Assembly: GCA_039794085.1 (NCBI GenBank)
Contig: JBDIWC010000072.1
Coordinates: 1 to 16,159 of the forward strand
Source of the DNA: Gemmatimonadales bacterium
GTDB taxonomy: Bacteria > Gemmatimonadota > Gemmatimonadetes > Gemmatimonadales > GWC2-71-9
Reading direction: 5' to 3'
DNA length: 16,159 nucleotides
A model generated the notes under the pieces. The model was not told where the DNA came from. It worked only from the letters and a program-made list of their open reading frames with translations, and did no database searches. A program made the position numbers and the translations under genes. Within the stretch, counting starts at the first letter, position 1. Each line of letters starts with the position of its first letter. Positions 1 through 16,159 of this stretch are shown here, piece after piece.

Positions 1-445
1 CAATGAGCGTGGAAATGTCTTGACCAACCGTTCGTTAGTGCCTCCGCACGGGCTTCAATGGGGCCACGCTTCAATGAGCGTGGAAATATGTCATCCTGGA
101 CTCCACCAATGGCGGGGCCATCGTGCTTCAATGGGGCCACGCTTCAATGAGCGTGGAAATGTGGTGTTCATCTCCATCATTCCCGGGTCCGGGTCGCTTC
201 AATGGGGCCACGCTTCAATGAGCGTGGAAATCACCGGTTGCGTCACCCCGTCGACGACCCCATCACCGCTTCAATGGGGCCACGCTTCAATGAGCGTGGA
301 AATTGCGGGCCTCGTGCGCCTGGACCGGATCGGGGATGTGCTTCAATGGGGCCACGCTTCAATGAGCGTGGAAATTCCACCAGCCCGGAGCCTTCACCTG
401 CAGCCAGTTGCTTCAATGGGGCCACGCTTCAATGAGCGTGGAAAT
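1..445 (-). CRISPR. Type I-G CRISPR array (truncated at window start): 6 full repeats, 1 partial repeat, 6 spacers
   Basis: Identical 36-bp repeat GCTTCAATGGGGCCACGCTTCAATGAGCGTGGAAAT at 52-87, 125-160, 196-231, 268-303, 340-375 and 410-445, with a partial copy at 1-16. Unique spacers are 35, 37, 35, 36, 36 and 34 bp. The reverse complement ends in ATTGAAGC (typical I-G 3' end) and has a 7-bp stem CCACGCT/AGCGTGG, so transcription is inferred on the minus strand from the cas2 side. Confidence 0.98.
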
Positions 446-624
446 CGCCCGGCTCCAACCGCCGAGCGCACAACAACATACACCCGCTCCCGCGAGCGGG
501 TCGAGACCTTCGGTTGCCAAAGAGCGAATCCCGCCAGGTCCATCGCCACAACAGGTGTGCTCCCTTGAGGTTACCGACTGCGAGCGGGGTCCGGGACCGC
601 GGCACCACCTCCCCCGCTCGCGGC
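446..624 (-). promoter_or_regulatory. CRISPR leader
   Basis: Non-coding stretch between the cas2 stop and the first repeat. It contains GCGAGCGGG direct repeats (492-500, 580-588), an inverted copy (613-621) and a candidate -10 TAACCT (minus strand, 568-573). Confidence 0.8.
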
Positions 625-918
625 TCAGATGATGATCGCCACCCGCTCCTCGGCGGGCTCCGGCTGCACCCCCAGATACTCGAACGCGATCCGCGCCCGC
701 CCATCCTCGGGGCCGATGTCCACCAGCATGATCCGGTCCTCGTCGTGCTTGATGATCCGGCTCAACTGCTCGATCAAACGCTGTTTCTCGACATCGGAGA
801 GATTGCACTGGAACACCGAATACTGCAAGGGGTCTCCGTAGGCGTTCATCTTCTTGTAGACCCTCCGGAGCCGCTTGGCCTCGCTCACGTCGTACGCCAC
901 CAGGTAGAGATGTCGCAT
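625..918 (-). CDS. cas2: CRISPR-associated endonuclease Cas2
   Basis: 97 aa with the N-terminal YLVAYDVS motif and LQYSVFQC. It lies directly downstream of cas1 and next to the array. Confidence 0.97.
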   Translation of the reverse strand: MRHLYLVAYDVSEAKRLRRVYKKMNAYGDPLQYSVFQCNLSDVEKQRLIEQLSRIIKHDEDRIMLVDIGPEDGRARIAFEYLGVQPEPAEERVAIII

Positions 919-924
919 GGGGCC

Positions 925-2628
925 TCATCGAGTGGTCAGGGGACGGTACGCCGGAATCTCCCCCAGCACCACGGCCCGGAGCAGCCGCGCCTGGACCTCG
1001 ATCACCCGCCGGTAGCTCACCGTGTAGCCAAAGACCGGATGGGTGATCAACTGGCTCATCCGGCGCTCGAAGCCGGTGAGCACCGTCTTCCGCGCCTCCG
1101 GGGTCAGGGCCACTCCGCGGGCCCGCCGGATGAAGTCCCCCTCCCGCAGTTCTCCCTGGTTGAAGAGCGTGAGGCAGATCGAGTCGGCGATGAGCGGCCG
1201 GAACTCCTCGCACAGGTCGAGACCGAGCGCCGGACGACCGTACTTCGGCACATGATAGAAACCCCGGAAGGGATCGAACCCCACCATCTGCGCCGCCACC
1301 GTGCATTCCCGCGTCAGCATCGCATAGAGGAACGACAGCACCGCGTTCACTTCGTCCCGCGGCGGCCGCCGGTTCCGCCCCCCCGCCGCGAAGATCGGAC
1401 CGGCCCACTCCCCCGCCCCGCGGAAGAGCCGGTGAAAGTTCCCGAAGTAGTCGTGCGCCGCGATCCCCTCGGTCCCCAGCAGGGTCGGCGCCGACGCGGC
1501 ATGCCGAGCCTGCCGGGCAAAGAGTGCCAGGCGCCCGATCAGCTTCACGTCCCGCTCCGGGAGGTTCCGCCGCATCAGGGTCCTCTGGTTCAGCACCTTG
1601 CCCGACACGATGGACCGGGCGATGGCGAGATCTCCGCTGTCCGCCAGGCGGTGCTGGGCCATCCGCAGTTCCACGTTTTTGTGGCCGAGCCCCGAGACGA
1701 TCCCGAAGAACCACCCGGCCTGGCTCAGGTACGCCACCGGAATGTCGTGCTCCAGGAGGGACTGCATCGCCTGGGTCGTGACCTGGACCCCGCCGAACAG
1801 CGCCACATGGGCCACCTCCATCATCCGCACCTCGGTCGGCGGCTCGCCCCGGGGGGTGACGATGAGCCGCTCCCCTCGCTTGCTCACCGTGGCCCCCTGC
1901 GACTGGATGTAGAGCGGGAGACGGTCGTCCCGGGCGGGAACCAGCCGCCGGGTATCGGCGGGGAGACCGGGGTGGGCCAGGCGGTTGATTTCATCGGGGA
2001 GGCAGATCCCCGCCAGCGAACACCGGATGCATTTCGGGCTGTCCACCAGTGGCGGGGGGAGCTTCCCCGACTCGGCGAGTTTGCGGAGCCCGTCCACCGC
2101 TTCCAGAGCCTGCATTTCCTCGATCACGTCGAGCTCGATCTCCACCCGGGTCTTCGAGGCCACGAAGTAGAGCACCCCCTGGTCAACCGCGTACCCCTGC
2201 TCCCGCAGGAGAAGCCCCTGGAGCGCGAGCTGCACCCGTTCGGGAGGAAAGGATCGCTGGTCGTTCTCGGGGACCTTCCCGCGCTTGTAGTCGATCGGCA
2301 TGGCGACGGCGCCGTCGAACTCGACCAGATCGACCTTGGCGATGACGCCGAGGGTGGTCGAGGAGAGGGTGAGGGACCGGGTGCTGCGCGGGGCGTCGGG
2401 GGGCAGGTTCTCGGGGTCGATTTCGGGAACCTCGACGATGGTCTCCCGGTCCACCCGCCGATGGGCAAAGCGGCCCTGGAGGGTGTCGAGGTTGTCGTCC
2501 CACTCCCCCTGAACCCATTCGAGGTAGGCGAGACGGGGACAGTAGACGAACTCGTTGACCATCCGGGCGGGGAGGAGATCGGGCGCGTTTGAGCTCTCAG
2601 CGAGCGGCTCTGAATCGTGGGTAGTCAT
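925..2628 (-). CDS. cas1: Cas4/Cas1 fusion (type I-G adaptation protein)
   Basis: 567 aa. The N-terminal Cas4 part has FVYCPR, KVDLV, IDYKRG, QLALQ and CIRCSLAGIC (4 Cys Fe-S ligands, RecB motifs). The C-terminal Cas1 part has GTEGIAA, NAVLSFLY, GFYH and DLCEEFRP. Confidence 0.97.
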   Translation of the reverse strand: MTTHDSEPLAESSNAPDLLPARMVNEFVYCPRLAYLEWVQGEWDDNLDTLQGRFAHRRVDRETIVEVPEIDPENLPPDAPRSTRSLTLSSTTLGVIAKVDLVEFDGAVAMPIDYKRGKVPENDQRSFPPERVQLALQGLLLREQGYAVDQGVLYFVASKTRVEIELDVIEEMQALEAVDGLRKLAESGKLPPPLVDSPKCIRCSLAGICLPDEINRLAHPGLPADTRRLVPARDDRLPLYIQSQGATVSKRGERLIVTPRGEPPTEVRMMEVAHVALFGGVQVTTQAMQSLLEHDIPVAYLSQAGWFFGIVSGLGHKNVELRMAQHRLADSGDLAIARSIVSGKVLNQRTLMRRNLPERDVKLIGRLALFARQARHAASAPTLLGTEGIAAHDYFGNFHRLFRGAGEWAGPIFAAGGRNRRPPRDEVNAVLSFLYAMLTRECTVAAQMVGFDPFRGFYHVPKYGRPALGLDLCEEFRPLIADSICLTLFNQGELREGDFIRRARGVALTPEARKTVLTGFERRMSQLITHPVFGYTVSYRRVIEVQARLLRAVVLGEIPAYRPLTTR

Positions 2629-2634
2629 CCTTTC

Positions 2635-2656
2635 ACGGTATCACCGGGGTGTGACA
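2635..2656 (-). promoter_or_regulatory. Putative leaderless promoter of cas4/1-cas2: TGTCAC-N10-TACCGT, 6 nt before ATG
   Basis: Minus strand reads TGTCAC ACCCCGGTGA TACCGT GAAAGG ATG. This is a TAnnnT -10 box with an extended TG, and there is no properly spaced SD. Confidence 0.55.
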
Positions 2657-2688
2657 CCGGGTCTGTATTCCAAGGCGGCAAAACCTGG

Positions 2689-2762
2689 AACCACGAAATA
2701 CACGAAAACGCACGAAAGGCCCCCCCCGCCCCCGTTCGTGTCCTTTCGTGCCTTTCGCGGTT
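2689..2762. repeat. Palindromic REP-like element with 3x CACGAAA and 3x TTCGTG/TTCGCG arms
   Basis: Left arm AACCACGAAATACACGAAAACGCACGAAA (2689-2717) is an imperfect inverted repeat of TTCGTGTCCTTTCGTGCCTTTCGCGGTT (2735-2762), around a C-rich loop. Confidence 0.8.
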
Positions 2763-2786
2763 GATCCGTTCCCCTGCGTGACCTAC

Positions 2787-2815
2787 TTGCTACAATCCGC
2801 TACATTTGCTACATT
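2787..2815 (+). promoter_or_regulatory. Putative sigma70 promoter/operator of vapBC (leaderless)
   Basis: TTGCTA(2787)-N17-TACATT(2810) lies 7 nt before ATG 2823. It is overlapped by GCTACA direct repeats at 2789, 2799 and 2808. Confidence 0.65.
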
Positions 2816-2822
2816 ACTTCGC

Positions 2823-3071
2823 ATGGACAGGACCATCACCCAGCGCGAGCTGCGCAACGACTCCGGGGCGGTTCTCCGGGAGGTTCAGGCGGGGGAGACC
2901 CTCATCGTGACCCGGAACGGTGTCCCCGTGGCCGAGTTGAGGCCGATCCAACCGAACCGGTTCGTTCCCCGCGCGGTGATCGCCGAGGCGGCGGGCCGGG
3001 CGGGCCGCATCGATTACTGCCGGTTCCGCGCCGACCTCGAAGCCGTGGTGGACCAGACCCTCGATGGCTGA
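2823..3071 (+). CDS. vapB: Phd/YefM-family antitoxin (VapB)
   Basis: 82 aa from ATG 2823. ITQRELRNDSGAVLREVQAGETLIVTRNGVPVAEL is a classic Phd/YefM N-terminus. The gene overlaps the downstream PIN gene. Confidence 0.9.
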   Translation: MDRTITQRELRNDSGAVLREVQAGETLIVTRNGVPVAELRPIQPNRFVPRAVIAEAAGRAGRIDYCRFRADLEAVVDQTLDG

Positions 3072-3465
3072 GCCATCCCGGGGGCTGCTCGATACGTCCG
3101 TTGTGATCGACCACGACCTCCTCGATCCGGCGCTGCTTCCGGACGAGTCGGCCATCTCGGCGGTGACTCTGGCCGAACTCGCGGCGGGTCCCCATGCCAC
3201 CCGGGATGCGGAGGAACGTGCCCGGCGTCAGGACCGGCTGCAGTGGGCCGCGGCCACCTGGCACCCCTTGCCTTTTGATGCCGAGTCGGCGCGCCTGTAT
3301 GGCCGATTGTTCGCGGCCTGCCGGGCGGCCGGGCAGTCGAGCCGGACGCGACTGGCCGATCTGCTCATCGCCTCTACCGCGGCAGCCCATGGCCTCCCCC
3401 TCTACACCCGGAACCCTTCGGATTTCTCGGCGTTCTCGAAGCTGGTCACGGTCGTCGCGGTGTAA
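3064..3465 (+). CDS. vapC: PIN-domain toxin VapC
   Basis: 133 aa with LLDTSVVID, ISAVTLAEL, ADLLIASTA and LYTRNPSDF PIN motifs. Confidence 0.92.
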   Translation: MAEPSRGLLDTSVVIDHDLLDPALLPDESAISAVTLAELAAGPHATRDAEERARRQDRLQWAAATWHPLPFDAESARLYGRLFAACRAAGQSSRTRLADLLIASTAAAHGLPLYTRNPSDFSAFSKLVTVVAV

Positions 3466-3500
3466 CTGTTCGGATCTCCAGGTTTGGCGTGGGGTTTGAT

Positions 3501-3522
3501 CCCCGGGGCTCTCGCCCCGGGG
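3501..3522. terminator. GC-rich hairpin between convergent vapC and cas8g-like genes (possible terminator)
   Basis: CCCCGGGGC-TCTC-GCCCCGGGG forms a 9-bp perfect stem. There is no clear U-tract. Confidence 0.35.
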
Positions 3523-3685
3523 TCGGCGGCGTGAGGCCGTTGGCACGGCCAGGTGTTCGTCACAGCTCCCAATGGCGACAAGCGCCCCACCTGGCCAAGC
3601 ACCTCAATCCGGGCAACCGAAGCGGTTCACACTGCATTCCCGTGGGTGATATTCCTGTGATTACTGCTGTTGGACGCCACTGTCC

Positions 3686-4642
3686 TCACGCCACCCTCCG
3701 TGCCGGTGTGAAGTTCCGGTACTTCCCCTCGGTGATCCGCTGGCTCCGGAACACCGCGAGGATTCCTCGTTCCCGAAGCACTCCGGTCGACGGCCTCTCC
3801 TCCTGCAGTTCGGCCATCGCAAGTACACTCCTGCACGTATCCAGTCCGATCGGCCCGTCCCAGAGGGGCCAGGTGAAGAACGTATCCCGCCGTCCCCGGC
3901 CGCGGAACCCTGTCGTGTCGAGCCGCGCGCCCACAGGAACGGACGGCATGAGGGGCAGGGCCTCGATGGCGAGCCGCGTGGCCCCGGCCATCGTTCCCCC
4001 GATCTTCCGGGAGGGATCCTTGCTCGGGTTCCTCCACTGCAGGGCATGCCGGATGTCGTCGGCCGGGTCCCAGCGGAGCGTGCTGTTGGGCATCGGATCG
4101 GCATAGTCCCACGGCAACAGCAGGGCCCTCCGCAACTGATCGGCCGTTGTTGCCTCGATGAGATTCCTCATCGTGGCCAGGAAATGCTGGTGTCCGCTCC
4201 CGCTCAGCGTCCGGAAGGCGGTGTCCTCCACCGCATCCTTCTTCGCCCCGCGGCTCGCCACCACCTCCGAGGCAAATGCCGCGGCGAAATCAGCCCAGGC
4301 CCTGTTCCCGCGCTCCGCCGCCGCCGCCGCATCGAGCGCATAGGCACGATACTCGCCGAGCGGCACCCCCAGGTTGTCCCACCGGACAAACGCCTCGGCA
4401 GGAATGAGTGCGGCCAGATCCCGTCCCAGATCCTCCAGAAACTGGCCAGTCTCCAGCGGGCCAGCCAACGTGAGCACCGGCCGGTACCCGCCCCGCGCCT
4501 GCCGCCAGGTCATGGTAGGGACCCACTCCGGGTGGGTAAGCGTGACCACCCTGAGCACGCCCACCGCGGCCAGGAAGGCGAGCGGATTCCCGCCTTCGAG
4601 CCCGGCCAGCAGCAGTTCGGTGCGCCCCGATACCCCCGTCAT
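3686..4642 (-). CDS. cas8g: Type I-G Cas8g-like short large subunit (Csb3-type)
   Basis: 318 aa from ATG 4642, which overlaps the cas3 stop (ATGA). It has an N-terminal LAGLEGGNPLAFLAAVGVLR and ATRLAIEALPLMP/FTWPLW segments as recalled for I-G Cas8-type proteins. Assignment rests partly on position. Confidence 0.7.
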   Translation of the reverse strand: MTGVSGRTELLLAGLEGGNPLAFLAAVGVLRVVTLTHPEWVPTMTWRQARGGYRPVLTLAGPLETGQFLEDLGRDLAALIPAEAFVRWDNLGVPLGEYRAYALDAAAAAERGNRAWADFAAAFASEVVASRGAKKDAVEDTAFRTLSGSGHQHFLATMRNLIEATTADQLRRALLLPWDYADPMPNSTLRWDPADDIRHALQWRNPSKDPSRKIGGTMAGATRLAIEALPLMPSVPVGARLDTTGFRGRGRRDTFFTWPLWDGPIGLDTCRSVLAMAELQEERPSTGVLRERGILAVFRSQRITEGKYRNFTPARRVA

Positions 4643-7600
4643 GGGGCCCCCCGTACCGGACGGCTTCCGGTGGTATTGGATGCGTTTGTGGAACTGGCGC
4701 TCCAGTCGGCCAGACGCAGGACCGCCTCCAGCAGCGCGAGGCCCCACCAGCCGTACCGGCGCGTCAGCCGCCAGAACCGATCGCTGATACCACTATCCGC
4801 CCGGTGTGCCGGCGGCCGTCCGCGCCGAATGGCGGACGCCAGCCCCTCGGGAGCGCCGGAAAGACCGGACAGGTCCACTCCCTCCGGATCGGGATCGGGA
4901 ACGACCGGTGCGAAGGGACGGGCGTGCCCATGATGACTGGCGATCAGGTGCAGGAGCAGATCGCGGTCCCCCTCTCCTTCCCGCCACGAGGCACGTTCGG
5001 CGATCTGCAGGGACAGCATCTCATGCCGCCAGCCCTCCGGCAGGCCGGACAGTTCCCTGGCCCTCCGCGCAGCGGACCGGGTTCTCGGGACGTCGGGCGA
5101 CTTGGCCAGCAGCGATTCCGCACCAGCTGCCACGATAGCGTTTCCCCGGTGAAGCATCACCTGAAACCGCCAGTCGGCCTTGCCCAGATCGTGCCACCGG
5201 GCCGCCTGCTCCACGACAGCCGCAAGATGTCCCGGCAGGCACCGGGCCCCAGCCACCGCGGCAAATGCCGTAACGTCTTCCAGATGTTCTTCCAGAGACA
5301 GGGCTTCGTCAGACCGGAGCACGGGATCGTCCTCCTCCATGGCCGCCGGGTCCTCCCCGGGATTGGCGAGCGGGTCCTCCACCGGCCCGGGCTTTCTGGC
5401 CTCGATGATCCATCCCCCTCCGGGGTGGCGAACCGGTCTCCGGCGGTCGCCGGCGTCCCGCAGGTGAGCTGCGACTTTCACCAGCCACCGGGGAAGCGGT
5501 TCTCCCGCCGTATCCCGGGCAGAATCAGCCAGCTCCCCGAGGACGTCCGACAGTTCTCCGTCATCCGGCGGATCCCTGTCACCCGCAGCGGAATCGGCCC
5601 CATCGGTCCACTGCAGCAGCTTCGCGACAGCAGGGTGCGCCTTCCACGGATCGAGAACCGGTGCGTTCAGCCGAAGGCGGGCCCGTTTCCCGGCTTCCAG
5701 GGCCACGGCGTCTGCGATATCCGTGATACGGCCGCCCGGGTCGAGGGTGAGGTCCCCCAATACCGCGGCGGCGGGGATCACCGGAATCACGACCACCTCG
5801 TGAGGACGGATCTCGCGCGGTTCGATCACTATCCTGCTGCTGTCCCGCCCCTTCCAAACGAGCACCCGTTGCTTCCGCGCCGTACTCTCCCGTTCCTCCT
5901 CCTCCACCCGGGCACCCTCGACGTCCCCCTCTTCCCCTTCCCCTCCCCGCACCCCGCGCATCCACGCCCGCAGGGTACGGAGCGGCACCTGAAGGGCCTC
6001 CCCGGAGAGAGGCGGAGCCAGACTCACGATGTCGGGCCACTGCTCCGGGTCCTCCGGCAGATCGGCGCGGACCACGACAGAGACCTCCGGTTCCCCGCGA
6101 CCCGGACCATGCAGGAATACGGCGGGATCCGGATCGGGCACCGGCGGTGGAGCGGTCTGGACCCAGCAGTCGAGATGCGCCGGCAGCAGCACGGGGGCAT
6201 CAGGCGCAGGCGCGTTGAGAGGCGCCAGCAGAGCCCTGCGTTCCTCCGCGTCTCCCGGGAGCAGGGCGTCCAGTCCCCGGATCCCGAAGTCCAAGCGCCT
6301 GTCCCCACCTTCCTCCTCCTGCTTGGCAACCGCGTTGAGCCAGTTCCAGGTATGGGCGAGCGCATTGCCATAGACCGGATCGTCCAGCTCTCCGCCAGCG
6401 TCGAGTTTTTCCAGACGCTCCTCATCGCGGACCTGCGACTTCCGGATCAGAATGACTCCGGGAGCATCTCCGACGGTTCCGAGCCGGTCGAGTCGGCCGA
6501 AGCGCTGCCGAAGCGCGTCCAGGCTCGCGCACTCGGTGATCAGCGCATCGAACGAGTAATCGGCTCCCACTTCCAGGGTCTGGGTGGCCACCACGATCAC
6601 CGGCCGCGGCAACTCAGGCTGATTGGCGGACGCGCCGAGCAAGTCGTTCCACCGCTCGACAATCTCGTCACGGTCACGGGGACGCATGCGGCCGGTCAGC
6701 AGCACCACATCCGCGTCGAGTGCGCCGGTTTCCAGGGCTGTTTCGGCACGGAGCTGGCCGGCGATTTCCCGGGCCGTCCGCACGCGGTTGACCATGATGC
6801 CGATGCGCCGCCGCCCCTCCGCGGCGAACCGGACGGCGCGGGTGGCGGCGTCGAGCACGAGTTCATCGCTGCTGGCGGGGACGGCCAGCAGTCCGGGGTC
6901 CCCGCGCCTCGTGGCACCGGGCCGCGCTGCCACGGCGAGGACGGCGTGCTTAGTGGCATGGAGACGCTTGTCGAGTTCCAGGTGATTGAGCGCCAGCTCC
7001 CGATCCGGCGGGGAGGGCCAGACCGTTCGTGCCTCCCGGGGCGGTGTGGCCGACATGACCACGAGCCGGAAGGGAGAGGGGACGGGCTCCTCCGCCCAGG
7101 CGGGGTGGCGATACCGGGCAACGGCGGAGGCCGTTTGGTAGAACGGGACCGCACAGTGCGCCTCGTCGAGGAGAATCAGGCTGTCGTTGCCCACGAGCGC
7201 GGCGTGCATCGAGGCGGTGTTGAGGCCGGCACCGTAGGCCCGGAACAGCAGCCGCGAGCCGACCTGGTCCACCGTGCCGCTGATGATAGCGGGCTGGGTC
7301 GCCGATCGCATCCATCCGTCGTTCCGGGCGATCCCGCCTCGGATCCTGGCCGGTAGCAAGGGAACGGGGCCGTCATGGAGGAGCCGCAGGTGGTCCGCCA
7401 CGTCCCGCAGCACCCCGCTGGTGGCATCCCGAAGCGCGCGGGCAATCGTCGCGGCCCGCTGCCAGGCGGCATCCACCACGATCCGGCGATCCACGACGAA
7501 GAAGATCCGCCGGGCGGCCGTGCGCTCCCCCGGCTCCCTGTCCGCCTGGCAGGCCAGCGCGAAGACCGCGATGTCGAGGCAGGCGGTCTTTCCGCTTCCG

Positions 7601-7731
7601 GTAGGAAGATCAAGAGCGTCCGGCCATCCGGAGTCGGCCACCTTCTCCGCCAGCTGGCGCTGCCAAGGGAACGGGTCGTCCCTATGCACCGCCCGGAAGA
7701 AGGGGGTGAAGTCAGACGCTGTGAGGGTCAC
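4639..7731 (-). CDS. cas3: Type I-G Cas3 (N-terminal SF2 helicase, C-terminal HD nuclease)
   Basis: About 1030 aa from GTG 7731, overlapping the csb2 stop. Helicase motifs are LPTGSGKT, DEAH, MSATP and QRFGRLDR. C-terminal HD motifs are LEEHL, WHDLGK, RHE, SHHG and LADW. The C-terminal HD position is diagnostic of I-G. Confidence 0.97.
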   Translation of the reverse strand: MTLTASDFTPFFRAVHRDDPFPWQRQLAEKVADSGWPDALDLPTGSGKTACLDIAVFALACQADREPGERTAARRIFFVVDRRIVVDAAWQRAATIARALRDATSGVLRDVADHLRLLHDGPVPLLPARIRGGIARNDGWMRSATQPAIISGTVDQVGSRLLFRAYGAGLNTASMHAALVGNDSLILLDEAHCAVPFYQTASAVARYRHPAWAEEPVPSPFRLVVMSATPPREARTVWPSPPDRELALNHLELDKRLHATKHAVLAVAARPGATRRGDPGLLAVPASSDELVLDAATRAVRFAAEGRRRIGIMVNRVRTAREIAGQLRAETALETGALDADVVLLTGRMRPRDRDEIVERWNDLLGASANQPELPRPVIVVATQTLEVGADYSFDALITECASLDALRQRFGRLDRLGTVGDAPGVILIRKSQVRDEERLEKLDAGGELDDPVYGNALAHTWNWLNAVAKQEEEGGDRRLDFGIRGLDALLPGDAEERRALLAPLNAPAPDAPVLLPAHLDCWVQTAPPPVPDPDPAVFLHGPGRGEPEVSVVVRADLPEDPEQWPDIVSLAPPLSGEALQVPLRTLRAWMRGVRGGEGEEGDVEGARVEEEERESTARKQRVLVWKGRDSSRIVIEPREIRPHEVVVIPVIPAAAVLGDLTLDPGGRITDIADAVALEAGKRARLRLNAPVLDPWKAHPAVAKLLQWTDGADSAAGDRDPPDDGELSDVLGELADSARDTAGEPLPRWLVKVAAHLRDAGDRRRPVRHPGGGWIIEARKPGPVEDPLANPGEDPAAMEEDDPVLRSDEALSLEEHLEDVTAFAAVAGARCLPGHLAAVVEQAARWHDLGKADWRFQVMLHRGNAIVAAGAESLLAKSPDVPRTRSAARRARELSGLPEGWRHEMLSLQIAERASWREGEGDRDLLLHLIASHHGHARPFAPVVPDPDPEGVDLSGLSGAPEGLASAIRRGRPPAHRADSGISDRFWRLTRRYGWWGLALLEAVLRLADWSASSTNASNTTGSRPVRGAP

Positions 7732-9335
7732 GATGCACCTGCCCTCTTCCGGGGAAGCGGCCGACAGACACCGTAGCCCCGGTACCGTCCCGCCCCCAGC
7801 ACGACCGGCCCGGCGACCGGACGGCCGAAATCGAGATAGACATGCATGTGCCGCCGTTCCGAGCCGTCCTTGCGCCGGAGCCGAGGGACCTCCCGGGCCG
7901 GCGGGGCCCCGCGGTGCCACGACACCCCGTCGAGGTCCACGTGGACCGGATCGGGTAGGCCGATCCGGGTACAGGCTGCGAGGACCATCCGGGCCACCTC
8001 CTCGCGATAGGCCGTGCGATCCTTTGCCTTGGGGTGCGTGTCGAAGACGACCGGGGTCACCGACGCCCAGACCTCCGCCCCGCGGGACGAGGCCGTCCAG
8101 ACTTCCGGCCGCAGGGTCGCCGCCGGGATCTCCCCAAGTTCAGGAATCAGGTTCCAGACCCCGAGCCGTCCGAGCGTGAGCTTATCCGTGCGTGCCAGGA
8201 GAGTGATGACAGTGCGGTATTCGGCCTCCCGCTCTGGCCAGTACTCTTCGCGCGGGAGCGCGACCCCGATCCCTTTCAGGCTGCCATCGGCGTGCTCGTG
8301 TCCCACGAAACCGAGCGGCAGGAAGGCAGCGTGAGGCCGCTCGCTCGGCGTCCCGTCGCGGTGATGCCCCGACAGGACTTCCGGCAGTCGCTCGAGCCCG
8401 AGATCCTGATCCACTCTGGCCTGCAGAGCCTTGCGCAGAACGTCCACCACGTACGGAGCCGTGACCAATTCGAGGCCGCGGAACCTGGCATCCTTCGGTT
8501 CGAGGCGCAGCACCTGGATGGCGGGGTCGAACACGGAGGCGGGGAGAGGTCCGGTCACCGGACGCCTCCGCGCATAGCTCTGCCAGAGGCCGAGGACCGG
8601 GCGCCTGCTTTCGGGCGGGGAGGCGGAGCGGCGCCAGGACACTCCGAAGGTCCGCTCGTACTCCTCCTTGAGTGCCTTCTGTTCCCGGCCCTTTGCCGCG
8701 GTGATCGCATCGCTGAGCTGTGCGAATCGTTCGACGGCTTCCCCATTGTACTCCTCGCGGAGATACTCGAGCGTCCCGGCGCCGGTGATGCGAAGACCGG
8801 CCCCCTCCTCGCCGGCCTCGGGATCCGGCGTCCAGGCCTGCAGATCGGGAGCCACCCGGTCCGCCACCCACATCTGCACCAGGGAGGACGAGTGCCCGAT
8901 GCGGGTCACCTTGGCACACAGAGCCTGAAGAGCGGCCCGGTGGCCGGCGGCCGGTTCCACATCCCACTCGAGAAAGGCCTGCTCGTCGTGCAGCCGGACC
9001 CGGGGGAAGGCACGTCCAGCACGGTCCCGTGTGAAATCCGGGGCGGACTGCAGGGGTGCCTTCGAGGGGCCCGCGGAATCGTTCACGGGGACGTAATGGG
9101 TCACCACCGTGCGGGGATCGGTGGCAGGGACATGCAGAAGAGGCGCCGACAGCGTTTCGAGCCATTCGAGTGCGTCGCGCTCCACCGGATCCTCGCCCGT
9201 TTCGAAAAACGCGGCGGCAAGCGCCATGAACACCCGGCCGGGATGCGGCGGCCACTCGGCCGACTCCCGGTCGGCGGGATCGGTGGCCACGGCGTATCCG
9301 GTCAGGTATCGAATACCCAGGACGAGAGAGGACAT
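7728..9335 (-). CDS. csb2: Csb2 (Cas5/Cas6 fusion RAMP)
   Basis: About 535 aa with N-terminal EWPPHPGRVFMAL and VTRIGHSSSLV, then WASVTPVV and the C-terminal Gly-rich loop GPVVLGAGRYRGYGVC. Start is ATG 9335 (or GTG 9338) after GAGGAGG. Confidence 0.93.
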   Translation of the reverse strand: MSSLVLGIRYLTGYAVATDPADRESAEWPPHPGRVFMALAAAFFETGEDPVERDALEWLETLSAPLLHVPATDPRTVVTHYVPVNDSAGPSKAPLQSAPDFTRDRAGRAFPRVRLHDEQAFLEWDVEPAAGHRAALQALCAKVTRIGHSSSLVQMWVADRVAPDLQAWTPDPEAGEEGAGLRITGAGTLEYLREEYNGEAVERFAQLSDAITAAKGREQKALKEEYERTFGVSWRRSASPPESRRPVLGLWQSYARRRPVTGPLPASVFDPAIQVLRLEPKDARFRGLELVTAPYVVDVLRKALQARVDQDLGLERLPEVLSGHHRDGTPSERPHAAFLPLGFVGHEHADGSLKGIGVALPREEYWPEREAEYRTVITLLARTDKLTLGRLGVWNLIPELGEIPAATLRPEVWTASSRGAEVWASVTPVVFDTHPKAKDRTAYREEVARMVLAACTRIGLPDPVHVDLDGVSWHRGAPPAREVPRLRRKDGSERRHMHVYLDFGRPVAGPVVLGAGRYRGYGVCRPLPRKRAGAS

Positions 9336-10600
9336 CACGCCTCCTCCTCACCGCCTTGGGAAACAGTGAGTTCCTGGCTCTTCCGAACGAGCTGAACCAT
9401 CGGCTCCGATGCCGAGAGAGAGACGGTCCCGGCCCAGGTCAGGCCGTGCTTCTGCGCGGCAGCCACGGCCTGCCTGAGCAGGGCGACGGCCTGATCGTGA
9501 TTCAGCGTGTACCGGGTGGCCGGACTCCCCGGAACATCCAGCAGCTCCCACTCCGCGGGTGCCTCGGGCCAGAGGAGGCACCGCGAACGGAGATCGAGGC
9601 CCTTGTCCATGGCGAGCGTCGAGGCGCAGAGCCCGAGAGCGGCAAGCACTGTGCGGGCGGCGGCATCCCGTTCTCCCGTACGCGAGCCCGTCGCGTCCGG
9701 GAAGCGGAAACGGCGCAGCCCGGGCAGCGAGAGAACGATAGACTGCTCGGCGTGGGAGATGGTAACACCACCGGCCAGGGGGCGGCCGGTCTCGCGGTCC
9801 ACCGCGGAGAGACTCGGTGTGATGTTCCCGTGATTCACCTGCGAGGGCTTTCCGTCCTTGATTTTCTCCGGGGCCTTTCCCTTCGTTGCGGCACTCGATT
9901 CGTCGAGGGTCCACGGGAGTGGTCCCTTGCCCTCGGCGGTACGATACACCGGTCCGGCCTTGAGCTGGATGCCGAGCGGGTCAATGCGGCTGCTGGTCCT
10001 GGTCCCGAAGCTCGCGTTCACGCCGACGATTTCGGACACGAGCACCCGCGCGAACTTGGCGCCCAAGCCGCCGCGGGGGCCCGTCGAGTCCCAGAGGCCG
10101 AAGACCAGGGCGGTCGGGCAGTACTCGTAGAGGGCGGTGGCGTGCTGCAGGGTGCAGCGCGAGAGGCGCAGCCCGATCTCGCTCTGGGCGAACGGGACGC
10201 CATCGAGGAGGCTGTCGCGGAGAATGGCATCGGCCGAGCGGTGGGGAGCCTGGAGGCTGGTGACGCGGCCCACAGGCTGGAGGAGCTGATCATCGGGAAA
10301 GCGGACTTCGAGCAGGGGGAGCGGGATCTCGCCGGCGTCCACGGCATCCTGGAGAGCCTCCTCCATCCGGTTGGCGCTGGACTGCACTGCGTCCAGGAGG
10401 ACGCAGGGGACCACCTGCTCCTGGCCGCTGGCGTCCCGGACCCGGCGTTCCTCCACGGCGTACACGGCTCCGGCGTATGTTGGGGGAAAGACCTTGTCGC
10501 CGGGACCGCCGGCGGGATGGAGGGTGCGCCTGCAGCGGAACGCGGCCGCAGTACCTGACACGGCCCGCTGGAGGGTTTCGAGGGAGAGCGGTTCGGCCAT
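9335..10600 (-). CDS. cas7: Csb1 / Cas7g backbone subunit
   Basis: 421 aa from ATG 10600 with an AAGGAG SD. Motifs KVFPPTYAG, LLDAVQSSANRMEEAL, APHRSADAILRD, PTALVFGLWDS and DLRSRCLL are typical of Csb1. Confidence 0.95.
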   Translation of the reverse strand: MAEPLSLETLQRAVSGTAAAFRCRRTLHPAGGPGDKVFPPTYAGAVYAVEERRVRDASGQEQVVPCVLLDAVQSSANRMEEALQDAVDAGEIPLPLLEVRFPDDQLLQPVGRVTSLQAPHRSADAILRDSLLDGVPFAQSEIGLRLSRCTLQHATALYEYCPTALVFGLWDSTGPRGGLGAKFARVLVSEIVGVNASFGTRTSSRIDPLGIQLKAGPVYRTAEGKGPLPWTLDESSAATKGKAPEKIKDGKPSQVNHGNITPSLSAVDRETGRPLAGGVTISHAEQSIVLSLPGLRRFRFPDATGSRTGERDAAARTVLAALGLCASTLAMDKGLDLRSRCLLWPEAPAEWELLDVPGSPATRYTLNHDQAVALLRQAVAAAQKHGLTWAGTVSLSASEPMVQLVRKSQELTVSQGGEEEA

Positions 10601-10631
10601 ATGGATCTCCTTGAAGTGATGGTGACTCTCG

Positions 10632-10653
10632 AATCTGGGATGGGGGTGTGACA
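10632..10653 (-). promoter_or_regulatory. Putative promoter of the interference operon: TGTCAC-N10-CAGATT
   Basis: Minus strand reads TGTCAC ACCCCCATCC CAGATT. It shares the 11-mer TGTCACACCCC and its spacing with the cas4/1 upstream region. Confidence 0.5.
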
Positions 10654-10738
10654 GGGCGCGGTCAGCGGGAGCCCCAAGGCCATTGAGACGGCTTCGGCCC
10701 AGGAAAACTCCGGAGCGCCGCCAGACTCCGTAGCAAGA

Positions 10739-10820
10739 GGATGGCGCACGGAAGATGTAGACTGTGGAGAGGGCGACCCCCCAGTACTCCAACGAGCTTC
10801 AATGGGGCCGTGCGCAATCC
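10739..10820 (-). ncRNA. Putative crRNA-like RNA: two half-repeats flanking a 39-nt spacer-like segment
   Basis: 10796-10809 GCTTCAATGGGGCC is identical to 14 nt of the array repeat, in the same orientation. 10750-10756 GGAAGAT resembles the other repeat end GGAAAT. 10739-10751 and 10808-10820 form a 13-bp inverted repeat with 1 mismatch. Confidence 0.6.
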
Positions 10821-10969
10821 AGCCGTCATGAGGGAGTGTCCCGCCTTCTTAGCTGTTTTGGAGCATCGGAACGTGGCCCGGAGCGCTGCTGGTGGATCGC
10901 CGGCCTCACGCTCCCAAGGTAGGCCCTACCGCGCCAACCCTGAGCACGGCACCTGGCCACCCTGATAAC

Positions 10970-11003
10970 CTCTCTCTTCTCACTCCTCTCCCCTCACTCC
11001 TCC
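10970..11003. repeat. CT-rich heptamer tract; 24-bp exact direct repeat with 12899-12922
   Basis: TCACTCCTCTCCCCTCACTCCTCC occurs at 10980-11003 and 12899-12922. Confidence 0.85.
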
Positions 11004-11925
11004 GCCGGCTGGCGGGTCGAATTCCCAGCGCAGGACATGGTCATAGAGTGCCGTTCGGCGCACCTCCGCATTCTCCCTCTCCGGATCGAAGGGGAGGTCC
11101 TGGACGACGGGGTATTCGCGCCGCTCCGCCAACCCGAGGCGCTCGAAGAGCTCGAAGACGGCGAGCTTGACGATGTGCCGGAGAAAGGTCTCCCCCATCT
11201 GCTCGGCAAACTGCTCCCGGGTCCACGGCGGCATGAGGAGGCCCGCGCACTGAAACGCCGGGCGCCACTCCACCGGGACCCGTCCCAGGGCCCACAGGAC
11301 GAACGGGGCGATGCGGGGCAGTTCCATCACGCCGTTGGTCTGCGCGTCGAAGGTGGCCGTCATGACGTTGTCCCACCCCCGGCGCCCCAGGATGTACGTC
11401 ACCAGACGCTGGTAGAGGAGCCCCGCGCGCTCGGGACGGACCACATCGCTGCCCAGAGGGGTGAGACGGAAGACGCCCCCCGCTCAGCTCGATCAGCTCC
11501 AGGGCATGCGCGTGAGCCCGGAGCGCCTGGAGGGGGCGGAACTCGTTCTCGTGCACGATCTCCGGAATGCTCTGACGGACCTCCTCCGCTTCCTCTCCCG
11601 GCCAGGTCAACTCGCCGAGGAGGGTGTCCACGAACGCCGGGTCCAGGTACCCTGCGCTCGTCGCGGGGACCGTACCCCGGGCACCGATGCCGGCGACCAG
11701 GACATGGAGGTCGGCAAAGAGCGGGGAGAGCCGGAGGAGCTCGATCGACACATCCGCCCGCAGGGAGAGGGGACCCGACCCGTTCCAGTCACCGTGGACG
11801 AGTGCGCGCGTCTGGGCCGGCGAAAGGCCGAAGAGCTCGGGGCGGGGCGCATGGTCGTGCGCATCCCACCAGTGGTGGGCCCCGCCCCCGGATCGGGGCG
11901 GGCCTTCCCGCGCCCGGTCTATCAT
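10980..11925 (-). pseudogene. Hypothetical protein of about 315 aa split by a single frameshift
   Basis: Protein-like sequence in ORF 11041..11934 runs up to ELIELSGG and continues as VFRLTPLGSDVVRPERAGLLY in the frame of ORF 10980..11444. Deleting one base from the C6 run at 11476-11481 joins them. Likely start is ATG 11925 (GGAG upstream) or GTG 11934. Confidence 0.65.
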
Positions 11926-11992
11926 GGCATCCACTCCGTATCAGGGTCTTCAGGAGAAACAAGGGTCTCGATCAGCACCCACGTCGCGAGGG

Positions 11993-12241
11993 TCATGACG
12001 CCAGCTCTTCTTCGTGGTCGATGTATCTCCGCACGATCAGCTGAGCGTGCGGATCATGCCCCTCGGGTTCGCAGTAGCGGAACCCCATGACGTCGACTCC
12101 GTCGCCGGGACGGACGAACATGAGGTCGGGGAGGAGCACTCCCCGCTCCCGCACGACCCGGACACCGTAAGGCCGTGCGGCCTCGCTCAGGAGGCGGAGG
12201 ACGCGCTGCGGCTCTGTTTCCGCCGGCGGATGGTGGGTCAC
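11993..12241 (-). CDS. Small hypothetical protein (82 aa)
   Basis: Protein-like 3' part of ORF 11993..12574, from GTG 12241 preceded by GGAG. No recognisable family. Confidence 0.5.
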   Translation of the reverse strand: MTHHPPAETEPQRVLRLLSEAARPYGVRVVRERGVLLPDLMFVRPGDGVDVMGFRYCEPEGHDPHAQLIVRRYIDHEEELAS

Positions 12242-12357
12242 GCTCGCTCCACGGTGGGCAGGTTTCCGGTCGCCTGCTCCGGCAGATCCCACGGGGACCC
12301 GCCGAGTGCAATTCGATTCAACGTGGCGGGTCGGGTTGCGATGGTCAAGTGCGAAGA

Positions 12358-12442
12358 GAAGTTTGAAGTTCGAAGTTTGAAGGAGGAAAACGAGGCCATT
12401 GGCCTGCGGCTCGGGTTGTCTCCGGAGAGAAGCTCGAAGTTC
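12358..12442. repeat. GAAGTTY heptamer tracts
   Basis: GAAGTTT GAAGTTC GAAGTTT GAAGGAG (12358-12385) and GAAGCTC GAAGTTC (12429-12442). Confidence 0.7.
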
Positions 12443-12459
12443 GAGAAAGAGCCCAAGAC

Positions 12460-12488
12460 TTGCCGTATTCACCATTTGGCGATAGCCT
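12460..12488 (+). promoter_or_regulatory. Putative leaderless sigma70 promoter
   Basis: TTGCCG-N17-TAGCCT lies 7 nt before ATG 12496. Confidence 0.65.
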
Positions 12489-12495
12489 GCATTCC

Positions 12496-12732
12496 ATGAA
12501 GCGCGCCACCGTGACGATCCCCGACGACATCGCGCCCGCCCTCCGCGCCTACCTAGCCGACCGGCGGCCGACACCCCCGCTCACCGCCGTCGTGCACGAT
12601 GCCCTCGCGGCCTTCCTCACCGAGCGCGGGTACCTGCCGGGCCGGCTCACGCGTCTCCGGCTGACACCGGCGCGGCGCGGCAGCGGGACCCGCTCCACCA
12701 GCACCGGCCACGACGCCGTTCTGGCGGAGTGA
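12496..12732 (+). CDS. Ribbon-helix-helix (CopG-like) antitoxin
   Basis: 78 aa. MKRATVTIPDDIAPALRAYL...LTAVVHDALAAFL fits the RHH pattern, and the gene is followed by a PIN-domain remnant. Confidence 0.75.
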   Translation: MKRATVTIPDDIAPALRAYLADRRPTPPLTAVVHDALAAFLTERGYLPGRLTRLRLTPARRGSGTRSTSTGHDAVLAE

Positions 12733-12848
12733 CCTGCCCTGCGACCCCGGGTCGTCCTGGCTGACGCCGGCCCACTGTACGCCGCCGTGGACCCCGATGA
12801 TCAGTGCCAAGGTGTGGCAGCCGGACGACTGAGACGCGACCCCGTCAC
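12729..12848 (+). pseudogene. Truncated vapC (PIN N-terminus only)
   Basis: The frame at 12748 reads RVVLADAGPLYAAVDPDDQCQGVA, a VapC-like start. It is out of frame with the GTG overlapping the antitoxin stop and runs into the palindrome at 12849. Confidence 0.7.
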
Positions 12849-12922
12849 GAGAAGAGAGGGAAGAGGAGTGAGAAGTGAGATCGATCGTCTCTCTCTCTTC
12901 ACTCCTCTCCCCTCACTCCTCC
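12849..12922. repeat. Imperfect palindrome built from GA/CT heptamers
   Basis: Left arm GAGAAGAGAGGGAAGAGGAGTGAGAAGTGAGA, loop TCGATCG, right arm TCTCTCTCTCTTCACTCCTCTCCCCTCACTCCTCC. Confidence 0.85.
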
Positions 12923-14307
12923 AGGACCGGTCGGTCCAACCCGAGATCGTCCCAGAGCCATCCCAGGTCAATGGCCGGCCGGCCCTCCCGCCGGTCGCGC
13001 TCCATGTGGGATTCGAAATCCTTGAGCAGTGACACCACCTTGGCTCGCTGGGTCTTGAGCCGGACGGCGTGGCGGGGAGTGCGCCCGTCCAGCGCGGGGA
13101 GAGGATGGTCGGGCCAGGTGCGGTAGTGCTGCTCCAGGAAGCCCATCATCACCTCCCGTTCCTCCGGCGCAATTTCCACGTCCGCTCTGTTCGCCGGTGG
13201 CGGCGGCCGATGGGCCAGAACCTGGTCCAGAGTCTCGATGCGGGACGCCCGATACCGGACCGCATCCCCCAGGGCCTTTTCCAGAAGCTTCCGGCCCCGC
13301 TCCGCCCGGGGCTCCGACATGGTCTCCAGAACGAGACGGTTCCCTTCCAGCTCGACCCGGCCCAGCACCCGGCCGATCGGCCCGTCCGATTCGGTCCAGA
13401 TAAACACGCTCCCGCCCTCTTCCTCGGCCTGAAGCTCGGGGTGCTCCGCCAGCCGCGAAGTCACTCCTGCGGGATCGGGAACGTCGAAGACCGCCTTGGT
13501 GAAGACGATCGGATCCCCACCCGCTGCCGTGACGATCACGGGATCGGGCCGCATCACAACGTGGTCGAGCCAGAGGTGATGAAAGCGCGCCCCCAGGAGC
13601 TTGGACACGGCCAGGTCATCGGCCCCCGGGTGACTCCGGCGAATCTCCCTCGTGTGCCGGTCGAGGTCGTGCAGAATCTCCTCCCGGGCGCCCTGAGGAT
13701 AGAGAAAGGAGATGCCCTCCACCACCAACGTCTCCCCGGGCCCGGAAACCACCCGCAGGCCGAGAAGATCCCACCGGGCGACCTGCCGGGTCGCCAGCCG
13801 TTCCGTGACCCGGACGGTCCTGTCGGCGGCGAGGTCGCGCAGGGTAAGTCCGCAATCGAGCTCGACCTCCTGAACCTCGTAGAGCCGGACCGCGCTTCCG
13901 CTCATCAACTCGAGCCAGGCCCGTTCGCCCGGAGTGATGTCGGCCCCGAGCCAGGTGAGAAACCGGCGGGCAAGAGTCCTCCCACCCTCCTCTCCAGGCT
14001 CCACGAAGTCGAAGGCGAGCCAGGTCGTAAAGGCGGCAAGAGACTCGTCCTCCCCCTCGGCGAGCCGGGAGTCCTCCCGCAGCGCGGAGAGGGCCCGCTT
14101 CACCCCGAACTGATCCGCGGCACGCCGCCCCCGTTCGCGAAAATGCGGGCGCTCGCCGAATCGAAGAAGCTTGGTCATGGCGCTGATGCGGTCGCCGGGG
14201 GAGTACGCGCCGACGAGGGGGATGACGGATGTGGTGCGCAGGCAGCAGTGCTTGTGCTTGCGACCCGAACCACAGGGACAGGGAGCGTTGCGACCGGGGG
14301 GGGACAT
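12913..14307 (-). CDS. SEC-C motif protein with C-terminal Xre/MbcA/ParS-antitoxin-like domain
   Basis: 464 aa. N-terminal GRNAPCPCGSGRKHKHCC is a SEC-C motif, and the C-terminus has WPDHPLPALDGRTPRHAV. Upstream TACCTT-6nt-ATG suggests a leaderless start. Confidence 0.85.
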   Translation of the reverse strand: MSPPGRNAPCPCGSGRKHKHCCLRTTSVIPLVGAYSPGDRISAMTKLLRFGERPHFRERGRRAADQFGVKRALSALREDSRLAEGEDESLAAFTTWLAFDFVEPGEEGGRTLARRFLTWLGADITPGERAWLELMSGSAVRLYEVQEVELDCGLTLRDLAADRTVRVTERLATRQVARWDLLGLRVVSGPGETLVVEGISFLYPQGAREEILHDLDRHTREIRRSHPGADDLAVSKLLGARFHHLWLDHVVMRPDPVIVTAAGGDPIVFTKAVFDVPDPAGVTSRLAEHPELQAEEEGGSVFIWTESDGPIGRVLGRVELEGNRLVLETMSEPRAERGRKLLEKALGDAVRYRASRIETLDQVLAHRPPPPANRADVEIAPEEREVMMGFLEQHYRTWPDHPLPALDGRTPRHAVRLKTQRAKVVSLLKDFESHMERDRREGRPAIDLGWLWDDLGLDRPVLEE

Positions 14308-14323
14308 GAGGGGAAGGTACGGC

Positions 14324-14437
14324 CTGTAGGCGGTAGACGGTAGGCGATGGGCGGTGGGGCGGTGGGGCGAATGTCCTGCGTCCTATGTCCTATAATGTCC
14401 TATGTCCTGTGTCCTGTGTCCTGTGTCCAGCATCCTG
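14324..14437. repeat. Two adjacent heptamer tracts (CGGTRGG-like x6; TGTCCTR-like x9)
   Basis: 14324-14366 reads CTGTAGG CGGTAGA CGGTAGG CGATGGG CGGTGGG g CGGTGGG. 14372-14437 consists of TGTCCTG/TGTCCTA units. Confidence 0.85.
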
Positions 14438-14618
14438 TGGGAGGAGCCTTGGGCAATGGCCGACTCCAGGCGCCGGCCAGTTCCTCCATCTCCTCCAGGG
14501 ACTCGATCACGCGGGTCAGAGACTCGGCAGCCCAGCGACGGAGCTGCTCCCGGCGCACACCCTCGAATGTGGTGCCGCTCCAATCCACGCCCGCCAGGTT
14601 TTCCGGGAGATGGTTCAC
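14400..14618 (-). CDS. Small protein coupled to the nucleotidyltransferase (putative TA-like partner)
   Basis: 72 aa. The GTG overlaps the upstream stop, and DWSGTTFEGVRREQLRRWAAESLTRVIESLEEMEEL looks helical. The C-terminal tail is encoded by the heptamer tract. Confidence 0.65.
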   Translation of the reverse strand: MNHLPENLAGVDWSGTTFEGVRREQLRRWAAESLTRVIESLEEMEELAGAWSRPLPKAPPTGCWTQDTGHRT

Positions 14619-15115
14619 GATTCCTCCATCAACATGCGCAGGTGGTAAATGTCCGTGACATCCTGAGGCCGGTTGGCCTCCTCCTTCATCCGTATCAACG
14701 CTGGAATCCGCACCACGCGTACCACCCCCGCATCCCGCAACTCCATGTTCACGGCCGCGTCGTACTCCTCCTGGAAGGGGAACGGCTCGCTGACGAAGAC
14801 ATCAAGATTGGTTTCGCGGTGCTGGTCGCTCCAGAACTGCAGAACCTGCATGCCCTTCTGCTCGACCAGCGCCTGTCGCAGGTCCCGGTCGGCAAACTGA
14901 TCCACCGTGACCGGAACCCGCGGCCGGTATCCCACCGAGGCCAGGGCCTCGAAGGCCGCACGCACGTTGGCGGGATCCAGCCCGATCACCAGGTCGAGAT
15001 CGGCCGTGAAGCGGCGGTACCCGTGGGCATTGACGGCGACCCCCCCCACGACGAGGAATCGCACCCCCGCCTCATCGAGAGCACGAATGACCACCTGCAC
15101 GCTTCGGAGCTTCAT
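14615..15115 (-). CDS. Pol-beta-superfamily nucleotidyltransferase (minimal/AbiEii-like)
   Basis: FLVVGGVAVNAHGYRRFTADLDL (GG...DxD motif) and C-terminal KEEANRPQDVTDI. Start is ATG 15115 with GGAG upstream (alternative GTG 15124). Confidence 0.85.
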   Translation of the reverse strand: MKLRSVQVVIRALDEAGVRFLVVGGVAVNAHGYRRFTADLDLVIGLDPANVRAAFEALASVGYRPRVPVTVDQFADRDLRQALVEQKGMQVLQFWSDQHRETNLDVFVSEPFPFQEEYDAAVNMELRDAGVVRVVRIPALIRMKEEANRPQDVTDIYHLRMLMEES

Positions 15116-15226
15116 CCGCGCCACTCCGTGGTGAGAGCGCCCCGACTCGGTTCATCAGCTTGGTCAGTCATCGTGAAATCATCGTGCCATGGCCCGAATT
15201 TGGCAAACGAGTATCTGAAGTAATCT

Positions 15227-15297
15227 GAAGTTCGAAGTTCGAAGTTCGAAGGGCGAAGGTCGCAGCCCCGTTCACTGTTCATTGTTCACTGTTCATT
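15227..15297. repeat. Two adjacent heptamer tracts (GAAGTTC-like x5; GTTCAYT x4)
   Basis: 15227-15261 has GAAGTTC x3, GAAGGGC, GAAGGTC. 15270-15297 reads GTTCACT GTTCATT GTTCACT GTTCATT. Confidence 0.85.
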
Positions 15298-15686
15298 GAT
15301 ACGACCTCGAAGCCCATCGCCCGCGCCACACCCGCCTGCCGCACGTCGTACGTGGCAAGGCGCACCGCGAGTCCCCGGGTCCGCAGAAATACCATTGACG
15401 CGAGGTGAAGGGCGTCGAGAGTTCGCACCGGGAGCGGGAAGGGCTCCGTGGCCCGGGCCAGCACCGGCGGCACCAGTTCCACCAGCGCCAGCCGGGAGAG
15501 CCACGCGCGCACCGCATCGCCGTGCGTTCCTGCGACCCCCCGTGCGTGAATCCGGGTCCAGCACTCGTACACCAGGAGACGGCTCGCAATGAGGGGCTCC
15601 GTCTCCGCCTCCCAGAATGCCGCAGCAGGCTTCCGGTCCTCGGCCAGAAGCTCGGCCAGGAGGACGGAGGTGTCGAGGTAGATCAC
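15279..15686 (-). CDS. vapC: PIN-domain toxin VapC
   Basis: 135 aa with MIYLDTSVLL, VRTLDALHLAS and LATYDVRQ PIN motifs. Confidence 0.92.
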   Translation of the reverse strand: MIYLDTSVLLAELLAEDRKPAAAFWEAETEPLIASRLLVYECWTRIHARGVAGTHGDAVRAWLSRLALVELVPPVLARATEPFPLPVRTLDALHLASMVFLRTRGLAVRLATYDVRQAGVARAMGFEVVSMNSEQ

Positions 15687-15982
15687 CGGGCGTCCCGATC
15701 GTTCCGTAGTTCCTCGATCAGATCGGCGAGGGGGACCACGGGACGGGTCTCAGGCACCGCAAGGGCCTGCCTGGGAAGGGTCACGACACCCTCTCCCACT
15801 AACGCGGCAAGAGGATCGGGGAGAGTCCCGGTCCTGGACCCCGTCACCCCCAAGGCCTCGATTCCGCGACGCAGAATCTCCGACCGGGACACACCCAGCT
15901 CCCGAGCCAGCCGATCGAGCTCGGCGCGCTCGCCTCCCGTGAGGTAGGTCTGAATGGGCTCTCGAACCCGGTCTTCCACCAT
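15683..15982 (-). CDS. vapB: RHH/CopG-family antitoxin (VapB)
   Basis: PIQTYLTGGERAELDRLARELGVSRSEILRRGIEAL fits the RHH pattern. There is a 4-nt overlap with vapC, and TGcTATCAT-6nt-ATG lies upstream. Confidence 0.85.
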   Translation of the reverse strand: MVEDRVREPIQTYLTGGERAELDRLARELGVSRSEILRRGIEALGVTGSRTGTLPDPLAALVGEGVVTLPRQALAVPETRPVVPLADLIEELRNDRDAR

Positions 15983-16037
15983 GGTATTATGATAGCAGTT
16001 TCTAAATTTGGCAATATGATAGGAAGTTCGAGGTTCG

Positions 16038-16159
16038 GGTTCTTCTCCAATTTAGGTGCAGGATCGGCCCGGGAACGCCTGCTTGACCCTGGGGGCGAAG
16101 TAGTCCGGATGGTGGAATCCGTCCGCTTTGCGCGTGATCGCCTGGATGCGGGTGTTCAC
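16038..16159 (-). mobile_element. Right end of an ISL3-family element with (probably decayed) transposase C-terminus
   Basis: Minus frame 16052-16159 reads VNTRIQAITRKADGFHHPDYFAPRVKQAFPGRSCT*, resembling the ISL3 C-terminal NNKIKVIKRxAYGFxxxxYFxLKIxQAF pattern. It is followed by a GGTTCTTC terminus at 16038 like ISL3 inverted-repeat ends. Confidence 0.65.

Follow-up and report, generated by a model that had tools for sequence, protein, structure and literature searches.

A split CRISPR repeat enclosing a spacer upstream of cas7 as a probable member of a type I-G guide-RNA gene family

What is the short element upstream of cas7 in the type I-G locus of a Gemmatimonadales bacterium, in which a single CRISPR repeat seems to be divided in two around one spacer? 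The window, the whole stretch of 16,159 nt that was analysed, is the entire contig C72 of the source genome G000 (4.16 Mb, 94.7% complete; G, L and C denote genomes, loci and contigs), and its minus strand encodes a type I-G system with cas7g, csb2, cas3g, an NF049934 gene, cas4g/1g, cas2 and an array (Table 1). The array repeat, ATTTCCACGCTCATTGAAGCGTGGCCCCATTGAAGC when read from 445 down to 1, is present in six full copies and one truncated by the contig end, and forms a hairpin with a 7-bp stem, after which come CCCC and the handle ATTGAAGC. As the initial annotation had described, a repeat split around a 39-nt spacer, with an exact 14-nt match to the array, is found on the minus strand, where the 3' half of a repeat is followed by the spacer and then by the 5' half; the handle ends 195 nt before cas7. 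The last 14 nt of the array repeat occur exactly seven times in the genome, six times in the array and once in the split unit, against a chance expectation of 0.0002 in the window and 0.056 in the genome. Contigs from runs X1 and X2, which may represent the source sample, cover the site without differences.

Table 1. Features of the split unit and of the surrounding type I-G locus (window coordinates)
Positions	Strand	Feature	Basis
10808..10820	-	Left arm GGATTGCGCACGG, 3' strand of the stem extended to 13 nt, no upstream partner	Pairing probabilities
10804..10807	-	CCCC linker, same as in the array repeat; predicted Csb2 cut 10804/10803	Cut inferred from the accessible text of 10.1101/2022.08.08.503147
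10796..10803	-	8-nt 5' handle ATTGAAGC, same as that of the array	Sequence identity
10757..10795	-	39-nt spacer-like guide, no PAM-flanked target found	Target searches
10752..10756	-	ATCTT, resembling the unpaired 5' end of the repeat (ATTT)	Family consensus NTTT
10739..10751	-	Right arm CCGTGCGCCATCC, 5' strand of the stem, 12/13 complementary to the left arm	Folding
10701..10730	-	Terminator-like hairpin and T-rich tail directly past the unit	Consensus match only
10849..10879	+	Possible remnant of a target (TTA at 10849-10851, partial match at 10858-10879)	Not significant
9335..10600	-	cas7g (csb1), first gene of the effector operon	TIGR02570
7728..9338	-	csb2 (Cas5-Cas6 fusion), predicted processing enzyme	TIGR02165
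4639..7734	-	cas3g	TIGR02621
3686..4642	-	Type I-G associated gene at the cas8g position	NF049934
625..2628	-	cas4g/cas1g fusion and cas2	NF049935, TIGR01573
1..445	-	CRISPR array, 36-nt repeat, running off the contig end	Repeat scan

The outer 13-mers are complementary at 12 of 13 positions across the spacer, and their stem is unlike that of the array, both of which agree with the initial annotation. Folding of the minus strand, which it had proposed, gives the long-range stem in both the MFE and the centroid structure, and the seven nucleotides at the stem base pair downstream with a probability of 0.97-1.00 and upstream with a probability of 0.00. Of 100000 random genome windows, 72 offer the left arm an equally good partner, and the right arm could also pair weakly with a nearby segment (-6.1 kcal/mol). 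The stem duplex has an energy of -20.7 kcal/mol in the unit versus -10.9 kcal/mol in its own array. The folding energy is unremarkable for 161 nt (z 0.37) and reaches z -2.3 for the 82-nt unit; since such whole-region z-scores are weak, the case stands on geometry and recurrence instead of energy. A terminator scan past the unit gave two overlapping sites versus 0.4 expected, by consensus match only, and a promoter scan gave no sigma-70 site. Between the unit and cas7, neither a toxin gene nor an ORF of at least 80 aa was found besides 5' extensions or overlaps of cas7. An Rfam search gave nothing close to the gathering score, and a search of 101 related genomes for DNA resembling the region matched only a dispersed repeat upstream.

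Processing of type I-G repeats has been described in two preprints, which, in their accessible text, conflict on the cut position and on the need for a stem-loop. According to one, Csb2 cuts 4 nt 3' of the 7-bp stem to leave an 8-nt handle, contacting the hairpin and not the handle, and the PAM is TTN with each sixth guide base flipped out (10.1101/2022.08.08.503147); according to the other, Csb2 cuts 5 nt from the 5' end of the repeat and the stem-loop is dispensable (10.1101/2022.08.19.504415). The 3' end of an ordinary crRNA consists of the spacer, ATTT, stem strand one, the loop, stem strand two and CCCC. That of the split unit would consist of the spacer, ATCTT and the right arm, paired with the left arm and CCCC, so that the loop alone would be missing. 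In the proposed mechanism, the arms of the transcript would pair to form the stem that is normally presented to Csb2 as a hairpin, flanked by NTTT and, at the opposite side, by CCCC and the handle. A single cut 4 nt off the stem base would release the 8-nt handle with the spacer, while the 3' end of the guide would remain base-paired to the severed left arm. This two-piece duplex would substitute for the 3' hairpin gripped by Csb2, and a crRNA-shaped guide would thus be obtained from one repeat's worth of sequence. Such processing by one Csb2 cut, which the initial annotation had considered possible on the ground that the two halves rebuild the stem-base geometry, appears likely, being backed by recurrence and covariation at unrelated loci.

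A cas7 search provided 80 genome and 80 metagenome loci, to which further loci were added by family, pattern and profile searches, and 165 and then 261 host loci were scanned for split units. Besides the window, they were found at five other cas loci, with covarying stems, for which the initial annotation had proposed to look in related I-G loci; the six independent cas-linked places are the window, L096/L097 (85 nt before a cas7 79% identical to that of the window), L014 (13-bp stem), L126 (about 14 bp with a bulge, divergent from cas7), L043 (14 bp, directly behind the final effector gene) and L492 (7 bp, ahead of a cas3-first I-G operon, within the window's own family). One more unit, with a 12-bp stem, lies on a small contig with no cas gene in the 2.5 kb read (L514). 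The stem sequence differs in almost every split unit, and it is unlike the local array stem in G000, L096, L014's genome, L126 and L514's genome; the arm of L043 starts like the array stem of its own genome. Rows dropped in the host scans were arrays (L044, L023, L078, L168, L170), cases with a full second repeat (L130, L132, L137, L112) and weak rows of 6-8 bp. The unpublished genome G774 underlies none of the conclusions.

Ordinary two-repeat mini-arrays or forms with an armless first repeat occupy the same position at L001, L080, L099, L112, L130, L137, L144, L155 and L165, so that split and unsplit forms alternate among relatives. The first repeat is armless and the second full at L001 and L112, and L099 (81% over 189 aa) carries a two-repeat array, yet retains the right-arm segment of L096 downstream. 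No split unit was found in four plasmid I-G loci of named species or in 30 further cas7 loci of another phylum (1.5-9 kb flanks in both sets). A covariance-model search of 151 genomes gave no new unit among the matches listed, in which arrays predominated. Since every array junction shows the split geometry, the unit likely originated from an array step that was trimmed in its loops and later lengthened. A two-repeat array remnant overlaps the end of the last effector gene in a Methylomagnum plasmid I-G locus (L625:16160-16270).

Most of the family members found are viral, which the initial annotation had not foreseen. Three pattern scans of IMG/VR gave at least 121, at least 120 and 49 loci, partly overlapping; the patterns imposed the handle and the first three pairs and left pairs 4-12 free. 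Among the matches listed, 58 distinct viral sites were scored as split and 48 were kept, array edges (L230, L263, L271, L310, L436), likely chance cases (L362, L416, L370) and duplicates (L425, L403) being dropped. The strictest pattern, with 49 viral loci, gave 23 split units versus 20 ordinary hairpins. A downstream partner arm was present at 57 of 198 hairpin-less handle sites among the matches listed, versus a mean of 2.7 and a maximum of 6 in 50 shuffles, in which arms and downstream segments were exchanged between sites. Among the 48 viral units kept from the matches listed, 45 have a handle-to-arm gap of 39-46 nt, 39 distinct 8-nt arms occur, 20 have a T-rich tail directly past the right arm, and none has a second handle. 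The stems of these units are 9-30 bp long versus 7-8 bp in arrays, and their median duplex energy is -28.0 kcal/mol versus -7.5 to -16.4 kcal/mol in 22 array repeats; stems beyond array length would fit a need to keep the two pieces joined after the cut.

No cas7 was found in viral contigs, tblastn of the window's Cas proteins gave no match in 1.03 Mb from 28 viral-unit records, and the 71 flanking ORFs include no Cas family and several portal, capsid and head-tail families. An Acb2/Tad1-type anti-defence gene adjoins one viral split unit (L330:1189-1449). Some phages carry two units, which are in tandem 100 nt apart in L437, on opposite strands 1.5 kb apart in L454, and 23 kb apart with stems of 25-30 bp in G758 (L427 and L439). 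Viral I-G mini-arrays with two repeats also occur as a related group, in which the flanks are shared and the spacers differ (L191, L194, L212, L227, L231, L232, L234, L244, L245, L248).

For a covariation test, 40 units were aligned, comprising 33 of the 48 viral units (gaps 40-42), six host-side units and the window. Paired cells amount to 94.8% versus 59.2% in shuffled alignments, none of 500 shuffles being as good; 165 double changes are observed versus 53 in shuffles, and slid registers are 40-51% paired. Changes on both sides occur at 10 of 12 pairs in this alignment, the rows of which were picked for their stems, making the test partly circular. From the recurrence and the compensatory changes in the stems, the split-repeat (circularly permuted) guide-RNA family is very probably real and selected. 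The element in the window is probably a member of this selected type I-G family, that is, a crRNA gene matured by a single cut.

For targets at host loci, a TTN PAM was required, each sixth base was left free, and 18 positions were scored against 1000 shuffles. Four of the six cas-linked split units have a PAM-flanked target 63-192 nt upstream (18/18 in L014; 16/18 in L096, L126 and L492), with 0-1 of 1000 shuffles as good, and TTN-flanked upstream targets are also found for eight of the nine unsplit mini-arrays. These host targets fix the family's strand and handle register. The guide of a unit at a cas locus would direct Cascade to a partial PAM-flanked site closely upstream and would thereby repress transcription in a CreR-like manner. 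Among I-G mini-arrays near cas7, significant TTN-flanked self targets are seen at L001, L080, L099, L112, L130, L137, L144 and L165, and CreR-like regulation looks common in type I-G. By eye, a promoter (TTGACA-17 nt-TAAGAT) lies under the target of the mini-array at L099:28-56, with the PAM inside the -10 box.

The window spacer, in its turn, has no TTN target (10/18, with 991 of 1000 shuffles as good), nor do L043 (11/18) and L514. The absence of a seed-plus-PAM target inside the window had already been noted in the initial annotation, and the search of genome and phage sequences that it had proposed found no TTN-flanked target. The best local match pairs spacer positions 4-25 with plus-strand 10858-10879, three bases off the TTA register; it is not counted as a target since 88 of 1000 shuffles score as well. 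Elsewhere in the genome, C7:47154 matches the seed at 12/12 and was rejected for its PAM, CTT instead of TTN, and C6:4946 (TTG, 16/18) was rejected for mismatches in the seed and lies apparently in coding sequence; by a rough estimate, both scores are about chance for 8 Mb. In viral collections, seven matches to a 15-base seed pattern were found, none of which extends, there was no match to a 19-mer, and the best phage blastn hit has E=2. The idea of a regulator, raised in the initial annotation, is supported by the relatives, with PAM-flanked upstream targets in four of six cas-linked units, and not by the window copy itself.

The position of the window copy nevertheless speaks for regulation. 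It lies before cas7 as in L001, L096 and L099, which have the three closest relatives of its cas7 among the loci examined; their guides match the opposite strand at sites 68-129 nt upstream. TTA within CTAAGA in the window is placed, by eye, like the target of L099. Given family membership, the chance is about even that the window copy is a cas-promoter regulator in origin, the match having drifted or the target lying outside the assembly; standing at the regulator position, it is most likely such a regulator. A real family whose window copy does not regulate cas genes, being instead a guide, perhaps of phage origin, directed at some unsampled phage or plasmid, or a target-less decoy titrating Csb2 and Cascade, a role also raised in the initial annotation for Cascade, is rather unlikely. 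The spacer without a PAM-flanked self target would agree with such a role, as would the prevalence of viral members without a nearby self target and the target-less L043 unit behind the last cas gene. On the other side are the shared position and the TTA placement just described, and the absence of a protospacer in viral collections; cas regulation is preferred to a decoy or anti-phage guide because of position alone.

What the viral guides aim at is suggested by two related phages. The L451 spacer from G737 matches 28/36 in G736 versus 24/36 in its own genome, and the L181 spacer from G736 matches 25/36 in G737 versus 22/36 in its own; both matches lie behind TTN in the unit-adjacent stretch of a shared gene, the products of which are 76% identical. 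This is the one reciprocal pair found. Partial TTN matches in the own genome, about 100-500 nt off, occur in 8 of 31 viral units when the score is required to exceed the best of 12 shuffles, a small null, by 2 or more, and the other 23 show no own-genome match clearly above that null. On this thin evidence, viral guides aimed at a relative's allele of the neighbouring gene, or sometimes at local regulation, would fit the sequences, and phages would then employ the split-unit design against related phages. The L427 spacer gave four seed matches in viral contigs, none of which extends, and viral spacers gave no convincing promoter match in cas7-upstream regions. On balance, it is rather probable that I-G hosts and phages share a widespread, undescribed class of permuted crRNA genes, in which a single Csb2 cut would give a two-piece guide joined by an intermolecular duplex, with hosts repressing their cas genes and phages attacking close competitors through the host's Cascade. 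The split design may also exist in other type I and type III systems.

It is improbable that the stem is selected for something other than cutting, the guide's 5' end being set by the start of transcription or by a cleavage that needs no stem, and the role of the stem being only to retain Csb2, end transcription or protect the RNA. The accessible text of 10.1101/2022.08.19.504415, with cleavage independent of a stem-loop, would be compatible with this, and so would the targets of L001 and L112, present despite an unstable first-repeat stem, and the T-rich tails in 20 of the 48 viral units among the matches listed. Against it, the stem base stands exactly 4 nt before the handle, which is the Csb2 geometry; this spacing was imposed by the patterns for viral units, but L014, L043, L126 and L096 show it in cas7 neighbourhoods under looser patterns. 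Very improbable, finally, is a functionless relic of an old array step or of a two-repeat mini-array that lost its outer halves, in which the stem would be a leftover of the pairing that the 3' half of any repeat makes with the 5' half of its successor. Model R1, derived from split units, matches ordinary array junctions as well, L001 and L112 look like intermediates, the arm of L043 begins like its genome's array stem and the window guide has no target, but unit stems reach 30 bp, well past the 7-8 bp of arrays, have a sequence other than that of the local array stem in G000, L096, L014's genome, L126 and G042, and retain compensatory changes, four cas-linked units retain significant PAM-flanked targets, and no array with the CCGTGCGC stem, a finding that in the initial annotation would have counted against the proposal, exists in G000 (94.7% complete), the same-genus genome G001 carrying the window's ordinary repeat. 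Such a route may explain the origin of the family and not its persistence.

Among known systems, the closest likeness is with the CreR, CreA and crlRNA mini-arrays (10.1101/2023.03.10.532045; PMC10120712), which, in the accessible parts of these sources, are intergenic beside an effector operon and have one spacer and a repeat-derived handle, and to which the relatives' guides with a partial PAM-flanked match near the cas promoter also correspond. Their upstream repeat is highly array-like and the downstream one degraded, each with a hairpin where shown, whereas the split unit is hairpin-less on both sides and one stem encloses the guide. The window unit shares with CreR and crlRNA the intergenic place beside the effector operon and the array-matching handle with a 39-nt spacer, and it lacks a nearly complete upstream repeat with its own hairpin, the left arm having no upstream partner. 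I-U (I-G) regulatory mini-arrays were noted by hand in Figure S7 of 10.1101/2023.03.10.532045, and mini-arrays are reported at 4% of I-G loci in the available text of PMC10120712. As in CreTA, the split unit at L014 (L014:8819-9656) has toxin-like surroundings, a DUF6364 gene and a PIN_3 gene flanking it and its 18/18 target some 900 nt ahead of cas7, an arrangement that suggests a CRISPR-repressed protein toxin; the window differs from CreTA in that no toxin gene was found between its unit and cas7.

Viral CRISPR mini-arrays, as described in the accessible text of PMC11656645, likewise have one or two spacers, no cas genes, and spacers matching related viruses (as with G736/G737). They carry full repeats identical to those of the host; unlike them, split units keep 12-14 conserved bases and a private stem without a direct repeat, and none of the 48 viral units among the matches listed has a second handle, where two or three full host-identical repeats characterize viral mini-arrays. 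With SRUs or Racrs (PMC10651486) and Cracrs (10.1101/2024.10.29.618823), as far as these sources are accessible, split units share a virus-borne location, one repeat's worth of sequence and processing by a host enzyme, the latter being predicted for split units. SRUs, however, are intact repeats found through similarity to array repeats, whereas split units hold a guide of fixed length inside the stem. The window unit shares 14 nt with the array repeat and differs in its stem, and it lies in a cas locus instead of a virus or plasmid; its 48 relatives among the matches listed are viral. The term I-G does not occur in the accessible text of PMC10651486 and 10.1101/2024.10.29.618823.

The initial annotation knew of no account of this topology, and none in which a split or permuted repeat surrounds a spacer was found in the literature; figures, bioRxiv supplements and most subscription papers lay outside the search, so that a prior mention is possible. 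The architecture is new as far as can be judged, and its functions are already known, I-G regulatory mini-arrays having been noted before. Since split units have no direct repeat and a private stem, they would escape CRISPR and SRU finders, and surveys of mini-arrays and SRUs, which rely on whole-repeat similarity, would miss them; regulatory and phage-encoded guides may therefore be undercounted. If the reading is true, a guide can be encoded in a new way, by one repeat, split, with one cut. The split unit would also offer a sharp test of whether Csb2 recognizes the stem base or the loop, on which the two preprints disagree, and multiplexed type I-G tools would benefit from a guide cassette free of repeats.

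Some further features of the window may be recorded. Toxin-antitoxin-like genes lie in and beside the cas locus (2748-3465, plus strand; 14615-15982, minus strand): a Phd/VapC pair sits between the effector and adaptation genes, and the set also includes a PIN gene with an antitoxin-like partner and a DUF2204/AbiEii-like nucleotidyltransferase, similar to one located ahead of the L492 unit. A 34-nt purine/pyrimidine-rich dispersed repeat is found at 10970-11003 and 12849-12922, forms an inverted pair at 12849-12921, and has many further copies in the genome. Short GAAGTTC-type tandem repeats are located in intergenic regions at 12352-12444, 15221-15271 and 16017-16038.
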